From contig JAKIVZ010000002.1 in the NCBI GenBank assembly GCA_022750295.1, forward strand, positions 80,989 to 144,988: a DNA stretch of 64,000 nucleotides, in the 5' to 3' direction. The position numbers were made by a program, and so were the translations under genes. Source of the DNA: Candidatus Lutacidiplasma silvani (lineage in GTDB: Archaea > Thermoplasmatota > Thermoplasmata > Lutacidiplasmatales > UBA184). Position 1 is the first letter of the stretch; each line of letters begins with the position of its first letter. The notes under the pieces are model-generated. The model did not search any database. It saw only the letters and a list, made by a program, of their open reading frames with translations, and had not been told where the DNA came from. Below are positions 1 to 64,000 of the stretch, one piece after another.

Positions 1-309
1 TTCGCGTTCGCGGTCGGGCCGGGAACGTACAACGTCAGCGTCGCCGCGCCGGGGTACTCGGCCGCCAATGTCACGGTGGCGACCGGTCCTGCCGGGACCT
101 ACGCCACGGTCGCGCTCGAAGGGGTCCCCGCGATCGGCCCGGCGGGGGGGTCCTCCTTCCCAGTCCTCGAGGTCGGCCTTGTCGGCCTAGCCGTGGCGGC
201 GGTCGCGGTGGGAGCGCTCGCCTGGCGCCGGGGCCGGACCCCCAAACGGCCCGAGCCGGCGACTCCCGAATCCTCCGCGGCGCCGTTGGGCGAGGACGAA
301 CTTACGTGA
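1..309 (+). CDS. 3' fragment of a secreted/surface protein with a C-terminal transmembrane anchor; the gene starts upstream of the window
   Basis: Frame 1 is open from base 1. It encodes Gly/Thr/Ala/Val-rich repeats (GPGTYNVSVAAPGYSAANVTVATGPAGTYATV), then a hydrophobic helix (VGLVGLAVAAVAVGALAW) followed by RRGR. TGA at 307-309. Confidence 0.4.
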   Translation, partial: FAFAVGPGTYNVSVAAPGYSAANVTVATGPAGTYATVALEGVPAIGPAGGSSFPVLEVGLVGLAVAAVAVGALAWRRGRTPKRPEPATPESSAAPLGEDELT

Positions 310-769
310 CGACGACGAACGCGCGCATGATCCCGTGGTAGGTGCCACAGAACTCGGTGCACTGGATCAGGTAGGTCGTCCCGACGGGGACCATCGGAAC
401 CGCGAACGCGAGCGTGTTGATGCGGCCCGGGATCGCGTCGATCCGCACGCCGAGGTTCGGGATGTTGAACGAATGGATGACGTCGACGCTCGTGACGTTG
501 ATCTGCACTTCGGCCCCGGGTTGGACCCAGAACGCCCCGCCGGTCGCCGTGTTGTTCGCCGGGTTGTACGTCGCGTTCGCGCAGGTGCCGTTCTGCGGGT
601 AGCAGAACTCCCAGTACCACTGGTGGCCGACGACGTCGACGTATTCGGTGACGTCGTTCGGGATCGAATCGACCTGGAACAGCAGGATCGTCGAATAGGC
701 AAGGACCCCGGCGAGGAGGGCAACGACGGCGAGGGTCCAAGCGTACTCCATCTTGCGGGTCTTATCCAT
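302..769 (-). CDS. coxB: heme-copper oxidase subunit II (cupredoxin/CuA domain)
   Basis: HQWYWEF motif and the CuA ligand pattern H...C.EFCG..H..M (CTEFCGTYHGIM). One N-terminal TM helix precedes the cupredoxin domain. Confidence 0.85.
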   Translation of the reverse strand: MDKTRKMEYAWTLAVVALLAGVLAYSTILLFQVDSIPNDVTEYVDVVGHQWYWEFCYPQNGTCANATYNPANNTATGGAFWVQPGAEVQINVTSVDVIHSFNIPNLGVRIDAIPGRINTLAFAVPMVPVGTTYLIQCTEFCGTYHGIMRAFVVVT

Positions 770-1166
770 AACGTCGCCCCCGGGTGTGCGGGTCGCGGTA
801 CCGCCAGAGGGCGTAGGCGAGGAACGCGTAGGTGACGAGCGCCCCGGCGACCGAGATCGCGATGAGGACCCAGAGGAGCGGCTCCGTCGCCTGGAGGTTC
901 GTTTGCTGGGCGGAGGCCACCCCCGCCAGGGACGCGATCACCCCGCCGGCCCCCAGTCCGAGGAGCGCGCGGTCCACGGGCCTCGGACGCACAACGGGCA
1001 CGAGGTCCCGCGCTTGATATTCATCGCGTATGAACTGGAAACGCCGCCCGGCCGGCGGGTTCGGTGGCTCGACCTCCCCAGGTACGTACCAAACCCCTTT
1101 GAACCGCTCCCCCCGTCCGCCGCCCAAGCGCGAGCCCTCCGCGCCCCGGAAAACCAACGATGCCAC
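762..1166 (-). CDS. small ORF whose C-terminus carries a transmembrane helix, overlapping the coxB start by 8 nt in another frame; possibly the detached first TM helix of subunit II
   Basis: C-terminal LLWVLIAISVAGALVTYAFLAYALWRY is a TM helix followed by a TAA stop at 762-764. There is no internal ATG, so the true start is unclear (GTG/TTG). The N-terminal half is low-complexity and may not be coding. Confidence 0.3.
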   Translation of the reverse strand: MASLVFRGAEGSRLGGGRGERFKGVWYVPGEVEPPNPPAGRRFQFIRDEYQARDLVPVVRPRPVDRALLGLGAGGVIASLAGVASAQQTNLQATEPLLWVLIAISVAGALVTYAFLAYALWRYRDPHTRGRRYG

Positions 1167-1846
1167 CGTCGCAGAGGCGTGCCAGCGCCGCGTTGCTCGT
1201 CGTCGCGCTCGTCCTTTCGATTGCCCTCGTCCCGTCGATCTCCGGCCCGCGATCGTCCGCCCCGAGCTCCGGCGTCCGAACCTCGACCAACGGGGTCGAC
1301 TATCTCAACGTCAGCGTCACCGACTCCCTCACGTTCGAGACGAGCCTCAGCGAGGTCCAGCCGGGCGACACGGTCCACGTGACGGTGACCCAGCTCGGGA
1401 CCATTGACCACACGTTCACCCTCGCGCCGACCGCCGGCTTCACGTTCCCCACGACCGATTCGGCGGGGGACTTGGACAGCTACTTCTCGTCCCACGCTCC
1501 CCTCGTCGACGTTCAGGTCGGCACGACGACGGGCGGCCACTACTTCGGGAACTTCACCGCCCCCCCGGTCGGCGTCTACGAGTATGTCTGCGAGGAACCC
1601 GGGCACTTCCCGAGCATGTCGGGACTGCTAGGGTCGGGCGAGGCGCCCGGGAATCTCGCAACGAATACCGGACCGGGCGCCCCGGTGTACATTATCGCCG
1701 GCTCGATCGTCGGCCTCGTGATCGTCGCGCTCGTCCTCGGGTTCGTCGTCGGCAAGCGCCGCGGTTCCTCCGACGAGATGCCCCCGGAGCGGCTCGGGTA
1801 TCCCGAGCCGACGCCCACGACCCCCGAACCTCCGCACGCTCCGTAG
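1160..1846 (+). CDS. membrane-anchored type-1 (blue) copper protein, sulfocyanin/halocyanin-like
   Basis: N-terminal signal/TM segment, a cupredoxin domain with the T1 Cu ligand motif YEYVCEEPGHFPSM (C, H, M), a C-terminal TM helix and a Pro/Thr tail. Confidence 0.75.
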   Translation: MPPSQRRASAALLVVALVLSIALVPSISGPRSSAPSSGVRTSTNGVDYLNVSVTDSLTFETSLSEVQPGDTVHVTVTQLGTIDHTFTLAPTAGFTFPTTDSAGDLDSYFSSHAPLVDVQVGTTTGGHYFGNFTAPPVGVYEYVCEEPGHFPSMSGLLGSGEAPGNLATNTGPGAPVYIIAGSIVGLVIVALVLGFVVGKRRGSSDEMPPERLGYPEPTPTTPEPPHAP

Positions 1847-1897
1847 GTACGGCGTTTCCGTCGGCCGGAAGCCGGAAAGCCTAAGAAGGGTGAGCCG

Positions 1898-2980
1898 TTG
1901 CCAACCTACGGACCTCGTAAGAGGTTCGAGGGTTTTCCAATGGCGTGGGGCGTTCCGAGCCGTGAGCGACGTGTGCTGAAGGCCGGACACTCGTCGATCG
2001 CGGTCACGCTCCCGAAACCGTGGGCGGAAGCGATGAATCTCCACCCCGGGGACCTTATCGTTTTCGACCAAAACGACGACGGAACCCTCTACCTCCGGCC
2101 GGCCCCGGTCGCCGGCGCGGTCCTCGTCACGTCCCCGTACCTCGTCCAGGCCGCCGCGTTCGACACCCCGGGGGTCCTGGAGCGGCTGATCGTCGGTGCC
2201 TACCGAGTGGGCCACGACGCGATCGAGATTCGGAGCGACGCCCCATTCTCCCCCGAGCGGATTGACGAGCTCCTCTCGACGGCCCGACGGCTGATCGGCG
2301 TCTCGGTCGTCGCCCAGGAGCCGAACCGGATCGTGCTCCAGAACTTCATCGACCCGTCGAAGTACGGACTGCCCCAGCTGGTCCAGCGGATGAAGATGAT
2401 CCTCATCGCGTTCCTCGAGGAGTCGGAAGCGCTCCTCGAGCGGAAGGGGCACGCGAAGAGGCTCCCTTCCCTCGACGAGGAGACCCAGCGGGTCCTCGCC
2501 CTCCTCGTCCGGCAGCTGTTCCTCGCGAGCCGCGACTGGTCGCTCGCGCGCCGGATCGGGAGCCCGGACCCCCGGCAGCTCCTGGAGTGGCGAGTCGTCG
2601 TGCACGCGCTCAACCAGCTCGGGGGACTTCTCTCCGAGATCGCCGACCTCCTCGAGGCCAGCCGGGAGCGACCGACCGGCGACACCGCCGCGCTCCGGAT
2701 CCACCTCGCCGAAGTCAAGCTTGGGTTGAAGTCGGTCGTCGACGCGCTGATTCGCCCGTCGCTCACCGACGCTTGCGAGGCGTACGCCCAGGTCCAGGCG
2801 CTCGGGGTCTCGGCTCGCGAGAGTGCCGACCAGATGGGCGTCACCGCCCGGCGCGCCGGACTCCACGCCGCGACCGTCGCCGCCCAGCGGAGCGCCGGAT
2901 GCCTCTCGACCCTCGCCGAGATCGCGGTCGACCGCGCGGTCGCGCTCGGGAATGAGAGCGTCGTTCTCGCGTCGGCGTGA
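1898..2980 (+). CDS. AbrB/SpoVT-domain plus PhoU-like domain regulator (phosphate-uptake-regulator-like)
   Basis: N-terminal swapped-hairpin motif (HSSIAVTLPKPWAEAMNLHPGDLIVF) followed by a long helical PhoU-like region. The real start may be the internal ATG (MAWGVP) about 40 nt downstream. Confidence 0.6.
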   Translation: MPTYGPRKRFEGFPMAWGVPSRERRVLKAGHSSIAVTLPKPWAEAMNLHPGDLIVFDQNDDGTLYLRPAPVAGAVLVTSPYLVQAAAFDTPGVLERLIVGAYRVGHDAIEIRSDAPFSPERIDELLSTARRLIGVSVVAQEPNRIVLQNFIDPSKYGLPQLVQRMKMILIAFLEESEALLERKGHAKRLPSLDEETQRVLALLVRQLFLASRDWSLARRIGSPDPRQLLEWRVVVHALNQLGGLLSEIADLLEASRERPTGDTAALRIHLAEVKLGLKSVVDALIRPSLTDACEAYAQVQALGVSARESADQMGVTARRAGLHAATVAAQRSAGCLSTLAEIAVDRAVALGNESVVLASA

Positions 2981-3076
2981 GCCGCCTTAAGTAGCGACCG
3001 TACGGACAGTTCGTACGGGTCGCACTACCCGGTACGAACGCCACATACCCCCCGCCCCGGTGGTCGCCGGGAACCC

Positions 3077-3289
3077 ATGTTCGATTCGATAGACGACTGG
3101 CTGATCATCGGCATCGTGGTCGCGATCTTGTTCTACGGCTCGAGCAAGATCCCGCAACTGGCCCACAGCCTCGGTCGGTCGATCGGCGAGTTCAAGCGCG
3201 GCCGCCTCGAGGTCGAGCGCGAGCTCAAGGCCGAACAGACTCGCGACGCGGCGACCGCCACCGCCACCGCCGCCGCCGACCCCCGGTAG
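3077..3289 (+). CDS. tatA: twin-arginine translocase subunit TatA/E
   Basis: MFDSIDDWLIIGIVVAILFYGSSKIPQLAHSLGRSIGEFKRG is the canonical TatA TM helix plus amphipathic helix. Confidence 0.8.
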   Translation: MFDSIDDWLIIGIVVAILFYGSSKIPQLAHSLGRSIGEFKRGRLEVERELKAEQTRDAATATATAAADPR

Positions 3290-3395
3290 ACAGAGATCCC
3301 GAGGCGAGATGGGCAACGTCGGACCGGTTCGGGCCCCCGTCGGAGCCCTCCCCGGTGTCGGCCCGGTCCCCGCACGGAGCAGGTGGGTGTGACGC

Positions 3396-4226
3396 ATGGG
3401 GGAGCTCGACAAGATCCTCGCCATCCTTGGCGAGGTCCGGCGGCGCCTCGTCCGGGTGGTCCTCGTCCTGGCCCCCATCTTCGGGTTCCTCGTCACGTTC
3501 GAGCTGAAGCCGTATCCGGTCCACGCCCTCGGTCGGACGATCCCGCTCGCGTACCCGTGGCCGAACCTGTTCTACAACGTGACGGCCCAGGTGTTCATCG
3601 CGCTCGAGCGATGGATGCTCCCGCCGAAGGTCGAGCTCCTGAACGTCGGGGTCGGCGACTCGATCGTCGTCCAGATGGAGATCGGCGCGCTCCTCACGCT
3701 GATCCTCGGGATGCCGTGGATCGTCCACGAGGTCGGCGCGTTCCTGCTGCCGGCGCTCCGGCAGAACGAGCGAGAGATGATCCGGCAGGTCGGGATCCCG
3801 GCGACCGCGCTGTTCGCGCTCGGCACGGGGGTCGGCGTGTTCTTCCTCACACCGCTCACGTTCCGGCTGCTCTTCCTCTACGTGGCCGCGATGGGGCTCG
3901 CGCCGGTCCTCGGGGTCCAGCAGTTCGTCCAGTTTGCGCTCCTCTACCCGATGGCGTTCGGCCTCGTCTTCGAGATGCCGGTGTTCCTCTACGCCCTCAC
4001 CCGGCTCGGGGTCGTCAAGGCCGCCACGTGGCGCCAACACTGGCGCGCGGCGGTGATCGGCTCGCTCGTCTTCGGGATGATCGTCACCCCCGACAACTCG
4101 GGGATCACGATGCTCCTGATCGCGGTCCCGATGATGGGGCTCTACCTCGCGGGGGTCGTGTTCGCGACCCGGTGGGAGTCGCGGTCGACGGGCCGGCGCG
4201 GAGCCGCGGCGGTCGCGGCGGGGTGA
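3396..4226 (+). CDS. tatC: twin-arginine translocase subunit TatC
   Basis: About 276 aa with six predicted TM helices and a TatC-like N-terminus (LGEVRRRLVRVVLVLAPIFGF). Confidence 0.8.
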   Translation: MGELDKILAILGEVRRRLVRVVLVLAPIFGFLVTFELKPYPVHALGRTIPLAYPWPNLFYNVTAQVFIALERWMLPPKVELLNVGVGDSIVVQMEIGALLTLILGMPWIVHEVGAFLLPALRQNEREMIRQVGIPATALFALGTGVGVFFLTPLTFRLLFLYVAAMGLAPVLGVQQFVQFALLYPMAFGLVFEMPVFLYALTRLGVVKAATWRQHWRAAVIGSLVFGMIVTPDNSGITMLLIAVPMMGLYLAGVVFATRWESRSTGRRGAAAVAAG

Positions 4227-4232
4227 ACTAAG

Positions 4233-4628
4233 ATGGCTCTGTTCTCCGACATCGACTGGGGGATCCTCCTCGCCGTCGCCGGGTTCCTCTTTCTCGGCAA
4301 AGAGAGCGGGGCCGCGCTCCGGCAATTCGGCCGGTACTACGGCCGGTTCGTCCGACTGAAGCAGGAGCTCCTCGGCGAGCTCACGCGCGCGGCCGAGCTC
4401 CCCGCGCCCCCGACCGGCGGCGCCCTCTCGTTCCGCGGCGCACTCCTCGGCTACCCCGAGGGGTCTGCCACTCCGGGGATTCCGATCGCGGTGACGTCCG
4501 CTCCGTTGGCCGTGGCGGCGCTGGCCGCCGTGGCGAGCCCCGCCCCTGCGATCCCGAGTGGGATCGGTCCGGACCGCTGGTCCGTGGCGCTCCCCTCCGC
4601 CGCGCTGGAGGCGCCGTTCGTCCGATGA
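4233..4628 (+). CDS. second TatA/TatB-like protein with an Ala/Pro-rich C-terminal tail
   Basis: MALFSDIDWGILLAVAGFLFLGKESGAALRQFGRYYGRF has TatA/B architecture. Its stop overlaps the next start (ATGA). Confidence 0.55.
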   Translation: MALFSDIDWGILLAVAGFLFLGKESGAALRQFGRYYGRFVRLKQELLGELTRAAELPAPPTGGALSFRGALLGYPEGSATPGIPIAVTSAPLAVAALAAVASPAPAIPSGIGPDRWSVALPSAALEAPFVR

Positions 4629-4810
4629 CCGCCCTCTCCCTCGACGACCAGGTGACGATGGTCGAGATGTTCCTGATTCTCGTCGGGATCGGGATCACCT
4701 GGGCCGTCTACTACGGCAGCGACCGGGCGGAACTGCCGGGCGACGCGACGACCCCCGCGCCGGGCCACGCGGATGACATGGAGATCGATGCCCGCGGGAG
4801 GACCCTCTGA
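4625..4810 (+). CDS. small single-TM membrane protein (61 aa), translationally coupled between tatA2 and the Rieske gene
   Basis: ATGA overlap with the upstream gene and TGATG overlap with the Rieske start. Hydrophobic helix MVEMFLILVGIGITWAVYY. Confidence 0.4.
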   Translation: MTALSLDDQVTMVEMFLILVGIGITWAVYYGSDRAELPGDATTPAPGHADDMEIDARGRTL

Positions 4811-5616
4811 TGTCGTACCCGTGCCCCACGAGCTGTCCGTTCTCGGTCGGGCCCGCCTCGGCCCTCGAGTTTCCCGTCGGGCAACTCCACCGGTTCCGCG
4901 GCTCGAACGCCGTCCCGGGGGAGGTCGACGAAACGAAGCGGAACGTCCTCAAGCTCCTCGTCGCCGCCGGGGTCGTAGGAGCCGCGGGGGGCGGCCTCGT
5001 GGCCGGTTCGCTCCAGTTCGCCCAGCCGCCGACCGTCGGACTGACGTCGTTCCCGCGCGTTCAGCTCCTCGACCTCGACGGGAGTCCGCTGACGGTCACG
5101 AACGTCGAGAAGGAGTACAACGCCGGCACGACCGATGTGTTGACGTTCAACTATCCGCTGCGGAACGAGCCGAACTTCCTGATCAACGTCGCCCCCGCCC
5201 CCGGCACCTCGGCCGGAGCCTCGAACGTCGTCCACGGGGTCGGAACGCAGAACTCGATCGTCGCGTTCAGCGCGATCTGCCAACACCTCGGCTGCCCCGC
5301 GCCGGCGATCCATTACTATCCACCGGGAATGTGCCCGCAGAGCCCGGGCGGCCGCCCGTTCTACATCCACTGCACGTGCCACGGCTCGACGTACGACGTC
5401 ACCAACGGAGCGGCGAACCTCACGGGGCCCGCGGTGCTTCCCCTCCCCCAGGTCCTCCTGGAGTGGGACCAGACCGACGACACCCTGTACGCGGTGAACG
5501 AGGTCGGACCGCCGGTCAACGGCCACCTCGATACGTTGTCGGGCGACTACGGCGTCGGCACTTCGAGCCAGCTCTCCAAGCAGTCGCCGGTCGTCGCCTG
5601 CAACTTCCCATCCTAG
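4810..5616 (+). CDS. Rieske [2Fe-2S] iron-sulfur protein of a bc-type complex (SoxF/SoxL-like)
   Basis: Both Rieske boxes are present: CQHLGC and CTCHGS. A TM/signal region follows a KRN(VLK) Tat-like motif. Confidence 0.85.
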   Translation: MSYPCPTSCPFSVGPASALEFPVGQLHRFRGSNAVPGEVDETKRNVLKLLVAAGVVGAAGGGLVAGSLQFAQPPTVGLTSFPRVQLLDLDGSPLTVTNVEKEYNAGTTDVLTFNYPLRNEPNFLINVAPAPGTSAGASNVVHGVGTQNSIVAFSAICQHLGCPAPAIHYYPPGMCPQSPGGRPFYIHCTCHGSTYDVTNGAANLTGPAVLPLPQVLLEWDQTDDTLYAVNEVGPPVNGHLDTLSGDYGVGTSSQLSKQSPVVACNFPS

Positions 5617-5626
5617 GAGGACGTCG

Positions 5627-6982
5627 GTGGGATTCGAGCGTTGGTTCAACCGGACCCTCAACCAGGTCTGGGGATTCATTGAGGACCGGACGGGGATGCC
5701 CAAGTGGGCGCTCCGCCCCCAGCCCGAGTTCACCTTCAAGCCGTCGTACTGGACCGGGGCGTTCGTCGTCAATGCATTCCTGTACCAGGTGATCTCGGGG
5801 CTCCTGCTCCTGCTGTATTACCAGCCGAGCGTCAATCCGACGTACACCGCGTGCGGCCAGCCCGTGGGGACCCTCTCGACGTCCCCGGCGGCATGGTGCA
5901 GTACGTACTACATCGTCCATTCGGTTCCGATGGGGTCGCTCCTCCTCTCCACCCACCTCTACGGCTCCTATGCGATGATCTTCCTTGCGATCGTCCATTT
6001 CTTCCGCGGCTACTACCTCGGCGTCTACAAGGCGCCCCGCGAGTTCTCCTGGATGGTCGGCACGCTGCTGATGCTGACGACCCTCGGGATGGGGTTCACC
6101 GGGTACCTCCTCCCGTACACCCAGATCTCGCTCAACGCGACCAACGTCGGCCTCGTCCTGGCCCTCCGGCTGCCGTACGCGGGCCCGTTGATCGGCCCCC
6201 TCCTCCTCTCCGACGGGACCGGCCAAGGATTGCTCTCACGGATGTTCGCCGCCCACGTCGTCCTTTTGCCGCTCGCCTTGGGCGCGCTCCTCTACGCCCA
6301 CATCGCTTTGTTCGAGTCGCACGGGATCGCCCCTCCGGCGACGTCCGACCCGTTGCAGCGGCGGCGGTTCACCGAGGAGGAGGACAAGAAAAACGTCCCG
6401 TTCATGCCCCACATTTTCTTCTACATCACCAAGTGGGCGTTGCTCTACATCGGGCTCCTGATCGGCATCGCGGCCCTCTGGCCGTGGAACCTTCCGACGT
6501 ACGCGGGCGACCTCACGGCGACGGGGATCGTAACCGAGCCCGATTGGTACTTCCTCTGGTTGTTCAAGTTCCTCGACTTCCAGGGGGTCACACCGGTGAT
6601 CGCCATCGGCGTCACGACGGTGATCATCCTGTACGTGTTGTTCCTGCCGTTCCTCGACCGGTCGAAGGCGACGCACCCACGGGACCGCCCGGTGTTCATC
6701 ATCATCGGCACCTCGATGCTCGAGTTCTGGTTCCTGATGACCGTCTGGGGCGGTCTCACACCGGGGGTCGCCATCACTCCCATGGAGGTCGCGCTCCGGA
6801 TCGGCCCGCTCTTCGCGGCGAACGCCGTGGTCGTCGCCCTGTTCCACTGGCGGTACCGCAAGAGCTACCGGGCCCGGATGGCGGCCCGGACCGGCGCGGC
6901 GAGCACCTGCCCCGGCGCCTACCCCAGCTCGTTGGTGGGTGGATCGCGCCCGTCCGTCGCGGAGGCGAGTGCCCGTGACTGA
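5627..6982 (+). CDS. cytochrome b (bc complex, SoxG/SoxC-like; cytochrome b plus subunit-IV-like C-terminal region)
   Basis: Multi-TM protein with conserved cytochrome b His-containing helices (HLYGSYAMIFLAIVHFFRGYY; HVVLLPLALGALLYAHIALF). Confidence 0.85.
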   Translation: MGFERWFNRTLNQVWGFIEDRTGMPKWALRPQPEFTFKPSYWTGAFVVNAFLYQVISGLLLLLYYQPSVNPTYTACGQPVGTLSTSPAAWCSTYYIVHSVPMGSLLLSTHLYGSYAMIFLAIVHFFRGYYLGVYKAPREFSWMVGTLLMLTTLGMGFTGYLLPYTQISLNATNVGLVLALRLPYAGPLIGPLLLSDGTGQGLLSRMFAAHVVLLPLALGALLYAHIALFESHGIAPPATSDPLQRRRFTEEEDKKNVPFMPHIFFYITKWALLYIGLLIGIAALWPWNLPTYAGDLTATGIVTEPDWYFLWLFKFLDFQGVTPVIAIGVTTVIILYVLFLPFLDRSKATHPRDRPVFIIIGTSMLEFWFLMTVWGGLTPGVAITPMEVALRIGPLFAANAVVVALFHWRYRKSYRARMAARTGAASTCPGAYPSSLVGGSRPSVAEASARD

Positions 6983-7241
6983 GACGGAATCCCCGAAGTT
7001 CCGGACCGGGTGGCTCTGGGGAATCCTCGGGATTCTTCTGGCGATCGGCACGGTCGCCGCCGGGTTTGTCGTCTACGGATTGACCCAGCTGCTCGCGACC
7101 GGGAACTGGTGGCTCGACGTCCCCGCGTTCGTCGGCGGGGCGGTCGTCGCCACGTTCGCCATGCTCCTCATCACCGGGATCCTCTACCGCGTCGACCGGC
7201 TGCGCGGGACCCCCCACCGGGAGGTGCGGCTCTTTGAGTGA
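6939..7241 (+). CDS. small two-TM membrane protein (possible supernumerary oxidase subunit)
   Basis: Hydrophobic helices (WLWGILGILLAIGTVAAGFVVYGL; FVGGAVVATFAMLLITGILY). The start is uncertain because it overlaps the cytochrome b 3' end. Confidence 0.35.
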   Translation: MDRARPSRRRVPVTETESPKFRTGWLWGILGILLAIGTVAAGFVVYGLTQLLATGNWWLDVPAFVGGAVVATFAMLLITGILYRVDRLRGTPHREVRLFE

Positions 7242-7632
7242 AGCATCCCCGAGCCCGGATGCGATGGTCGACTACCTTGAAGCCCACCGCTCCCAGGCCG
7301 TCGCCAAGGTCCTCGAGCTCTACAACGCGACGACGGTCCTCCTCCTGCTCGGGATCGCTGGACTGGCCATCTACGCGTTCCGGCTCGGTCCGCTCGTCGG
7401 GCCGGGGGTCGAGGAGTCGTTCGGACTGGCGGCTGGCGCGATGTTCGTCATGGGCGCGCTTCTCGTCCACCTTGTCGACCGGACCTACCGGAGCTGGCCC
7501 CTCGGCCGCAAGTTCCGGCCGGAGGTGCCGCCCGCCGTTTCACCGGCCGGGACGGCGCGGTTGGTCACCTGGCTGATCGTCCTCGCGGCGGCCGCCGGGA
7601 TTGTCTACGTCGTCGCCCAGCTGATCATGTGA
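7234..7632 (+). CDS. small multi-TM membrane protein (possible SoxI-like accessory subunit)
   Basis: Three hydrophobic helices, no recognisable domain, located between the cytochrome b and coxA genes. Confidence 0.4.
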
Positions 7633-7648
7633 AGGGGGAACCGAACCG

Positions 7649-9352
7649 ATGACTGATCTGGTAACGCCCGGCATCGAAATCGCCATGATCGTGGCGCTCG
7701 CAGCGTTCGGGCTCTACCTCACGCGCTACCACGGCGAGTGGTTCGTCAAGAAGGCGTCGCTGTACCTCTTCACCACCGATCACAAGCGCATCGGATTGAT
7801 GTACATCACCACGGGTATGGTGTTCTTCTTCATCGGCGGGATCTACGCGATCCTGATCCGGACCGACCTCGGCTTCGTGCAGGGACTCGGTCTCGACCCG
7901 CAGACGACCCTCGGAATCACCCCGGACGTCTACTCGACCCTGTTCACGATGCACGGGGTTCTGATGATCTTCATGTTCATCATGCCCGTCCTGGCCGGGT
8001 TCGGCAACTACCTCGTCCCGTCGATGATCGGGGCGAAGGAGATGGCGCTCCCCCGGATCAACGCGATCGCGTTCTGGATGCTCCCGCCCGCGGGCGTGAT
8101 CCTGATCCTGTCGAACGCGTACGCGGGTTGGACCGGCTACGTCCCCCTCTCCATCGAGGCGTACGGGCCGAACCCCCACGGGGTCGACCTCTGGATCCTC
8201 GGACTCCACATCCTCTCGGCTTCGTCGATGCTGGGCGCGATCAACTTCCTCGTCACCATCGTCAAGCACCGGGCCCCCGGCGTCCACTACTGGAACATGC
8301 CCCTCTTCGTCTGGGCGACGCTGATCAACTCGGTCCTCCTGATCTTCGCCCTCCCGTCGCTGTCGATCGCGCTCACGATGGTCCTTTCCGACCGGAACTT
8401 CGGGACGCACATCCTCGCGGCCGCGAACGGCACGCCGCTCGGCGGCGCGCTCCTCTATCAGAATATGTTCTGGTTCTTCGCCCATCCCGAAGTCTACGTG
8501 ATGGTGTTACCGGCCTTTGGTATCATCTCCACGGTCATTCCCAAACTCGCGCGGAAGGACATCTTCGGGTACGGCGCCATGGCGATCTCGCTCGGCGTGT
8601 TCGCCGTCCTTTCGTTCGCCGTCTGGGAGCACCACATGTTCGTCACGGGGCTCCCCCCGGACGTCCAGTTCGTCTTCATGCTCTCGACGATGGCGATCGC
8701 GGTCCCCTCCGCCGTCAAGACGTTCAACTGGGTCGCGACCCTCTGGGGCGGCAAAATCTGGATGGCGGTCCCGATGTGGTTCTCGGTGGCGTTCATCACC
8801 GGGTTCGTGATCGGCGGCCTCTCGGGCCTCATGTTGGCCGCGATCCCGGTCGATTACCTCTATCACGCGACGTACTTCGTCGTCGCGCACTTCCACTACA
8901 TCCTGCTCGGCGGGACGCTGATGGGGATCTTCGCGGGGATCTACTTCTACTACCCGATCTGGACCAAGCGCTGGTATTCCCAGCGGCTCGGCCACGTCCA
9001 CTTCCTCCTCACGTACATCGGCGTGAACCTCCTGCTGTTCCCGATGTTCCTCCTCGGCGCCGAGGGGATGCCCCGGCGGGTCTACACCTACCTTCCGACG
9101 CTGAACTTCCAGGAGCTGAACTTCCTCGCGAGCGTCGGCGCGATGATCCTCGGGGTCGGCCAGTTGGTCTTCGCGTTCAACATGGTCTACAGCTACTTCG
9201 CCGGCCAGAAGGTCACGACCGACGACCCGTGGGACGAGCCGGCCCCCACGCGGATGATCGGCGGGACCCCCGCGCCCGCGCCGGCCCCGCTCCCCTCGTC
9301 CCACCGGACGCCGCTCCCGACGACGGCGCCGTCGATCGAGCCGACCCCGTAG
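7649..9352 (+). CDS. coxA: heme-copper oxidase subunit I
   Basis: 567 aa, 12+ TM. Conserved CoxI regions include WFFGHPEVY (here [17 protein letters not shown]) and the HH metal ligands (HFHYILLGG). Confidence 0.9.
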
Positions 9353-9373
9353 CGCCGACTAGGAACGCAACCA

Positions 9374-9949
9374 ATGCAGAGGCACACCATCTTCCGGCTC
9401 CTCGCGATCGCCGCGTTCGCCTCGACGTACGTGACGATCATCCTCGGAGGGAACGTCATCGCCACCGGGTCTGGCCTCGCCTGCCCGGACTGGCCGTCGT
9501 GCCACGGCAACTTCCTCCCCCCGCTCAGCGGCCAGACCGCGATCGAGTGGGGACACCGGGTGAGCGCGTTCGTGACCGGCGCTCTCGTCGCTTCGATGAC
9601 GCTCGTCGGCCTCGCCTCCGAGCGGCGCCGACCCGTCCTCCGGGGCCTCTCGGTCTGCGCGTCGCTCCTGGTCCTCGCCGAGGCGATGCTCGGAGGGCTG
9701 GTCGTCGACACCCGGCTCGTGGTCGGGGTCGTCCTGTTCCACTTCCTCCTCGCGACGGTCCTGTTCGGCCTCCTCCTCCTGATCGCCTTCTTGGCGAACG
9801 TCCGCGACATCCCGAAGAAGTGGGCGTCGTGGGCCGAACGGGCGATGGTCGAAGAGAAGCCGAGCGAGACGCTCGCCCGGCTCGATCGTCGGGCCATCCC
9901 GGGTCCCGGCCCGGCCCCGGGACCCTCTCGCGGCGCCGACGGCCGCTGA
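9374..9949 (+). CDS. ctaA: heme A synthase, short archaeal type
   Basis: CPDWPSCHG cysteine loop and conserved His residues in TM helices; about 190 aa, four helices. Confidence 0.7.
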   Translation: MQRHTIFRLLAIAAFASTYVTIILGGNVIATGSGLACPDWPSCHGNFLPPLSGQTAIEWGHRVSAFVTGALVASMTLVGLASERRRPVLRGLSVCASLLVLAEAMLGGLVVDTRLVVGVVLFHFLLATVLFGLLLLIAFLANVRDIPKKWASWAERAMVEEKPSETLARLDRRAIPGPGPAPGPSRGADGR

Positions 9950-9979
9950 CCGGCCCCTCGGTCGGGATCGGAGAGGAAG

Positions 9980-10903
9980 ATGAGCGAGTCACCGGCCCCC
10001 GCGACGCCGGCCCCGACCCCGTCCCGCTGGCGGGACGTGGTGACCCTCACGAAGCCGGGGATCACGGCTCTGATCGTCCTCGTCGCCGTCGCCGGGTACT
10101 TCCTCGCCCTTCCGTCCCCCGTGAACTTCGGCCGACTCGGCCTCCTCGCGCTCACGGGCGGTCTCGCCTCCGCGGGCTCGGCGATGCTGAACCACTACCT
10201 CGACCGGGACGTCGATGGCGGAATGAAGCGGACCCGGAGCCGCCCGCTCCCGGGGTCCCGGATCCAGCAGAGCGGGGGCGTCCTCGTCGCCGGCACGGCT
10301 CTCGTGGCGTTGGGGGTGGGGGGAGCGTTCCTCTGGCTCAACCCGCTGACGGCCGTTTCGATCGCGCTCGGCGCACTCACGTACGTCGTGGTCTACACGG
10401 TCGTCCTCAAACGGCGGACGAACTGGAACATCGTCATCGGCGGGTTCGCGGGCAGCGCTCCGGCGCTCGCGGGCGGGGCAGCCGCGGTCGGGAGCTGGAC
10501 CGTCCCTGTCCTCGCGTTCGCGCTCCTCGTCTTCCTCTGGACGCCTCCCCACTTCTGGAGCCTCGCGCTGCTCCTGCGGGAGGACTACCGGCGGGTCGGG
10601 CTTCCGATGTTGCCAAGGATGGACGACCCGGCGTACTCGGGCCGCATCGTCGTCGTCTCGGCCGCCCTCCTCGTCCCCGCCTCGATCCTTCTCGTCCTTG
10701 TGGCCCCGTTCGCCTGGCCGGCGGCCGTCCTCGTCCTCCTCGCCGTGGTCGCGTACTTCGCGCTCGCGCTCCCCCTCTGGCGGCGGGTCGACCGACCGGT
10801 GGCATTGCGGGCGTTCATCGGTTCGGGGCCGTACCTCCTCGCCATCATCGCGGTCCTGATCGTCAACTTCTGGCTCCACGCGATCGGCGTCGCCTCTCTT
10901 TGA
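9980..10903 (+). CDS. ctaB: protoheme IX farnesyltransferase (heme O synthase), UbiA family
   Basis: UbiA-family motifs NHYLDRDVD and DRDxD-like; multi-TM, about 300 aa. Confidence 0.85.
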   Translation: MSESPAPATPAPTPSRWRDVVTLTKPGITALIVLVAVAGYFLALPSPVNFGRLGLLALTGGLASAGSAMLNHYLDRDVDGGMKRTRSRPLPGSRIQQSGGVLVAGTALVALGVGGAFLWLNPLTAVSIALGALTYVVVYTVVLKRRTNWNIVIGGFAGSAPALAGGAAAVGSWTVPVLAFALLVFLWTPPHFWSLALLLREDYRRVGLPMLPRMDDPAYSGRIVVVSAALLVPASILLVLVAPFAWPAAVLVLLAVVAYFALALPLWRRVDRPVALRAFIGSGPYLLAIIAVLIVNFWLHAIGVASL

Positions 10904-10912
10904 GCCCTCCGC

Positions 10913-11677
10913 GTGGCGCCCGGGGAAGCGCGACGTTATGCTCGCCGCAGTGGTGATTGGGTCGTGACCGACCGAGCTCCGACCGGGACGGGGCGTGACG
11001 TCCGCGACCGACTGCGCGAAGCGGAATCGACGCTCCGGCGGCTCGGGTACGCCCGCATCGAACCGAGCGTCCGGGAGGGCTCCGCACCCCCCGCGTTCTG
11101 GGTCCAGGAGGCCGGTGTTCCCCGCCGCACGTTCCCCGTCTTCGTTCCCCCCACCGGCGAGGCCAGCGGGGCCGGCCCGTGGTCGGGGTCGAAGCCCCGG
11201 GGCGGGCGGGCCGCTCCTTCAAGCCGGGCGATCGTCGTCGTCGGCAGCGACCTCGCCGCCGAGGCAACGTGGAATCGGATCGCCTCCGAAGGGGGGGCGG
11301 AACTCGACTCCGAGGTTCGGATCCTGGTCCTCGGCGCCGCCGAACAGGACCGACCCCACTGGCACGCCATGGTCGTCGACCGACGGACCCTGCTCCGGCT
11401 CTCCACCGGGGTCGTCGTCGGGATGTTCCGGCGGGCGTTCGCCTCGGGGGGACAGACTCCCGTGGACTTCTCCGAGCTCCTCGAGATCCTCCGGGAGCGG
11501 TTCCATCTCGACGTTCCGGGCTCACTTGGGGTCTCCTCGGACGAGGACGCGCTCTTCCTCCTCTACCAGCTCGCGCAGCGGGATTCGTACGCGCCCGGAG
11601 ACTCGGCATCGAACCTCCACTCCCTCGTGCTGAAGCCGACCGGGCCGGCGGCCCGCCTTCCCTGGTTCGCGGGCTAG
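10913..11677 (+). CDS. hypothetical protein (254 aa), no recognised domain
   Basis: Intact ORF with a plausible C-terminal globular region (LLRLSTGVVVGMFRRAF...LLEILRERFHLDVPG). Function unknown. Confidence 0.35.
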   Translation: MAPGEARRYARRSGDWVVTDRAPTGTGRDVRDRLREAESTLRRLGYARIEPSVREGSAPPAFWVQEAGVPRRTFPVFVPPTGEASGAGPWSGSKPRGGRAAPSSRAIVVVGSDLAAEATWNRIASEGGAELDSEVRILVLGAAEQDRPHWHAMVVDRRTLLRLSTGVVVGMFRRAFASGGQTPVDFSELLEILRERFHLDVPGSLGVSSDEDALFLLYQLAQRDSYAPGDSASNLHSLVLKPTGPAARLPWFAG

Positions 11678-11727
11678 CGCCGCACGAACCGAGCCGTTAA
11701 GAATCGGGGCGCGAACTCCTCCCCGAG

Positions 11728-11913
11728 GTGCCGATGCCGCCGTCCGAGGTCGTGAATCCCTATGCCACCACGCCGGGAAGCTCCACGCCGGGCCGCGGGG
11801 TCTCCGCCGAGGAGGGGGTCGCCGACCTCTGGTCGTTCTTCTGGCTCTCGATCATCGGGACCGTCGTCATCGTCGGCGTCGGGATGGCGGCGTTCCTCGT
11901 CGTGCACCCCTGA
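11728..11913 (+). CDS. possible small single-TM protein (61 aa)
   Basis: C-terminal hydrophobic helix LWSFFWLSIIGTVVIVGVGMAAFLVV; weak support. Confidence 0.2.
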   Translation: MPMPPSEVVNPYATTPGSSTPGRGVSAEEGVADLWSFFWLSIIGTVVIVGVGMAAFLVVHP

Positions 11914-11974
11914 CGAAGTTCTGCTCGGAACCATTATCTCCCGGCCGAGGGTCGGCGCCGCCGTCGCCCGGAAT

Positions 11975-12049
11975 GGGGCCGTGGGGTAGCTTGGTCCATC
12001 CTTCTTGCTTGGGGTGCAAGAGACTCCGATTCAAATTCGGACGGCCCCA
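11975..12049 (+). tRNA. tRNA-Pro (anticodon GGG)
   Basis: 7-bp acceptor stem GGGGCCG/CGGCCCC. Anticodon stem CTTGC/GCAAG with loop TTGGGGT (anticodon GGG at 12011-12013). T-stem TCCGA/TCGGA with loop TTCAAAT. 75 nt, no encoded CCA. The D-arm spacing is slightly non-canonical by hand folding. Confidence 0.6.
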
Positions 12050-12107
12050 TCCGGGCACCCGGGCGGTCGGGTTCGTGCGATGCTAGACCGCGTCGGATGA
12101 GGTCGCG

Positions 12108-12716
12108 ATGGGACGACGATTCGTGGCCGAGCGCCGCCGGGACCCGTACTACCGGGCGGCGCAGGACGAAGGGCTCCGTTCGCGGGCGGCGTTCAAGCTC
12201 GAGCACCTCGCCGAGCGGTTCCCGATCTTCCACGCTGGGGACCGGGTCTTGGACCTCGGCGCCGCTCCCGGCGGGTGGTCGATCGTGGCGGTCGAGCGGG
12301 TCGGCCGGCGGGGCGAGGTCGTCGCGGTCGACCCGCGGGCGGTCGACCCGATCGAGGGCGTGACGGTCGTCCACGGGATGGTGGGGTCGCCCGGGTTCGC
12401 CGACCGTCTGGGCCCCGAGCCGTTCGACGTCGTCCTCTCCGACATGTCGCCGCGGATCAGCGGCGCCTACGCGACCGACCACGCACGGTCGGTCGCGCTC
12501 GTGCGCTCCGCGTTCGAGCTCGCCGGGCGCGTGCTCGCGGAACGGGGCGTCTTCGTTGCGAAGGTGTTCGCGGGCGAGATGCTCGACGAGCTCGACCACG
12601 ACGTCGGACCGTCGTTCCGACGCTGGTCCCGGACGAAGCCGCCCGCGTCGCGAGAACGGTCGAGCGAGCTCTACCTCATCGGCATCGGATTCCATCGCGT
12701 CCCGGACCCGGCGTGA
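12108..12716 (+). CDS. rlmE: 23S rRNA (uridine-2'-O)-methyltransferase RlmE/FtsJ
   Basis: YRSRAAFKL, SAM-binding DLGAAPGGWS and the catalytic K..D..K pattern of the FtsJ family. Confidence 0.85.
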   Translation: MGRRFVAERRRDPYYRAAQDEGLRSRAAFKLEHLAERFPIFHAGDRVLDLGAAPGGWSIVAVERVGRRGEVVAVDPRAVDPIEGVTVVHGMVGSPGFADRLGPEPFDVVLSDMSPRISGAYATDHARSVALVRSAFELAGRVLAERGVFVAKVFAGEMLDELDHDVGPSFRRWSRTKPPASRERSSELYLIGIGFHRVPDPA

Positions 12717-13345
12717 TGGAGCCGTGGGTCGAGGCCGCCGACCGGATGGTCACCGGGCTCGGCGACGTCGCCGGTCCGGTCGCCGCGGCGATGCGGGCCG
12801 TGCCGCGCCACTATTTCGTGCCGAGCGTGTCGCTCCGCCGAGCGTACGACGACGAGCCCGTACCGCTGGGCCCGGACTACGCCACGGTCTCCGCCCCTCA
12901 CATGGTCGCCATGCAGCTCGAGGCCGCGGACCTCGAGCGGGGCGACACCCTACTCGAGATCGGCAGTGGGAGCGGCTACCTCCTCGCGGTCGCCTCGCAC
13001 CTCGTGGGCGCCCCCGGCCACCTCGTGGGTGTCGAAGTCGACGCGACGCTCGCGGCCCGAAGCCGGGCGACCCTCGCGCGGCTCGGGGTCGATGCGACGA
13101 TCCGGATCCGCGACGGGCGCGAATCGGTCCCGGAAGGTCCCGTGTTCGACGGTGTGGTCGTGTCGTGCGCGACTCCGCATCTCTACCCGTCGTGGATCGC
13201 CGCGCTCGCCGATGGGGGCCGGCTGGTCGCGCCGGTCGGAACCCCGACCGAGCAGGCGCTCACCCTCTACCGCAGGACGGGCGACCGGGGGAGCACGAGC
13301 GTCGGACCGGCGTGCCGGTTCGTTCCGCTCCGACCCCATATATAG
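12716..13345 (+). CDS. pcm: protein-L-isoaspartate O-methyltransferase
   Basis: VPRHYFVP and LEIGSGSGY motifs. ATG at 12716 overlaps the rlmE stop (TGATG). Confidence 0.8.
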   Translation: MEPWVEAADRMVTGLGDVAGPVAAAMRAVPRHYFVPSVSLRRAYDDEPVPLGPDYATVSAPHMVAMQLEAADLERGDTLLEIGSGSGYLLAVASHLVGAPGHLVGVEVDATLAARSRATLARLGVDATIRIRDGRESVPEGPVFDGVVVSCATPHLYPSWIAALADGGRLVAPVGTPTEQALTLYRRTGDRGSTSVGPACRFVPLRPHI

Positions 13346-13390
13346 GGCCGTCGAATACGGCCGTCCCGCCTATTTTGAGGGTCGGTCGTT

Positions 13391-14563
13391 GTGATTCGGT
13401 TCGGCCCTGCGGGTATCCCCCTTTCCTGTAAGGGTCGCACCCTGCGGGATGGAATCTCCGACGTCCACCATCTCGGCTTGACCGCGATGGAAGTGCAGTT
13501 CATCAAGGTCAATCCGCTGACGCGGATCGCCCTCGACGAGGAGATTGGCAAGAACGCGCGCGAGCTCGCGTTGCAGCTCGTGGTCGGCGTCGGGCCCGGC
13601 CCGGTCGCCGCGGTCCCGACCGCCGAGCGGATGCTCGCGTCGATCGGGAAAAAGGACTCGCTGACCACGCTCACGTGGAGCCTCGCGAAGGACTATGCCG
13701 ACCTCGCCCAGACACGGGCGCTCGCCCGCGCGCTCGACGTCGACCTCACGCTCCACGCCCCGTACTACGTCGACTTCTTCGGAAGCCAGGAGGCCCGCGA
13801 ACGCTCGATGCGCCAGATCCAGTGGGCGGCGGTTCTCGCCGAGGGGCTCGGGGCCCGAATGGCGGTCACCCACCTCGGCTTCTACGGTCCGGGCGGCCGC
13901 TCGGACAGCGTCCAGGAGCTGACGCGGATCGCACGCGAGCTCTCCGACTGGCTGAAGACGTACTCGAAGGGGACGGTCCGGCTGGGAATCGAGCCGAGCG
14001 GCCACCCCGACGTGTTCGGTTCGCGCGAGGAGATCCTCGAGGTCGCCCACCAGGTGAAGGGCGTGGTCCCGATCATGAACCTCCCCCACCTCGCGGCGCG
14101 GGAGCGCCATACGTTTGACACCCCCGACGACCTTCGGCCGCTCGTCGACGAGTTCGTCGCCGCGAGCGGCGGCGAGCTCTACATGAATTTCGCCGGCGTG
14201 GAATTCTACGGCCCCGGGGAGTTCCGTCTCACCCCGATCAAGCGGGGTCAGGCGCGCTTCGACCCGGTCGCCGAACTGTTCGCCGACCGGGAGTACGACG
14301 TGACGGTGATCTCGAGCTCGCCGCTCCTCGAGCACGACGCGATGTACATGAAGCTCCTCTACGAGCGGGCGCTCGCGAAGCGGTACGCGAAGAAGCACGC
14401 GCCGGTTCCCCCGGTACCGAAGAAGCCCCTCATCGCACCGTCGAAACCGGCCGGAAAGGCCCCGCTCCGACCGCCGCCCGCGGGCGGTCGGCGCCCGCTC
14501 CTCGCCGCGAAGGCGTCCGTCGCCCCGAAGAGGTCCGACCGTGACCGAAAGCGACACCGCTGA
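13391..14563 (+). CDS. TIM-barrel protein of the xylose-isomerase-like/AP endonuclease family 2 fold (sugar-phosphate isomerase/epimerase or endonuclease IV-like), with a Lys/Pro/Ala-rich C-terminal tail
   Basis: LTLHAPYYVDFF resembles the HAPY(L/V) metal-binding strand of this fold; also THLGFYGP. The roughly 70-aa K/P/A-rich tail is unusual. Confidence 0.45.
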   Translation: MIRFGPAGIPLSCKGRTLRDGISDVHHLGLTAMEVQFIKVNPLTRIALDEEIGKNARELALQLVVGVGPGPVAAVPTAERMLASIGKKDSLTTLTWSLAKDYADLAQTRALARALDVDLTLHAPYYVDFFGSQEARERSMRQIQWAAVLAEGLGARMAVTHLGFYGPGGRSDSVQELTRIARELSDWLKTYSKGTVRLGIEPSGHPDVFGSREEILEVAHQVKGVVPIMNLPHLAARERHTFDTPDDLRPLVDEFVAASGGELYMNFAGVEFYGPGEFRLTPIKRGQARFDPVAELFADREYDVTVISSSPLLEHDAMYMKLLYERALAKRYAKKHAPVPPVPKKPLIAPSKPAGKAPLRPPPAGGRRPLLAAKASVAPKRSDRDRKRHR

Positions 14564-15113
14564 ATCGCCGGTGTTCTCGCGCGCCCAGGCGTACATCGGA
14601 CGCCGCGTCAGCGAGGCGATCGACCGGATCGACCCGGCGACGATCGACCGGGCGGTCGCGATCCTCGCGAAGGCGCCGGCGACGTTCGTTTATGGCGCCG
14701 GCCGCTCCGGGATCATCGGCCGCGCGTTCGCGATGCGGCTCGTCCAGACCGGCCTCACCGCCTACGTGATCGGCGAGAGCGTGACGCCGATCGTCCGACG
14801 GGGGGACGCCGTCTTCATCGTCTCCGGCGCGGGCGAGAGCCAGTCGTCGGTCCAGACGGCGAATATCGTGCGGCGCGAGGGGGCGGACCTCGTGGTGCTC
14901 ACCGCGCGGTCGACCTCGAAGCTCGCGCATGCGGCGACCCTTCTCCTTCCGATCGAGTTCGCCGACGATCCCGAACGGCACACGCTCGCGCCGCTCGGGA
15001 CCCTCTTCGAGTCCGCGAGCCTCCGCCTCACCGATGCGCTCGTCGCCGAGTTGATGCGGGTGCGCCGCGAGACCGAGGAGTCGATGCGCCGCCGCCACGC
15101 GATCATGGTGTGA
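14541..15113 (+). CDS. SIS-domain protein, 6-phospho-3-hexuloisomerase (PHI)-like
   Basis: About 190 aa single SIS domain (FVYGAGRSGIIGRAFAMRL...VFIVSGAGES). Confidence 0.55.
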   Translation: MTESDTAESPVFSRAQAYIGRRVSEAIDRIDPATIDRAVAILAKAPATFVYGAGRSGIIGRAFAMRLVQTGLTAYVIGESVTPIVRRGDAVFIVSGAGESQSSVQTANIVRREGADLVVLTARSTSKLAHAATLLLPIEFADDPERHTLAPLGTLFESASLRLTDALVAELMRVRRETEESMRRRHAIMV

Positions 15114-15670
15114 GCGGGGCCCCCCGCCCGTCGAGAAAGGTTAAGGCGCGCGACATCTCCCCGCCCCTCGTGCCACGTCGCGCCGAGGCCCGCGAGGGAA
15201 CGCTGGTCCCGATTCCGACCCGCTTCTTCGCCACGAGCGGGAAAGGGATCAACAAGACGAGCGAGCTGAACGCGTTTGACCTCGCCCTCCTCCAGGCGGG
15301 GATTGGCGAACAGAACCTCGTCAGCGTCTCCTCGGTCCTCCCGATCGGGATCCGCCAGGTCGACCGGGTGGCGATCGCCCGCGGGGCGATCACGCATTGC
15401 GTCCTCGCCCGGATGGGCGGAGGCGAGGGCGAGGTCATCAGCTCGGGGATCGCGTACGGGTTCCGGACCGACGGCCAGGGCGGCTACGTCGCCGAGGGCC
15501 ATGTCCACGGCACGCAGAAATCGCTCAAGGAGTTCCTTCGGTGGCGGATGGAGGAGATCGCCCACTTCCGAGGGGTCGAGCTCCGCCGGATCCACTACCG
15601 GACCGAAGAGCTCGTGATCCCGATGGACCACTACGGCGTGTGCATCGCCGCGTGCGTCTTCCTGCCGTAA
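15110..15670 (+). CDS. pdaD: pyruvoyl-dependent arginine decarboxylase
   Basis: Strong match to the PdaD signature around the self-cleavage serines: ELNAFDLALLQAGIGEQNLVSVSSVLP. Confidence 0.8.
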   Translation: MSGAPRPSRKVKARDISPPLVPRRAEAREGTLVPIPTRFFATSGKGINKTSELNAFDLALLQAGIGEQNLVSVSSVLPIGIRQVDRVAIARGAITHCVLARMGGGEGEVISSGIAYGFRTDGQGGYVAEGHVHGTQKSLKEFLRWRMEEIAHFRGVELRRIHYRTEELVIPMDHYGVCIAACVFLP

Positions 15671-15685
15671 CGGCCGGGCGCGCTC

Positions 15686-16018
15686 CTACAGGAGCTTGCG
15701 GAACAGGAGCTTGTCCTCAAGACTGCCGTCGATGGCCAGCCGTCGGGTGACGAGCGCCTTCATCGGGCCGATGTCCTTCGCGATCAATCCGAGCAGCGTC
15801 GCCCGGTCGGTCGTGATCGTGAGGTCCGCCTTCCCGGTCCCGTCGCTGCGGAGGTTCTCCAGATGGCCCTCCCGGAGGTCGACCGCGTACGTCCCCTCGT
15901 CGGTGACGCGAATCCGGATGGTGCGGGCGAGGCCCCCGAGTTCGGCGCGGATCGCGGGGTTCTTCTCCGCGTGCCGGTTGAACCGGTCCACGACGCCGGC
16001 GAGGTTCTCCTCGATCAT
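15686..16018 (-). CDS. SCP2 (sterol carrier protein 2)-like lipid-binding domain protein
   Basis: 110 aa; the overall pattern and C-terminal LAIDGSLEDKLLFRKLL are typical of SCP2 domains. Confidence 0.6.
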   Translation of the reverse strand: MIEENLAGVVDRFNRHAEKNPAIRAELGGLARTIRIRVTDEGTYAVDLREGHLENLRSDGTGKADLTITTDRATLLGLIAKDIGPMKALVTRRLAIDGSLEDKLLFRKLL

Positions 16019-16713
16019 CGCCCGAACGCCTCGAGGGCGCGAGCCGGTCGGCGGGGATTAATCCTTTCCATCGTGGCCCACGACGTACGGAGCCACGCCG
16101 GCGGGGACGTTCCGTCGGCGAGGACTGCCCGCACGAACTCCACCGTTTCGCGGTCCGAGGGGTACCCGCTCCCGAGCCCCTCGCCAACCTGGCTCCGCAG
16201 TTCCTCGAGGGCTCGGTCGCGGTGGACCTTCGCGACGATCGACGCCGCTCCGACCACGAGGAGGTCCCGGTCCGCCTTGTGCCGGGCATGGACCTCGGCC
16301 GAGGTCCCCGACGCGGTCCGAAGCCGTCGACCGAACCGCTCGGCGACCGGGTCGCAGGCGTCCGCGTAGGCGATGTCGGGCCGGGTCTGGCGGACGAGCC
16401 GGGCGAATGCGGTGAGTTCGAGTTCGTTCAACCGTCCCCGCGCGACGGCCCGGTCGATCGCGCCCGGGCCGAGCCGGATCGCGAGCGGTGTGCCGATCGT
16501 CGGGAGCGCCTCGAAGATTGCCTCGCGGCGGGAGGGCGTGAGCCGCTTCGAGTCGCGGACCCCGAGCTCGCCGAGCTCCGGGATCCGTGCCGCCTCGAGG
16601 AGGAACCCACCGACGACGAGCGGTCCGACGAGACTCCCCCGACCGGCCTCGTCGATCCCGAGGACCTGCCCGTACGGCGCCGGAGCCGGGCCGGGCCCCC
16701 GGGGGACGACCAT
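16015..16713 (-). CDS. rnhB: ribonuclease HII
   Basis: GIDEAGRGSLVGPLVV and DSK motifs. Start assigned to the internal ATG (MVVPRG); the remaining 5' part of the 589-aa ORF is low-complexity and was rejected. Confidence 0.85.
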   Translation of the reverse strand: MVVPRGPGPAPAPYGQVLGIDEAGRGSLVGPLVVGGFLLEAARIPELGELGVRDSKRLTPSRREAIFEALPTIGTPLAIRLGPGAIDRAVARGRLNELELTAFARLVRQTRPDIAYADACDPVAERFGRRLRTASGTSAEVHARHKADRDLLVVGAASIVAKVHRDRALEELRSQVGEGLGSGYPSDRETVEFVRAVLADGTSPPAWLRTSWATMERINPRRPARALEAFGR

Positions 16714-16767
16714 CGGAAGGCCCCGATGGCGCGAACCCCATAAGGCGAGACCTCCTCCACCGTCGAC

Positions 16768-17658
16768 ATGCTCCACGGCCTCGCGGTTCCCGTCCCCACC
16801 GTGTTCGACCCGGACGGGGCGATCGATCCGGGGGCGAGCGGGGCGTTCGTCCGCACGATCGCGAGCGCGGGGGCCGACCACATCCTGCTCCTCGGGGCCC
16901 TCGGGGAATCCGCGCTCGTCGAGGACGCCGAGCGACGAATCCTCCTCGAGTCGACCCTCGAAAGCCTCCCGGCGAAGTCCGACGCCTGGGTCGGCGTCGG
17001 GGCTCCGGGGACGCGCCGGTCGGTCCGGTTGGCGTTGGCCGCGGAGGAGGCCGGTGCGGCCGCCCTCATCGCGGCCCCGCCGTACGGACTCCGCCTCACG
17101 ACCGACGCCCTCGCGCACTACTACCAGGCGATCCGGGAGGCGACGAAGATCCCGATCGTCGTCGAGAACGCCCCGGCGCTCGCCGGCTCCACCCTGACCC
17201 CGGAGCTCGTGCACCGATTGGCGCGGGAGCGGGTCATTGACGGGATCACCGACGGTTCGGGGTTCCTCGAGAGCGTGGCCGGCTTCCTTCGGGGCGCTCC
17301 AGAAGGGTTCGCCGTATTTTCCGGCGAGGATGCCCTGGCGCTCGCGGCCGTGGAGAAGGGGGCGGCGGGCGCGGCGCTCCCGTCCGCGAACGTCGTTCCC
17401 AAGCTGGGGGTCGCGCTCGTCCGCGCCGCCCGAGCGCACGAGACGGCCCGCGCGAACGAGCTGCAGGTGCTCGTCACCCGGGTCGGCGAGGCGATCCGGT
17501 CCGGGCCGTTCCCGGCGACCGTGAAGTTCTTGGCCGGCCAAGCGTGGGGCGCCCGCGTAGGATACCGCTCGCCCGGAGAGCCGCTCACGCCCGAGGAGGA
17601 GAGAACGGTGCTCGGAACGTTCGAGCCGCTCCGGCCCGTTCTGCGCCCGTTCCTCTGA
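16768..17658 (+). CDS. DapA/N-acetylneuraminate-lyase-family protein; the Schiff-base Lys appears substituted
   Basis: GALGES (GTTGE-like) and PPY motifs and the TIM-barrel family pattern. The segment aligning to the G-I-K-E-A-S-G lysine strand reads GITDGSG. Confidence 0.6.
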   Translation: MLHGLAVPVPTVFDPDGAIDPGASGAFVRTIASAGADHILLLGALGESALVEDAERRILLESTLESLPAKSDAWVGVGAPGTRRSVRLALAAEEAGAAALIAAPPYGLRLTTDALAHYYQAIREATKIPIVVENAPALAGSTLTPELVHRLARERVIDGITDGSGFLESVAGFLRGAPEGFAVFSGEDALALAAVEKGAAGAALPSANVVPKLGVALVRAARAHETARANELQVLVTRVGEAIRSGPFPATVKFLAGQAWGARVGYRSPGEPLTPEEERTVLGTFEPLRPVLRPFL

Positions 17659-17771
17659 TCCGACTCGGGGTTCGCGAGGGGCTCCGGGGCCCCGGGCGGT
17701 CGCGTCCGGGCCGCCGAGGAATCCGATCGCTCCGTTCCGAGCGCGGGGGCGGAGCCTCCTCTCACGAAACG

Positions 17772-17778
17772 TCAAATA
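17772..17778 (+). promoter_or_regulatory. weak TATA-like element (TCAAATA) about 36 nt upstream of the rps8e ATG
   Basis: The only AT-rich stretch in a GC-rich intergenic region. Spacing is similar to the TATA boxes upstream of rps12 and acd. Confidence 0.25.
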
Positions 17779-17813
17779 CGGCACCCCGCTCGCTCGACCT
17801 CCCTCGAGGGCCC

Positions 17814-18212
17814 ATGGGTATCTGGCAAGGTCGGTCGCGCCGCAAGCGGACGGGAGGACGGCTCCGGCCGATCCGCAAGAAGCGGCGGTTCGAGATCGGA
17901 CGCGAACTCCAGCAGGCGACCCTCGGCGCGGGGACCGTGAAGCGGTACCGCGTGCGCGGGGCCAACGAGAAGATCCGGATCCTCACCGTCAGCACCGCGA
18001 ACGTCTACGACCCGTCGACGAAGAAGTCGAAGGTCGTGAAGATCGTCACCGTCCGGGAGAACCCGGCGAACCCGAACTACGTGCAGCGGAACATCATCAC
18101 CCGCGGCGCCATCCTCGAGACCGAGCTGGGCCTCGTCCGGGTCCGCTCGCGCCCCGGCCAGGACGGCGTCGTCAACGCCGTGCGGATCGCCGAGAGCGCG
18201 GCCGCCGCGTAA
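17814..18212 (+). CDS. rps8e: 30S ribosomal protein S8e
   Basis: MGIWQGRSRRKRTGG N-terminus is typical of S8e. Start assigned to the internal ATG of the longer ORF. Confidence 0.85.
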   Translation: MGIWQGRSRRKRTGGRLRPIRKKRRFEIGRELQQATLGAGTVKRYRVRGANEKIRILTVSTANVYDPSTKKSKVVKIVTVRENPANPNYVQRNIITRGAILETELGLVRVRSRPGQDGVVNAVRIAESAAAA

Positions 18213-18232
18213 CCCCAGATCGGGGGCCGCGG

Positions 18233-18532
18233 ATGCCGGACCACTTCTTCGTCTACCCGTCGTACCTGAACCGGACCACGACCCGGGCCCTCGGGCGCCG
18301 GGTCCCGCAGTCGGTCGCGGTGACCGAAACCACCCTCGAGGAGATCGTCGAGGTGGCGAAGGGGCTCGGGTTCGTGGCCGTTGCCGAGCCCGAGAAGCAG
18401 TATCCCCGTCAGTTCTTCCAGCTCTCCGGCCGGGTGCGCGTCACGAAGAAGGCCGGAACTCCGAAGACCCAGTTCCTCCGGTCCCTCTCGGCCGAGCTCG
18501 CCCGCCGCCACGCGGCGGAGGGCGGCCACTAG
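18233..18532 (+). CDS. srp19: signal recognition particle 19 kDa protein
   Basis: VYPSYLNRTTTRALGRRVP matches the SRP19 N-terminal motif (IWPxYxD...RxxGRRV); about 99 aa. Confidence 0.7.
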   Translation: MPDHFFVYPSYLNRTTTRALGRRVPQSVAVTETTLEEIVEVAKGLGFVAVAEPEKQYPRQFFQLSGRVRVTKKAGTPKTQFLRSLSAELARRHAAEGGH

Positions 18533-19324
18533 ATGGAGGAGCCGGGGACCGTCTACTTCACCGGCACCGCCGGGGCCGGAAAGACGAACCTCGTCCACGC
18601 GTTCCGGACCTGGCTGAAGGGCGAGGGGTACGAGGCGACGATCCTCAACCTCGACCCGGGGAACGAGAACGCCGAGCTCGAGCCGGACGTCGACATCCGC
18701 GAGTGGGTCCGCCTGGCCGAGGTGATGCAGGAGCACGAGCTCGGACCGAACGGCGCCCAGGTGGCGGCCGCCGACATGATCGCGCTGAAGGTGTTCGACG
18801 TCAAGCAGGCGCTCTCGGAGTTCCGCTCCGACTACGTCCTCGTCGACACCCCCGGGCAGATCGAACTCTTCGCGTTCCGGGAGGCGTCGCGGGCCATCGT
18901 CGACGCCCTCAGCGGGGAACGGTCGACGATCGCCTTCCTGTTCGACCCCGCGCTCGCGCGGACCCCGAACGGGTTCGTCTCGCTCCTCCTCCTATCTGCC
19001 ACGGTCGAATTCCGGTTCCGGCTTCCGACGGTGAACGTACTCACGAAGACCGACCTCCTCGACGCCGCCCGGCGGGAGGAGATCCTCGGCTGGGGCGACG
19101 AGCCCGGCCTCCTCTACGACGCCGTCACGCGGGAGACGGCGACGCCGGACCTGCAGCTCTCGACCGAGCTGTTCCGGGCGATGGAAGCGATGGCGCCGCT
19201 CGCGACCCTCCTCCCGACGTCGAGCAAGGCGATGACCGGGATGGATGCGGTCTACCGCCAGCTCCAGGCGAACTTCGCGGGCGGCGAGGACCTCGAGGCG
19301 TCCCAGGGTCCGACCGAAGAGTAG
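18533..19324 (+). CDS. GPN-loop GTPase
   Basis: P-loop GTAGAGKT, the GPN motif (ELGPNGA) and DTPGQIE. Confidence 0.8.
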   Translation: MEEPGTVYFTGTAGAGKTNLVHAFRTWLKGEGYEATILNLDPGNENAELEPDVDIREWVRLAEVMQEHELGPNGAQVAAADMIALKVFDVKQALSEFRSDYVLVDTPGQIELFAFREASRAIVDALSGERSTIAFLFDPALARTPNGFVSLLLLSATVEFRFRLPTVNVLTKTDLLDAARREEILGWGDEPGLLYDAVTRETATPDLQLSTELFRAMEAMAPLATLLPTSSKAMTGMDAVYRQLQANFAGGEDLEASQGPTEE

Positions 19325-19330
19325 GCCCGC

Positions 19331-19630
19331 CTACTCGGTGAAGAACAGGCCCATCCCGGCCGAGGCAGCGTCGTCCTCGTCCTGGAATTTCCGCTGGAGC
19401 GACTCGGCCTCCGCCGCCGGGAGCTTCCGTCCCAGGGGCGCGAGGAGCGAGTCGGCGCGCGTGACGGCTTCCTCGGTCCCGCTGACCACCACGTAGAGCT
19501 GGCCCGCCGGCCCGCCCGCGGACGGGGCATCGCGGATCTTCTGGCTTTGCCGCGAGACGACGTCGTCCTGGAGCGCCGCGTCGAGTTCCGTCCGCTTGGC
19601 GCTCGGCACTTCGTAGATCGTCGAGGCCAT
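19331..19630 (-). CDS. hypothetical protein (99 aa)
   Basis: Compact ORF between convergent genes; no recognised motif. Confidence 0.35.
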   Translation of the reverse strand: MASTIYEVPSAKRTELDAALQDDVVSRQSQKIRDAPSAGGPAGQLYVVVSGTEEAVTRADSLLAPLGRKLPAAEAESLQRKFQDEDDAASAGMGLFFTE

Positions 19631-19687
19631 CGGCGGTCCGACCGGGCCGGGCTATTTGGGGTTTGGCGCGGCGTCGCGGCGGGCCCG

Positions 19688-20770
19688 TCAGATCCCGAAG
19701 CTCCGTCGGGCCGCGAGGACCTTCGGGTCGTCGAGCCCCATGATGTCGGGGTTGAGCCCGTCCTGGACCGCGATCCAGTACGCCAGCCACTGGAACGGGA
19801 TCCCCTGGACGATCGGGGCGATCCCGGGTGGGACCGGCGGCAGCGCGAGGCCGTTCTCGACCGTCGCGGCGCCCGAGGTATCGATGTGCCAGACGAACGC
19901 GTCGAGGTGCCGGGCCGCCGCGAGGCCGTCGGCGACCCGTCGCCGCTCGAGCTCGGTCCCCGAGATCGCGAGGACCGCCGCGTGTTCGTTGAGCGAGGGG
20001 AGGACCCCATGGAGGAGTTCCTCGACCCCGACCGCGGTGGCGAACCGGCGCGTCGCCTCGCGGAGCTTCAACGCCGCCTCCCGGGCGGTCGCCTCGCCGC
20101 TCCCCGAGCCGACGAGAACGAACCGGTCCCGTTCGCCGAGCGCCTCGACCGTCTCCATCACCCGGGGTTCGAGGGCGAGGGCGTCGCCGATCGCCTCGAC
20201 CACCGTCGCCTCGGCGACCGGGTCCGGACGGGGCTGGACCAGCGACCATCCGGCGGCGACGCCCGCGGCGTAGCTGACGGTGTGGGTCCACGAATCTTCC
20301 TTCGCGTGCTTGGTCTCGACGACCTCCGCTGCGAGGTCCCGGCACTCTCCCTTCGCCGCAGCGGTGACGAGGACGGTCGGCACCTTCCGCTGGCGCAGGA
20401 GCTCGAGGGCGCGGGCGGTCACGAACGTCTCGGCCGACTCCGAGAACGCGATCGCCACGTCGGCCACCGCGGTCTCGGGTCCGTCCAGAAGGTCGAAGGC
20501 GGACCGGGCCTCGACGACCCGGCCGGGGGAGGCGGCCCGCGCCGCGGCGGCCACGGCGAGCGCCGCATGGAACGAGGTCCCGATCCCCGTCGTGAGCAGG
20601 CGGGCCGCAGGATCCCGGGTGCGGGCGGCCCCGGCCCAGCCCGTCAGCTCGGCGAGGGTCGCCTTCACGGCGACCTGTTGCCGCCGGACCATCTCGTGCA
20701 TGAAGAACGGGTGACGGGTTCGGCCGCGCGGCGGGTTCGGCTGCTGGGGCGGGGGAAACGTCGTCGCCAT
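19688..20770 (-). CDS. tandem SIS-domain sugar isomerase (GlmS isomerase-domain/AgaS-like, no glutaminase domain)
   Basis: FFMHEMVRRQQ resembles the start of the GlmS isomerase domain (FMxKEIxEQP), followed by two SIS modules. The true start is probably ATG at 20701 or 20692. Confidence 0.6.
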   Translation of the reverse strand: MATTFPPPQQPNPPRGRTRHPFFMHEMVRRQQVAVKATLAELTGWAGAARTRDPAARLLTTGIGTSFHAALAVAAAARAASPGRVVEARSAFDLLDGPETAVADVAIAFSESAETFVTARALELLRQRKVPTVLVTAAAKGECRDLAAEVVETKHAKEDSWTHTVSYAAGVAAGWSLVQPRPDPVAEATVVEAIGDALALEPRVMETVEALGERDRFVLVGSGSGEATAREAALKLREATRRFATAVGVEELLHGVLPSLNEHAAVLAISGTELERRRVADGLAAARHLDAFVWHIDTSGAATVENGLALPPVPPGIAPIVQGIPFQWLAYWIAVQDGLNPDIMGLDDPKVLAARRSFGI

Positions 20771-20826
20771 CCCGCACGGCGAACGGCTCCGGGTCCAAAT
20801 GCCTCGCGGTCGCCCGCAACCCCCAA

Positions 20827-21561
20827 GTGGTCGTCCCGGCTCGCGGCGCCGTGTATTCGAGCACGCTCGAGGCGCCCATCCTGCTCCTCGGCACCGCGCA
20901 CGTCGTCGACCTCGACGGGCCGATCCGGGCGACGCTGCGCGACCGGCCGCTCGACGCGATCGCCGTCGAGCTCGACGAGGAACGGGCCCAGGCGATGCTC
21001 CCCGAGCCGGCGCCCGGGGCCCGTCGGAGCGGGGGCGGGGACGCCCCGTTGTTCGTCCGGCTCTGGGCCGTCATCCAGAAGCGGCTCGGCGGCGAGCTCG
21101 GCGCGGGGGTGGCCGGAGCCGAGATGCGGAGCGCGGCCGCCCTCGCGAAGGAACGGGGGATCCCGCTCCTCTTGATCGACGACCCGATCCGCGAGACGAT
21201 CCGTCGGCTCATCGCCGCGCTCTCCCCGAAGGAACGGGTGGCGCTCATCGTCGGGAGCATCGTCGGGCTCGTGATCCCGTCGCGAGTCGTCCGCAAGGAG
21301 CTCGACCGGTACGCCGATGCCCCGGAGGACTTCTCGGCGGACCTGCGGACCGCCTACCCCGGCGTGGCTCGGGTCCTTCTCGATGAGCGGAACGAGCACA
21401 TGGCCGCCCGGCTTACCGAGGCCCGGCGGAACGGCTACGGACGGGTGGCCGCGATCGTCGGGGACGCGCACGTCCGCGGCCTCGCGGCGGCGCTCCGGCG
21501 CCGCGGGGTTCCGACCGAGACGGTCGCGTTCGGGGCGCTGCGCGCGACTACAGCGTCGTGA
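20827..21561 (+). CDS. TraB/GumN-family protein
   Basis: LLLGTAHVV N-terminal motif and C-terminal ERNEHMAARL...AIVGDAHVRGL are typical of the TraB family. Confidence 0.6.
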   Translation: MVVPARGAVYSSTLEAPILLLGTAHVVDLDGPIRATLRDRPLDAIAVELDEERAQAMLPEPAPGARRSGGGDAPLFVRLWAVIQKRLGGELGAGVAGAEMRSAAALAKERGIPLLLIDDPIRETIRRLIAALSPKERVALIVGSIVGLVIPSRVVRKELDRYADAPEDFSADLRTAYPGVARVLLDERNEHMAARLTEARRNGYGRVAAIVGDAHVRGLAAALRRRGVPTETVAFGALRATTAS

Positions 21562-22417
21562 CCGACGACGTGCCCTGGGCCGCGATCGCGGCGAGGAACG
21601 CGTCGGCGAGCGCGGCGACCTCGGTCGACCGGTAATCGCCGAGCGTGCCGTGGTCCGCCGCGTCCGAAAGCGCCGGGTCCACGGGGAGGGTCCCGAGGAC
21701 GGGAATGCCGAACTCCTTCGCGATCCGCTCGACGCTCCCCGGTCCGAAGAGCGGGATCCGCTCGTGGCAATGCGGACACTGGAGATAGCTCATGTTCTCG
21801 ACGGCGCCGAGGAGCGGGACGTGGAGGTCGCGGGCCATGTTCATGGCTTTCTTCACGATCATGCCGGCGAGTTCTTGCGGCGTGAAGACGAACACCATCC
21901 CATCGATCGGGATCGTCTGGAAGACCGTGAGGGGAACGTCGCTCGTCCCGGGCGGCATGTCGATCAGGAGGTAGTCGAGCTTCCCCCAGTTGACGCCTCC
22001 GAAGAACTGCGTGATGAGCCGGGTGACGAGGGGACCGCGCCAGATCACCGGGGCCTGTTCGTCCTCGACGAGGAACTGGGAGGAGATCACCCGCATGCCA
22101 TCGGCCGACACCGCCGGTTCGATCCCTTCGCCCCGGTCGAGCAGCGGTCCGGAGAGACCGAACAGCTTCGGGATCGACGGGCCGGTGACATCGGCGTCGA
22201 GGAGCCCGACCGCGAGGCCGCGCCGGCGCAACTCGGAGGCCAGAAGCGCGGTCGTCGCCGACTTTCCGACCCCGCCCTTTCCGGAGCCGACGGCGACGAC
22301 GTGGACGATCGCGCCCTTTCCCATCTTCTGAAGGACGCCGCCGGGCCGCCCGCGGGGCGCGGCGCCGGGGGGCGTGGACGTCGGTTGGGGGTGGGGCGCC
22401 TCCGACGGTCCGGCCAT
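21548..22417 (-). CDS. Mrp/NBP35/ApbC-family iron-sulfur cluster carrier ATPase
   Basis: Deviant Walker A GSGKGGVGKS and CPHC motif. Start set at ATG 22417, which sits about 23 nt downstream of a TATA box (leaderless). An alternative shorter start is ATG 22324 (MGKGAI). Confidence 0.75.
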   Translation of the reverse strand: MAGPSEAPHPQPTSTPPGAAPRGRPGGVLQKMGKGAIVHVVAVGSGKGGVGKSATTALLASELRRRGLAVGLLDADVTGPSIPKLFGLSGPLLDRGEGIEPAVSADGMRVISSQFLVEDEQAPVIWRGPLVTRLITQFFGGVNWGKLDYLLIDMPPGTSDVPLTVFQTIPIDGMVFVFTPQELAGMIVKKAMNMARDLHVPLLGAVENMSYLQCPHCHERIPLFGPGSVERIAKEFGIPVLGTLPVDPALSDAADHGTLGDYRSTEVAALADAFLAAIAAQGTSSVTTL

Positions 22418-22438
22418 CGCGCCCAACCCGGACCACGG

Positions 22439-22445
22439 TATATAA
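22439..22445. promoter_or_regulatory. bidirectional TATA box (TATATAA) in the divergent mrp/acd intergenic region
   Basis: The only strongly AT-rich element in the region. It is about 23 nt upstream of the mrp ATG (minus strand) and about 33 nt upstream of the acd ATG (plus strand). Confidence 0.5.
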
Positions 22446-22478
22446 CAAACGGCCGTCTCGGCGACGACGGAGCGGCCG

Positions 22479-24641
22479 GTGGGCGGGCGGAACGTGGCGT
22501 CGCTCGACGAATTGTTCCGTCCCCGTTCGGTCGCGGTGATCGGAGCCTCCAACCGGCCCGGCGCGGTCGGCACTTCGCTGTTCCGCAACGTGCTCTCCGC
22601 CGGGTTCCAGGGCGTCGTCTATCCGGTGAACCCGAAATGGCCGAGCGTGAGCGGCGTCCAATGCTACCGGTCGGTGCGCGAGCTCCCCGAGACGCCGGAC
22701 CTCGCCGTGGTGATCGTGCCGGCCCCCGATGTCCGGGTCGTGGTGGAGTCGCTGGGCCGCGCCGGGACCCGGGGGGCGATCGTGATCTCCGCGGGGTTCC
22801 GCGAGGTCGGCGGCGCCGGAGTGGCCCGGGAAGCCGCGCTCGTCGCCACCGCCCGCCGGCACGGAATGTCGCTCGTCGGCCCGAATTGCTTTGGCGTGCT
22901 CAACACCGACCCGTCGGTCGCCCTGAACGCCACGTTCTCGGAGACGCTGCCGCCGCGCGGGAACATCGCCTTCGTCAGCCAGAGCGGGGCGCTCTGTGCG
23001 GGGATCCTGCGCTATGGCATTGCCGAGCGAATTGGATTCTCCCGATTCGTCTCGATCGGGAACCGGGCGGGGATCGACGAGAACGACCTCCTGCGTTCGC
23101 TCGCCGACGACCCCGCGACCGCCGTGGTCCTCCTGTACGTCGAGAACCTCGCCGACGGCCGGCGATTCCTCGAGACGGCGCGGGAGGTCACCGAGAAGAA
23201 ACCGGTCATCGTGATCAAGAGTGGACGCTCCGTCGCGGGCGAGCGGGCCGCCCGCAGTCACACCGGTTCCCTTGCGAACTCCGGGCAGGACCGGCTCTTT
23301 GACGCGTTGTTTGAGCAGTCCGGGGTCCTGCGGGTCGACTCGATCGGCGAGCTGTTCCGGGCGGCGAAAGTCCATGCGGCCGGTCTCGCGCTGAGCGGGC
23401 CCCGATTGGCGATCCTCACGAACTCGGGGGGACCCGGGATCGTGGCGGCCGATGCGTGCGCCCGGGTCGGCCTCGAGCTTCCCGTCCCCCCGGAGCGGAC
23501 CGTCCGGGCGCTTCGTCGGCGCCTCTCCCCCTCCGCGTCGGTGGGGAACCCGGTCGACATGACCGCCGACGCCCACGCCGAACAGTATTCGGGCGCCCTC
23601 GCCGACCTTCTCGCCGCCCCCACGACCGATGGGGCGCTCGTGATCGCCACTCCGACCGGCACCCTGAGCGGCGACGTCGTCTCCCGGGCGATCCTGAAGG
23701 GCCGGGGGACGAGCCCGAAGCCGGTCGTCGCCTGCCTGTTCGGGCTCACCGACCTCACCCACGAGGTCGGGATCCTGGAGGAGCACGGCGTTCCGACGTT
23801 CACCTTCCCCGAGGAGGCGGTCGCCGGGCTGGGGACGCTCGCCAAGTACCACGCCTGGAAGATCCGGCCCAGGACCCGGGTTCGCTCGTTCCCCGTCGAC
23901 CGACCGGCCGCCCGAGCCGCGATCGCCGCGGCCCGGCGCTCCCGGTCCTCCGTCCTTCCCGAGTACGCCGCCCGGGCCCTGCTGACCGCTTACGGGATTC
24001 CGTTCGCCCCGTCCCGAGCGGTCGACGGCCTCGAGGAGGCGGTCGAGGCGGCGGCCGAGATCCGCTACCCCGTGGTCCTCAAGGTCGCCTCGCCCGACAT
24101 CTCGCACAAGACCGACGTCGGAGGCGTCGCCGCCAATCTCCCGGACGAGGGCGCGCTCCGGTCGGCGTGGGCGACGATGCGGTCGGAGCTCGCGCGACGG
24201 GCGAGCGGCGCACGGATCGATGGGTTCGAGATCGAATCGATGATCCGGGGCGGCCACGAGGTGATCGTCGGGGCCCAGCGGGATCCGGGGTTCGGGCCGG
24301 TGGTCCTGTTCGGGATGGGAGGGATCTACGTCGAGGTGCTCCGCGACGTGACGTTCCGTCTGGCCCCCCTCCGCTCGCTTTCGGCGGTCCACATGGTCGG
24401 GGCCGTCCGCTCGGCCGCGATCCTGAACGGGGTCCGGGGGGAAGGGCCGGCCGACCTCGCCGCCCTCTACGATGCGATCGAGCGGGTCAGCCAGCTCGTG
24501 GTGGAGGTGCCCGAGGTCGCGGAGCTCGACCTGAATCCCCTGATCGTCCGGCCGGCCGGGCAGGGCGTCGTGGCCGTCGACGCGCGGGTCGTGCTCGATC
24601 TGTCTTCCAGATCGCCACGTCGGACTTCACCCGGTCGATGA
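22479..24641 (+). CDS. acd: acetyl-CoA synthetase (ADP-forming), fused alpha-beta (NDP-forming acyl-CoA synthetase)
   Basis: N-terminal CoA-binding domain (SVAVIGASNRPGAVG), succinyl-CoA-synthetase-like flavodoxin domain and a C-terminal ATP-grasp domain; 720 aa. Confidence 0.85.
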   Translation: MGGRNVASLDELFRPRSVAVIGASNRPGAVGTSLFRNVLSAGFQGVVYPVNPKWPSVSGVQCYRSVRELPETPDLAVVIVPAPDVRVVVESLGRAGTRGAIVISAGFREVGGAGVAREAALVATARRHGMSLVGPNCFGVLNTDPSVALNATFSETLPPRGNIAFVSQSGALCAGILRYGIAERIGFSRFVSIGNRAGIDENDLLRSLADDPATAVVLLYVENLADGRRFLETAREVTEKKPVIVIKSGRSVAGERAARSHTGSLANSGQDRLFDALFEQSGVLRVDSIGELFRAAKVHAAGLALSGPRLAILTNSGGPGIVAADACARVGLELPVPPERTVRALRRRLSPSASVGNPVDMTADAHAEQYSGALADLLAAPTTDGALVIATPTGTLSGDVVSRAILKGRGTSPKPVVACLFGLTDLTHEVGILEEHGVPTFTFPEEAVAGLGTLAKYHAWKIRPRTRVRSFPVDRPAARAAIAAARRSRSSVLPEYAARALLTAYGIPFAPSRAVDGLEEAVEAAAEIRYPVVLKVASPDISHKTDVGGVAANLPDEGALRSAWATMRSELARRASGARIDGFEIESMIRGGHEVIVGAQRDPGFGPVVLFGMGGIYVEVLRDVTFRLAPLRSLSAVHMVGAVRSAAILNGVRGEGPADLAALYDAIERVSQLVVEVPEVAELDLNPLIVRPAGQGVVAVDARVVLDLSSRSPRRTSPGR

Positions 24642-24972
24642 GGAACCGGGCGGCCCGGAACGCCTGGTCCCGATGGACGGCCGCGACCCCGACGACGACC
24701 GAGACCTCGCCGACGCGAACGGTCCCGGTCCGGTGCCAAACGACGACCCGCCGGACGCCGGGGGACCGTTCGGCCGTCCGGGCCAATCGTCGGAGCACGG
24801 GGAGCGCCATCCGCTCGTCGGCCTCGTAGAAGAGGGCCCGCACCGCTCCGGCCGCCGATCGGTCCGGCCGAACGCGGCCCGAGAACACCACGACGCCGCC
24901 CGAGTTCGGGTCGGCCAGGAGTCGAATCGCCGCGGCCATGTCGAGGCGCTCGCGGGTCAAGCGGACGACCAC
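24487..24972 (-). CDS. moaE: molybdopterin synthase catalytic subunit
   Basis: MoaE-like core (GGVVVFSGRVR...VAIWKTD) with an Arg/Pro-rich C-terminal tail that overlaps the acd 3' end. Confidence 0.65.
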   Translation of the reverse strand: MVVRLTRERLDMAAAIRLLADPNSGGVVVFSGRVRPDRSAAGAVRALFYEADERMALPVLRRLARTAERSPGVRRVVVWHRTGTVRVGEVSVVVGVAAVHRDQAFRAARFLIDRVKSDVAIWKTDRARPARRRPRRPARPAGRSGDSGRAPRPRAPPPRAG

Positions 24973-24975
24973 CGC

Positions 24976-25260
24976 TCAACCCCCGCTGTACGGCGGATGG
25001 ATGGCGAGTTCCTCTCCGGCCCGCACGCGGCCGCCCGTTCCGTGGACGTAGGCGCCGTTCCGGGCGAACCGGGAGTGTCGGAGGATCGGCGCCAGCGCCG
25101 GCCGCTGCTCCGCCAGCTCGCGCAGCAGGTCCCGAAGGACGACACCCTCCGGTCCGGTCTCCCGCTCGATTCGCGAGGTCCCGGCCGCCTCCCGGGCGGT
25201 CGCGAACAGCCGGATCGCGATCGTTCCGGGCCTCGTTCGACGGACGCTCCGGTCGGCCAT
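24976..25260 (-). CDS. moaD: molybdopterin synthase sulfur-carrier subunit (ends in Gly-Gly)
   Basis: 94 aa with C-terminal ...HPPYSGG; located immediately upstream of moaE. Confidence 0.65.
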   Translation of the reverse strand: MADRSVRRTRPGTIAIRLFATAREAAGTSRIERETGPEGVVLRDLLRELAEQRPALAPILRHSRFARNGAYVHGTGGRVRAGEELAIHPPYSGG

Positions 25261-25327
25261 GGAATCCTCCGCGGCCCCGCTCCGGACGACACCCCGGGGG
25301 GGTCCTGTCGGCGAGGGGAGACAATCG

Positions 25328-25335
25328 CTTAATAG
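25328..25335 (+). promoter_or_regulatory. TATA box (CTTAATAG) placing the transcription start at or next to the korA ATG (leaderless)
   Basis: AT-rich element 24 nt upstream of the korA ATG at 25359. Confidence 0.4.
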
Positions 25336-25358
25336 GCACTCCCTCTCGAAGCGCGTCG

Positions 25359-27113
25359 ATGGGCGAGATTTCCGTCCGGGCCGGCGGCGCTGCCGGCGAC
25401 GGGATCGCGTCCGTGGGCGAGACGCTCGCGCATTCGCTCTCGCGGATGGGGTTGCACGTCTTCGGCCACAACGCCTACCAATCGGTCATCCGGGGGGGCC
25501 ATGTCTGGTTCCAGGCCCGAGCCTCCACCGCGCCCACCCACTCGCAGGGCGATGCGTGTGACATCCTGTACGCCCTGAACAAGGAGACGGCGGACGTCCA
25601 CTTGCCGAGCCTCTCGCGCGGCGGCACCGTGGTCTTCGACCCGGAGAAGTTCGACATCCCCGCGAGCCAGCTTCCGGCGGGCACGAAGGCGTTGCCCGTC
25701 AAGACCCTCGAGATCGCCCGGAAGTTCACCTCCCAATCGATCCTGCAGAATGCGGGCGGCCTCGGGGCCACCGCGTTCCTCGCCGGGATCCCGCTCGACG
25801 TCCTCCAAGCGTCGCTCGCCGACTCGTTCGGGAAGAAGAAGGGCGACGTCGTCGACTGGAACCTCGGGGCGTCCGCGGACGGCTACGCGTTCGCGCAGGC
25901 GAACTCCGCGGCGAACGACCACGCCGTCGCGAAGGCCGGGGAGCCGAAGCTCCTCATGACCGGGAACGCGGCGATCGCCCTCGGGGCCGCCGCCGCCGGC
26001 TGCAAGTTCCTCGCCCAGTATCCGATGACGCCGGCGTCGTCGATCATGCACTGGATGGCGGCCCATTCCCGCGACATCGGGGTGGTCGTCAAGCAGGCCG
26101 AAGACGAGCTCGCGGCGATCAACATGGCGATCGGCGCCTCGTACGGCGGCGTCCGGTCGATGACCGCCACGAGCGGCGGCGGATTCGCCCTGATGGTCGA
26201 GGCGCTCGGCATGGCCGGAATGGCCGAGATCCCCCTCGTCGTGGTCGAATCCCAACGGTCCGGTCCGTCGACGGGGCTTCCGACGAAGACCGAGCAGGGC
26301 GACCTCAACATGATGCTCGGCGCCGGCCAGGGGGAGTTCCCCCGGGCGATCCTCGCCCCGGCGAACGCCGTCGAGGCGTACCGGGCCGCGATCCGGGCGT
26401 TCCAGGTCGCCGAGGAGTGGCAGACCCCCGTCCTCCTCGCGAGCGACCTCCACCTGTCGGAGAACTACATGACGGTCGACCGCTCGGAGATCGACCTCAA
26501 CGTCGAGATCCCCTCGCTCTTCTCGGTCCAGCCGAACGGCCACGATTACAAACGCTACCAGTACACGCCGTCGGGCGTCTCTCCGCGGTCCCTTCCCGGC
26601 CAGGTCGGCCTGCAGTGGATCGCCGGGTCCGACGAGCACGACGAGAAGGGCCACCTGATCTCGGACGTCAAGTCCGGGATCCCCGTCTGGGTCGCCGAAC
26701 GAACGAAGATGATGCAGAAGCGGATGGGCAAGCTCGCCGGCATCGGGCGGTCGACCGAGCCCCCCCGGCTCGAGGGACCCGCCGACGCCCCGCTGACGTT
26801 CGTCGCGTGGGGCTCGACCGTCGGCGCGATCCGGGACGCGATGGTCACGCTCGCCGCGAAGAACGTCGCGACGAACCTACTCCAGATCCGAACCGTCTTC
26901 CCCCTCCACGTCGACGTCCTGGAGGCCGCGATCGACCGGGCGAAGACGACGCTCCTCGTCGAAGCGAACTATTCCGGCCAGCTCGGTCGCCTCATCCGGG
27001 CGGAGACCGGCCGTCACCTCACCAACCGGCTCCTCAAGTACGACGGGGAGCCGTTCTACCCCTACGAGGTCGTAGGGAAGGCCCTGGAGGTCCTTGGACA
27101 TGGCCGGAACTAG
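25359..27113 (+). CDS. korA: 2-oxoacid:ferredoxin oxidoreductase subunit alpha (fused gamma/alpha type)
   Basis: 584 aa; GDGIASVGE N-terminal (gamma-like) region followed by the alpha domain, typical of the two-subunit archaeal OFOR. Confidence 0.85.
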   Translation: MGEISVRAGGAAGDGIASVGETLAHSLSRMGLHVFGHNAYQSVIRGGHVWFQARASTAPTHSQGDACDILYALNKETADVHLPSLSRGGTVVFDPEKFDIPASQLPAGTKALPVKTLEIARKFTSQSILQNAGGLGATAFLAGIPLDVLQASLADSFGKKKGDVVDWNLGASADGYAFAQANSAANDHAVAKAGEPKLLMTGNAAIALGAAAAGCKFLAQYPMTPASSIMHWMAAHSRDIGVVVKQAEDELAAINMAIGASYGGVRSMTATSGGGFALMVEALGMAGMAEIPLVVVESQRSGPSTGLPTKTEQGDLNMMLGAGQGEFPRAILAPANAVEAYRAAIRAFQVAEEWQTPVLLASDLHLSENYMTVDRSEIDLNVEIPSLFSVQPNGHDYKRYQYTPSGVSPRSLPGQVGLQWIAGSDEHDEKGHLISDVKSGIPVWVAERTKMMQKRMGKLAGIGRSTEPPRLEGPADAPLTFVAWGSTVGAIRDAMVTLAAKNVATNLLQIRTVFPLHVDVLEAAIDRAKTTLLVEANYSGQLGRLIRAETGRHLTNRLLKYDGEPFYPYEVVGKALEVLGHGRN

Positions 27114-27999
27114 TGCACCGTCGGTCGCTCCGACGGTCGGGACGCTGCTGCCCCTCATCGGAAAGTCCGACACAAAGCCCACCTGGTGCCCGGGGTGCGG
27201 CGACTTCGGGGTCGTCGCGGCGGTCGAGATGGCCCTCAAGCGGCTGAAGATCCCGAGCCACCAGGTCGTGCTCGTTTCGGGGATCGGCTGCTCGTCGAAC
27301 CTCCCGCACTTCCTCTCGAGCTACGGGTTCCATTCGATCCACGGGCGATCGCTCCCGGTCGCGGAAGGGATCCGGTGGGCGAACCACACCCTCACCGTGA
27401 TCGCCACGGGCGGGGACGGCGATGGGTTCGGGATTGGCGCCGGCCATTTCATCCACACGATGCGGCGGAACGTCGACATGACGTACGTCACGATGGACAA
27501 CCAGATCTACGGACTGACGACCGGCCAGGCGTCGCCGACGTCGATGATGGGCCAGAAGACGAAGTCAACCCCGGCGGGGGTCATCGAGAACCCGATCGAC
27601 CCGATCAGCCTCGCCCTCGCGGCGGGCGCCACCTACATCGCGCGTGCCTTCTCCGGGGACGTCAAGCAGATGGCCGACCTTGTCGCCGGCGGCATCCAGC
27701 ACAAGGGGTTCGCCTTCATCGACGCGATGAGCCCGTGCGTCACCTACAACAAGATCAACACGTTCGACTGGTTCCGCCAGCGCGTCTACAAGCTCGAGAA
27801 CTCGGGCCACGACCCGACCGACATCGTGCAGGCGTGGCAGCGGTCGCTCGAGTGGGGCGACAAGGTCCCGACGGGATTGTTCTACAAGGCCGACAAGCCG
27901 ACGTACGAGGACCTCGAGGAGGTCCTCACCGCCGGCCCGCTCGCGAACCAGCCTGCGGGCCTCAAGGGCCGCGAGAGCCTGCTCGACGAGTTCATCTGA
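27094..27999 (+). CDS. korB: 2-oxoacid:ferredoxin oxidoreductase subunit beta (TPP-binding)
   Basis: WCPGCGDFG and GDG motifs (TGGDGDGFGIG) of the TPP-binding beta subunit. Confidence 0.85.
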   Translation: MDMAGTSAPSVAPTVGTLLPLIGKSDTKPTWCPGCGDFGVVAAVEMALKRLKIPSHQVVLVSGIGCSSNLPHFLSSYGFHSIHGRSLPVAEGIRWANHTLTVIATGGDGDGFGIGAGHFIHTMRRNVDMTYVTMDNQIYGLTTGQASPTSMMGQKTKSTPAGVIENPIDPISLALAAGATYIARAFSGDVKQMADLVAGGIQHKGFAFIDAMSPCVTYNKINTFDWFRQRVYKLENSGHDPTDIVQAWQRSLEWGDKVPTGLFYKADKPTYEDLEEVLTAGPLANQPAGLKGRESLLDEFI

Positions 28000-30055
28000 G
28001 TCCGCCCGACCCCGCCGTCGGGGCCAGGGTCCCCGGCGTGTACTCGAACACGTACGCGTCCCCCGCGTGTTCCACGAGCGCGAATTCGGACGGCTCGGCG
28101 AAGAGCGGGGCCGTCGAGTACGGGGTCCCGAGGACCGAGTTGCGGCCGGTCACGACGATGTACCCGACCCCGAGCGCGAGGAGGTCGGCGTGGCCGTTCG
28201 GTTCGAGGGTGCCGTTCGACAGCTCTCGGTTCAGGTCCCGGTACGTGAGGTTCGGGAAGTCGAACCCGAGGACCACCGGGTAGACGACCCGCACTTGCGG
28301 GGCGTACGCCGGGAGGAACTCCGCCGCGCTCCCCGGCGCCACGAGGACGCGGGCCCCCGCCGGTAACCCCGTGCCGGCCCAGGCGAGCATCGCGAAGTCC
28401 CCCGCGCTGACGTTCCCGAACGAGCGGTAGAGCGTACCGACCGTCCCCGGCATCTCGGTCGCCGTCACCGCCACGCCCGGGACGAAGAGGAGCAGGGCGA
28501 CCGCAATGGCCCACGTCGGCCCCCTGGGGCTCGATCCGGCCGGGAGCGACCACCGGGGTCGCCGGACGGAGTCCGGGATCGTCGGATCGGCGGCCTTCCA
28601 CTCCAGGAGGGCGACGACCGGAACGGCCGCGACCACGACGAAGGCGGTGAACAGCATCTCGGAAAGCTCGGCCCCGTTCGTGAGCGGCGCCAGCGCCGGG
28701 AACGGCCGGACGCCGAGCGAGGCGAGCCATTCGACCAGGAACAGGACCCCCGCGGACGCGATCGCCCCGAACGCCAGTCGACGGACCGGGCCGCGGTCGC
28801 CGGTCGAGTTCGCGAGCACCGCCAGCAGGAGGGCCCCCACGACGAGGAGGCCGGCCAGCTCGAGCCGGAGGACCGGGAACGGCGAGAGCCCCTGGTCGGT
28901 GGCGCCGAACAGCAACGGGTCGACGTACCCGACGATCTGGCTTCCCGTCAGCCCGACGGGCGCCAACGTCCCGACGCCCGGCGCGGAACCGGCAAACCCG
29001 ATGTGGTCTCTTCCCCGCGCCACCGCGGCGAGCGAGGGGGCGATCGGGATCGCGGCGGCTACGAGCGCCACGGCATACCGGGCCAGCCAGGCCCGGGCGT
29101 CGCCGAACCACCGGCCGGCGGCCGCCGCACCCGCGGCGAACGGGAGGGCAAGGAGCCACCAGCCGACCCCCACCGGGTTGAGCGCAGCGGCGTACCCCGC
29201 GAGGAGCCCGAACGCCACCACGTCCCCCCACGGGACGACGGTCGGCTCGACCCAGCTTCGCGAAAGGGCGATGACGAGGAGCGTGAGGGGGAACGCCGCG
29301 ACGAAATCGTAGCTTCCCGAGACCTGCAACCGGGTCCACGTCGCGAGGACCGCGAGGGCGACCGCGAGCACCGCTCCCCCGCGCGGTCCGCCCAACCACC
29401 GGTCGCCGAGTGCATACCCTCCGAGCGGCGCGAGGCCGAAGAACAGCGGCGTGACGAGCAGCGCGGTCCGCGCCGCGGGAAGGCCGAACAGGAGCTGGGC
29501 CGTCCCCATCCATACGGTCGCCCCCTGCGGGTAGGAGACCGACCCGGAGAGACCAAGCCCCGCGAGGTTCGTGGGAACCGAGTGGTGCGCGAGGAGGAGG
29601 GCTGTGTACGTCGCCAGCTGGCTCGCATCGTAGGTGTTCCCCGTCGGGATCCCGACCGCGATCGCGAGTTCGAGAGCTCCGAGGGCCGCGGCCGCGACCA
29701 GCGCGACGCCGGGGCCGATCCCCAGATAGCCTCGGACGGCGCGCACCACCGCGCGGCCGGACTCGGACCGGCCCAACCGGACCACCCGGAACAGCAGGTA
29801 GGCGAGCGCCAGGACGACAAGCGTGGGGAAGGTCGCCGCCGTGAACAACCCGAGCGGGAGCAACGCGACGGCGTACACGGTGCCGCCGCCGAGGTACAGG
29901 TCGAGGACCAGCCGTTCGATCGGGCCGAGCGATCGCCAGGCGGGCACCCACCGGACTACGAACGTCCGCAGCGCGCCCCCCAGGATCGCGGACGCCGCGG
30001 CGAACACCAGCAGCGCGAGCGCCCAGGCGCCGAGGCCGGGCCCGGGAAGGGTCAC
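27992..30055 (-). CDS. large polytopic membrane protein, putative GT-C-fold glycosyltransferase (687 aa, about 14 or more TM plus a C-terminal soluble domain)
   Basis: Highly hydrophobic multi-TM N-terminal two-thirds and a C-terminal non-membrane domain. No WWDYG motif, so AglB/STT3 identity is unsupported. Confidence 0.45.
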   Translation of the reverse strand: MTLPGPGLGAWALALLVFAAASAILGGALRTFVVRWVPAWRSLGPIERLVLDLYLGGGTVYAVALLPLGLFTAATFPTLVVLALAYLLFRVVRLGRSESGRAVVRAVRGYLGIGPGVALVAAAALGALELAIAVGIPTGNTYDASQLATYTALLLAHHSVPTNLAGLGLSGSVSYPQGATVWMGTAQLLFGLPAARTALLVTPLFFGLAPLGGYALGDRWLGGPRGGAVLAVALAVLATWTRLQVSGSYDFVAAFPLTLLVIALSRSWVEPTVVPWGDVVAFGLLAGYAAALNPVGVGWWLLALPFAAGAAAAGRWFGDARAWLARYAVALVAAAIPIAPSLAAVARGRDHIGFAGSAPGVGTLAPVGLTGSQIVGYVDPLLFGATDQGLSPFPVLRLELAGLLVVGALLLAVLANSTGDRGPVRRLAFGAIASAGVLFLVEWLASLGVRPFPALAPLTNGAELSEMLFTAFVVVAAVPVVALLEWKAADPTIPDSVRRPRWSLPAGSSPRGPTWAIAVALLLFVPGVAVTATEMPGTVGTLYRSFGNVSAGDFAMLAWAGTGLPAGARVLVAPGSAAEFLPAYAPQVRVVYPVVLGFDFPNLTYRDLNRELSNGTLEPNGHADLLALGVGYIVVTGRNSVLGTPYSTAPLFAEPSEFALVEHAGDAYVFEYTPGTLAPTAGSGGLR

Positions 30056-30147
30056 GACCGTCGATGGACGCAGGGGGGTCTTGAACCCGCCTTCCTATCC
30101 GTCAGCACCCTTTTCTCCCGGGGTCGCCCGACGGCACTGGGACGGAC

Positions 30148-31716
30148 GTGGCCGAGCCAGTGCGGTCGACCCGGGACGGCCTACACGCCGTCACGCACGG
30201 CACCGTCCTGATGCTGATCGGGACCCTGGTCTACGTCGGTGCGACGTTCCTCATCCGGGTCGTTCTGGTCAACACGCTCTCGTCGACCGATTGGAGTGCG
30301 TTCGCCTACGCGCTCGCCCTCACCGGCCTCTTGGCCTCGATCGGAACCCTCGGGCTCCCCCAGGCAATCGCGCGGAGCCTGCCGTTCGCCCCGAGCGACG
30401 ACCAGCGACGGACGATCGTCCGGAGCGCGTCGCGCGTCCTCGTCGGCTCCGCCCTCGCCTTCACCGCCGGGATGGCGGTCGCCGGATTCGTCGAGGGGGA
30501 GTTCTACCACGCCCCGGTCCTCTCGCTGACCCTGGAGGCGTTCAGCGTCGGCGTCGGCTGCCAGATCGTAGGCTCGCTCGTCGTTTCGGTGTTCCAGGGG
30601 TTCGAGGACGTCCGGCCGAACGTCGTCTACTCGCTCATCCTGAACCCGGTCCTCTTCCTGACCTTCGTCGTCTTCCTATTCCGGTTCGCCCCCCACCCGC
30701 TCCTGTTCCCGGAGACGCTCGGAGCGTACGTCGCGGCGAACCTCCTTGTCATCGCCGGGCTCGCGTGGTACACCCGGCGCCGACTCCCGAAGCGTCTCCC
30801 GGCCGGCGCCCGGGCGGCCGGTGAGGACCGGCGGCTGTTCCTCTTCGCGGTCCCGCTGTTCATCGTCAGCGTCGCCGGATTCGTCACGGGGAACGCCGAC
30901 CTCCTGCTCCTCGGCGTCTTCCACTACTCGGTCGTCGGGGGCTATTCGGCGACCCTGACCCTCGCCCGGCTCCTCCAGATCGGGACCGGGTCGGTCGCGT
31001 ACATCTTCCTCCCCGTCGCCGCCCGGTTCGTCCGACAGAAGGACCTCGACGGGGTCCGACTCACCTACGTCACCGCGACCAAGTGGGTCGTCCTCACCAG
31101 CCTCCCGCTCTTCCTCCTCTTCTTCTTCTTCCCGACGGGCGCCCTCGGATTCGTCTATCCGCAGAGCTACACCGGGGCGACGGTCCCGCTCCAGATCCTC
31201 GTCTCCGGGGCGCTCGTCTCGACCCTCGTCGGGCCGGCGGCCGCGACCCAGGTCTCGTTCGGCCAGACCCGGCTCCTCGTCTACAACGCCGCGGCGTCCG
31301 CGATCGTCGACGTCACGATCGCCCTCGTGCTGGTCCCGGCGTACGGCCCGACCGGCGCCGCGATCGCGTGGGCCGTGGCGAACGCGCTCAACCCGGTCCT
31401 CTCGATCGTCGAGCTCGCCGTCCTGGAAGGGGTCCACCCGTTCCAGCGGCACTACGTCGTGCCGCTCGTGCTGACGGGGGTGCCGGTCGGGCTCCTGTTC
31501 CTGTTCGTGCCGTTCGCGCTGACCGGGCTTCGACTACCGATCGTCGGGCTCGGGATCGCCGCCCTGTTCGTCCTGATCGTGATCCTGACCGGGAGCATCG
31601 ACCACGGGGACGACCTGGCCCTCGAGGTGGTCGAGGGGATGCTGGGCCGTCGGCTGACCCTCCTGCGCCGGATCGGGTCGTGGCGGATCCGTCGCGGCCC
31701 CGAGGCGGGCCGATGA
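30148..31716 (+). CDS. polysaccharide biosynthesis/oligosaccharide flippase (Wzx/MOP superfamily)
   Basis: 522 aa with about 14 TM and the architecture of polysaccharide-biosynthesis (Wzx-like) transporters. Confidence 0.65.
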   Translation: MAEPVRSTRDGLHAVTHGTVLMLIGTLVYVGATFLIRVVLVNTLSSTDWSAFAYALALTGLLASIGTLGLPQAIARSLPFAPSDDQRRTIVRSASRVLVGSALAFTAGMAVAGFVEGEFYHAPVLSLTLEAFSVGVGCQIVGSLVVSVFQGFEDVRPNVVYSLILNPVLFLTFVVFLFRFAPHPLLFPETLGAYVAANLLVIAGLAWYTRRRLPKRLPAGARAAGEDRRLFLFAVPLFIVSVAGFVTGNADLLLLGVFHYSVVGGYSATLTLARLLQIGTGSVAYIFLPVAARFVRQKDLDGVRLTYVTATKWVVLTSLPLFLLFFFFPTGALGFVYPQSYTGATVPLQILVSGALVSTLVGPAAATQVSFGQTRLLVYNAAASAIVDVTIALVLVPAYGPTGAAIAWAVANALNPVLSIVELAVLEGVHPFQRHYVVPLVLTGVPVGLLFLFVPFALTGLRLPIVGLGIAALFVLIVILTGSIDHGDDLALEVVEGMLGRRLTLLRRIGSWRIRRGPEAGR

Positions 31717-32043
31717 GCCGCCCCGCCGGGGCCGGACGCGGTCGATTCCGATGAGCGCCACGCCCGCGACCAGCAGGAAGACGACGTCGATCGCGAGCGA
31801 ATCGGCCAGCGCGCTCGCCCCGGTCCCGCTCGCCACCGCGGCCAGCAGGAGGACGACGAGAGCCCCGTACAGCGGGAGGCGGGGGTTCGCGCGGGTCCAC
31901 GCCGAGTATCCGACGTAGGTCACGAGGATGACCAGGAGGACCTCCTGGAGCGGGACCGTCACCGCCCCCACCAGCCGGTCCGGACGGATAGCGGCCCGGT
32001 CGGGGAAGAAACCGGATGCGACGAGGGAACGGCCCGACCTCAA
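31534..32043 (-). CDS. questionable ORF: two-TM N-terminus then a Gly/Asp-rich tail that overlaps the flippase 3' end
   Basis: Hydrophobic segments are present but no promoter or domain support was found; it may be partly spurious. Confidence 0.2.
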   Translation of the reverse strand: MRSGRSLVASGFFPDRAAIRPDRLVGAVTVPLQEVLLVILVTYVGYSAWTRANPRLPLYGALVVLLLAAVASGTGASALADSLAIDVVFLLVAGVALIGIDRVRPRRGGSSARLGAATDPPRPDPAQEGQPTAQHPLDHLEGQVVPVVDAPGQDHDQDEQGGDPEPDDR

Positions 32044-32097
32044 CCTTTACATAGAGCGCCCGGCCACTTCCAGACGGGTCCCGCTCGGGACCAGAGC

Positions 32098-32676
32098 GTG
32101 GACGTGGCCAAACTACCTACTCGGGCGTCGGTCGTTCCGCTGGCGTTCGGTGTCGCGATTCTTTCCGTCATTCTCGCCGCCGCCCTCGGTCCGGCGACCG
32201 GGACCGTCCAGGCCGCGTCGAGCTGCCAGTACGGGACGTGCACGAACAACGGCCCCGGCCTCCTCACCTACGGGGTCGGCGTCCTCCTCGCGATCATCAT
32301 CCTCCTCATCGCCGCGGCCGTGATCTACCAGCGGCGCCGCGGTGGCGGCGGGAGCGGCGGAACCCCCCCCGCCTCCGGTAGCGACGGCGTGGCGGCCTGG
32401 AGCGGACCGACCGGCGGCGCGCAGACCCCGCCGGGCGCCGAGACCCCCTCCTACATCGAGGGTCCGGGCGACGTGGCGGCCGGCGCGGCGGCCGGCGCCG
32501 CCGCCGGAGCGGCCGTCGGGGCCGGCGCCGCGGCGGAAGCCGAGCCCGCGGACATCGACTCCCTGATGGGGGAGCTCGACCGGATCAGCGGCGAGATCCT
32601 CAAGCGGGGCCCCGGAAAGAAGGGCGCGGGCGCCCCGGGCGAAGGGGACGCCGACGTCTCCCCGCCCGACGCGTAA
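32098..32676 (+). CDS. small membrane protein: signal peptide, short Cys-containing ectodomain (ASSCQYGTCTNNGPG), one TM, then a Gly/Ala-rich cytoplasmic tail
   Basis: GTG start. A TATA-like TTTACATA lies at 32046-32053, about 45 nt upstream. Confidence 0.4.
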   Translation: MDVAKLPTRASVVPLAFGVAILSVILAAALGPATGTVQAASSCQYGTCTNNGPGLLTYGVGVLLAIIILLIAAAVIYQRRRGGGGSGGTPPASGSDGVAAWSGPTGGAQTPPGAETPSYIEGPGDVAAGAAAGAAAGAAVGAGAAAEAEPADIDSLMGELDRISGEILKRGPGKKGAGAPGEGDADVSPPDA

Positions 32677-32683
32677 CCGCCAC

Positions 32684-32986
32684 GTGCGCTCGCCGTTATA
32701 CGCCCCGAGTCCCTCAATTCGTTGGATGACCGACGCGTCCCGGACCCTCCCGAGCGAGGAGACGCTCCTCGCCCAGTTGCACGAGGAGATCGCCCGCTCC
32801 TCCGCCCCGATCCGGGAGATCGAGGCCGGGATTTCCCTCTCCATCGCCCTCGGCCGCCGGCGCCCGGCGGTCGCCTGCGGCGGCTGCCAGACCCCCCTCG
32901 AATTCGAGGGGATTCCCGCCCGGACCAACGCGGCCCTCCGGGTCCCGTACCGGCTGGTCCTGGCGGCGCCGACGTCCCCCGGTTAG
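32684..32986 (+). CDS. possible small protein (100 aa) with a CGGC motif
   Basis: ORF only; overlaps an Arg-rich alternate-frame ORF. Low support. Confidence 0.2.
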   Translation: MRSPLYAPSPSIRWMTDASRTLPSEETLLAQLHEEIARSSAPIREIEAGISLSIALGRRRPAVACGGCQTPLEFEGIPARTNAALRVPYRLVLAAPTSPG

Positions 32987-33010
32987 GCGTCGCGCGAGGC
33001 TTCGGGTCGA

Positions 33011-33697
33011 ATGCTCTCGCTGCCGATCGTCGAGACGCTCGTCGGGGTCCTCACAGCTGTCCTCACCGCGGGCGGACTCGCCGCGCTGTTCGGCCTCATG
33101 GTCGTCGAGAGCCTCGGCATCCCGCCATTGCCGAGCGAGGTGATCCTCCCATTCGCCGGATACCTCGTCTTCTCCGGCGTCTACCCGTTCTGGGCGGCGT
33201 TCGTGGCCGCCCTGGCCGGGAGCCTCGTCGGGGCGTTCTCGGCGTACGCGATCGGGCGGTACGGGCGGGGCTGGCTGGAGCGGTCCGGGACCGGGGGGTT
33301 CCGGCTCAACGCGCAGCACTTGCGCGCGATGGACGCGTGGTTTGCCCGGCATGGGGAACCGGCGGTCGGGTTCGCCCGGCTTCTCCCGATCGTCCGGGCG
33401 TACATCTCGTTCCCCGCCGGGACCGCTCGGATGGACCCGCGGAAGTTCGGCCTCTACACCGCGCTCGGAGGGGCCCCCTTCACGGCGGCGCTCCTCTACG
33501 TCGGGGTCCTGCTCGGCCGGAATTGGGCGTCGTTCGAGGCGACGTTCCGATTCTTCGACATCGTCGCCGTCGTGGTCCTGGTCGGGGCGGTGGCGTACCT
33601 CGCGCTCCGGTGGCGGGGGGTCGTGACTCCCGGGTTTCCGCCGCGGCTCACTCGGAGTACCGGATCGCCTCGGCCGGCGGAAGACGGGCCGCGCTGA
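33011..33697 (+). CDS. DedA/SNARE-associated (VTT domain) membrane protein
   Basis: LGIPPLPSEVILPFAGYL and GRYGRGWLER motifs are typical of the DedA family. Confidence 0.75.
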   Translation: MLSLPIVETLVGVLTAVLTAGGLAALFGLMVVESLGIPPLPSEVILPFAGYLVFSGVYPFWAAFVAALAGSLVGAFSAYAIGRYGRGWLERSGTGGFRLNAQHLRAMDAWFARHGEPAVGFARLLPIVRAYISFPAGTARMDPRKFGLYTALGGAPFTAALLYVGVLLGRNWASFEATFRFFDIVAVVVLVGAVAYLALRWRGVVTPGFPPRLTRSTGSPRPAEDGPR

Positions 33698-36578
33698 GCG
33701 ACGGCCCGAGGATCGCGAGGACCGTCAGCCCGTAGCTGACGAGGACCACGATCAAGATGTTCTCCCACGGGACCGCGAACTGCAGCAGGGCGACCGCCCC
33801 CTGGCTCGCGTCCCAGTCGAGGAGGATCCCGAGCCCCGTCCCGATCAGGATCCCGAGGATCGTGACGAACGAGTACTCGAGCAGGAACGCGCGCAACACC
33901 ATCCCCTGCGTGAACCCGGTGGCCCGGATCATCCCGATCTCGGCCCGCCGCTCCACGACCGCGCGCATCGCGAGGATCCCCATCGCCGCGATCCCGACCC
34001 CGAGGCCGAGCGCGACGAACACTTCGAGGAGGTCGAGGATCGCGAGCGTCGTCTGGAGCGACGCGGCGACCGCCTGCTGGAAGTCGATCACGATGAGCCC
34101 GTAGGCGTAGAACGCCGCCTTCAGGTGCTGGAGCACGAGGGTGTCCGACGTCCCGGCCGTCGTGCGGAAGAAGAAGGCGCTCGTCCCGTGGATCCCGAGC
34201 GCCGACTCGGTCGCCGGGTTCAGGAACACGCCGGGCACGAAGCTCTCGCCGAGGACGCCGATGACCGTGACGTTGCGCGTGGTCCCCGAGTCCGGGTTCC
34301 CGAGGGTGAAGCGGGTCCCGACGGGCGCGCTCGGGTGGCTGCCGCCTCCCGAGAGGCTGATCGTGCTCGCGGGGGCGTACTGATTCGACACGACCACGTC
34401 GTCCGGGTCCGAGGCGAGCGCGGACCAGACCTCGGCCGGGGTCGAGCCGTTCGCGGTGGCGGAGAAGTTGAAGTCGGCCGTCCCGGCGAGCGTTTCGTTC
34501 GAGGGAAGTCCCGCCGGGGAGGCGAACGCCGAATCGACGTAGGTCCCGGCGAACCCGGGGACCACCTCCGAGAGGAAACCGGCCGCGAGGGGCACGGTGG
34601 TCAGGATCTCGCCGCGGAGGGTCGAGTTGTTGGCGACCTGGCCGGGGAGGTTCGGCACCGGGGTCTGCGAGTAGGCGATCAGGGGGTAGCCGCCGGACTC
34701 CGCCTGAACCGAATTGTTGACCCCGACCGTGACCGACTGGCCGATCGATGCGATGCCGACGATCGTGAACAGGACGAGGGCGAAGATCGCGAGGTTGATG
34801 GCCGTGCGACCCGGCCGGCGACTCGGATAGGAGAGGGCGATGCGCGCGACCGGGACGGTCCTCGGACTTCGCCGGACCAGCGCGGCGACGCCGTTCACCA
34901 CGAGGTCGGAGTTGAAGGTGTAGAGCATCACGGCCCCCGTGACCATGAGGATCCCGTCGACGAAGAACACCGTGATCGTCCCCGAGTGGTGCGCGCCGAT
35001 GAGGTCCCGGCGGATCGGGATGTAGCCGGCCCACAGGAGGAGGGCCGCGCCCGCGACCGTGAAGACCGGACGGTTGCGGAGGAAGCGGCTCGCGATGAGG
35101 GCGACCCCGAGGATCATCAGCGCTCCGGCGAGGGTCGGGACGGAAACGTCGCCGGAGCCCGCGTAGGTCCGGTCGTAGATCAGCGCCCCGAGCACGAGGA
35201 CGAGCGCGCCGACGTACGCGAGGTAGGTGTACCAGTGTCGGGCCGGCGGCGGCTCCGGGATCGACCGGATCGCCCGGACGATGTTGAGGCGGCTCACGCT
35301 GTACGAGGCGATGGTCACCGTCACGAGCGTCAGCAGAAAGCCGGCGACGTAGGCGATCAACAAGCTGGACGGTTTGACCGTGAACGCCTGCAGGATCGCG
35401 AGCGCCGCGGCGCTTCCGCCACCCTCGATCGAGACGAACGCCTCGATCAGACCGAAGCCGACGAGGAGGCCCAGCAGCGTCCCGGCGAGCGCGCTGCCGA
35501 GTGCGTACAGCACCCCCTCGAAGTAGTAGGTGTAGACGAGCTGACCCCGGGGGAGCCCGATGGCTCTCAGCATCCCCATCTCGCCCTTCCGCTCCTCCGC
35601 GATCATCACGAAAATCCCGACGATCAGCATCGCGCCGGCGACGATCGAGAACAGCCCGAGGACGAGGAAGAGGTCCGTGAGCGAGCTGCCCGACTGGGCC
35701 GCCACGAGCAGGTTGTCGTGGAGTTGGTTGTCGACGACCACGGGAAGGGGCGAGTCGAGTCCGGCGATCGTGCTGTTGATCCGGACGCTCACGTTCGGCG
35801 AATTCGCGGCGCCCGTCGCGGAGGTGCCGACGTCGGTCACGGCAAGGAAGTTGACCTCGCCCGAAACGTTCTCCGCCTGCTGGGCCGCGGCGAGCGTGAC
35901 GTACGCGTTGCTCCCGCCATAGAACCCGCCCCGGCTCGAGTCCGAGACGATCGCTTGGACCGTCAGGTTGAGCGGCGCCACGCCGACCAGCGTGATGTGG
36001 TCGCCGACCGAGGCGTTCAGGTCCCCCGCGGCGACGTCGTCGAGGAGGACCATCCCCGGGTCGGGACCGACGACCGTCGCGCCCCCGTCGGTGTGGAACG
36101 TCCCGAGCGCGCCGCTCGAGTTGGGGTCCGCACCGATCAGGCCGAGCCCCGGCTGAGGTAAACCCGTCGTATGGTCGAAGACGCTGGCCCCGGCGATGAT
36201 CATCGGGCTGACCGAAGCGACCCCGCTCACCCCTAAGATCGCGTGGGTCAGCGTCGTCGACTCGTTCGTCGGCAGGAAGGCGTAGCTCGACGTCGTGACC
36301 GACTCGTTGTAGATCCCCTGGTCGACCCCGTGATACGCGACGTACGTGCCCTGCACCGCGACGGCGTTGACCGTGTCGCCCACCACGAGGCTCGCCGAGA
36401 TGATCGTCGTACCGACCAAGAGCCCGAGGAGCACCAGGATCGTGCGACGACCGCCGCGGCGCACATTCCGCGCGGCGATCCGGAAGCTGAGCCGGAATCG
36501 GAGGGCGAGGGCGAGCGTGATGAAGAGGACGATGACGAGGAGCAGCAGAGGGAGGAAGACGCCCGAGCCGGCGGCCAT
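33648..36578 (-). CDS. ABC transporter permease, MacB/FtsX family with two fused FtsX modules (976 aa)
   Basis: Two repeats of TM helices each followed by a large extracytoplasmic domain and four TM helices. Located immediately upstream of a MacB-type ATPase. Confidence 0.75.
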   Translation of the reverse strand: MAAGSGVFLPLLLLVIVLFITLALALRFRLSFRIAARNVRRGGRRTILVLLGLLVGTTIISASLVVGDTVNAVAVQGTYVAYHGVDQGIYNESVTTSSYAFLPTNESTTLTHAILGVSGVASVSPMIIAGASVFDHTTGLPQPGLGLIGADPNSSGALGTFHTDGGATVVGPDPGMVLLDDVAAGDLNASVGDHITLVGVAPLNLTVQAIVSDSSRGGFYGGSNAYVTLAAAQQAENVSGEVNFLAVTDVGTSATGAANSPNVSVRINSTIAGLDSPLPVVVDNQLHDNLLVAAQSGSSLTDLFLVLGLFSIVAGAMLIVGIFVMIAEERKGEMGMLRAIGLPRGQLVYTYYFEGVLYALGSALAGTLLGLLVGFGLIEAFVSIEGGGSAAALAILQAFTVKPSSLLIAYVAGFLLTLVTVTIASYSVSRLNIVRAIRSIPEPPPARHWYTYLAYVGALVLVLGALIYDRTYAGSGDVSVPTLAGALMILGVALIASRFLRNRPVFTVAGAALLLWAGYIPIRRDLIGAHHSGTITVFFVDGILMVTGAVMLYTFNSDLVVNGVAALVRRSPRTVPVARIALSYPSRRPGRTAINLAIFALVLFTIVGIASIGQSVTVGVNNSVQAESGGYPLIAYSQTPVPNLPGQVANNSTLRGEILTTVPLAAGFLSEVVPGFAGTYVDSAFASPAGLPSNETLAGTADFNFSATANGSTPAEVWSALASDPDDVVVSNQYAPASTISLSGGGSHPSAPVGTRFTLGNPDSGTTRNVTVIGVLGESFVPGVFLNPATESALGIHGTSAFFFRTTAGTSDTLVLQHLKAAFYAYGLIVIDFQQAVAASLQTTLAILDLLEVFVALGLGVGIAAMGILAMRAVVERRAEIGMIRATGFTQGMVLRAFLLEYSFVTILGILIGTGLGILLDWDASQGAVALLQFAVPWENILIVVLVSYGLTVLAILGPSLSAARLPPAEAIRYSE

Positions 36579-36593
36579 CGCGAGTCCTCCTCC

Positions 36594-37274
36594 CTACGCG
36601 ACGAACACGCCGTCGCGCATCCGGAGCGTCCGGTCGCAGCGGGAGGCGACCTGGGGGTCGTGGGTGACGATGACGATCGTCTGGTGGTAGTCGTGATTCA
36701 ACTGCCGGAGGAGGTCGGTCACCTGTTGGGAGCCCTCCTCGTCAAGGTTGCCGGTCGGCTCGTCCGCCCAGACGATCGCGGGCTGGCCGACCAGCGCCCG
36801 GGCGAGGGAGACCCGCTGCTGCTGGCCGCCCGACAGTTCCGATGGCCGGTGGTGCCCCCGGTCGCCGAGACCGAGGTCGGTCAGGATCTTCGTCGCGCGG
36901 GCGCGCGCCTCTTTTTGCGGAACGCCGGCGATCAGGAGCGGGAGCTCGGTGTTCTCCACCGCCGAGAGGATCGGGAGGAGGTTGTAGGACTGGAAGACGA
37001 ACCCCGTCCGTTTCGCCCGGTAGTTGCTCCGGTCGCGGTCCTTCATCGAGTGGACGTTCACGCCTTCGAGCGTCACGGTCCCGCGGGTGATGTCATCGAG
37101 TCCGGAGAAGCAGTTCAGGAGCGTGGTCTTGCCACAGCCGGACGGGCCCATGATGGCGACCATATCGCCCCGGTGCACCTGGACGTTGACCCCTTTCAGG
37201 GCATTGACGGCCGTCTCCCCGGCGCCGTAGGTCTTCCAGACGTCACGACCCTCGACGACGATGTCGGATGCCAT
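36594..37274 (-). CDS. ABC transporter ATP-binding protein (MacB/LolD-like)
   Basis: Walker A GPSGCGKTT, signature LSGGQQQRV, Walker B IVWADEPTGNLD. Confidence 0.9.
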   Translation of the reverse strand: MASDIVVEGRDVWKTYGAGETAVNALKGVNVQVHRGDMVAIMGPSGCGKTTLLNCFSGLDDITRGTVTLEGVNVHSMKDRDRSNYRAKRTGFVFQSYNLLPILSAVENTELPLLIAGVPQKEARARATKILTDLGLGDRGHHRPSELSGGQQQRVSLARALVGQPAIVWADEPTGNLDEEGSQQVTDLLRQLNHDYHQTIVIVTHDPQVASRCDRTLRMRDGVFVA

Positions 37275-37307
37275 CGGCTCGCTCCGGGCGACGTCTTCGC
37301 CGGCCCC

Positions 37308-38681
37308 TTAAACCCGTTTCGTAACGAACCGGTTTGGAACATTACGGGAGACGGTGGAAACGTATTCCGGTCGGACCACCGCCCCGTTCCTCGGACCGAC
37401 GAACTCGCCGTCCGCCACCAAGATCTCGCCCCGACGCAGGTGCCCGTGCGGGAACACCGCCCGGCGCCCCTCGAACGGGGACCAGCCCGCCGGGGAGCGG
37501 AGGTGTTTCCCCTCAATCTTCCGGCCGCGGCGGAAGTCGATCGCGATCAGGTTCGCCCAGTGCCCGGGGGCCAGCCGGCCCATCGGAAGTCCGAACCAAC
37601 GGGCGGGGCGATCCATCGCCGCGCCGAGGAGCACCGGCAGCGGAAGGTCGCCCGACCGGACGAGCTCGAGCATGAGCGGAACCATGGTCTCAACTCCGGG
37701 AACCCCGCTCGGCGCCTTCGAGAACGGCCCCTCCTTGGCCGCCGAGTGATGGGGCGCGTGGTCGCTCGCCAGCAAGGGAACGGCCCCCGAGGCAAACCGA
37801 TCCCACAGGGCGCGGCGGTCGGCCTCGGACCGGAGGGGAGGGTTCGTCTTGGCAAACCCGTCCCCGTCGGAGCGCGCCCGGAGCAAGAGGTGGTGCGGGG
37901 TGGCCTCGCAGGAGATCCCGCCCCCGGCCACCCGGTCCACCGTGTCGGCCTCGGTGGCGTGCGCGATGTGCAGACGAAGGGAACTCGGCGCGCGGAGAAG
38001 GCGATCGACCGCCGCGCGCTCGGCGGCCGGGGGACGGGAGGCGTTCCATCCCTCGGTGGAGCTCGGCGGAACGGACGACGGGGAGAACGCCGGGGGCCAC
38101 TCCGCGTGCACCGACAGGGGGAGGCCGACGGCGGCCACGGCCTCGAGGACCTCGGGGAGACGATCGATCGGGAAATCCTCGACGCCCGTCGTGGGCGCGA
38201 GGTAGAGCTTCAGCGCCCCCGCGACGGGGGCGAGCGACCGGACGGCGGCCGGCGACTGGGCGGAGCCGTAGAGGACGACATCCACCGCGATTCGACCTCG
38301 AGCGAGGGCCGCCTTCTCCTCCCAACGCTCCCGGTCGTCGACGGGAGGGCGAGTGTTCGGCATCTCTCCGACCGCCCCGATGCCCCCGAGGGCCGCGCCC
38401 TCCGTGCCGCTCGCGAACGACTCGGCCGGGTCGGGCCCGTCGGGGTCGCGGAAGTGGACGTGCACGTCGGTGGCGGCCGGAAGGAGGACCGACTCGCCGA
38501 AATCGAGCCGATGGCCGGTATCCCGCAGGTTGCGCGCGATGCGACGGATCCAGCCGTCCTCGTCGACCCCGACCTCGACGGGGCGGAGTTTCCCGTCGAG
38601 CCAGGCTCGGCCGGTGACGACCAGCTCGTACCCGTCCGACCCGGCCCGGGGCCGCCCGTCCGACCCCGGAGCCGCCGCCAT
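37308..38681 (-). CDS. pyrC: dihydroorotase (cyclic amidohydrolase family)
   Basis: DVHVHFRDPDGP...SGTEGAALGGIGAVGEMPNTRPP matches the dihydroorotase/allantoinase metal-binding signature. Confidence 0.7.
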   Translation of the reverse strand: MAAAPGSDGRPRAGSDGYELVVTGRAWLDGKLRPVEVGVDEDGWIRRIARNLRDTGHRLDFGESVLLPAATDVHVHFRDPDGPDPAESFASGTEGAALGGIGAVGEMPNTRPPVDDRERWEEKAALARGRIAVDVVLYGSAQSPAAVRSLAPVAGALKLYLAPTTGVEDFPIDRLPEVLEAVAAVGLPLSVHAEWPPAFSPSSVPPSSTEGWNASRPPAAERAAVDRLLRAPSSLRLHIAHATEADTVDRVAGGGISCEATPHHLLLRARSDGDGFAKTNPPLRSEADRRALWDRFASGAVPLLASDHAPHHSAAKEGPFSKAPSGVPGVETMVPLMLELVRSGDLPLPVLLGAAMDRPARWFGLPMGRLAPGHWANLIAIDFRRGRKIEGKHLRSPAGWSPFEGRRAVFPHGHLRRGEILVADGEFVGPRNGAVVRPEYVSTVSRNVPNRFVTKRV

Positions 38682-38769
38682 CGAGGGCGGGAGGACGTCG
38701 GGGATTAAGGGTCGCGGGGTCCGGCGGCGGAACCCTCTTAGGCAGAGCCCCGGTCGGCCGGCCGATCGG

Positions 38770-39819
38770 ATGGCGAAGACCCCCCGTTGGTCGTACGCCC
38801 GGGCCGGCGTGGACCGGAACGACGTCTCCGATTCGTTGGCCGCCCTGCTCGCCGGGACCCGGTACCGACCGTCGCCGCGGTCCGGGAGGCTCCTCGACTT
38901 GCCCGGACACTACGCCGGACTCGTCCGCATCGGGAGCGAGACCCTCGCCGTGACCACCGACACCGTCGGCACCAAGGTCGTCCTCGCGGAGGAGCTCGGG
39001 AGTTGGGAAGGGGTCGGCGAAGACGTCGTCCAGGTGAACGTCAATGACCTCGCCGCCGTCGGGGCCCGCCCCTCGGTGCTGGTCGACTGCATTCTGTGCG
39101 CCCGACCGGACCCGAAGGTGTTCGCGGCGATCGGGCGCGGGATCGGGCGGGGGCTCAAGCGGGCGCAGGTCGCCCTCGCGGGAGGCGAGACCGCGGTCGT
39201 GCCGGACATCGTCCGGGGCACCGACCTCGGTGGCACCGCGGTCGGCTTCTTCCCCGGTCGACGGCGGCCGGTCACGGGGGACCGGATCCGGGCCGGGGAC
39301 GTCGTCCTCGGAATCCCCGCGAGCGGATTCCACGCGAACGGGTACACGCTCCTTCGCAAACTCCTTCGGGCCCGCAGCGTCGACGTTCGCCGGCCAAGGC
39401 CGGGCGCTCGGCGCCCTCTGGGCGAGGAGCTGCTTCGCCCCGGCCGGATCTACGTGGACGCTTCGGAGGCGGTCGCGGACCTCTCGACGACCCACGGCCT
39501 CGCCCACATCTCGGGCGGCGGTGTTCGGAACCTCGTCCGACTGAACCCCAACGTCCGATTCGAGCTCGACGGATGGCCGTCGGCGGCGGGGGTGTACCGG
39601 TGGGTCGCCGACCTCGGCGAGATCGACCCGGCGGAACTGTACCAGACGTTCAACCTCGGGATCGGGTTCGTCGCGGTCGTCGCCGCGACGGCGGTCGACC
39701 CGACCCGGCGCCGCCTGGCCGCGGCGGGGGTCCGGGATTCGAGGGTCGTCGGTCGCGTGATCTCCGGCGAGGGAGTTTCCCTCCCGCACCTCGGGCTCGA
39801 GTACCACGGGTACGCGTGA
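38770..39819 (+). CDS. purM: phosphoribosylformylglycinamidine cyclo-ligase (AIR synthase)
   Basis: SYARAGVDRND near the N-terminus is the PurM fingerprint. Start assigned to the internal ATG at 38770. Confidence 0.8.
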   Translation: MAKTPRWSYARAGVDRNDVSDSLAALLAGTRYRPSPRSGRLLDLPGHYAGLVRIGSETLAVTTDTVGTKVVLAEELGSWEGVGEDVVQVNVNDLAAVGARPSVLVDCILCARPDPKVFAAIGRGIGRGLKRAQVALAGGETAVVPDIVRGTDLGGTAVGFFPGRRRPVTGDRIRAGDVVLGIPASGFHANGYTLLRKLLRARSVDVRRPRPGARRPLGEELLRPGRIYVDASEAVADLSTTHGLAHISGGGVRNLVRLNPNVRFELDGWPSAAGVYRWVADLGEIDPAELYQTFNLGIGFVAVVAATAVDPTRRRLAAAGVRDSRVVGRVISGEGVSLPHLGLEYHGYA

Positions 39820-39868
39820 CGAACGCCACCGGGCGAACCGTTATCGCGCGTATCCTCGTCGGCCGGGG

Positions 39869-40819
39869 GTGGACCCCGACCTGCAGCGTCGCCTTTCCGC
39901 CGCCGGTCTCGCCCTCATCGCCGCCGGGCTGTGGGCGTCGTACTACGTCTTCGTCCTGACGCTCGCCCCCCACGTCCCGCCATCCGGCCTCATCGTCTGG
40001 CCGTTCGCGTTCGGGGCGCTGGGGTACCTCGTTTGGTCCGGGGCCGGCGGGCACCTCCGGTCGTACGGACCCCTGTCCCGGTCGTGGGCCGCGTGGGCCC
40101 GGGTCGCGCTGCTCGTCCTGATGCAGCTCTCGGTGCTGGCCGAGACGTTCCTCGCCGGAGCCGTCGACACGTCGCTCCTCTCCCTTCTCGGGGACGTCGT
40201 CCTAACCCCGATCCTCGTGATGACGTTCCTCCGCGAGGGGCGGAACCGGGCCCGCGACCCGGTGTTCATCGGGGGGGTCGTGCTCGCGACCGGCGGCGCG
40301 ACGCTGACGATCGTCGCCGGCGGGGCGGTCCGACCCCTCACGGACCTCGCGGCGGTCGTCGCGGCCCTCGTTCCATTCTTCATCGCGATCTACTTCCTGT
40401 CCGCCGCGCAGGAGAACCGGACGACCCCGGCGTCGGCCGTCGTGGGTCACGCGACGATCTTCGCCGCCGTGGGCACGGCGGCCATCGCCGGCCTGCTTCC
40501 CGGCGGCTACGGGGGCCTGGTGTTCCCCTCCATCACGGCGGCCGTGCTCCTCGCGGCGATGGGTCTGACGAGCTTCTTCGTCGCGCCGGCGCTCTACTTC
40601 CGGGCGATCGAGCAGACCGGAATCGTCCTCCCCGCGATCTTGATGGCGTCGATCCCGGTGTTCACGCTCTTCCTCACCGCGGCGTTCTTCCGCGTCGTCC
40701 CGCCGGTGCTCGGGATCGTCGGAGTCCCCCTCGCCGTCGTGGGGGCGGTCCTTGCGCTCCAAGGGGCCCACCCCCCGTGGTCCCGTCGGTATCCCGCCCC
40801 CGGCGCGGCGGCGAAGTAG
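39869..40819 (+). CDS. EamA/DMT-superfamily transporter (10 TM)
   Basis: Ten predicted helices with duplicated-half architecture. Confidence 0.55.
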   Translation: MDPDLQRRLSAAGLALIAAGLWASYYVFVLTLAPHVPPSGLIVWPFAFGALGYLVWSGAGGHLRSYGPLSRSWAAWARVALLVLMQLSVLAETFLAGAVDTSLLSLLGDVVLTPILVMTFLREGRNRARDPVFIGGVVLATGGATLTIVAGGAVRPLTDLAAVVAALVPFFIAIYFLSAAQENRTTPASAVVGHATIFAAVGTAAIAGLLPGGYGGLVFPSITAAVLLAAMGLTSFFVAPALYFRAIEQTGIVLPAILMASIPVFTLFLTAAFFRVVPPVLGIVGVPLAVVGAVLALQGAHPPWSRRYPAPGAAAK

Positions 40820-40823
40820 CGGC

Positions 40824-43283
40824 TCAGCCGAAGTCGGCGAGCGACGTCGGTCGGCGGCGCTTCGGGCCCTTCGCCGCCTCCCCCACGGGAGTGTCGAGGG
40901 TCGCGGCGGACGGACCCGGGGTCGGAAGGGGGGCCTTCTCGACCAGCCGCTGCTGGTGGCTCCCGCGCAGCAGCGCCGCCGCGTCCCAGTCGAACACTTC
41001 GGTCACCCTCGCGAGAGTCTGGGCGACGCGATCGGCGTAGTACGAGTAGTCCGGCGGTTTCAGGAGCTTCCGGCCCTCGCGCCACGGTTCGACCTCCTGC
41101 GGGTTCGCCCGCGCGTCGGTCACGATCCAGGCGACTTTCATCCCGGGGATCACGTCGTACCCCTCCTGCTTGAGCTGGCGGAACACCCGCAGGAACGGGA
41201 GGGCGTCCCGGGTCCCCTCGTTGTACTCCGATTCGGCCCGGACTGAGCGGGCGATCACGAGTCGCTCCGGCGGCACCTCCCCCCGCCGGCACTCCTGGAC
41301 GAGCTCCCGGGACCGTTGCACGGCCCCGTCGGTGTCCCCGGCGAGGACGAGGTCGAACACCTTGAGGAGCGCTTCCGATTGGAAGTCGAACGCATCGGTC
41401 CGACGGGTCTCGTACCCCCGGACGACCAGCTCCTCCTTCGGCCACGCGGTCCGGCCGACGTACCGTTTCTTCGCCCCGTGGGAGAAGAACGAGGCGAACA
41501 CCGACTGGAACTCGAACGTGACCCCGGCGCGGGTGAACCGCTTCGAGATCGACTCGCCGAACTCACGGGACGCCTCGAGCCCCGCGACGGGCGAACGGAC
41601 GAACACCGAGTCGGTGTCCGAGTAGACGACGTCGTGGCCGTCGACTTCGAGCGCCCGGATGATCGTCGTGATCTCGTCGCGGGCGAACGACGTGATCGCC
41701 GACCCGATCTCCTTGTCGGTGAACCGGTAGAAGCTCGAGGCGAGGACCCCATAGAACGAGTTCATGAGGATCTTGACCGCGTTCTGGAGACCGTCGTAGT
41801 ACTGGCGGACGTCGTCGGTCGGTGCCGCCGCCAGCTGGCGCCGGAAGCGGTCCCGGTCGGCGAGGAGCTCCCGGAGGATCTCCGGCACGATCCCGACGCG
41901 GACCTCCGGCGGAACGAACCGGGCGCCCGACGGGCTGACCGTCGTGCCCGTCGGACTGAGCGTCGTGAAGCAGATGTTCCGGCTGATGATGATCGACGGG
42001 TACATCGACTTGAAGTCGAGGACCACCACCCACGCGTAGATCCCCGGCCGGATCGCGTGGACGTACCCGCCCTCGATCGGGTTGTCCCGGTTCATCCGGT
42101 GGGTCGGGGGAACCCCGACGTGGCGTTGGTCGGCGCGGGGGATCAGGAGGGCGTCGATGTACTGCGACGTCCGCCCGTTGAGTCCCTCCTCGAGGGGGAG
42201 GTGGGCGACGGTCGCCAGGTCGGCGGCCTTGTCGATCGCGCGCAGTTTCTGGAGGATCCGGAGGGCGAGGTCGGCGTCGTGCTCGCAGTACTCCATCACC
42301 CGCTCGGAGTTCGCCTCCCACTCGGCGTCGATGTTCCGCCGGTCGACGTCGAGCTTTTGGTCGCCGAGGAGCGTGCGGCTGACGAAATCGAGCGACTCCT
42401 GCTTCGGCCGAAGGTCGCGGCGGGCCGACCACCAGGCGTCGGCGATGACCCGGCCCGACGCCCGCCAGAGCCGGTCGCCCGCCTCCCGGAGCCCGGAGCC
42501 GTCCCGCCCGAAGGGAAGGGGGATCCGGCCGAGCGCCTCGGCGCGTTCGAGGAGGAGGGGGAGGTCGTAGCCGCCGATGTTGTATCCGGTGATGACGTCG
42601 GGGTCTTCCTCCCGAATGATCCGGGCAAACTCCTGGAGGGTTCCCCGCTCGTCGGGCCCCCCGAATCGGAACGTCCCCCGGGTCCCGTCGGCCCGCGCGA
42701 CGACCCCGCAGATGCAGAAGATCGTCCGGTTGCGGATCGAATTCTCGATATCGAATGCCAGCGTGGTGAGCGGCGGGCGGAACGGCTCGGTCGGACGAAG
42801 GTCGGGCCCGCCGTTCGGGTCCGGAACGACCCGGACGACCGTGGCCACGGAGTACTGCCGCCGGACCTCCTCGGCGACTGGCTCCCCCTCGAACCCGATC
42901 GTGAGGGTCAGCCCCTTGTCGTAGAGGAACCGGTGGACGAACGGGATATCGCACGCGAGGACGCTCGCCTCGTCGTTCGGCTTCCGGTACCGCTCCCGGT
43001 ATTCGGGGACCAGCCACGGGGCGTGGAGGGTCACCCGGACCGCCCGTCGGTCGGCGCCGGCGAGCCATGTCGTCTCCTCGGTGAGGGAGATGATCTGGGG
43101 GTCGGCGCGGAGCCGGGTCAGCGACTCCTCCGTCGGTTCGGTCAGGAGGAAGTACGGCCGGAACCCCTCGTACCGGGCCACGACCGGTTCCCCGGACCGG
43201 CTCCGCCCGAACAGCTCGAGGACCGGTTCGTCCCCGACCCGCTGGTACGAACCGCCGAGAAGGAACAGTTCGTAGGCGGTCAC
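40824..43283 (-). CDS. polB: family B DNA polymerase
   Basis: Pol B motifs KILMNSFYG (motif B) and YSDTDSVFV (motif C), plus exonuclease motifs. Start set at GTG 43283 (VTAYELFLLGGSY, preceded by GGGG); the ORF upstream to 43523 is Arg/Ser-rich junk overlapping udg. Confidence 0.85.
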   Translation of the reverse strand: MTAYELFLLGGSYQRVGDEPVLELFGRSRSGEPVVARYEGFRPYFLLTEPTEESLTRLRADPQIISLTEETTWLAGADRRAVRVTLHAPWLVPEYRERYRKPNDEASVLACDIPFVHRFLYDKGLTLTIGFEGEPVAEEVRRQYSVATVVRVVPDPNGGPDLRPTEPFRPPLTTLAFDIENSIRNRTIFCICGVVARADGTRGTFRFGGPDERGTLQEFARIIREEDPDVITGYNIGGYDLPLLLERAEALGRIPLPFGRDGSGLREAGDRLWRASGRVIADAWWSARRDLRPKQESLDFVSRTLLGDQKLDVDRRNIDAEWEANSERVMEYCEHDADLALRILQKLRAIDKAADLATVAHLPLEEGLNGRTSQYIDALLIPRADQRHVGVPPTHRMNRDNPIEGGYVHAIRPGIYAWVVVLDFKSMYPSIIISRNICFTTLSPTGTTVSPSGARFVPPEVRVGIVPEILRELLADRDRFRRQLAAAPTDDVRQYYDGLQNAVKILMNSFYGVLASSFYRFTDKEIGSAITSFARDEITTIIRALEVDGHDVVYSDTDSVFVRSPVAGLEASREFGESISKRFTRAGVTFEFQSVFASFFSHGAKKRYVGRTAWPKEELVVRGYETRRTDAFDFQSEALLKVFDLVLAGDTDGAVQRSRELVQECRRGEVPPERLVIARSVRAESEYNEGTRDALPFLRVFRQLKQEGYDVIPGMKVAWIVTDARANPQEVEPWREGRKLLKPPDYSYYADRVAQTLARVTEVFDWDAAALLRGSHQQRLVEKAPLPTPGPSAATLDTPVGEAAKGPKRRRPTSLADFG

Positions 43284-43317
43284 AGGGCCCCGGACAAGGG
43301 CGCGTGTAATAGGCGTT

Positions 43318-43950
43318 TCAGCCGCGGGCGAGGAGCGCGCGAAGCCGGTCGAGGTCGTCCGTCCAGCGCGCGAGGTTTTTCCGGGACCGGAACGTGGCCG
43401 CCGGGTGCAGCAACGGGAACATCGTCCACCCCGCCGTGACCCTCTGGAACCCCGCCGCGGCGGTGATCCGGGGCGCGGACGGGTCGAGCGTCGCGAGCGC
43501 GTGGGCGCCGAGTGGGAGCACAAGGTCCGGGGCGAGCAGCTCGAGCTGCCGGTCGAGGAACGGGCGGCACGTCGCCGCGGACGACCGAGAGAACACGTTC
43601 GCCGGGGGACGGCATTTCAGGAGGTTCACGATCCCGAACTCCTCCCCGAGCAAGCCGAGCCGGGCGATCCCTTCGTCGAGGCGCTTCCCCGACCGCCCCA
43701 CGAACGGAACGCCGCGCCGGTCCTCCTCGGCGCCCGGGGCTTCTCCGATGAACACCAGGCGGGGATGGTCGCCCCCCCGGTAGATCACGGCATTCGTCCG
43801 GCCCCGGTGGAGTTCGCACCGCTCGCAAACGCGGATCTCCGCGCTCAGACGCTCCCAGGCCGGCCCCGTCGCGCCGGCCTTCCGAGAACTCGTCAACTTG
43901 CTCCCCCCTGGGAGCGCAGAGGACAAGTCGGGCTTCACGATTTGGGCCAA
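43318..43950 (-). CDS. udg: uracil-DNA glycosylase, family 4 (Fe-S type)
   Basis: CERCELH Cys cluster, GEAPGAEEDRRGVPFVGRSG and HPA motifs. Confidence 0.8.
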   Translation of the reverse strand: MAQIVKPDLSSALPGGSKLTSSRKAGATGPAWERLSAEIRVCERCELHRGRTNAVIYRGGDHPRLVFIGEAPGAEEDRRGVPFVGRSGKRLDEGIARLGLLGEEFGIVNLLKCRPPANVFSRSSAATCRPFLDRQLELLAPDLVLPLGAHALATLDPSAPRITAAAGFQRVTAGWTMFPLLHPAATFRSRKNLARWTDDLDRLRALLARG

Positions 43951-44003
43951 TTCCCGGCCCTCGGCGCCGCCCGGTTCCGTCGTCGTCGCCGGCCGGAGTG
44001 ACC

Positions 44004-44011
44004 CTTAAATA
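44004..44011. promoter_or_regulatory. TATA box (CTTAAATA) in the divergent udg/rps12 intergenic region
   Basis: 33 nt upstream of the rps12 ATG. The reverse complement could also serve udg. Confidence 0.45.
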
Positions 44012-44043
44012 CCGAGGCTCGGTGGCACGGACCCTCCAAAGCC

Positions 44044-44478
44044 ATGGCGCCGCCATCCGGCCTGAACACCGCGGGCAAGCTATCGTCGCTTCGCCAGCGG
44101 AGGCGCTGGTCGGACCGGTACTACAAGCGCCGAACCCTCCATCTCAAGGAACGGTCGGACCCCCTCGAGGGCGCTCCCCAGGGCCGTGGGATCGTCCTCG
44201 AAAAGGTCGGGGTTGAGGCGAAGCAGCCGAACTCCGCCATTCGGAAGTGCATCAAAGTCCAACTGATCAAGAACGGCCGGCAGATTACCGCGTTCGCCGT
44301 CGGCGACGGCGCGATCAACTTCATCGATGAGCACGACGAGGTCTTGGTCGAAGGGATCGGAGGGCGCATGGGCCGCTCGTACGGCGACATTCCCGGCGTC
44401 CGCTACAAAGTGATCCAGGTGAACGGCACGTCGCTCGACGAGCTGGTGCGCGGGCGCAAGGAGAAACCCCAGCGATGA
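44044..44478 (+). CDS. rps12: 30S ribosomal protein S12 (uS12)
   Basis: [10 protein letters not shown] signature. Confidence 0.9.
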
Positions 44479-45134
44479 GCGGATCCCCGGAGTCGATGAT
44501 GCCCCCCGCCGACGGCCCCGATGCCGGACCGGTCGTCCAGCGGACCGCGGCCCCCCCGCCGCCCCCGTTCCCGCTTCCCCCGCTGTTCGGCAAGTACTCC
44601 TTCGAGGGGATCGAGGTCCACGACCCCGGGCTGCAGCCGTACCTCTACCTCCACCCGATCTACGCCCCGCATTCGGAGGGCAAGCTCTCCGGACGGCCGT
44701 TCATGAAGAGCCACATGCACGTGGTCGAACGGCTCGCGAACAACCTGATGAAAGGCGGGAAGTTCACCGGGAAGAAGGGGAAGGCGCTCGCGACCGTCCG
44801 GATGGCGTTCGACGAGCTCGCCCTGCGCGAGAAGAAGAACCCCCTCCAACTCCTCGTCGATGCGATCGAGAACGCCGCCCCCCGCGAGGAGGTCACCCGT
44901 CTCCAGTTCGGTGGCATCTCCGTCCCCCGGGCCGTGGACGCCTCGCCCGCACGCCGGGCCGGTGTCGCCATCCGGAACCTCGCGCAAGGCGCGATCACCG
45001 CGTCCCACAAGTCGACGAAGTCGATCCATAGCTGCCTCGCCAACGAGATCGCCCTCGCCGCGAAGGGCGACCTGACCAGCTACGCCGTCGGACGCAAGGA
45101 AGAGGTCGAGCGGGTCGCCCAGTCGGCCCGGTAG
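44475..45134 (+). CDS. rps7: 30S ribosomal protein S7 (uS7)
   Basis: uS7 fold signature ([10 protein letters not shown]...); overlaps the rps12 stop (ATGA). Confidence 0.9.
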
Positions 45135-45156
45135 GCGCTCCCGGAGAGACGGATCG

Positions 45157-47358
45157 ATGACGCACGTCCGAGCCGAGCTGGCGGCCGCCATTCCCGGCAT
45201 GATGAAGAACCTCGACCAGATCCGGAACATTGGGATCGTCGCCCACATCCATCACGGGAAGACGACCCTCTCCGACAACCTCCTCGCCGCGGCGGGGATG
45301 ATCTCCAACGACCTCGCGGGCAAGCAGCTCTACCTCAACTTCGACGAGCAGGAGCAGGCGCGCCTGCTCACGATCAACAACGCGGACGTCACGATCGTCC
45401 ACGAGTACGAGAACCAGCGGTATCTGATCAACCTCATCGACACCCCCGGGCACGTCGATTTCGGCGGCGACGTCACGCGCGCGATGCGGGCGGTCGACGG
45501 CGCGGTCGTCGTCGTCTGCGCCGTCGAGGGGGTCATGGCCCAGACGGAGACGGTGCTCCGCCAGGCGCTCCGCGAGAAGGTCAAGCCGGTCCTCTTCATC
45601 AACAAGGTCGACCGCGCGATCAAGGAACTCAAACTGACCGCCGACTCGATGCAGAAGCGGTTCACGACCATCATCACCGAGGTCAACGAGCTCATCCGGC
45701 GGATGGCGCCCGACGAGTTCGTCGACGAGTGGTCGGTCGACCCGCGGGACGGCTCGGTCGCCTTCGGTTCGGGGTACGAGAACTGGGCGATCAGCATCCC
45801 CTACATGCTGAAGACCGGCGTGAAGTTCCCGGACATCTTCGACTTCGTCTCCACCGGCCGCTCCCGCGAGATCGCGCAGCGGGCCCGGATCAACGACGTC
45901 GTCTTCGACATGGTCGTCAAGCACTTGCCGGCCCCGAAGGTCGCGCAGCGCTACCGGATCCCCAACATCTGGCGTGGCGACCCGAAGTCGACCGTCGGGG
46001 TCGCGATGTCCGACACGAACGCCGAGGGCCCCACCACGTTCATGGTCACCGACATCACCATGGACCCGAACGCGGGCGAGATCGCCACGGGGCGCGTGTT
46101 CTCCGGTCGGCTCGTCAAGGGGATGGAGCTCAACGTCGTCGGGACGAAGATCAAGAACCGCGTCCAGCACGTTTCCCTGTTCATGGGCCCCGAGCGCCTC
46201 ATGGTCGAGGAGGTCCAGGCCGGCAACATCGCCGCCGTCATCGGCCTCACCGACGCGTTCGCCGGGACGACGATGTCGAACGCCCCCGACATGGTCGCGT
46301 TCGAGGAGATCCGTCACGTCTCCGAGCCGGTCGTCACCGTCGCCATCGAGCCGAAGCACATGGGGGACCTCCCGAAGCTGATCGAGACGATGCGGAAGGT
46401 CGGCAAGGAGGACGCGAGCCTCAAGGTCGAGATCAACCAGGAGACCGGCGAGCATCTCCTGTCGGGGATGGGCGAGCTCCACCTGGAGATCACCCAGTAC
46501 CGGATCATCAACGACTACAAGGTCGAGATCACCTCGTCAAAACCGATCGTCGTCTACCGGGAGACCGTCAAGGCCCCGGGGGGTCCGTTCGAGGGGAAGT
46601 CCCCGAACAAGCACAACAAGTTCTACTTCGAGGTCGAGGCGCTGCCGGCGGCGGTCGTCGACGCGATCCGCGAGGGCGAGATCCCGCAGGGGAAGTCGTT
46701 CAAGGACACGAAGACGCTCGTGACGAAGATGGAAGCGCTCGGCATCACGCGCGACGAGGGCCGGGGGATCGTCGCCGTCGACGGGACGAACATCCTGTTC
46801 GACGTCACGAAGGGGATCCAGAACCTCAACGAGACGATGGACCTCGTCGTCGACGCGTTCAAGGAGGCGATGAACCGAGGACCGCTCGCGAACGAGAAGG
46901 TCTACGGCCTGAAGGTCCGCCTCGTCGACGCGAAGCTCCACGAGGACTCGATCCACCGCGGTCCCGCGCAGACGATCCCCGCCGCCCGGTCGGGCGTGTA
47001 CGGCGCGATGTGCCTCGGCGGCCGGGTCCTCCTCGAGCCGCTCCAAAAGGTCACGGTCAACGTCCCGCAGGAGATCCTGAGCGGCGCGACGCGCGAACTC
47101 CAGCGCCGACGGGGCGAGATCCTCGACATGACGAACGTCGGCGACCTGCAGACGGTCGTCGCGAAGGTCCCGGTCGCCGAGATGTTCGGGTTCGCCTCGG
47201 ACATCCGGAGCGCGACCGCCGGGAAGGTCCTCTGGTCGACCGAGTCGCTCGGCTTCGAGGTCATCCCGACCGAGCTGCAGACGCCGGTCGTCTCCGAGAT
47301 TCGCCAGCGGCGCGGGCTCAAGCCCGAGCCGTACGACGCGGCGTACTACTCCGGCTGA
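45157..47358 (+). CDS. fusA: translation elongation factor 2
   Basis: GTPase G1-G4 motifs (AHIHHGKTTL, DTPGHVDF, NKVD); 733 aa, typical aEF-2. Confidence 0.95.
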   Translation: MTHVRAELAAAIPGMMKNLDQIRNIGIVAHIHHGKTTLSDNLLAAAGMISNDLAGKQLYLNFDEQEQARLLTINNADVTIVHEYENQRYLINLIDTPGHVDFGGDVTRAMRAVDGAVVVVCAVEGVMAQTETVLRQALREKVKPVLFINKVDRAIKELKLTADSMQKRFTTIITEVNELIRRMAPDEFVDEWSVDPRDGSVAFGSGYENWAISIPYMLKTGVKFPDIFDFVSTGRSREIAQRARINDVVFDMVVKHLPAPKVAQRYRIPNIWRGDPKSTVGVAMSDTNAEGPTTFMVTDITMDPNAGEIATGRVFSGRLVKGMELNVVGTKIKNRVQHVSLFMGPERLMVEEVQAGNIAAVIGLTDAFAGTTMSNAPDMVAFEEIRHVSEPVVTVAIEPKHMGDLPKLIETMRKVGKEDASLKVEINQETGEHLLSGMGELHLEITQYRIINDYKVEITSSKPIVVYRETVKAPGGPFEGKSPNKHNKFYFEVEALPAAVVDAIREGEIPQGKSFKDTKTLVTKMEALGITRDEGRGIVAVDGTNILFDVTKGIQNLNETMDLVVDAFKEAMNRGPLANEKVYGLKVRLVDAKLHEDSIHRGPAQTIPAARSGVYGAMCLGGRVLLEPLQKVTVNVPQEILSGATRELQRRRGEILDMTNVGDLQTVVAKVPVAEMFGFASDIRSATAGKVLWSTESLGFEVIPTELQTPVVSEIRQRRGLKPEPYDAAYYSG

Positions 47359-47460
47359 ACGTCGCTCCCGCGCCTTGCGGAAGCGCCCCGGGCCGGGACT
47401 CCCCCTCGAGGGGCGGATTCGCCCGAGCCGAAGATCGATCCGCCGACCGGTCCGGAGTGC

Positions 47461-48027
47461 CTACGCGCGCGGCGACCGGTCCAGCGTCCGCTGGCCCTTG
47501 GGCCGGGGCCCGTCCGACGACTTCGACTTGAGGGGCCAGGCCCCTTCCCGGTCGAGGAGCCAGCGCTTCCGCCAGAGTCCGAGCCCAAAACCGGTCAGGT
47601 CCCCGTCGTTGCCGACGACCCGGTGACAGGGAATGATGATCGGGGCCGGGTTCCGGTGCATCGCGCCCCCGACAGCCCGCGCCGCCCCAGAGTGGCCCGC
47701 GCGCTTCGCGAGCTCGCCGTAGGTCACGGTTTCGCCGGCGGGGACCCGGAACAGCTGCCGCCAGACCGCGCGGTCGAACTCCGAACCGGTCAGCGGGGAG
47801 GCATCGACGTCGAACGTGACCCGGTCCCCGCGGAAGTACTCCGCGAGCTGCGACGGCGGGGACCCCTTTTGGAACGGCGCCTTCCGCTGATGAGCCCCGT
47901 CGGGGATCCCGGTCTGGCTCGTCCCGCGCTCGAGAAGGTCCACGATGTGGACTTTATCGCCCTCGTAGACGACCCGGAACGTGCCGATGGGGGTTGGGAC
48001 CTCGGCGAACTCGACCTGGGCCTCCAT
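47461..48027 (-). CDS. ogt: methylated-DNA-protein-cysteine methyltransferase
   Basis: IPCHRVV active-site motif. Start assigned to the internal ATG (MEAQVEF). Confidence 0.8.
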   Translation of the reverse strand: MEAQVEFAEVPTPIGTFRVVYEGDKVHIVDLLERGTSQTGIPDGAHQRKAPFQKGSPPSQLAEYFRGDRVTFDVDASPLTGSEFDRAVWRQLFRVPAGETVTYGELAKRAGHSGAARAVGGAMHRNPAPIIIPCHRVVGNDGDLTGFGLGLWRKRWLLDREGAWPLKSKSSDGPRPKGQRTLDRSPRA

Positions 48028-48253
48028 GGAGGGGGCGACGACAACCCGGGATATCTCCGTTCGCCCGCGACTCGCGATTCCCGGCAGACCCGCCGCGCGA
48101 ACGCCGGCGGGCCCCGCGGGCCGGCCGTGGTCGGCGGCGTCCCCGACGGCGATTTCTCCATGACCGCCGGCGTTGAGCGCCGGGGGACCGAGACGATTCC
48201 GTCCGTTTAAGGTGAGTTTACCGCCATTCATTTTCCTACCTTAATTCACGAGT

Positions 48254-48682
48254 ATGCGGCCACGGCACGACGAGCATTGCTATCGGTGCGGCTACGTTTG
48301 GACGCCTCGCCGATCCCGGATCCGAATCTGCGCCCGAGGCAAGTCTCCGTACTTCTGGCTCCCGAAAATTCGGGTCCCGACGCGGGGCTCCGGCCTCGGG
48401 ATTGAGGACGCGATCGGTCCGAAACGGAAGGTGGTCCTTCGGCTGGCTCGCCGGTATGGGGCGACGAACGTACGGGTGTTCGGGTCGGTCGCCCGACATG
48501 GAGCCTCGCACGACAGCGACATCGACCTCCTCGTCGACCCGATCCGAGAGGAATCGTATCGGCCGATCGACCTCGCCCTCTCCTTGACGGCGGCGCTGGG
48601 GCGGAGGGTCGATCTCGTCCGGGAACGGTCGCTCGTCTGGCTCGTCCAACCCCAAGTCGTCGCCGAGGCCGTGCCGCTGTGA
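48254..48682 (+). CDS. minimal nucleotidyltransferase (MNT antitoxin-type) with an N-terminal Cys-containing extension
   Basis: GSVARHGASHDSDIDLLVD nucleotidyltransferase motif (GS...D.D). The N-terminal HCYRCGYVW...RICARG may be a zinc ribbon. Confidence 0.6.
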   Translation: MRPRHDEHCYRCGYVWTPRRSRIRICARGKSPYFWLPKIRVPTRGSGLGIEDAIGPKRKVVLRLARRYGATNVRVFGSVARHGASHDSDIDLLVDPIREESYRPIDLALSLTAALGRRVDLVRERSLVWLVQPQVVAEAVPL

Positions 48683-49065
48683 GGACAGCCGCCGACTCTC
48701 CGGTCACGAACCGGACGTTCGTTGCCCTCGGGATCGAGCACCTCGAGGCCGCGGTCCGCTACGGGCAGCTCGGAAAGCGGGCGTTCTTCGCCGACAAGAG
48801 TCCGATCGTATTCGTCGCGGTCGAGAGCGAGCTCCGAAAGGCGTACGAGTCGCTGAACAAACTTGGGCCAACGGCTCGTCGGGCCCACCCCACACTTCCG
48901 TTCGACCGGATGGCGGAGATCCGCCGGGTCCTGACCCACGACTACGCGGGGGTCGACCGTGAAGACGTGCAGAAGATGGTCACCCAAGAAGCGCCCTCGT
49001 TGCTCCGCCAACTCTCGAAGTTGAAGCTCCCCAAGGAGGGAGCCACGGCGCCGACGACCCCCTAG
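48679..49065 (+). CDS. HEPN-domain (DUF86/HepT-like) RNase toxin
   Basis: R-x4-H-x-Y motif (RRVLTHDY); overlaps the MNT stop (ATGA). Confidence 0.6.
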   Translation: MRTAADSPVTNRTFVALGIEHLEAAVRYGQLGKRAFFADKSPIVFVAVESELRKAYESLNKLGPTARRAHPTLPFDRMAEIRRVLTHDYAGVDREDVQKMVTQEAPSLLRQLSKLKLPKEGATAPTTP

Positions 49066-49099
49066 TCCGCGCGGACTTCGGCCGCCTCGGCGTGTCCCG

Positions 49100-49774
49100 C
49101 TACGAGAGCCCGGTGGACGTGATCCGGAACTCGGCGGACGCCTCGCCGAGAGACCGGTGCTTGACGAGGACCGCCCGCCGGCGGGCGCCGCCCAGTCGAT
49201 CGATCCGCACGACCGTTTTCGCGGCGTGGTTGACGAACGAGCCGCCGAGCGGCTCGAGGTCGCCCGTGCGCTGGTTCCGCCACACCTGATTGGTGAATAG
49301 GACCGGGAGATGGGACGCGATCGCCGTCGCGACGAGCTCGGCCAGCTCCCGGCCCAGCGCCTGGCGGCCGGCGTCCTCCTCATCGCTCGAGAGCGTGAGC
49401 CGGTAGTAGAACGTCGCCGAATCCAGGACGATCAGGCCGACGGGGCGCTTCCCGTCGCGGGCCAGCGAGCACGCGGCGCTGACCGCCGACGTCTGTTCGG
49501 CGAGGCTCTTCGGGGTCGCGAGGAGGAGTCGCTGGAGGACCTGCTCGACGTGGCCGTGGGCGATCGCCTCGAGGCGGTCGACGCTCACCCCCTCGGTGTC
49601 GATGTAGCAGACCCACCGGTCGGCGAGGGCGAGCCGGGTCGCGGCCTCCAGGCAGACGAGGGTCTTCCCCGAACCCCCCTCCCCGTAGAGCTCGGTGAGC
49701 CCGTCGGTCTCGAGCCCCCCGCCCAGGAGCTGGTCGAGGGGGCCGACGCCGGTCGGGCAGCGGTCGGCCGGCAT
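49100..49774 (-). CDS. radB: DNA repair and recombination protein RadB (RecA-superfamily ATPase)
   Basis: Walker A GEGGSGKT; about 224 aa RadB architecture. Confidence 0.8.
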   Translation of the reverse strand: MPADRCPTGVGPLDQLLGGGLETDGLTELYGEGGSGKTLVCLEAATRLALADRWVCYIDTEGVSVDRLEAIAHGHVEQVLQRLLLATPKSLAEQTSAVSAACSLARDGKRPVGLIVLDSATFYYRLTLSSDEEDAGRQALGRELAELVATAIASHLPVLFTNQVWRNQRTGDLEPLGGSFVNHAAKTVVRIDRLGGARRRAVLVKHRSLGEASAEFRITSTGLS

Positions 49775-49825
49775 CCGAGCGGGACGTCCGTCGACGGCTA
49801 AAAGCGAACGGGCGCCGGCGGACGG

Positions 49826-51166
49826 TCAACCGATGGGGTACGACGTCCCGAGCTCGGGAGACTCGGTCCGCTTCGCCCAGCCGACGAACGCCTCGGGATG
49901 CTCGGTGTGCACGGGGAACACGGTCCCGGGAGCGACCTCGTGGACGATCTGTTCGAGCTCCGGCCCGGAGGCGTGCCCGGACGCGTGGTACTGGTGGAGG
50001 GAGAGCCCGAAATGGTCGAGCCAGCTGTGGAGCATTTGGTCGTTGAGGTCGTCCTCGCTGAACGGCTCGGACATCGAACGGATGAACGGGCTCCCGGGGA
50101 CCGGTCGCAGGTCGATGAGCTCGGCGAAGTGGCTCATCTCGAGGGAGAGGAGGAGCTCCTTCGCGTGGGTGCGGACCCACGGCGCGTCGACCGCCGCCTC
50201 GAGGAACGGCCGCTCCCAGGGAAAGTACCGGGACTTGGGCCGTCGGTACACGTGGAGAGTGTCGGTCTCGCCGGGGACCGGGATGGGGATCGTGGGGAAC
50301 GTGGCGTGCGTCGCGCTCAGGAGGTACGCCGTCCGGAGCGAGACGACGAGGGAGCGTCCCGCGGCGACCGCCGCCGCGTGAAGGGTGGCGAACCGGTCGA
50401 GGTCCCTCGGGTAGCAGCTGACGAGCGCGAGCCGGTCGGTCGTCCCGAGGAGCGAATCGACGCCGGACCGGACCCCCTCCTCCGAGAACTGCCGGCGGGG
50501 GTCCGGCCCGGCGCGCGTTCCTTCCGTGATGAGGGCGACCGGGTGCTCGGCGGCCGCGGCGGCGACGAACGCCCGGGTCTCCGCGGCCCGCGGGCCATGC
50601 TGGCGAAAGTCGCCGGTGTAAACGACCGTCCCTTCCGACGTCCGGATGAGGAATCCGCTCGCGCCGGGGATCGAATGGTCGACGGGGAGCGGGACGACCT
50701 CGATCCGCCCGATCTTCACCGGGGTCCCGTACGCCATCGTCCGCCAATCGTGCTCGCCGTACCGGGTGAACGTGCTCGCTTCGATCGCCTCGAGGAGCGA
50801 GCGGGTCCCCTCGCTCGCGTAGACGGGGATCCGGGGGTCGACGAGGTTCAGGTGCCCCGCGTGGTCCATGTGGGCGTGGCTGACGAAGACCCCCTGAAAC
50901 TCGGGGTCGGAGGGTCGGAGGTCCGAGCCGGCGAGCGCCTCCTCCGAGTAGAGGCCGTCGACCCGGGGGAGAAGCCCGAACTCGAGCCGGTCCTTGACTG
51001 GGGAGCTGGGGCGGGGCTGAAGGTACTGCCCCCAGTACTGTTCCCAGACCGGGGAGAACGACGGACCGAAGTCGATGAGGATCCGGTCCGGGCCGTCCTC
51101 GATGACGACCTTGTTCCCGCCGATCTCGCGGACTCCGCCGAGGAATCGTACCGTCGGGCGCCCCAT
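49826..51166 (-). CDS. metallo-beta-lactamase/beta-CASP ribonuclease (archaeal RNase J-like)
   Basis: HAHMDHAG motif and beta-CASP region; 446 aa. Confidence 0.75.
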   Translation of the reverse strand: MGRPTVRFLGGVREIGGNKVVIEDGPDRILIDFGPSFSPVWEQYWGQYLQPRPSSPVKDRLEFGLLPRVDGLYSEEALAGSDLRPSDPEFQGVFVSHAHMDHAGHLNLVDPRIPVYASEGTRSLLEAIEASTFTRYGEHDWRTMAYGTPVKIGRIEVVPLPVDHSIPGASGFLIRTSEGTVVYTGDFRQHGPRAAETRAFVAAAAAEHPVALITEGTRAGPDPRRQFSEEGVRSGVDSLLGTTDRLALVSCYPRDLDRFATLHAAAVAAGRSLVVSLRTAYLLSATHATFPTIPIPVPGETDTLHVYRRPKSRYFPWERPFLEAAVDAPWVRTHAKELLLSLEMSHFAELIDLRPVPGSPFIRSMSEPFSEDDLNDQMLHSWLDHFGLSLHQYHASGHASGPELEQIVHEVAPGTVFPVHTEHPEAFVGWAKRTESPELGTSYPIG

Positions 51167-51214
51167 CGGCCTCCGAGACCGCCGGGGCGGATGACGGTTG
51201 GTCCGGGTGCGGGC

Positions 51215-51349
51215 CCTAGCGGGCCTTCAGGACCTTCTTCACGTTCGGATGCTCCTTCGTGAAGATCTTCCCGCCGCAATTGTCGCAGCGGACGCCGAAG
51301 AGGTTCGAGTCGCTCGGGAGCGCCTCCCCGCAGCGGATGCACCGGAACA
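51215..51349 (-). CDS. rpoP: DNA-directed RNA polymerase subunit P (Rpb12/RPABC4 homologue), 44 aa
   Basis: Hand translation gives MFRCIRCGEALPSDSNLFGVRCDNCGGKIFTKEHPNVKKVLKAR*, a C4 zinc ribbon. Too short for the ORF track. Confidence 0.75.
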
Positions 51350-51374
51350 TATCGACGTCCTCGGGCCGACTCGA

Positions 51375-51656
51375 TTAAGCGTTTGCGGTCGCCGTCGCGG
51401 TGGCCGCGTCCTTCTCCGACCGGGTGATCGGGGGGGCGGGCGTGAACAGGTACGCCCCGCTCGCGAATTTGACGCCGCAGCGCCGGCACTGGAAGACGCC
51501 GCTCGCGACCCTTCGGACCGTCACCGTCGCGCACTTCGGGCAGGCGGCGGCGAGCTCGCGGGCCCGGTCGATCTCGAGGACCCGGCGGCGGATCCGGATC
51601 CCGTAGCGGGCTCCCATCCAGCCGGTGTTGCCGACCTTCTTCGTGCGCTTGCTCAT
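51375..51656 (-). CDS. rpl37ae: 50S ribosomal protein L37Ae (eL43)
   Basis: KVGNTGWMGARYG plus a C-x2-C...C-x2-C zinc ribbon. Confidence 0.85.
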   Translation of the reverse strand: MSKRTKKVGNTGWMGARYGIRIRRRVLEIDRARELAAACPKCATVTVRRVASGVFQCRRCGVKFASGAYLFTPAPPITRSEKDAATATATANA

Positions 51657-51662
51657 GGGTCC

Positions 51663-52445
51663 CTACGCTCCCGCGGCCAGCTTCCGCATCCGGTCGCCGT
51701 GCTGGAACGCCCGCTCCGCGAGGGATTTGACGTCTTCGGGGGAGAAGGCGCCGATCAGCCCCTTCTGCATGGCGACGACGTTGGCGAGCTCGTCGGTCGC
51801 GATCGTGAGACGGCCCTGGCAGGCGAGCTCCTCATCGAACGACGGGTCGACGACGATCGCGTCCCCGAGCCGGACGAACGTCGTCTCGACCGGTTGGTGC
51901 TGGAGCGCGAGCGGGGAGTCCGACTCCGCGATCCCGAACCGCTTCGCCGGCAGGGTCGCGTGGGCCAGCGCCGTCAGCGCGGCGAGCGACCCGGCGTCGA
52001 TCAGGTTGCCGGAGTGGTCGATGACGTGGACGTCGACGTAGCAGACCCAGGTCTTCTCCCCCGGGGTAACGCAGAGCTTCGTGAGGTCGATCGCCTCGGC
52101 CGCGCGGATCGCCCGGTCGATGACGCGCGACACCTCGATCGCCCGCGGGTGCGGGGGACCGGGCTCGAACGACGGGTTGGAGAGCGGCACGAGCTCGGCG
52201 TTGGTCGTGAGGACCCCCGCGTTCGGGGTGTCCGGGAACGGCTTTCCGGGCTCGAGCTTGACGCCCGCGACGACCGCGGTCGCGCCGATCCGGACGAGGG
52301 CCGAGCCGTCCGCGGAAGCGACGAACCCGGGCTCGACCGTGACCTTCCGGTACTCGTCGAGTCCCCGGCCATCGAGGCGCCGCCCCTGGCGGGCGAGGTC
52401 GAGGACGTGGGTGCCGAGGATCTCGGCGGTGACTTCGTTGCTCAT
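51663..52445 (-). CDS. rrp42: exosome complex component Rrp42
   Basis: RNase PH-like fold without the catalytic GxxDGR motif; length and position follow rrp41. Confidence 0.85.
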   Translation of the reverse strand: MSNEVTAEILGTHVLDLARQGRRLDGRGLDEYRKVTVEPGFVASADGSALVRIGATAVVAGVKLEPGKPFPDTPNAGVLTTNAELVPLSNPSFEPGPPHPRAIEVSRVIDRAIRAAEAIDLTKLCVTPGEKTWVCYVDVHVIDHSGNLIDAGSLAALTALAHATLPAKRFGIAESDSPLALQHQPVETTFVRLGDAIVVDPSFDEELACQGRLTIATDELANVVAMQKGLIGAFSPEDVKSLAERAFQHGDRMRKLAAGA

Positions 52446-53197
52446 TGGGCCGCTCCTTCGGACGGGCCGCCCAACTGGTAGCGGTCGCGGAGCGCCTGCT
52501 TCATCTTCTCGTAGATCGCGCGGCAGCCGACGACGCCCAGGTCGAGCGATTCGGAGAGCTCCGGACCGGTCATGTGCCCCTCCATCTGGAGGAGGACGAG
52601 CCGGCCGGACTGGGGGACGAGCGCCATCGGGAGATCGGCCTCGCCGAAGTTGTCCTCTTCCTTCTTGAGGTCGAGGGCGATCTTGCCGGCGACTTTCCCG
52701 ACCGCGACGGCCGGGAGGAGGTCGACCATCGGGATCCCGGCATCGGCGAGCGCCACCGAGGCGGCGACGACCCCCGCGCAGCGGGTCCCGGCGTTCGCTT
52801 GCAGGACCTCGATGTAGATGTCGATGCTCGTGCGGGGGAACTCCTCGACGAAGATCACCGACTCGAACGCCTCGGCGATCACCTTGCTGATCTCCTGGGA
52901 CCGGCGGTCGAGGCCGGGGCGTTTCCGCTCATCGACGGAGAACGCCGCCATGTTGTACTTGCACTGGACGATCGCCTTGTTGTTCTGCTGCAGGTGGCGG
53001 GGATGGACCTCGCGCGGGCCGTAGACGGCCGCCATCACCTTGTTCGCTCCCCACTCCACGAACGCGGACCCGTCGGCCTGGTGCAACGCCCCGGCCACGA
53101 TCCGCATCGACCGCAATTCGTCGAGTTTCCGTCCGTCGATCCGCTTGCCGTCCGGGCTCAGCAGGACCGGGACCTCCTTCGCTCCTACGCTTCCCAT
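52442..53197 (-). CDS. rrp41: exosome complex exonuclease Rrp41
   Basis: RNase PH-like domain with IDGRKLDELR / DGR motif. Confidence 0.9.
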   Translation of the reverse strand: MGSVGAKEVPVLLSPDGKRIDGRKLDELRSMRIVAGALHQADGSAFVEWGANKVMAAVYGPREVHPRHLQQNNKAIVQCKYNMAAFSVDERKRPGLDRRSQEISKVIAEAFESVIFVEEFPRTSIDIYIEVLQANAGTRCAGVVAASVALADAGIPMVDLLPAVAVGKVAGKIALDLKKEEDNFGEADLPMALVPQSGRLVLLQMEGHMTGPELSESLDLGVVGCRAIYEKMKQALRDRYQLGGPSEGAAQ

Positions 53198-53224
53198 GGT
53201 ACTGTCTCCGTATGGAATGGAATC

Positions 53225-54058
53225 CTAGAATGGCGCCGGGCCGGCGTCGTCGTCCGGCTCGTCGCCGCCGTCGATCGGGCTCGGGGGCTCGAACGGGGGC
53301 CGCGTGGGGGTCGGCATCGGCGCGGCGTCCCCGGGCTGGCGCGTCGAACCGAGATAGCCGGCGACCCGGTCGGTCAGCCCCGAGCGCTGGCCCTCCTCCT
53401 CGATGAGCCGGAGCGCCTCGCGGACCCGTTGCATCCCTTCGGGGGTCCCGTCGACCCAAACCCGTCCGTTCTGGCCGACGGCGATCCGGCATCCGGTCTC
53501 GTTGGTGAGCATTTGGATCATGGAACCACTGCGGCCAATGACGCGGGGGACCTTCGCGGGCGACATGGTGACGACGGTCCCGCCGTCGACCTTCCCCAAG
53601 TCGTCGCCGAGCATCGTGACGCCGATCCGACCGGTCGGGTCGATGTTCTCGATCGCGACCACGACCGTGTCGCCCACGTGGAGGTACTGGCCGCACTCGC
53701 CGACCTCGATCTTCCACGGGGTTCCGGTCATGTGGAGCGGCGCCCACCGGGGCGCCCCGATGTCGAGGAGCCAGAATGTGGTCTGGACGTCGGTGACCGT
53801 CCCCACGACGATGTCCTGGGGCTTCGGAATATACCGGCCGGAGAGGGGGATGACCCGAACGACGGGGGGGCGGCGCGAGAGGAGGCCGAGGACCGACGCG
53901 TACGTGCGCCCATCGACGCGGTACGTACCCGGGCCCGGTTGGAGCCCGTGAACGTCGATCTCCTCCCCGGGGAGAACTAACGTGCGTTCCCCGTCCGATC
54001 GAGGGGGAACGCCTCCTGGGCCACGGCCACGGTGGCCGCGGCGATGTCCATGTCCCAT
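53225..54058 (-). CDS. rrp4: exosome RNA-binding subunit Rrp4 (S1 + KH)
   Basis: S1-like region followed by KH motif (VIGRSGSMIQ). The start may lie a few codons downstream of 54058. Confidence 0.8.
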   Translation of the reverse strand: MGHGHRRGHRGRGPGGVPPRSDGERTLVLPGEEIDVHGLQPGPGTYRVDGRTYASVLGLLSRRPPVVRVIPLSGRYIPKPQDIVVGTVTDVQTTFWLLDIGAPRWAPLHMTGTPWKIEVGECGQYLHVGDTVVVAIENIDPTGRIGVTMLGDDLGKVDGGTVVTMSPAKVPRVIGRSGSMIQMLTNETGCRIAVGQNGRVWVDGTPEGMQRVREALRLIEEEGQRSGLTDRVAGYLGSTRQPGDAAPMPTPTRPPFEPPSPIDGGDEPDDDAGPAPF

Positions 54059-54094
54059 TGCTGCTCGTGCACCGGGCCGCGCGACTTGGGCCGG

Positions 54095-54793
54095 TTATTT
54101 AACGAGCGCGGTCTCGGCGGCGCCCTTCGTGCGCGCGCTGAGCTTCTCGTAGAGTTCGGTCTGCACTCCGGCGGGGATTTCGATGACCGCGCTCCACGCT
54201 CCGTCCGGCAACCACTGCTCGTCCGCGAGCTTCCCGATCCCCTTCAGCTCCCCGATGACCCGGGGATAGTACTGGGCCGGGACCTTCACCCGGACCCGGA
54301 CCGTGTCGAGCCGGATCGGGAGGAGCGGCCGAAGCTTCGTGATGATCTCGGCGACCTGCTGGTCGGCGGGCCGGAACGGGTCGATGTGGATCTTCGCCTC
54401 CACCATCGCCGCCTCGATCCGGGCCGGCGGGTGCGGGGCCCCCGTCTGGGGATTCATCGCGTTCCGGGCGATCGTGGCAACGATCTGCTTGTGCTTCGCG
54501 GCCTGGAGCTCGTGGCGTTGGTCGGTGGTGACCTGGACCTCGCCGTTCAGGATGATCTGCCGGGCGATCTCGGCGAGGTCGCGGGTGTGGAACGTCTTCT
54601 CGAGATGTTCGGCCGAGATCTTGTCGCCCTTCTTCGCGTCCTTGAACACCTGGTCGAGAGCGAGCTTGTCGGAGAGGTCCACGGTCCGTCCGTCCTTGAG
54701 CGCCTGAACGGCGACCGGGTCGACGAGGACCTCGAAGCGGGATCCGCCCTTCTCCCAGCGCGCGACGACGGCGTCCTCGACCGCGACCATCAA
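54095..54793 (-). CDS. sdo1: ribosome maturation protein SBDS/Sdo1
   Basis: FEVLVDP N-terminal FYSH domain motif; 232 aa. Confidence 0.8.
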   Translation of the reverse strand: MMVAVEDAVVARWEKGGSRFEVLVDPVAVQALKDGRTVDLSDKLALDQVFKDAKKGDKISAEHLEKTFHTRDLAEIARQIILNGEVQVTTDQRHELQAAKHKQIVATIARNAMNPQTGAPHPPARIEAAMVEAKIHIDPFRPADQQVAEIITKLRPLLPIRLDTVRVRVKVPAQYYPRVIGELKGIGKLADEQWLPDGAWSAVIEIPAGVQTELYEKLSARTKGAAETALVK

Positions 54794-54815
54794 TGCCCTC
54801 GGCGGGGCGCGCCGC

Positions 54816-55565
54816 TCACGCGCGGGCGGCCTTGCCCCCCGGTCCGACCGGGGGAAGTCGCGCGACGTACTTCTGGGTTTCCTCGACGGAGAGCCGGTGG
54901 CTCCCGTTGGTCCGGTCGAGCGTCAGGACCTCGACTTGGCCGAGCGTCCCCGACTCGTCGAGCGACTGGCGAAGCCCCTCGAGCGCGAGGACGACCGCCG
55001 CGTCGACGTCCATCTTGGGGCGGTGCTTCTGCTCGAACAGCTCCATCACGGGGCCCTTGTTCCCGCCGGTCGAGGTCGCCTTGAAGCTCGTCAGTGAGCC
55101 GGACGGCTCGGTCTCGTAGAGATGCACGCCGGTGTCGTCGAATCCACCGACGAGGAGGGCGGTCCCGAACGGCCGTACGCCGCCGAACTGGGTGTACTGT
55201 TGCTTGTAGTCGCAGATCCGACGGACGAGGAGTTCGACGGAGACCGGCTCGGTGTAGGTGACCCGGTTGATCTGGGCGGCGAGCCGCGCGTAGTCCACCA
55301 GCACGCGGGCGTCGGCGACCAAGCCCGCGGTCGCACACGCGATGTGCTCGTCGATGAGATGGATCTTCTCGAGGCTCGCGGGTTCGGCGAGCTTGGGGTT
55401 CGGGATCCGGCGGTCGGCGACCAGGACGACTCCGTCCTCGTAGCAGACCCCCGCGGTCGTCGCGCCCCGACGCACCGCCTCCCGGGCGTACTCGACCTGG
55501 AACAGGCGCCCATCGGGCGAGAACACGGTGATGGCCCGGTCGTACGCCATCTGGCCGGGTTGCAT
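54816..55565 (-). CDS. psmA: proteasome subunit alpha
   Basis: MQPGQMAYDRAITVFSPDGRLFQVEYAREAV matches the T. acidophilum alpha-subunit N-terminus almost residue for residue. Start set at the third ATG (55565), consistent with a TATA box at 55612-55619. Confidence 0.9.
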   Translation of the reverse strand: MQPGQMAYDRAITVFSPDGRLFQVEYAREAVRRGATTAGVCYEDGVVLVADRRIPNPKLAEPASLEKIHLIDEHIACATAGLVADARVLVDYARLAAQINRVTYTEPVSVELLVRRICDYKQQYTQFGGVRPFGTALLVGGFDDTGVHLYETEPSGSLTSFKATSTGGNKGPVMELFEQKHRPKMDVDAAVVLALEGLRQSLDESGTLGQVEVLTLDRTNGSHRLSVEETQKYVARLPPVGPGGKAARA

Positions 55566-55611
55566 CTCCATCGACGGTTCCTCCGAGGCGGCCCGCCCCA
55601 CGGAGGCCCGG

Positions 55612-55619
55612 GTTATAAC
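55612..55619. promoter_or_regulatory. palindromic TATA element (GTTATAAC) between divergent psmA and the thioredoxin-domain gene
   Basis: The only AT-rich element in the region; about 45 nt upstream of the psmA ATG at 55565. Confidence 0.4.
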
Positions 55620-55710
55620 GGGTCACAGGACAGTTTCCCCGAGGTAGGCGACTCCCGCCGGGGAACCGGCCGAGCAACGGTAAAGCGGCGCCGCGCTCCG
55701 ACGGGATTCG

Positions 55711-57822
55711 ATGACCGGCGGGACGTCCGGCTCGGCCCCTTCCACGAAGGCGCACCGACTCGCGAACGCCTCCAGCGTCTACCTCCGGAGCGCCTCGGAA
55801 CAGTCGATCGACTGGTATCCGTGGGGGACCGAACCCTTCGCCCTCGCGAAGCGCCTCCATCGACCGGTCCTCATCGACGTCGGCGCCGTCTGGTGCCACT
55901 GGTGCCACGTGATGGACGAGGGGACGTATTCCGACCCCGAGGTCGCGCGGCTCCTCGCCGAAGGGTTCGTCGCGGTGAAGGTCGACCGGGACGAGAACCC
56001 CGAGGTCGACCGACGGTACCAGCGCCAGGTCAACGCGCTCACGGGCGAGGGCGGCTGGCCGCTCACCGCGTTCGCGACGGCCGACGGGGAGGTGTTCCTC
56101 GGGGGAACGTACTTCCCGCCTGAGGACGGGATGGGCCGCCCGGGGTTCCGGCGGGTCCTCCGCGAGGTCGCCCGGCTGTACCGGGAGGAACCCGAGAAGG
56201 TCCGACAGAATGCCGAGGTCGTGCGTGGCGCGCTCGCCCGGATGTCGGAGGGCCGCTCGGCCCGGGCGACGTCGAATCCGGAGTTCCTCGCCCGCGTCCG
56301 GACCTCGATCCACGACGCATACGACCCCGTCCACGCCGGGTTCGGGCACGCGCCGAAGTTCCCGCATGCCGGGGGGATCGAGTTCCTCCTCCTCGACGGA
56401 TTCCAGGGAGGAGACCCGAGGTCCGGCGCCCGGGCCGTGGCCACGCTTCACCAGATGGTCGACGGCGGGATCTTCGACCAGGTAGGGGGCGCGTTCCACC
56501 GGTACTCGGTCGACGAAGGCTGGCACGTCCCTCACTTCGAGAAGATGGGGGCCGACAACGCCGAGCTCCTGGCGGCCCTGGTCGAGGTCGACCGGCAGGA
56601 ACCCCAGACCCGGTTTACGGACGCGATCGGCGCAACCGTCCGATGGTCGTCGACCGTGCTGGGAGACCCCGCGGGTGGGTTCGGGGCGAGCCAGGACGCC
56701 GACAACGCGCCGGGCGACGACGGCGGATACTTCACCTGGAGTCGCCCGGAACTGAAGTCCGTCCTGGCCCCCGACGAACTGCGGCTCGCGACCCGGGCGT
56801 TCGGGGTCGGAACCGACGGCCGGATGCCCCACGACCCCGACCGCAACGTCCTCTACCGGCTCATGTCCGACGCCGAGCTCGCAACCGACCTCGGGGTCGC
56901 CGAGCCAGAGGCCCGGCGGCGGCTCGACGCCGTGGTCGCCAAGCTCGCCGAGACGCGGGGACGGCGAGCCGCCCCGCTCATCGACCGAACCCTCTACGCC
57001 GACATCAACGGACTGTTCCTGCGGGCGTTCGCCCGGGCCGCTCGGGCGTCCGCGTCCGCACCGTGGCTCGCCACCGCCCGTCGGTCGGCGGACCGGTTTC
57101 TCCGGGACGGGTACGCGCCGGACGTGGGGGTCGTCCATCGGCTCGGGGGGGCCTCCGACGCGGGTCACGGGCTCCTCGCCGATCAGGCGATGATGGCGCT
57201 CGGGCTCGTGGAGCTCGGCGGGGCGACGGTCGAGCCCCGGTACGTCGAGGCGGCCCGAGCGTTGCTCGCCGTCGTCGAGCGGGAGTTCCGGGCCGACAAC
57301 GGCCTCCTCCGCGATGTCGCCCCGCGGTTGTACGATGGTCCGAAGGTGGGAGCGGTCGACGAACCCGCGTATCCGCTGGAGGACACGCCCAACCTGGCCC
57401 CCAACGCGGCGGTCGCGACCGCCCTCCTCCGTCTCGCCTCGCTGACCGGGGACGACGCGGACCGGGATCGCGCCCGACCGCTCATCGCGGCGATGGCGGC
57501 CCGCCTCGGGCCGGCAGGATTGTTCGCCGGCGGCGCCGCGTTCGCGGCGGGCGCGATCGACGTACCGCCGGCCCGCGTGGTCATCGAGGGGACCGGCCCC
57601 GACGCCGAGCGGCTGGCCCGGGTCGCGGAACGGACGTACCACCCGAACCTTTGGGTCTTCCGAGGCGCGCCGCCGCCGCCGTTCTCCCTGCCGGACGAAC
57701 TGGGGACCGGTGGCCGCGGACCGCGGGCGCTGATCTGCTTCGGCACGCGGTGCCTCGCCCCCATCACGGAGCCGGTCGCGCTCGTCGCGGCGATCCGCTC
57801 CGGCGGGTCGACGCCGGCGTAA
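55711..57822 (+). CDS. thioredoxin-domain protein of the DUF255/YyaL family (thioredoxin-like N-domain plus alpha/alpha-toroid domain)
   Basis: WYPWGTEPFALAKRLHRPVLIDVGAVWCHWCHVMDE; about 700 aa family architecture. Confidence 0.8.
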   Translation: MTGGTSGSAPSTKAHRLANASSVYLRSASEQSIDWYPWGTEPFALAKRLHRPVLIDVGAVWCHWCHVMDEGTYSDPEVARLLAEGFVAVKVDRDENPEVDRRYQRQVNALTGEGGWPLTAFATADGEVFLGGTYFPPEDGMGRPGFRRVLREVARLYREEPEKVRQNAEVVRGALARMSEGRSARATSNPEFLARVRTSIHDAYDPVHAGFGHAPKFPHAGGIEFLLLDGFQGGDPRSGARAVATLHQMVDGGIFDQVGGAFHRYSVDEGWHVPHFEKMGADNAELLAALVEVDRQEPQTRFTDAIGATVRWSSTVLGDPAGGFGASQDADNAPGDDGGYFTWSRPELKSVLAPDELRLATRAFGVGTDGRMPHDPDRNVLYRLMSDAELATDLGVAEPEARRRLDAVVAKLAETRGRRAAPLIDRTLYADINGLFLRAFARAARASASAPWLATARRSADRFLRDGYAPDVGVVHRLGGASDAGHGLLADQAMMALGLVELGGATVEPRYVEAARALLAVVEREFRADNGLLRDVAPRLYDGPKVGAVDEPAYPLEDTPNLAPNAAVATALLRLASLTGDDADRDRARPLIAAMAARLGPAGLFAGGAAFAAGAIDVPPARVVIEGTGPDAERLARVAERTYHPNLWVFRGAPPPPFSLPDELGTGGRGPRALICFGTRCLAPITEPVALVAAIRSGGSTPA

Positions 57823-58582
57823 CGATTGGCCCGACGTCGGTGCCGTCGAGCAGGTACGCGCGGGCCGAGCCTTCGCCGAGGAATCTCCCGAACAGGAACG
57901 ACCGGCTCCGCCGCGGCCGCTGCCGGTTGAGCGCCTCCCGGCCCGCGAGCGGATGGAAGGCGGGGAGCACGATCAATTCCTTCGCGGCGAACCGCCGCGG
58001 TCGGTCGCCGACCGGAACGTCCTCGAACTCGGCGCGGACCCAGCACGCCATTTTGCCGGAGGCGGATTCGCCGGTCGACGCGAACCGGTAGCCGGGGTGC
58101 AGGTGACCGGCGACGAGTCGGTCGGCCCCGAGTACGCGCTTCGAGGGCCACCGGTGCCCGTGGAAGACTCCAACCCCGTCCCGAAGGAGTCCGTCGGCGG
58201 GATGGACCGTCACCTCGCGGGGGAGGTGGGCGGCGAGTCCGACATCGTGGTTCCCGAGGACCACGTCAACTTCGACCCCGGCCGCAAGGAGGTCAGCGAA
58301 GACCCCGAAGAGCGAGGGGCGAAGCGACCGCGGAGTCCCCACGATCGGGTGCTTCACGTCTCCGGCCACGACCAGGCGACGGACCCCGCTCGAGTCGCAG
58401 GCGGCGAGGAGTTGGTCCCGGATCGCGTTCGGGGACCCTTCCGGAGGCCCCGGAGTGCCGCGCTCGCCCGCCGTGAGGCCGAGGTGCAGGTCGGCGACGA
58501 TGAGCCAGGGCCGCGCGTTTCCCGAAGGGTCGACACGAAGGGCCGGAAGACCGCGGAGCGGGGTGACTTGCGACGCCGCCAC
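57764..58582 (-). CDS. calcineurin-like metallophosphoesterase
   Basis: Motifs I-III and V: LIVADLHLG, GDVKHP, LGNHD, GHLH. Start assigned to GTG 58582 (alternative GTG 58597); the upstream part of the 632-aa ORF is antisense to the regulator gene. Confidence 0.55.
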   Translation of the reverse strand: MAASQVTPLRGLPALRVDPSGNARPWLIVADLHLGLTAGERGTPGPPEGSPNAIRDQLLAACDSSGVRRLVVAGDVKHPIVGTPRSLRPSLFGVFADLLAAGVEVDVVLGNHDVGLAAHLPREVTVHPADGLLRDGVGVFHGHRWPSKRVLGADRLVAGHLHPGYRFASTGESASGKMACWVRAEFEDVPVGDRPRRFAAKELIVLPAFHPLAGREALNRQRPRRSRSFLFGRFLGEGSARAYLLDGTDVGPIVTPASTRRSGSPRRARPAP

Positions 58583-58672
58583 GGACCGTCCGGACACCGC
58601 CGGGGGAGAAACCGACTCCGACGGGCCGTCGTCGAAGCCGTCGAGGTCCTTTTCTACCCTCCCGACGATGGA

Positions 58673-59713
58673 ATGCCCGCGATGGGGCGAAGTGCGGCGG
58701 CCGAGAGCCGGACTGGACCGCGCGACCGCGCGATCGAGCGGGTCCGACAGCTCCTGGAGAGCGCGGGATTCTTCGTCACCGACGCCCACCATGTCCGCCC
58801 GAGCAGCTTCGACCTGATGGCCCGGCGCGACTCGCAACTGCTCATCGTCAAGATCCTGAAGAACATCGACGCGCTCGACCCCGGCGAAGCGGCCCGGATC
58901 GCCGAGCTCGGCCGACAGTTCCCGGCCAAAGTCCTCGTCATCGGTCACACCTCTGGGGGGAACGAGCTCGAACCCGGCGTGGTCTACAGCCGGTACGGCG
59001 TGCCCATCGTCGTCGAGGAGAGCCTGCAGGAGTACCTCCAGAAAGGGATCCCGCCGTTCCTGTTCAGCGGCCCGGGCGGAATCTTCGCCCGCGTCGACGG
59101 CCCGCGGCTCCGCGCCCTCCGGGAGGAGCGGCGGATCTCGCTCGGGGCCCTCGCCTCGATCGCTGGAGTCTCGCGACGGACCATCCAACTCTACGAGGAC
59201 GGCGCGGGGGCCGAGGTCGAGATCATCGAGCGCCTCGAGCGGTATCTCTCCGAGCCGATCGCCCGGCCCCTCGACCTGTTCGCCGACGAGCGGCCGAGCC
59301 CCGCGGACGGAGCGCCCGGTACCCCGGCCGATCCCGACCCCGCCGAGACGCCTCGGCGGCTTCGTCCGACGGGGGACGCGCTCCGCGACGGAGTCGTCCG
59401 CCAGCTCAATGGGATGGGCTGGGAGGTCACCGTGACGATCCGCTGCCCGTTCGACGCGCTCTCCCACGCCGACGCGCGGGGCGCCGACCGAACGTTGCTC
59501 ACCTCGGTGGGGACGCTCCGCACCGCGCAGAGTCGGGCCGACCTTCTCCTCCAACTCGCCCGAGTCGCCGAGGGCCACGCGATGTTCGTCGTCCGCGAGG
59601 CGACCGACCGCACCGACATCGAGGGTCTTCCGATCCTCTCGGTCCGGGAGCTCCAACGCCACCGGGACCGCGGCGAACTCATCGACGTCATCGAGGAGCG
59701 GGGCGCCGGGTGA
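58673..59713 (+). CDS. archaeal XRE-type HTH transcriptional regulator (COG1395-like)
   Basis: Central HTH (ISLGALASIAGVSRRTIQLYEDG) flanked by conserved N- and C-domains. Start at the internal ATG 58673. Confidence 0.55.
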   Translation: MPAMGRSAAAESRTGPRDRAIERVRQLLESAGFFVTDAHHVRPSSFDLMARRDSQLLIVKILKNIDALDPGEAARIAELGRQFPAKVLVIGHTSGGNELEPGVVYSRYGVPIVVEESLQEYLQKGIPPFLFSGPGGIFARVDGPRLRALREERRISLGALASIAGVSRRTIQLYEDGAGAEVEIIERLERYLSEPIARPLDLFADERPSPADGAPGTPADPDPAETPRRLRPTGDALRDGVVRQLNGMGWEVTVTIRCPFDALSHADARGADRTLLTSVGTLRTAQSRADLLLQLARVAEGHAMFVVREATDRTDIEGLPILSVRELQRHRDRGELIDVIEERGAG

Positions 59714-60378
59714 TCGAGCGCGTCCTCAACGGCGTGACGGTCCTCGGGGCGGTCCGAGGCCTCGTCGCCGAGGGGGACAGCGTACGGAATCGGCTCGAAC
59801 GGATGACACCGTCGGCCGTCGGAATCGCAATCTCGCCGGACGAGTTGAAGGGGCTGCGCGAGTACTTCGTCTCTCCCGAGACCGAACCGGTCGTCCCGCT
59901 CGCCCCGACCGAGGCCGGCGAGGTCCGCGGCCTCGCGCGCTACGGGGAGGTCGGCGTCCCGAACCCGGTCGCGGTCGAGGCGATCCGCTGGTCGGACGGC
60001 GCCGGCGTTGAGGTCGAGCCGCTCGACCCGTCGGACGACGACTACTCCGAATGGTTCGCGGACACGATCAGTTACGTCGAGCTCGTCCGCCGGACGCTGC
60101 GGGAGCGCCGGGTCGTCAAGCGCCCCCCCACCCCGCCGACGGCCGACGAATTCGCCATGAGTTGGAGTCGGACGATCAACAAGGGAGCGGGTTCCCGGCG
60201 CCTCATCGCGCGTCGCGACGCGGCCGTGATCGAGGGGCTCGGTCGGTTGCGCGCCCGCCACGCGTCCGTCGTGCTCCTCGTCGACCGCGAACGGTTCGAC
60301 GGCGTCGTGACGCTCCTCAACGACGGGTTCGCCTCCGTCCGGACGCCGGTCGGCGATTCGTATCGTGCGAGCCGTTAA
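59710..60378 (+). CDS. hypothetical protein, weakly TraB-family-like with degenerate motifs
   Basis: GTG start overlapping the regulator stop (GTGA). VTVLGAVRGL and VVLLVDRERFDG resemble TraB GTAHV/GxxHxxG positions but lack the His residues. Confidence 0.35.
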   Translation: MIERVLNGVTVLGAVRGLVAEGDSVRNRLERMTPSAVGIAISPDELKGLREYFVSPETEPVVPLAPTEAGEVRGLARYGEVGVPNPVAVEAIRWSDGAGVEVEPLDPSDDDYSEWFADTISYVELVRRTLRERRVVKRPPTPPTADEFAMSWSRTINKGAGSRRLIARRDAAVIEGLGRLRARHASVVLLVDRERFDGVVTLLNDGFASVRTPVGDSYRASR

Positions 60379-61948
60379 GAACCGCCTCGCCCCCATGGGA
60401 CTCCCTAGGTTCCTCTCGATGCCCCCTCTGGCGTCCGAAAGCCGGAAGAGCCGGCCCTACGCCGTGGTGGACGTCGGCTCGAACACGGCGCGGCTCGCCG
60501 TCTTCGAGGTCACCCCGGCCGGCGGGTTGCGGGCGGCGTTCGAGTCGAAGGAGGTCCCGCGTCTTGGCGAGGGGACCGGCGAAGACCGCTCCCTCTCGGA
60601 CGCCGCGGTCCGTCGCGGGGTCGAGGCGCTCGCGCGATTCCGCCGACGGCTGGCGGCCGCCGGCGACCCTCCCGCGATCTCGGTCGCTACGAGCGCCGTG
60701 CGGGACGCACCGAACGGCGCCGAGTTCGTCGCCCGGGTCCGAGCGGCGACCGGCTTCAACTTGCGGATCCTCTCGGGCGAGGAGGAGGCGCGGTACGCCT
60801 ACCTCGGCGTCGCCGGCGCGTGGCACCTCCACTCCGATACGATCGTCGACCTGGGCGGCGGCTCGCTCCAGGCGGTGCGCACGAAGGGCGGCGAAATCGA
60901 AGCGGCGGGGAGCGGTCCCCTCGGAGCCCTGCGACTCACCGAGGCGTTCCTCGAACACGACCCACCGAAGCAGCGAGAGTTGGAGCGGCTGCGGACCCAC
61001 GTGCGGGCCGAGCTTCGCAAGCTCCGCGGGGCCGGGGTCGTCCGCGGTCAGCTCTACGGCGTCGGCGGGACGATCCGGTGTCTGGCCCGCGTCGGGGTCG
61101 ACCTCACGAACTATCCGCTCGAGCGGGTCCACGGGTATCCGCTCACCCGACGGACGCTCGCCCGCGTGGAGCGGGTCCTGCTCGGACTCGACGCGGACGA
61201 GCGACGCCGGATCCCCGGGGTCGGCGGGCACCGGGCCGACGTCATCGTCGCGGGCGCGATCGTCGTCGACGAGCTGATGCGGCGGACCGAAGCCGATTCG
61301 CTCGTCGTCAGCGCGACCGGGATCCGCGAGGGGATCGCGATCGAGCACGCCGGGATCCGGGTGCCGGCCGCCTCCGAGACGCTCGCCTGGCGCTCGGTCA
61401 CCGCCGAGGCGAGCGCGCTCGGGTTCTCGCTCCCCCATGGCGAAGCGGTCCGGGGGGTTGCGGTCGAGCTGTTCGAGGCGCTCGCCCCGAGGTTCGGATG
61501 GGGCGCGAGCGAACGGCTCTCCCTCGACGTCGCGGCGTGGATGCACGACGTCGGATGGACGATCGACCCGTGGCGCCACGCGAAGCACTCGGCGTACGTT
61601 CTCCGCCACGCCGCGATCCATGGTCTGACCCACCGGGAAGTGGCGATCGCGAGCATCGTCGCCTACCTCCACGAAGGCGACCCGTTCCCGGCCCCCTGGA
61701 AGGAGACGTTCCACGAGATCCTCACCGACGACGACCTCGAGACCTCCCGCCGGCTCGGGGCGCTCGTCTTCTTCGCCGAGGCGCTCGACGGGGCGCGGCC
61801 CGGGATCTCGATCCCGCGCGGCTCCGACCGTCTGGTTCTGACCCCCGAAGCGGGCCGGGGCGCCCGCCCGTCCGACCGAACCGTCCAACGGCTCCGGAAG
61901 CCGACGCGTCGCGCCCTTGGGCTGGAGGTCGAGCTGAATGGCCGCTGA
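60365..61948 (+). CDS. ppx: Ppx/GppA-family exopolyphosphatase/pppGpp phosphohydrolase with a C-terminal HD-like domain
   Basis: VVDVGSNTARLAVFE (the ASKHA phosphate-1 motif), DLGGGS phosphate-2 and C-terminal HD-like helices. Confidence 0.8.
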   Translation: MRAVKNRLAPMGLPRFLSMPPLASESRKSRPYAVVDVGSNTARLAVFEVTPAGGLRAAFESKEVPRLGEGTGEDRSLSDAAVRRGVEALARFRRRLAAAGDPPAISVATSAVRDAPNGAEFVARVRAATGFNLRILSGEEEARYAYLGVAGAWHLHSDTIVDLGGGSLQAVRTKGGEIEAAGSGPLGALRLTEAFLEHDPPKQRELERLRTHVRAELRKLRGAGVVRGQLYGVGGTIRCLARVGVDLTNYPLERVHGYPLTRRTLARVERVLLGLDADERRRIPGVGGHRADVIVAGAIVVDELMRRTEADSLVVSATGIREGIAIEHAGIRVPAASETLAWRSVTAEASALGFSLPHGEAVRGVAVELFEALAPRFGWGASERLSLDVAAWMHDVGWTIDPWRHAKHSAYVLRHAAIHGLTHREVAIASIVAYLHEGDPFPAPWKETFHEILTDDDLETSRRLGALVFFAEALDGARPGISIPRGSDRLVLTPEAGRGARPSDRTVQRLRKPTRRALGLEVELNGR

Positions 61949-62666
61949 AGCCGTCCCGGCCCTCCCCGAGGGCACGACCCCGTCGGGGAGCCGGCTCGCC
62001 GGCCGTCTCCTCGTGTTCGAGGGCCTCGACGGCTCCGGGAAGTCGACCCAGGCCCGGCTGCTAGTGAAGTGGCTGCAGGCGCGCGGCTACCGGGTGTTCT
62101 TCACCGAATGGAACTCGTCCGAGCTGATCAGCGACACGATCCGTCGCGGCAAGAAGAAGAACCTCCTGACCCCGACCACCTTCTCCCTGCTCCACGCCAC
62201 CGATTTCGCCGACCGGCTCGAGCGGCACGTGATCCCGCCGCTGCGGGCGGGCTACGTCGTCATCTGCGACCGGTACGCGTACACCGCGTTCGTGCGCGAC
62301 GCCGCGCGGGGGTGCGACCCGGACTGGGTGCGCAGCCTCTACGGGTTCGCGCCGAAACCGGACAAGGTGTTCTACTTCCGCGTCCCGGTCGCCACGTCGC
62401 TCGCGCGAAAGCTCGCGAGCCGCCAGAAGATCTCCTACTACGAAGCCGGAATGGACCTCGGGCTCGCCGACGACCTCATCGAGTGCTACGAGAAGTTCCA
62501 GTCGCGGCTCAAGCGCGAGTACGAGCGGCTCGTCCCGACCGACGGGTTCGTCGTCATCGACGCGGACAAGCCGGTCGAGACCGTCCTCAACCAGGTCCGC
62601 CGCGAGGTGCGACCGCTCTTGACCGGGTTCCCGAAAGCGGAGGCGCTCGTCCATGCCGACGAATAG
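61938..62666 (+). CDS. thymidylate-kinase-like P-loop kinase, paralogue A (canonical P-loop)
   Basis: FEGLDGSGKSTQ P-loop and CDRYAYT (DRY motif); it also carries a YYEAGMDL insert shared with the downstream paralogue. Confidence 0.75.
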   Translation: MAAEAVPALPEGTTPSGSRLAGRLLVFEGLDGSGKSTQARLLVKWLQARGYRVFFTEWNSSELISDTIRRGKKKNLLTPTTFSLLHATDFADRLERHVIPPLRAGYVVICDRYAYTAFVRDAARGCDPDWVRSLYGFAPKPDKVFYFRVPVATSLARKLASRQKISYYEAGMDLGLADDLIECYEKFQSRLKREYERLVPTDGFVVIDADKPVETVLNQVRREVRPLLTGFPKAEALVHADE

Positions 62667-63360
62667 GACCTACGGGACCAAACTCCCGGGGATGCCCCGG
62701 GACCCGTTTCCCGGGAAGCTGATCGTTCTCGAGGGGGCGGACGGCTCGGGCCGGACGACCGAAGTCGACCTCCTCCGCGAGTGGCTCGAGGTCGAGGGCC
62801 ACCCGGTCGTCGACACCGGACTCCGCCGCTCGTCGCTCCTCAGCGAGCAGATCGAGGAGGCGAAGAAGGGGAACACGCTGAGCGCGACGACCCTCGCACT
62901 CCTCTACGCCGCCGACTTCGCCGACCAGCTCGAGAACAAGATCATCCCGTCGCTTTCGGCGGGGAGCACGGTGCTCGCCGACCGGTACGTCTACACGCTG
63001 ATGGCCCGCGCGATCGTCCGCGGAGCGAGCCGGTCGTGGGCCGAGAAGCTGTACGGGTTCGCCCTCGTTCCCGACCTCACGATCTTCCTCGACGCGAAGA
63101 CCGACATCCTGCTCCACCGCGCGATCGCGAAGTACGGGAGCCTCGACTACTGGGAGAGCGGGATGGACCTCTGCCTGTCCCGCGACCGGTTCGAGAGCTT
63201 CTACCGATACCAGTCGCTGTTGCGCGCGGAGTTCGGCGTGATGGAGAACCGGTACGGGTTCCATCGCGTCGACGCGAATCGGACCCCGACCGGGGTCCAC
63301 CGGGAGACCCGGGACCTCGTCGCCCCGCTGTTCCATCCCGAAGGACGTCGGCGTCGGTAG
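62653..63360 (+). CDS. thymidylate-kinase-like P-loop kinase, paralogue B (P-loop Lys replaced by Arg)
   Basis: LEGADGSGRTT (K to R), LADRYVYT and YWESGMDL; overlaps the paralogue A stop by 14 nt. Confidence 0.7.
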   Translation: MPTNRTYGTKLPGMPRDPFPGKLIVLEGADGSGRTTEVDLLREWLEVEGHPVVDTGLRRSSLLSEQIEEAKKGNTLSATTLALLYAADFADQLENKIIPSLSAGSTVLADRYVYTLMARAIVRGASRSWAEKLYGFALVPDLTIFLDAKTDILLHRAIAKYGSLDYWESGMDLCLSRDRFESFYRYQSLLRAEFGVMENRYGFHRVDANRTPTGVHRETRDLVAPLFHPEGRRRR

Positions 63361-63442
63361 GTCCCCCGTACCCCAGAGGCTCGCGCGGGGACCGACCACG
63401 GTTGGTCGGACCGTTTCGGCGGGCCTTGCCCGACACGGGACG

Positions 63443-63955
63443 TTAGAGTCGTCGACCGACGCGGGTCAGCGCCTTCCGGTCGAGCCGCCAGGCGAGCGTG
63501 CCGCCGCCGGCCCGAATCGCCTTCGGGAACTCGACGGCGGCCGTTCCGGCGCGACCCAACCGAGTGACCGATACCGCATCGCCGGCGATGGCGAGACCCA
63601 CGAGCTCGCCGAGTTGCGGCTCGTGGCCGACGAGCAGGACCGTAGCGCGACGGGTCCCGTCCTCGGCCAATCGTTCGAGGAGAGGCGCGGCGGGGGCCCC
63701 GGGGGCAAGTTCGGGCCAGTCGATCAGTTTCGACCGGACGCCCAGGGTGTTCCGGAGGATCTCCGCCGTGGCGCGGGCGCGGGTCGCGGGGCTGGTGAGG
63801 ATCGTCCCGACCTGGCGCTCCAGGGCCGCGATTCCGGCGGCGGCGTCCCGCGTCTCACGACGACCGTCGCGGGACAACGGTCGCAAGTCGTCGTTCGACC
63901 ACCGTCGGGGGTCGCGCGATTCCGCCGGGCCATGCCGGACAATCAGGAGGCGCAC
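63443..63955 (-). CDS. histidine phosphatase superfamily protein (SixA/phosphoglycerate-mutase-like)
   Basis: LLIVRHGPA (RHG catalytic motif) and LLVGHEPQLG (second His). Confidence 0.7.
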   Translation of the reverse strand: MRLLIVRHGPAESRDPRRWSNDDLRPLSRDGRRETRDAAAGIAALERQVGTILTSPATRARATAEILRNTLGVRSKLIDWPELAPGAPAAPLLERLAEDGTRRATVLLVGHEPQLGELVGLAIAGDAVSVTRLGRAGTAAVEFPKAIRAGGGTLAWRLDRKALTRVGRRL

Positions 63956-63965
63956 GGGGACCGCC

Positions 63966-64000
63966 TCAGTCTTCGGCGTCGAGGATCGCTTCGAGCTTCG
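63966..64000 (-). CDS. 3' end of a gene continuing beyond the window (last 11 codons)
   Basis: Minus-strand reading frame ends ...KLEAILDAED with TGA at 63966-63968. Confidence 0.2.
   Translation of the reverse strand, partial: KLEAILDAED

Follow-up and report, generated by a model that had tools for sequence, protein, structure and literature searches.

What do two adjacent, overlapping genes do when both resemble thymidylate kinase (Tmk), and one has the canonical Walker A lysine while the other has arginine in its place? The question is raised by two ORFs, here called A and B, in the 64-kb window, that is, the whole stretch of DNA analysed in this work. The window comes from a Thermoplasmata archaeon with about 70% GC. 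An earlier examination of the letters alone (the sequence-only reading) had described a Tmk-like paralogous pair and suggested a catalytic subunit combined with a regulatory or substrate-binding one; it named neither a polyphosphate kinase identity nor the ppx and sixA genes in the vicinity.

A pair of this kind is known from Sulfolobus acidocaldarius, whose heteromeric polyphosphate kinase SaPPK3 (Hofmann et al., J Biol Chem 2026, PMC12995831) consists of the catalytic subunit cPPK3 (Saci_2019) and the regulatory subunit rPPK3 (Saci_2020). Saci_2020 is inactive alone, but in an alpha2beta2 complex the activity goes up about 10-fold when the two subunits are present 1:1 (PMC12995831). Reversible phosphotransfer between ATP and polyphosphate by c, its stimulation by r and the lack of dTMPK activity are known only for SaPPK3. 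PPK3 was described between 2024 and 2026, mainly from Sulfolobaceae, Nitrososphaeraceae and a few bacteria. The main text of PMC12995831, in both versions, mentions neither Thermoplasmata nor Lys/Arg at Walker A, and a literature search on PPK3 and Thermoplasmata found nothing relevant.

We consider it very probable that these genes form a polyphosphate operon of the PPK3 type, made up of ppx, cPPK3 (A), rPPK3 (B) and a convergent sixA, in which A is catalytic and B is a non-catalytic activating partner. The fold, the clade membership, the motif pattern and the conserved gene order and context are direct observations; polyphosphate kinase activity, activation by B and the stoichiometry are what homology to SaPPK3 would predict.

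Organization of the locus

ORF A (positions 61938-62666, plus strand, ATG to TAG) encodes 242 amino acids, ORF B (62653-63360, plus strand, ATG to TAG) 235. Codon-position GC shows that both are real coding frames (GC3 0.94 for A and 0.92 for B). The possibility of a single gene, frameshifted or fused, was considered and rejected, since over 100 orthologues of either ORF are full length with the same boundaries.

The reading frames of A and B share 14 nt, and A in turn starts within the ppx ORF, its ATG being 11 nt from the end of ppx, which has its stop codon at 61946-61948. A Shine-Dalgarno-like GGAGG is found 9 nt 5' of each start, at 61924-61928 (plus strand, within the ppx coding sequence) for A and at 62639-62643 (plus strand, within the A coding sequence) for B. 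Because each downstream start is inside the preceding gene and has GGAGG 9 nt before it, translation is probably coupled, which would provide the two subunits in equimolar amounts. A scan for sigma-70 promoters and intrinsic terminators was, as expected for an archaeon, uninformative.

The gene directly upstream of A is a ppx/gppA exopolyphosphatase (60365-61948, plus strand; Pfam Ppx-GppA 2e-56, NCBIfam TIGR03706 2.6e-81), whose TIGR03706 score of 273.2 bits is below the curated cut-off of 307. Its start codon is uncertain, orthologues being called at 494-509 amino acids. Convergent with B there is a sixA-like histidine phosphatase gene (63443-63955, minus strand; Pfam His_Phos_1 3.5e-9, NCBIfam sixA 2.2e-19), with an NCBIfam score of 69.8 bits, below the curated cut-off of 74.5. 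The window ends 45 nt past this gene (63955). The order ppx, A, B, convergent sixA recurs in near-identical loci of other genomes: ppx is in the same position in loci L001-L004 of the survey described below, and a sixA-like gene is in the same position in L001-L004, L043 and L049. Farther upstream, a 222-aa ORF preceding ppx had no Pfam and no NCBIfam match, and an HTH gene had no NCBIfam match. There was no third Tmk-like ORF within the 64-kb window, and none of the 15 window ORFs that were scanned was a PPK1 or PPK2.

Fold and family placement

The two proteins share 39% identity across 223 residues (E 4e-52), a resemblance that is not due to chance, and both match Pfam Thymidylate_kin (PF02223; 9e-30 for A, 3e-20 for B). 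The description of A and B as a Tmk-like paralogous pair was thus correct. The closest PDB sequence for both is STK_15430 (ST1543), a cPPK3 homologue of Sulfurisphaera tokodaii (E 5.5e-60 for A, 2.5e-36 for B; structures 2plr, 4nzy, 4rzx and 5h70), whereas canonical Tmks gave weaker matches in the same search (best 1.9e-16 for A, 9.8e-14 for B). STK_15430 shares about 48% identity with A, and the model of A fits 5h70 with a TM score of 0.94 and an rmsd of 1.5 Å. Its P-loop, EWNSS, KKK and DRY motifs are those of A, and the extended segment is shared too (KIKPQEAGADIF vs. KISYYEAGMDLGL). It was solved without an r partner, and both the deposition and the first description name it a dTMP kinase. 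The model of B (pLDDT 86) has TM scores of 0.88-0.91 to STK_15430; for the A and B models against canonical Tmk the range is 0.72-0.87.

In a neighbor-joining tree A grouped with STK_15430 and Metallosphaera cPPK3, B with Saci_2020 and other rPPK3 proteins, and the clade containing the pair was separate from two canonical Tmk outgroups. The assignment of a catalytic and a regulatory subunit is therefore supported, since A and B fall in the clades that match the S. acidocaldarius pair, for which this architecture was demonstrated experimentally. The tree was built without bootstrap and with only these two canonical Tmk outgroups, and the r group was not cleanly monophyletic, an r subtype characterized by GTDGVGRST / TGWTRS being nearer to the c clade. 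For these reasons we make no claim on the order of duplications. In terms of sequence signatures the c and r subfamilies are sharply separated: A carries the c-type signature (GxDGSGKST, EWNSS, GKKK, H86, R93, DRY), and B the r-type signature (GxDGxGR[ST]T, G[LM]xRS, Y85, Q92).

Membership in the PPK2 family was also considered and rejected, as there was no match to Pfam PPK2 (PF03976) at E <= 0.01; a match to TIGR03708 (E 0.0066) covered just the surroundings of the P-loop, residues 24-62.

Catalytic motifs and the segment after the LID helix

The sequence-only reading had singled out the Walker A motifs GLDGSGKST in A and GADGSGRTT in B, and both were confirmed, the former at 62022-62048 (plus strand, canonical Lys35) and the latter at 62734-62760 (plus strand), where Lys is replaced by Arg34 (codon CGG, 62752-62754). 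The interpretation of this replacement would fail if the Arg occupied a non-equivalent position; the P-loop was gap-free in every alignment made, and the Arg is equivalent to the Lys. The DRY box (DRX / Walker B), also reported for both proteins, is at 62268-62276 in A and, in the context ADRYVYT, at 62980-62988 in B (both plus strand); Sulfolobaceae rPPK3 proteins have DGY or DSY instead. Because B retains DRY, the K to R replacement is its sole catalytic-motif change. B also keeps the LID Arg156, Arg119, Arg123, Asp30 and Thr36. Such a set of kept residues, including DRY, is unusual for a dead enzyme.

The dTMP-binding EP motif of canonical Tmk ('REPGG') is conserved in neither protein. In the alignment to T. 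thermophilus Tmk, TEWNSS of A stands opposite TREPGG (the A motif EWNSSE is at 62106-62123, plus strand), and B has TGLRRS there; EWNSS of A and GLRRS of B take the place of the motif.

The Y(Y/W)E(A/S)GMDL(G/C)L insert, which had been noticed as common to A and B and missing from classical Tmk, is real. It forms the core of a PPK3-specific extended segment after the LID helix, YYEAGMDLGL in A (62436-62465, plus strand) and YWESGMDLCL in B (63148-63177, plus strand). In HMMER alignments T. thermophilus and Plasmodium falciparum Tmk had gaps of 15 and 17 residues, respectively, opposite residues of about 159-186 of A. In the AlphaFold models the segment (161-179 in A, 162-178 in B) connects the LID helix to the helix that follows it and is mostly coil, with one short helical turn in A. 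Together with an N-terminal tail of about 20 residues it explains why A and B are, as had been observed, longer than a typical Tmk. Canonical thymidylate kinases (PF02223, TIGR00041; T. thermophilus, A. aeolicus, human) share the fold, the P-loop, DRY and the LID with A and B, but A and B differ from them by the replaced EP motif, by a post-LID segment that is 15-17 residues longer, and by forming a c/r pair associated with polyphosphate genes.

Conservation of the gene pair in other genomes

The survey comprised 80 c-type loci kept from other bacterial and archaeal genomes among the matches listed; Acidobacteriota and Verrucomicrobiota were frequent among them, and Sulfolobaceae were represented by one locus among the matches listed. 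The r gene immediately followed the c gene in 77 of the 80, and this order recurs in many phyla. Within 6 kb of the c gene ppx was present in 53/80 and sixA in 35/80 loci. All 80 c genes encode the Walker A Lys, and EWNSS is conserved in c genes only. In the partner genes the Walker A residue is Arg in 74/77 and Lys in 3/77; a partner that retains Lys occurs in Gastranaerophilales. Orthologues of B retaining Lys would have spoken against the special status of the Arg, but it was also found in 120/120 close homologues of B. All six Arg codons are used at this position (CGN 65, AGR 11), which points to selection for Arg specifically rather than to decay. DR[YF] is present in 76 of the 77 partners. 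Outside Sulfolobaceae the r subfamily keeps the LID Arg156, Arg119, Arg123, Asp30, Ser/Thr35-36 and Glu168-x-Gly-x-Asp172; EWNSS, H86 and R93 are replaced throughout the r subfamily. Sulfolobaceae rPPK3 proteins were gathered by a protein search with Metallosphaera rPPK3 as query, and 38 of 39 clusters of these had DGY or DSY.

Judged from these comparisons, K to R at Walker A is a conserved hallmark of the regulatory subunit and not a peculiarity of one genome. The family-wide signature of rPPK3 is this replacement with DRY kept, not the loss of the DRX arginine. What is new here is that the loss of the DRX arginine, the published reason for the inactivity of rPPK3 (PMC12995831), holds only in Sulfolobaceae.

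Comparison with SaPPK3

It is instructive to compare A and B with the SaPPK3 subunits. In both cases adjacent and overlapping genes encode Tmk-fold paralogues, c followed by r, beside ppx and sixA, and the extended segment after the LID helix is present in both subunits. There are several differences. The Sulfolobus operon has the order sixA, ppx, tmk213, tmk210, followed by a 206-aa ORF, thus sixA is upstream and on the same strand, whereas in the window it is downstream and convergent. The Sulfolobus operon contains a CHAD gene, which is accessory and not universal; in the Thermoplasmata sister loci L001-L004 no gene within 10 kb had a Pfam match to CHAD. The Sulfolobus counterparts are shorter, A being longer by 29 and B by 25 amino acids, with N-terminal tails. 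The host, a high-GC Thermoplasmata archaeon, belongs to a group not named in PMC12995831.

The difference most relevant to function is in the r subunit: in Saci_2020 the Lys of Walker A is kept (GIMSSGKT) and the Arg of DRX is lost (DGY), whereas B has Arg in Walker A and keeps DRY. As Saci_2020 differs from B at exactly the two catalytic motifs, its inactivity is not simply transferable to B. The sequence-only reading had deduced a regulatory role from the degenerate Walker A. The role itself agrees with the position of B in the Saci_2020 clade, but Saci_2020 keeps the Walker A Lys, so for B the link between the degenerate motif and the role is one that we infer.

Proposed function and alternative interpretations

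We propose that A is a P-loop kinase of the Tmk fold with a polyphosphate site in the place of the dTMP pocket, and that it moves phosphate reversibly between ATP/ADP and polyphosphate. By analogy with SaPPK3, the main direction would probably be from polyphosphate and ADP to ATP, and the system would act as an energy buffer. B would bind A in a 1:1 complex and activate it; two B subunits probably form the core, with an A subunit on each side. From general P-loop enzymology, an Arg in Walker A of B is expected to abolish phosphoryl transfer, and may still allow ligand binding.

A similar concept, an active P-loop kinase module combined with a degenerate one serving oligomerization, is found in the two-domain class II PPK2 enzymes (P. 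aeruginosa PA3455/PPK2C), an analogy also drawn by the authors of the PPK3 study (PMC12995831). Class II PPK2 belongs to a different family, however, its modules are fused domains and not separate subunits, and its degenerate domain lacks Walker B, which B keeps.

The kept residues of B allow a more specific idea, which we put forward tentatively. In rPPK3 the Walker A Arg with an otherwise intact catalytic set (DRY, LID Arg, Mg-binding Ser/Thr) might be ancestral and almost universal, and indicate a ligand site that works. In that case the regulatory subunit would bind ATP, ADP or polyphosphate as an allosteric sensor, without turnover, and set the direction of cPPK3 according to the energy charge. 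The loss of the DRX Arg would be secondary and specific to Sulfolobaceae, where it would have relaxed the constraint on Walker A, K and R alternating there.

It is also conceivable, if rather unlikely, that B is itself catalytically active or a specific ligand binder, either with a second active site of altered donor, acceptor or metal specificity, or as an allosteric ATP/ADP or polyphosphate sensor, and not an inert scaffold. A second active site, with altered nucleotide specificity, was also the alternative named in the sequence-only reading. The nearly complete catalytic set of the r subfamily outside Sulfolobaceae and the Walker A Arg maintained through all six codons are in line with this. 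On the other hand, P-loop enzymes typically lose phosphoryl transfer when the Walker A Lys is changed to Arg, and the c-specific residues that are replaced throughout the r subfamily (EWNSS, H86, R93) are near the second-substrate site. Saci_2020 produced trace ADP, which would favour some activity, but alone it had neither PPK nor dTMPK activity, and the positively charged polyphosphate cleft is absent from rPPK3 (PMC12995831).

That A, or A and B, are ordinary dTMP kinases and the ppx neighbourhood is coincidental is highly improbable. In favour of it, all source annotations read 'dTMP kinase', STK_15430 was deposited as such, and both Pfam and NCBIfam dTMP-kinase models match A and B, A exceeding the cut-off of the equivalog TIGR00041 (108.5 vs. 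83.25) and B falling just short of it (81.2); PPK3 and true Tmk are not told apart by this model. Against it, the EP motif is replaced, the pair's clade is apart from both canonical outgroups, the c-then-r order with ppx nearby recurs across phyla, and the homologous Sulfolobus PPK3 proteins have no dTMPK activity (PMC12995831).

With the assignment of A and B as a PPK3 pair, the window adds Thermoplasmata to the groups with the whole module of ppx, cPPK3, rPPK3 and sixA. Judging by the searches such modules are common, a cPPK3-like gene being present in more than 567 species-level genomes. Correcting the annotation 'dTMP kinase' changes the reading of polyphosphate and energy-buffer metabolism in uncultured groups; the matching metagenomic proteins that carry this annotation number in the thousands.

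The gene pair and its family

The reported interval (61938-63360) is filled exactly by two Tmk-like ORFs on the + strand, A (61938-62666, 242 aa, Walker A GLDGSGKST) and B (62653-63360, 235 aa, Walker A GADGSGRTT), and all motifs quoted for them in the sequence-only reading were found at the positions given when the sequence was read directly. The ATG of A lies 11 nt inside the 3' end of the upstream ORF and that of B 14 nt inside A; reading of the sequence also showed a GGAGG before each start, with 9-nt spacing (61924-61928 and 62639-62643). The GC3 values (0.94 for A and 0.92 for B, window GC ~70%) argue that both are real genes. They share 39% identity (E 4e-52), both match Pfam Thymidylate_kin, and no third Tmk-like ORF was found within the 64-kb window.

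PPK3 was described by Hofmann et al. in a preprint and then in J Biol Chem 2026 (PMC12995831). The S. acidocaldarius operon sixA, ppx, saci_2019, saci_2020, CHAD gives rise to a heteromeric polyphosphate kinase, in which Saci_2019 (cPPK3) is the catalytic subunit and Saci_2020 (rPPK3), inactive alone, joins it in an alpha2beta2 complex and, at a 1:1 ratio, increases activity ~10-fold (PMC12995831). The reaction is reversible with polyP + ADP -> ATP as the preferred direction, and in the authors' AF3 model the rPPK3-rPPK3 interface includes the lid region (PMC12995831). The S. acidocaldarius protein that we took as Saci_2020 (P0428 in our searches) had its locus confirmed as His_Phos_1, Ppx, Tmk (213 aa), Tmk (210 aa) and a 206-aa ORF.

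Among solved structures, STK_15430, the crystallized cPPK3 homologue of Sulfurisphaera tokodaii, was the closest relative of A and of B (5.5e-60 and 2.5e-36); canonical Tmks matched at 1e-13 or weaker (1.9e-16 and 9.8e-14, respectively). STK_15430 also gave the best superposition with the AlphaFold models (pLDDT 88 for A, 86 for B), with TM 0.94 for A and 0.88-0.91 for B, canonical Tmks coming next (0.72-0.87). In the NJ tree A stood beside STK_15430 and Metallosphaera cPPK3, and B beside Saci_2020 and other rPPK3 proteins, away from the two canonical Tmk outgroups. Sequence matches, superposition and tree together place A and B in the recently described PPK3 family, to which they are a Thermoplasmata addition. 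The catalytic plus regulatory subunit model, proposed earlier with the enzyme unnamed, is supported by the characterized homologue SaPPK3.

The shared insert said to be absent from classical Tmk was also recovered: the LID helix and the helix after it are separated by 15-17 more residues in A than in the Tmks of T. thermophilus and P. falciparum. In the AlphaFold models this segment (161-179 in A, 162-178 in B) is mostly coil of moderate confidence, with one short helical turn in A. It is common to STK_15430 and all c (catalytic) and r (regulatory) proteins, with E-x-G-x-D conserved in both subfamilies, and is a PPK3-family feature.

Walker A and DRX motifs in c and r proteins

The two types differ in the Walker A residue (K35 in c, R34 in r), the second-substrate motif (E-W-N-S vs. 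G-[LM]-x-R) and two further sites (H86 and R93 vs. Y85 and Q92); DRY, Arg119/120, Arg123/124, LID Arg156/157, E-x-G-x-D and Gln187/188 are common to both. A one-genome-per-species scan yielded more than 567 cPPK3-like loci, and the 80 kept include Acidobacteriota, Verrucomicrobiota, Nitrososphaerales, Thermoplasmata, Methanoliparum, Chloroflexota and other groups. A second Tmk-like gene directly follows the c gene in 77/80, and ppx and sixA occur within 6 kb of it in 53 and 35, respectively. The c gene has Walker A Lys in all 80 loci, the partner Arg in 74 of 77 and Lys in three, all Gastranaerophilales. All six Arg codons are used by the partners (CGN 65, AGR 11), thus Arg was kept through many synonymous changes. 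GxDGSGR[ST]T and DR[YF] were present in 120/120 closest B homologues (at least 71% identity). The earlier question whether B orthologues retain Lys was therefore answered in favour of Arg in both sets, and the Lys-to-Arg change is conserved as a hallmark of the r subfamily.

The published cause of rPPK3 inactivity is replacement of the DRX arginine (PMC12995831). The motif reads DGY or DSY in 38/39 Sulfolobaceae rPPK3 clusters, whereas DR[YF] is retained in 76 of the 77 partner genes; this explanation fits Sulfolobaceae and fails elsewhere. The Walker A residue is K in 15 Sulfolobaceae clusters and R in 24, and Saci_2020 (GIMSSGKT) retains Lys. With DR[YF] kept outside Sulfolobaceae and Lys kept in Saci_2020, the Walker A change is left as the sole catalytic-motif change in B, as in the majority of family members, and the comparison shows that Walker A Arg combined with DRY is the typical rPPK3 state. 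Saci_2020 has Walker A Lys and a replaced DRX Arg, whereas B has Walker A Arg and DRY; what was measured as inactivity in Saci_2020 is only an imperfect guide to B.

The Lys-retaining partners (MAG loci L041, L062 and L074) carry GTDGSGKST and a near-c motif, SEWKTS, and adjoin the c clade in the NJ tree; they may be less diverged r subunits or products of independent duplication. Thermoproteota MAG GS_HAYS_MAG_00077 has two ppx-plus-cPPK3 loci (L016 and L018), at neither of which an r partner was detected (L016 covers 6 kb downstream), and these are exceptions to constant c and r co-occurrence. An r subtype with GTDGVGRST and TGWTRS, the second gene in L008, L023, L048, L055, L067, L072 and other loci, scores nearly equally against A and B; compared with the main r group, it branches closer to the c clade in the NJ tree, thus rPPK3 may not be monophyletic. 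Natural fusions occur: P0241 (460 aa) consists of a c domain (GTDGSGKST) fused with an r domain of Walker A GSDYSGHYQ, and P0166 has 407 aa. P0281 and P0361 (~460 aa) contain two degenerate domains (GLDRSGTGN and GIDHAGRST), and a cPPK3-like domain is also found in proteins of 650-2575 aa (P0244, P0253, P0269, P0319, P0346).

Proposed mechanism

Fold, clade, motifs and synteny are direct observations on A and B; for activity, activation and stoichiometry we infer the following from SaPPK3. A would transfer phosphoryl groups reversibly between ATP/ADP and polyP, the Tmk donor site taking ATP and the dTMP position polyP, at a site where EWNSS replaces the EP motif and which basic residues (e.g. 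GKKK, R93) would line. B would assemble the complex and activate A with no catalysis of its own. The overlapping, Shine-Dalgarno-preceded starts probably provide translational coupling and equal amounts of A and B, and ppx and sixA would complete a polyP turnover module.

Lys-to-Arg P-loop mutations typically abolish phosphoryl transfer, and it is on this basis that we expect the Arg of B to have the same consequence. The remaining catalytic residues of B are strongly conserved, which would suit a site that still works, whether to sense a ligand or to act as a kinase with changed specificity; we consider this main rival to the non-catalytic activator rather unlikely. The database annotation 'dTMP kinase' is very probably wrong. 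Neither Saci_2019 nor Saci_2020 has this activity (PMC12995831). The pair corrects the annotation and widens the known distribution of PPK3.

Genomic neighbourhood

A Ppx/GppA exopolyphosphatase gene (60365-61948) lies upstream of A and a convergent SixA-like histidine phosphatase gene (63443-63955) downstream of B, both matched by Pfam models and, below the curated cut-offs, by NCBIfam models. Near-identical metagenome-contig loci share this block (ppx, tmk, tmk, sixA), with archaeal exosome, SBDS and proteasome genes upstream of it, and every close homologue with a source name was labelled 'Thermoplasmata archaeon'. Elsewhere the window is a normal stretch of archaeal chromosome, with genes for cox1, ADP-forming acetyl-CoA synthetase, pyruvate:ferredoxin oxidoreductase (POR), DNA polymerase B (PolB), aEF-2 and one tRNA-Pro. 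The COX1 gene (7625-9352, +, E 1e-143) encodes haem-copper oxidase subunit I, which suggests aerobic or microaerobic respiration in this lineage.

A 222-aa ORF (59710-60378, +), for which no Pfam or NCBIfam match was found, shares 4 nt with the PDDEXK_19/HTH gene before it and 14 nt with the beginning of ppx. This ORF is conserved in the near-identical loci L001-L003 and could be an uncharacterized fifth member of the polyP operon. The 82-nt spacer between the convergent stops of B and sixA (63361-63442) contains a perfect hairpin, CCGACCA-CGG-TTGGTCGG, possibly a bidirectional terminator or processing site. Directly downstream of sixA, just past the window end, sister loci L001-L004 encode a 180-aa AAA_18/AAA_17-type (adenylate-kinase-like) P-loop protein (e.g. 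L001 11364-11906, minus strand), possibly with a bearing on nucleotide and polyP metabolism.
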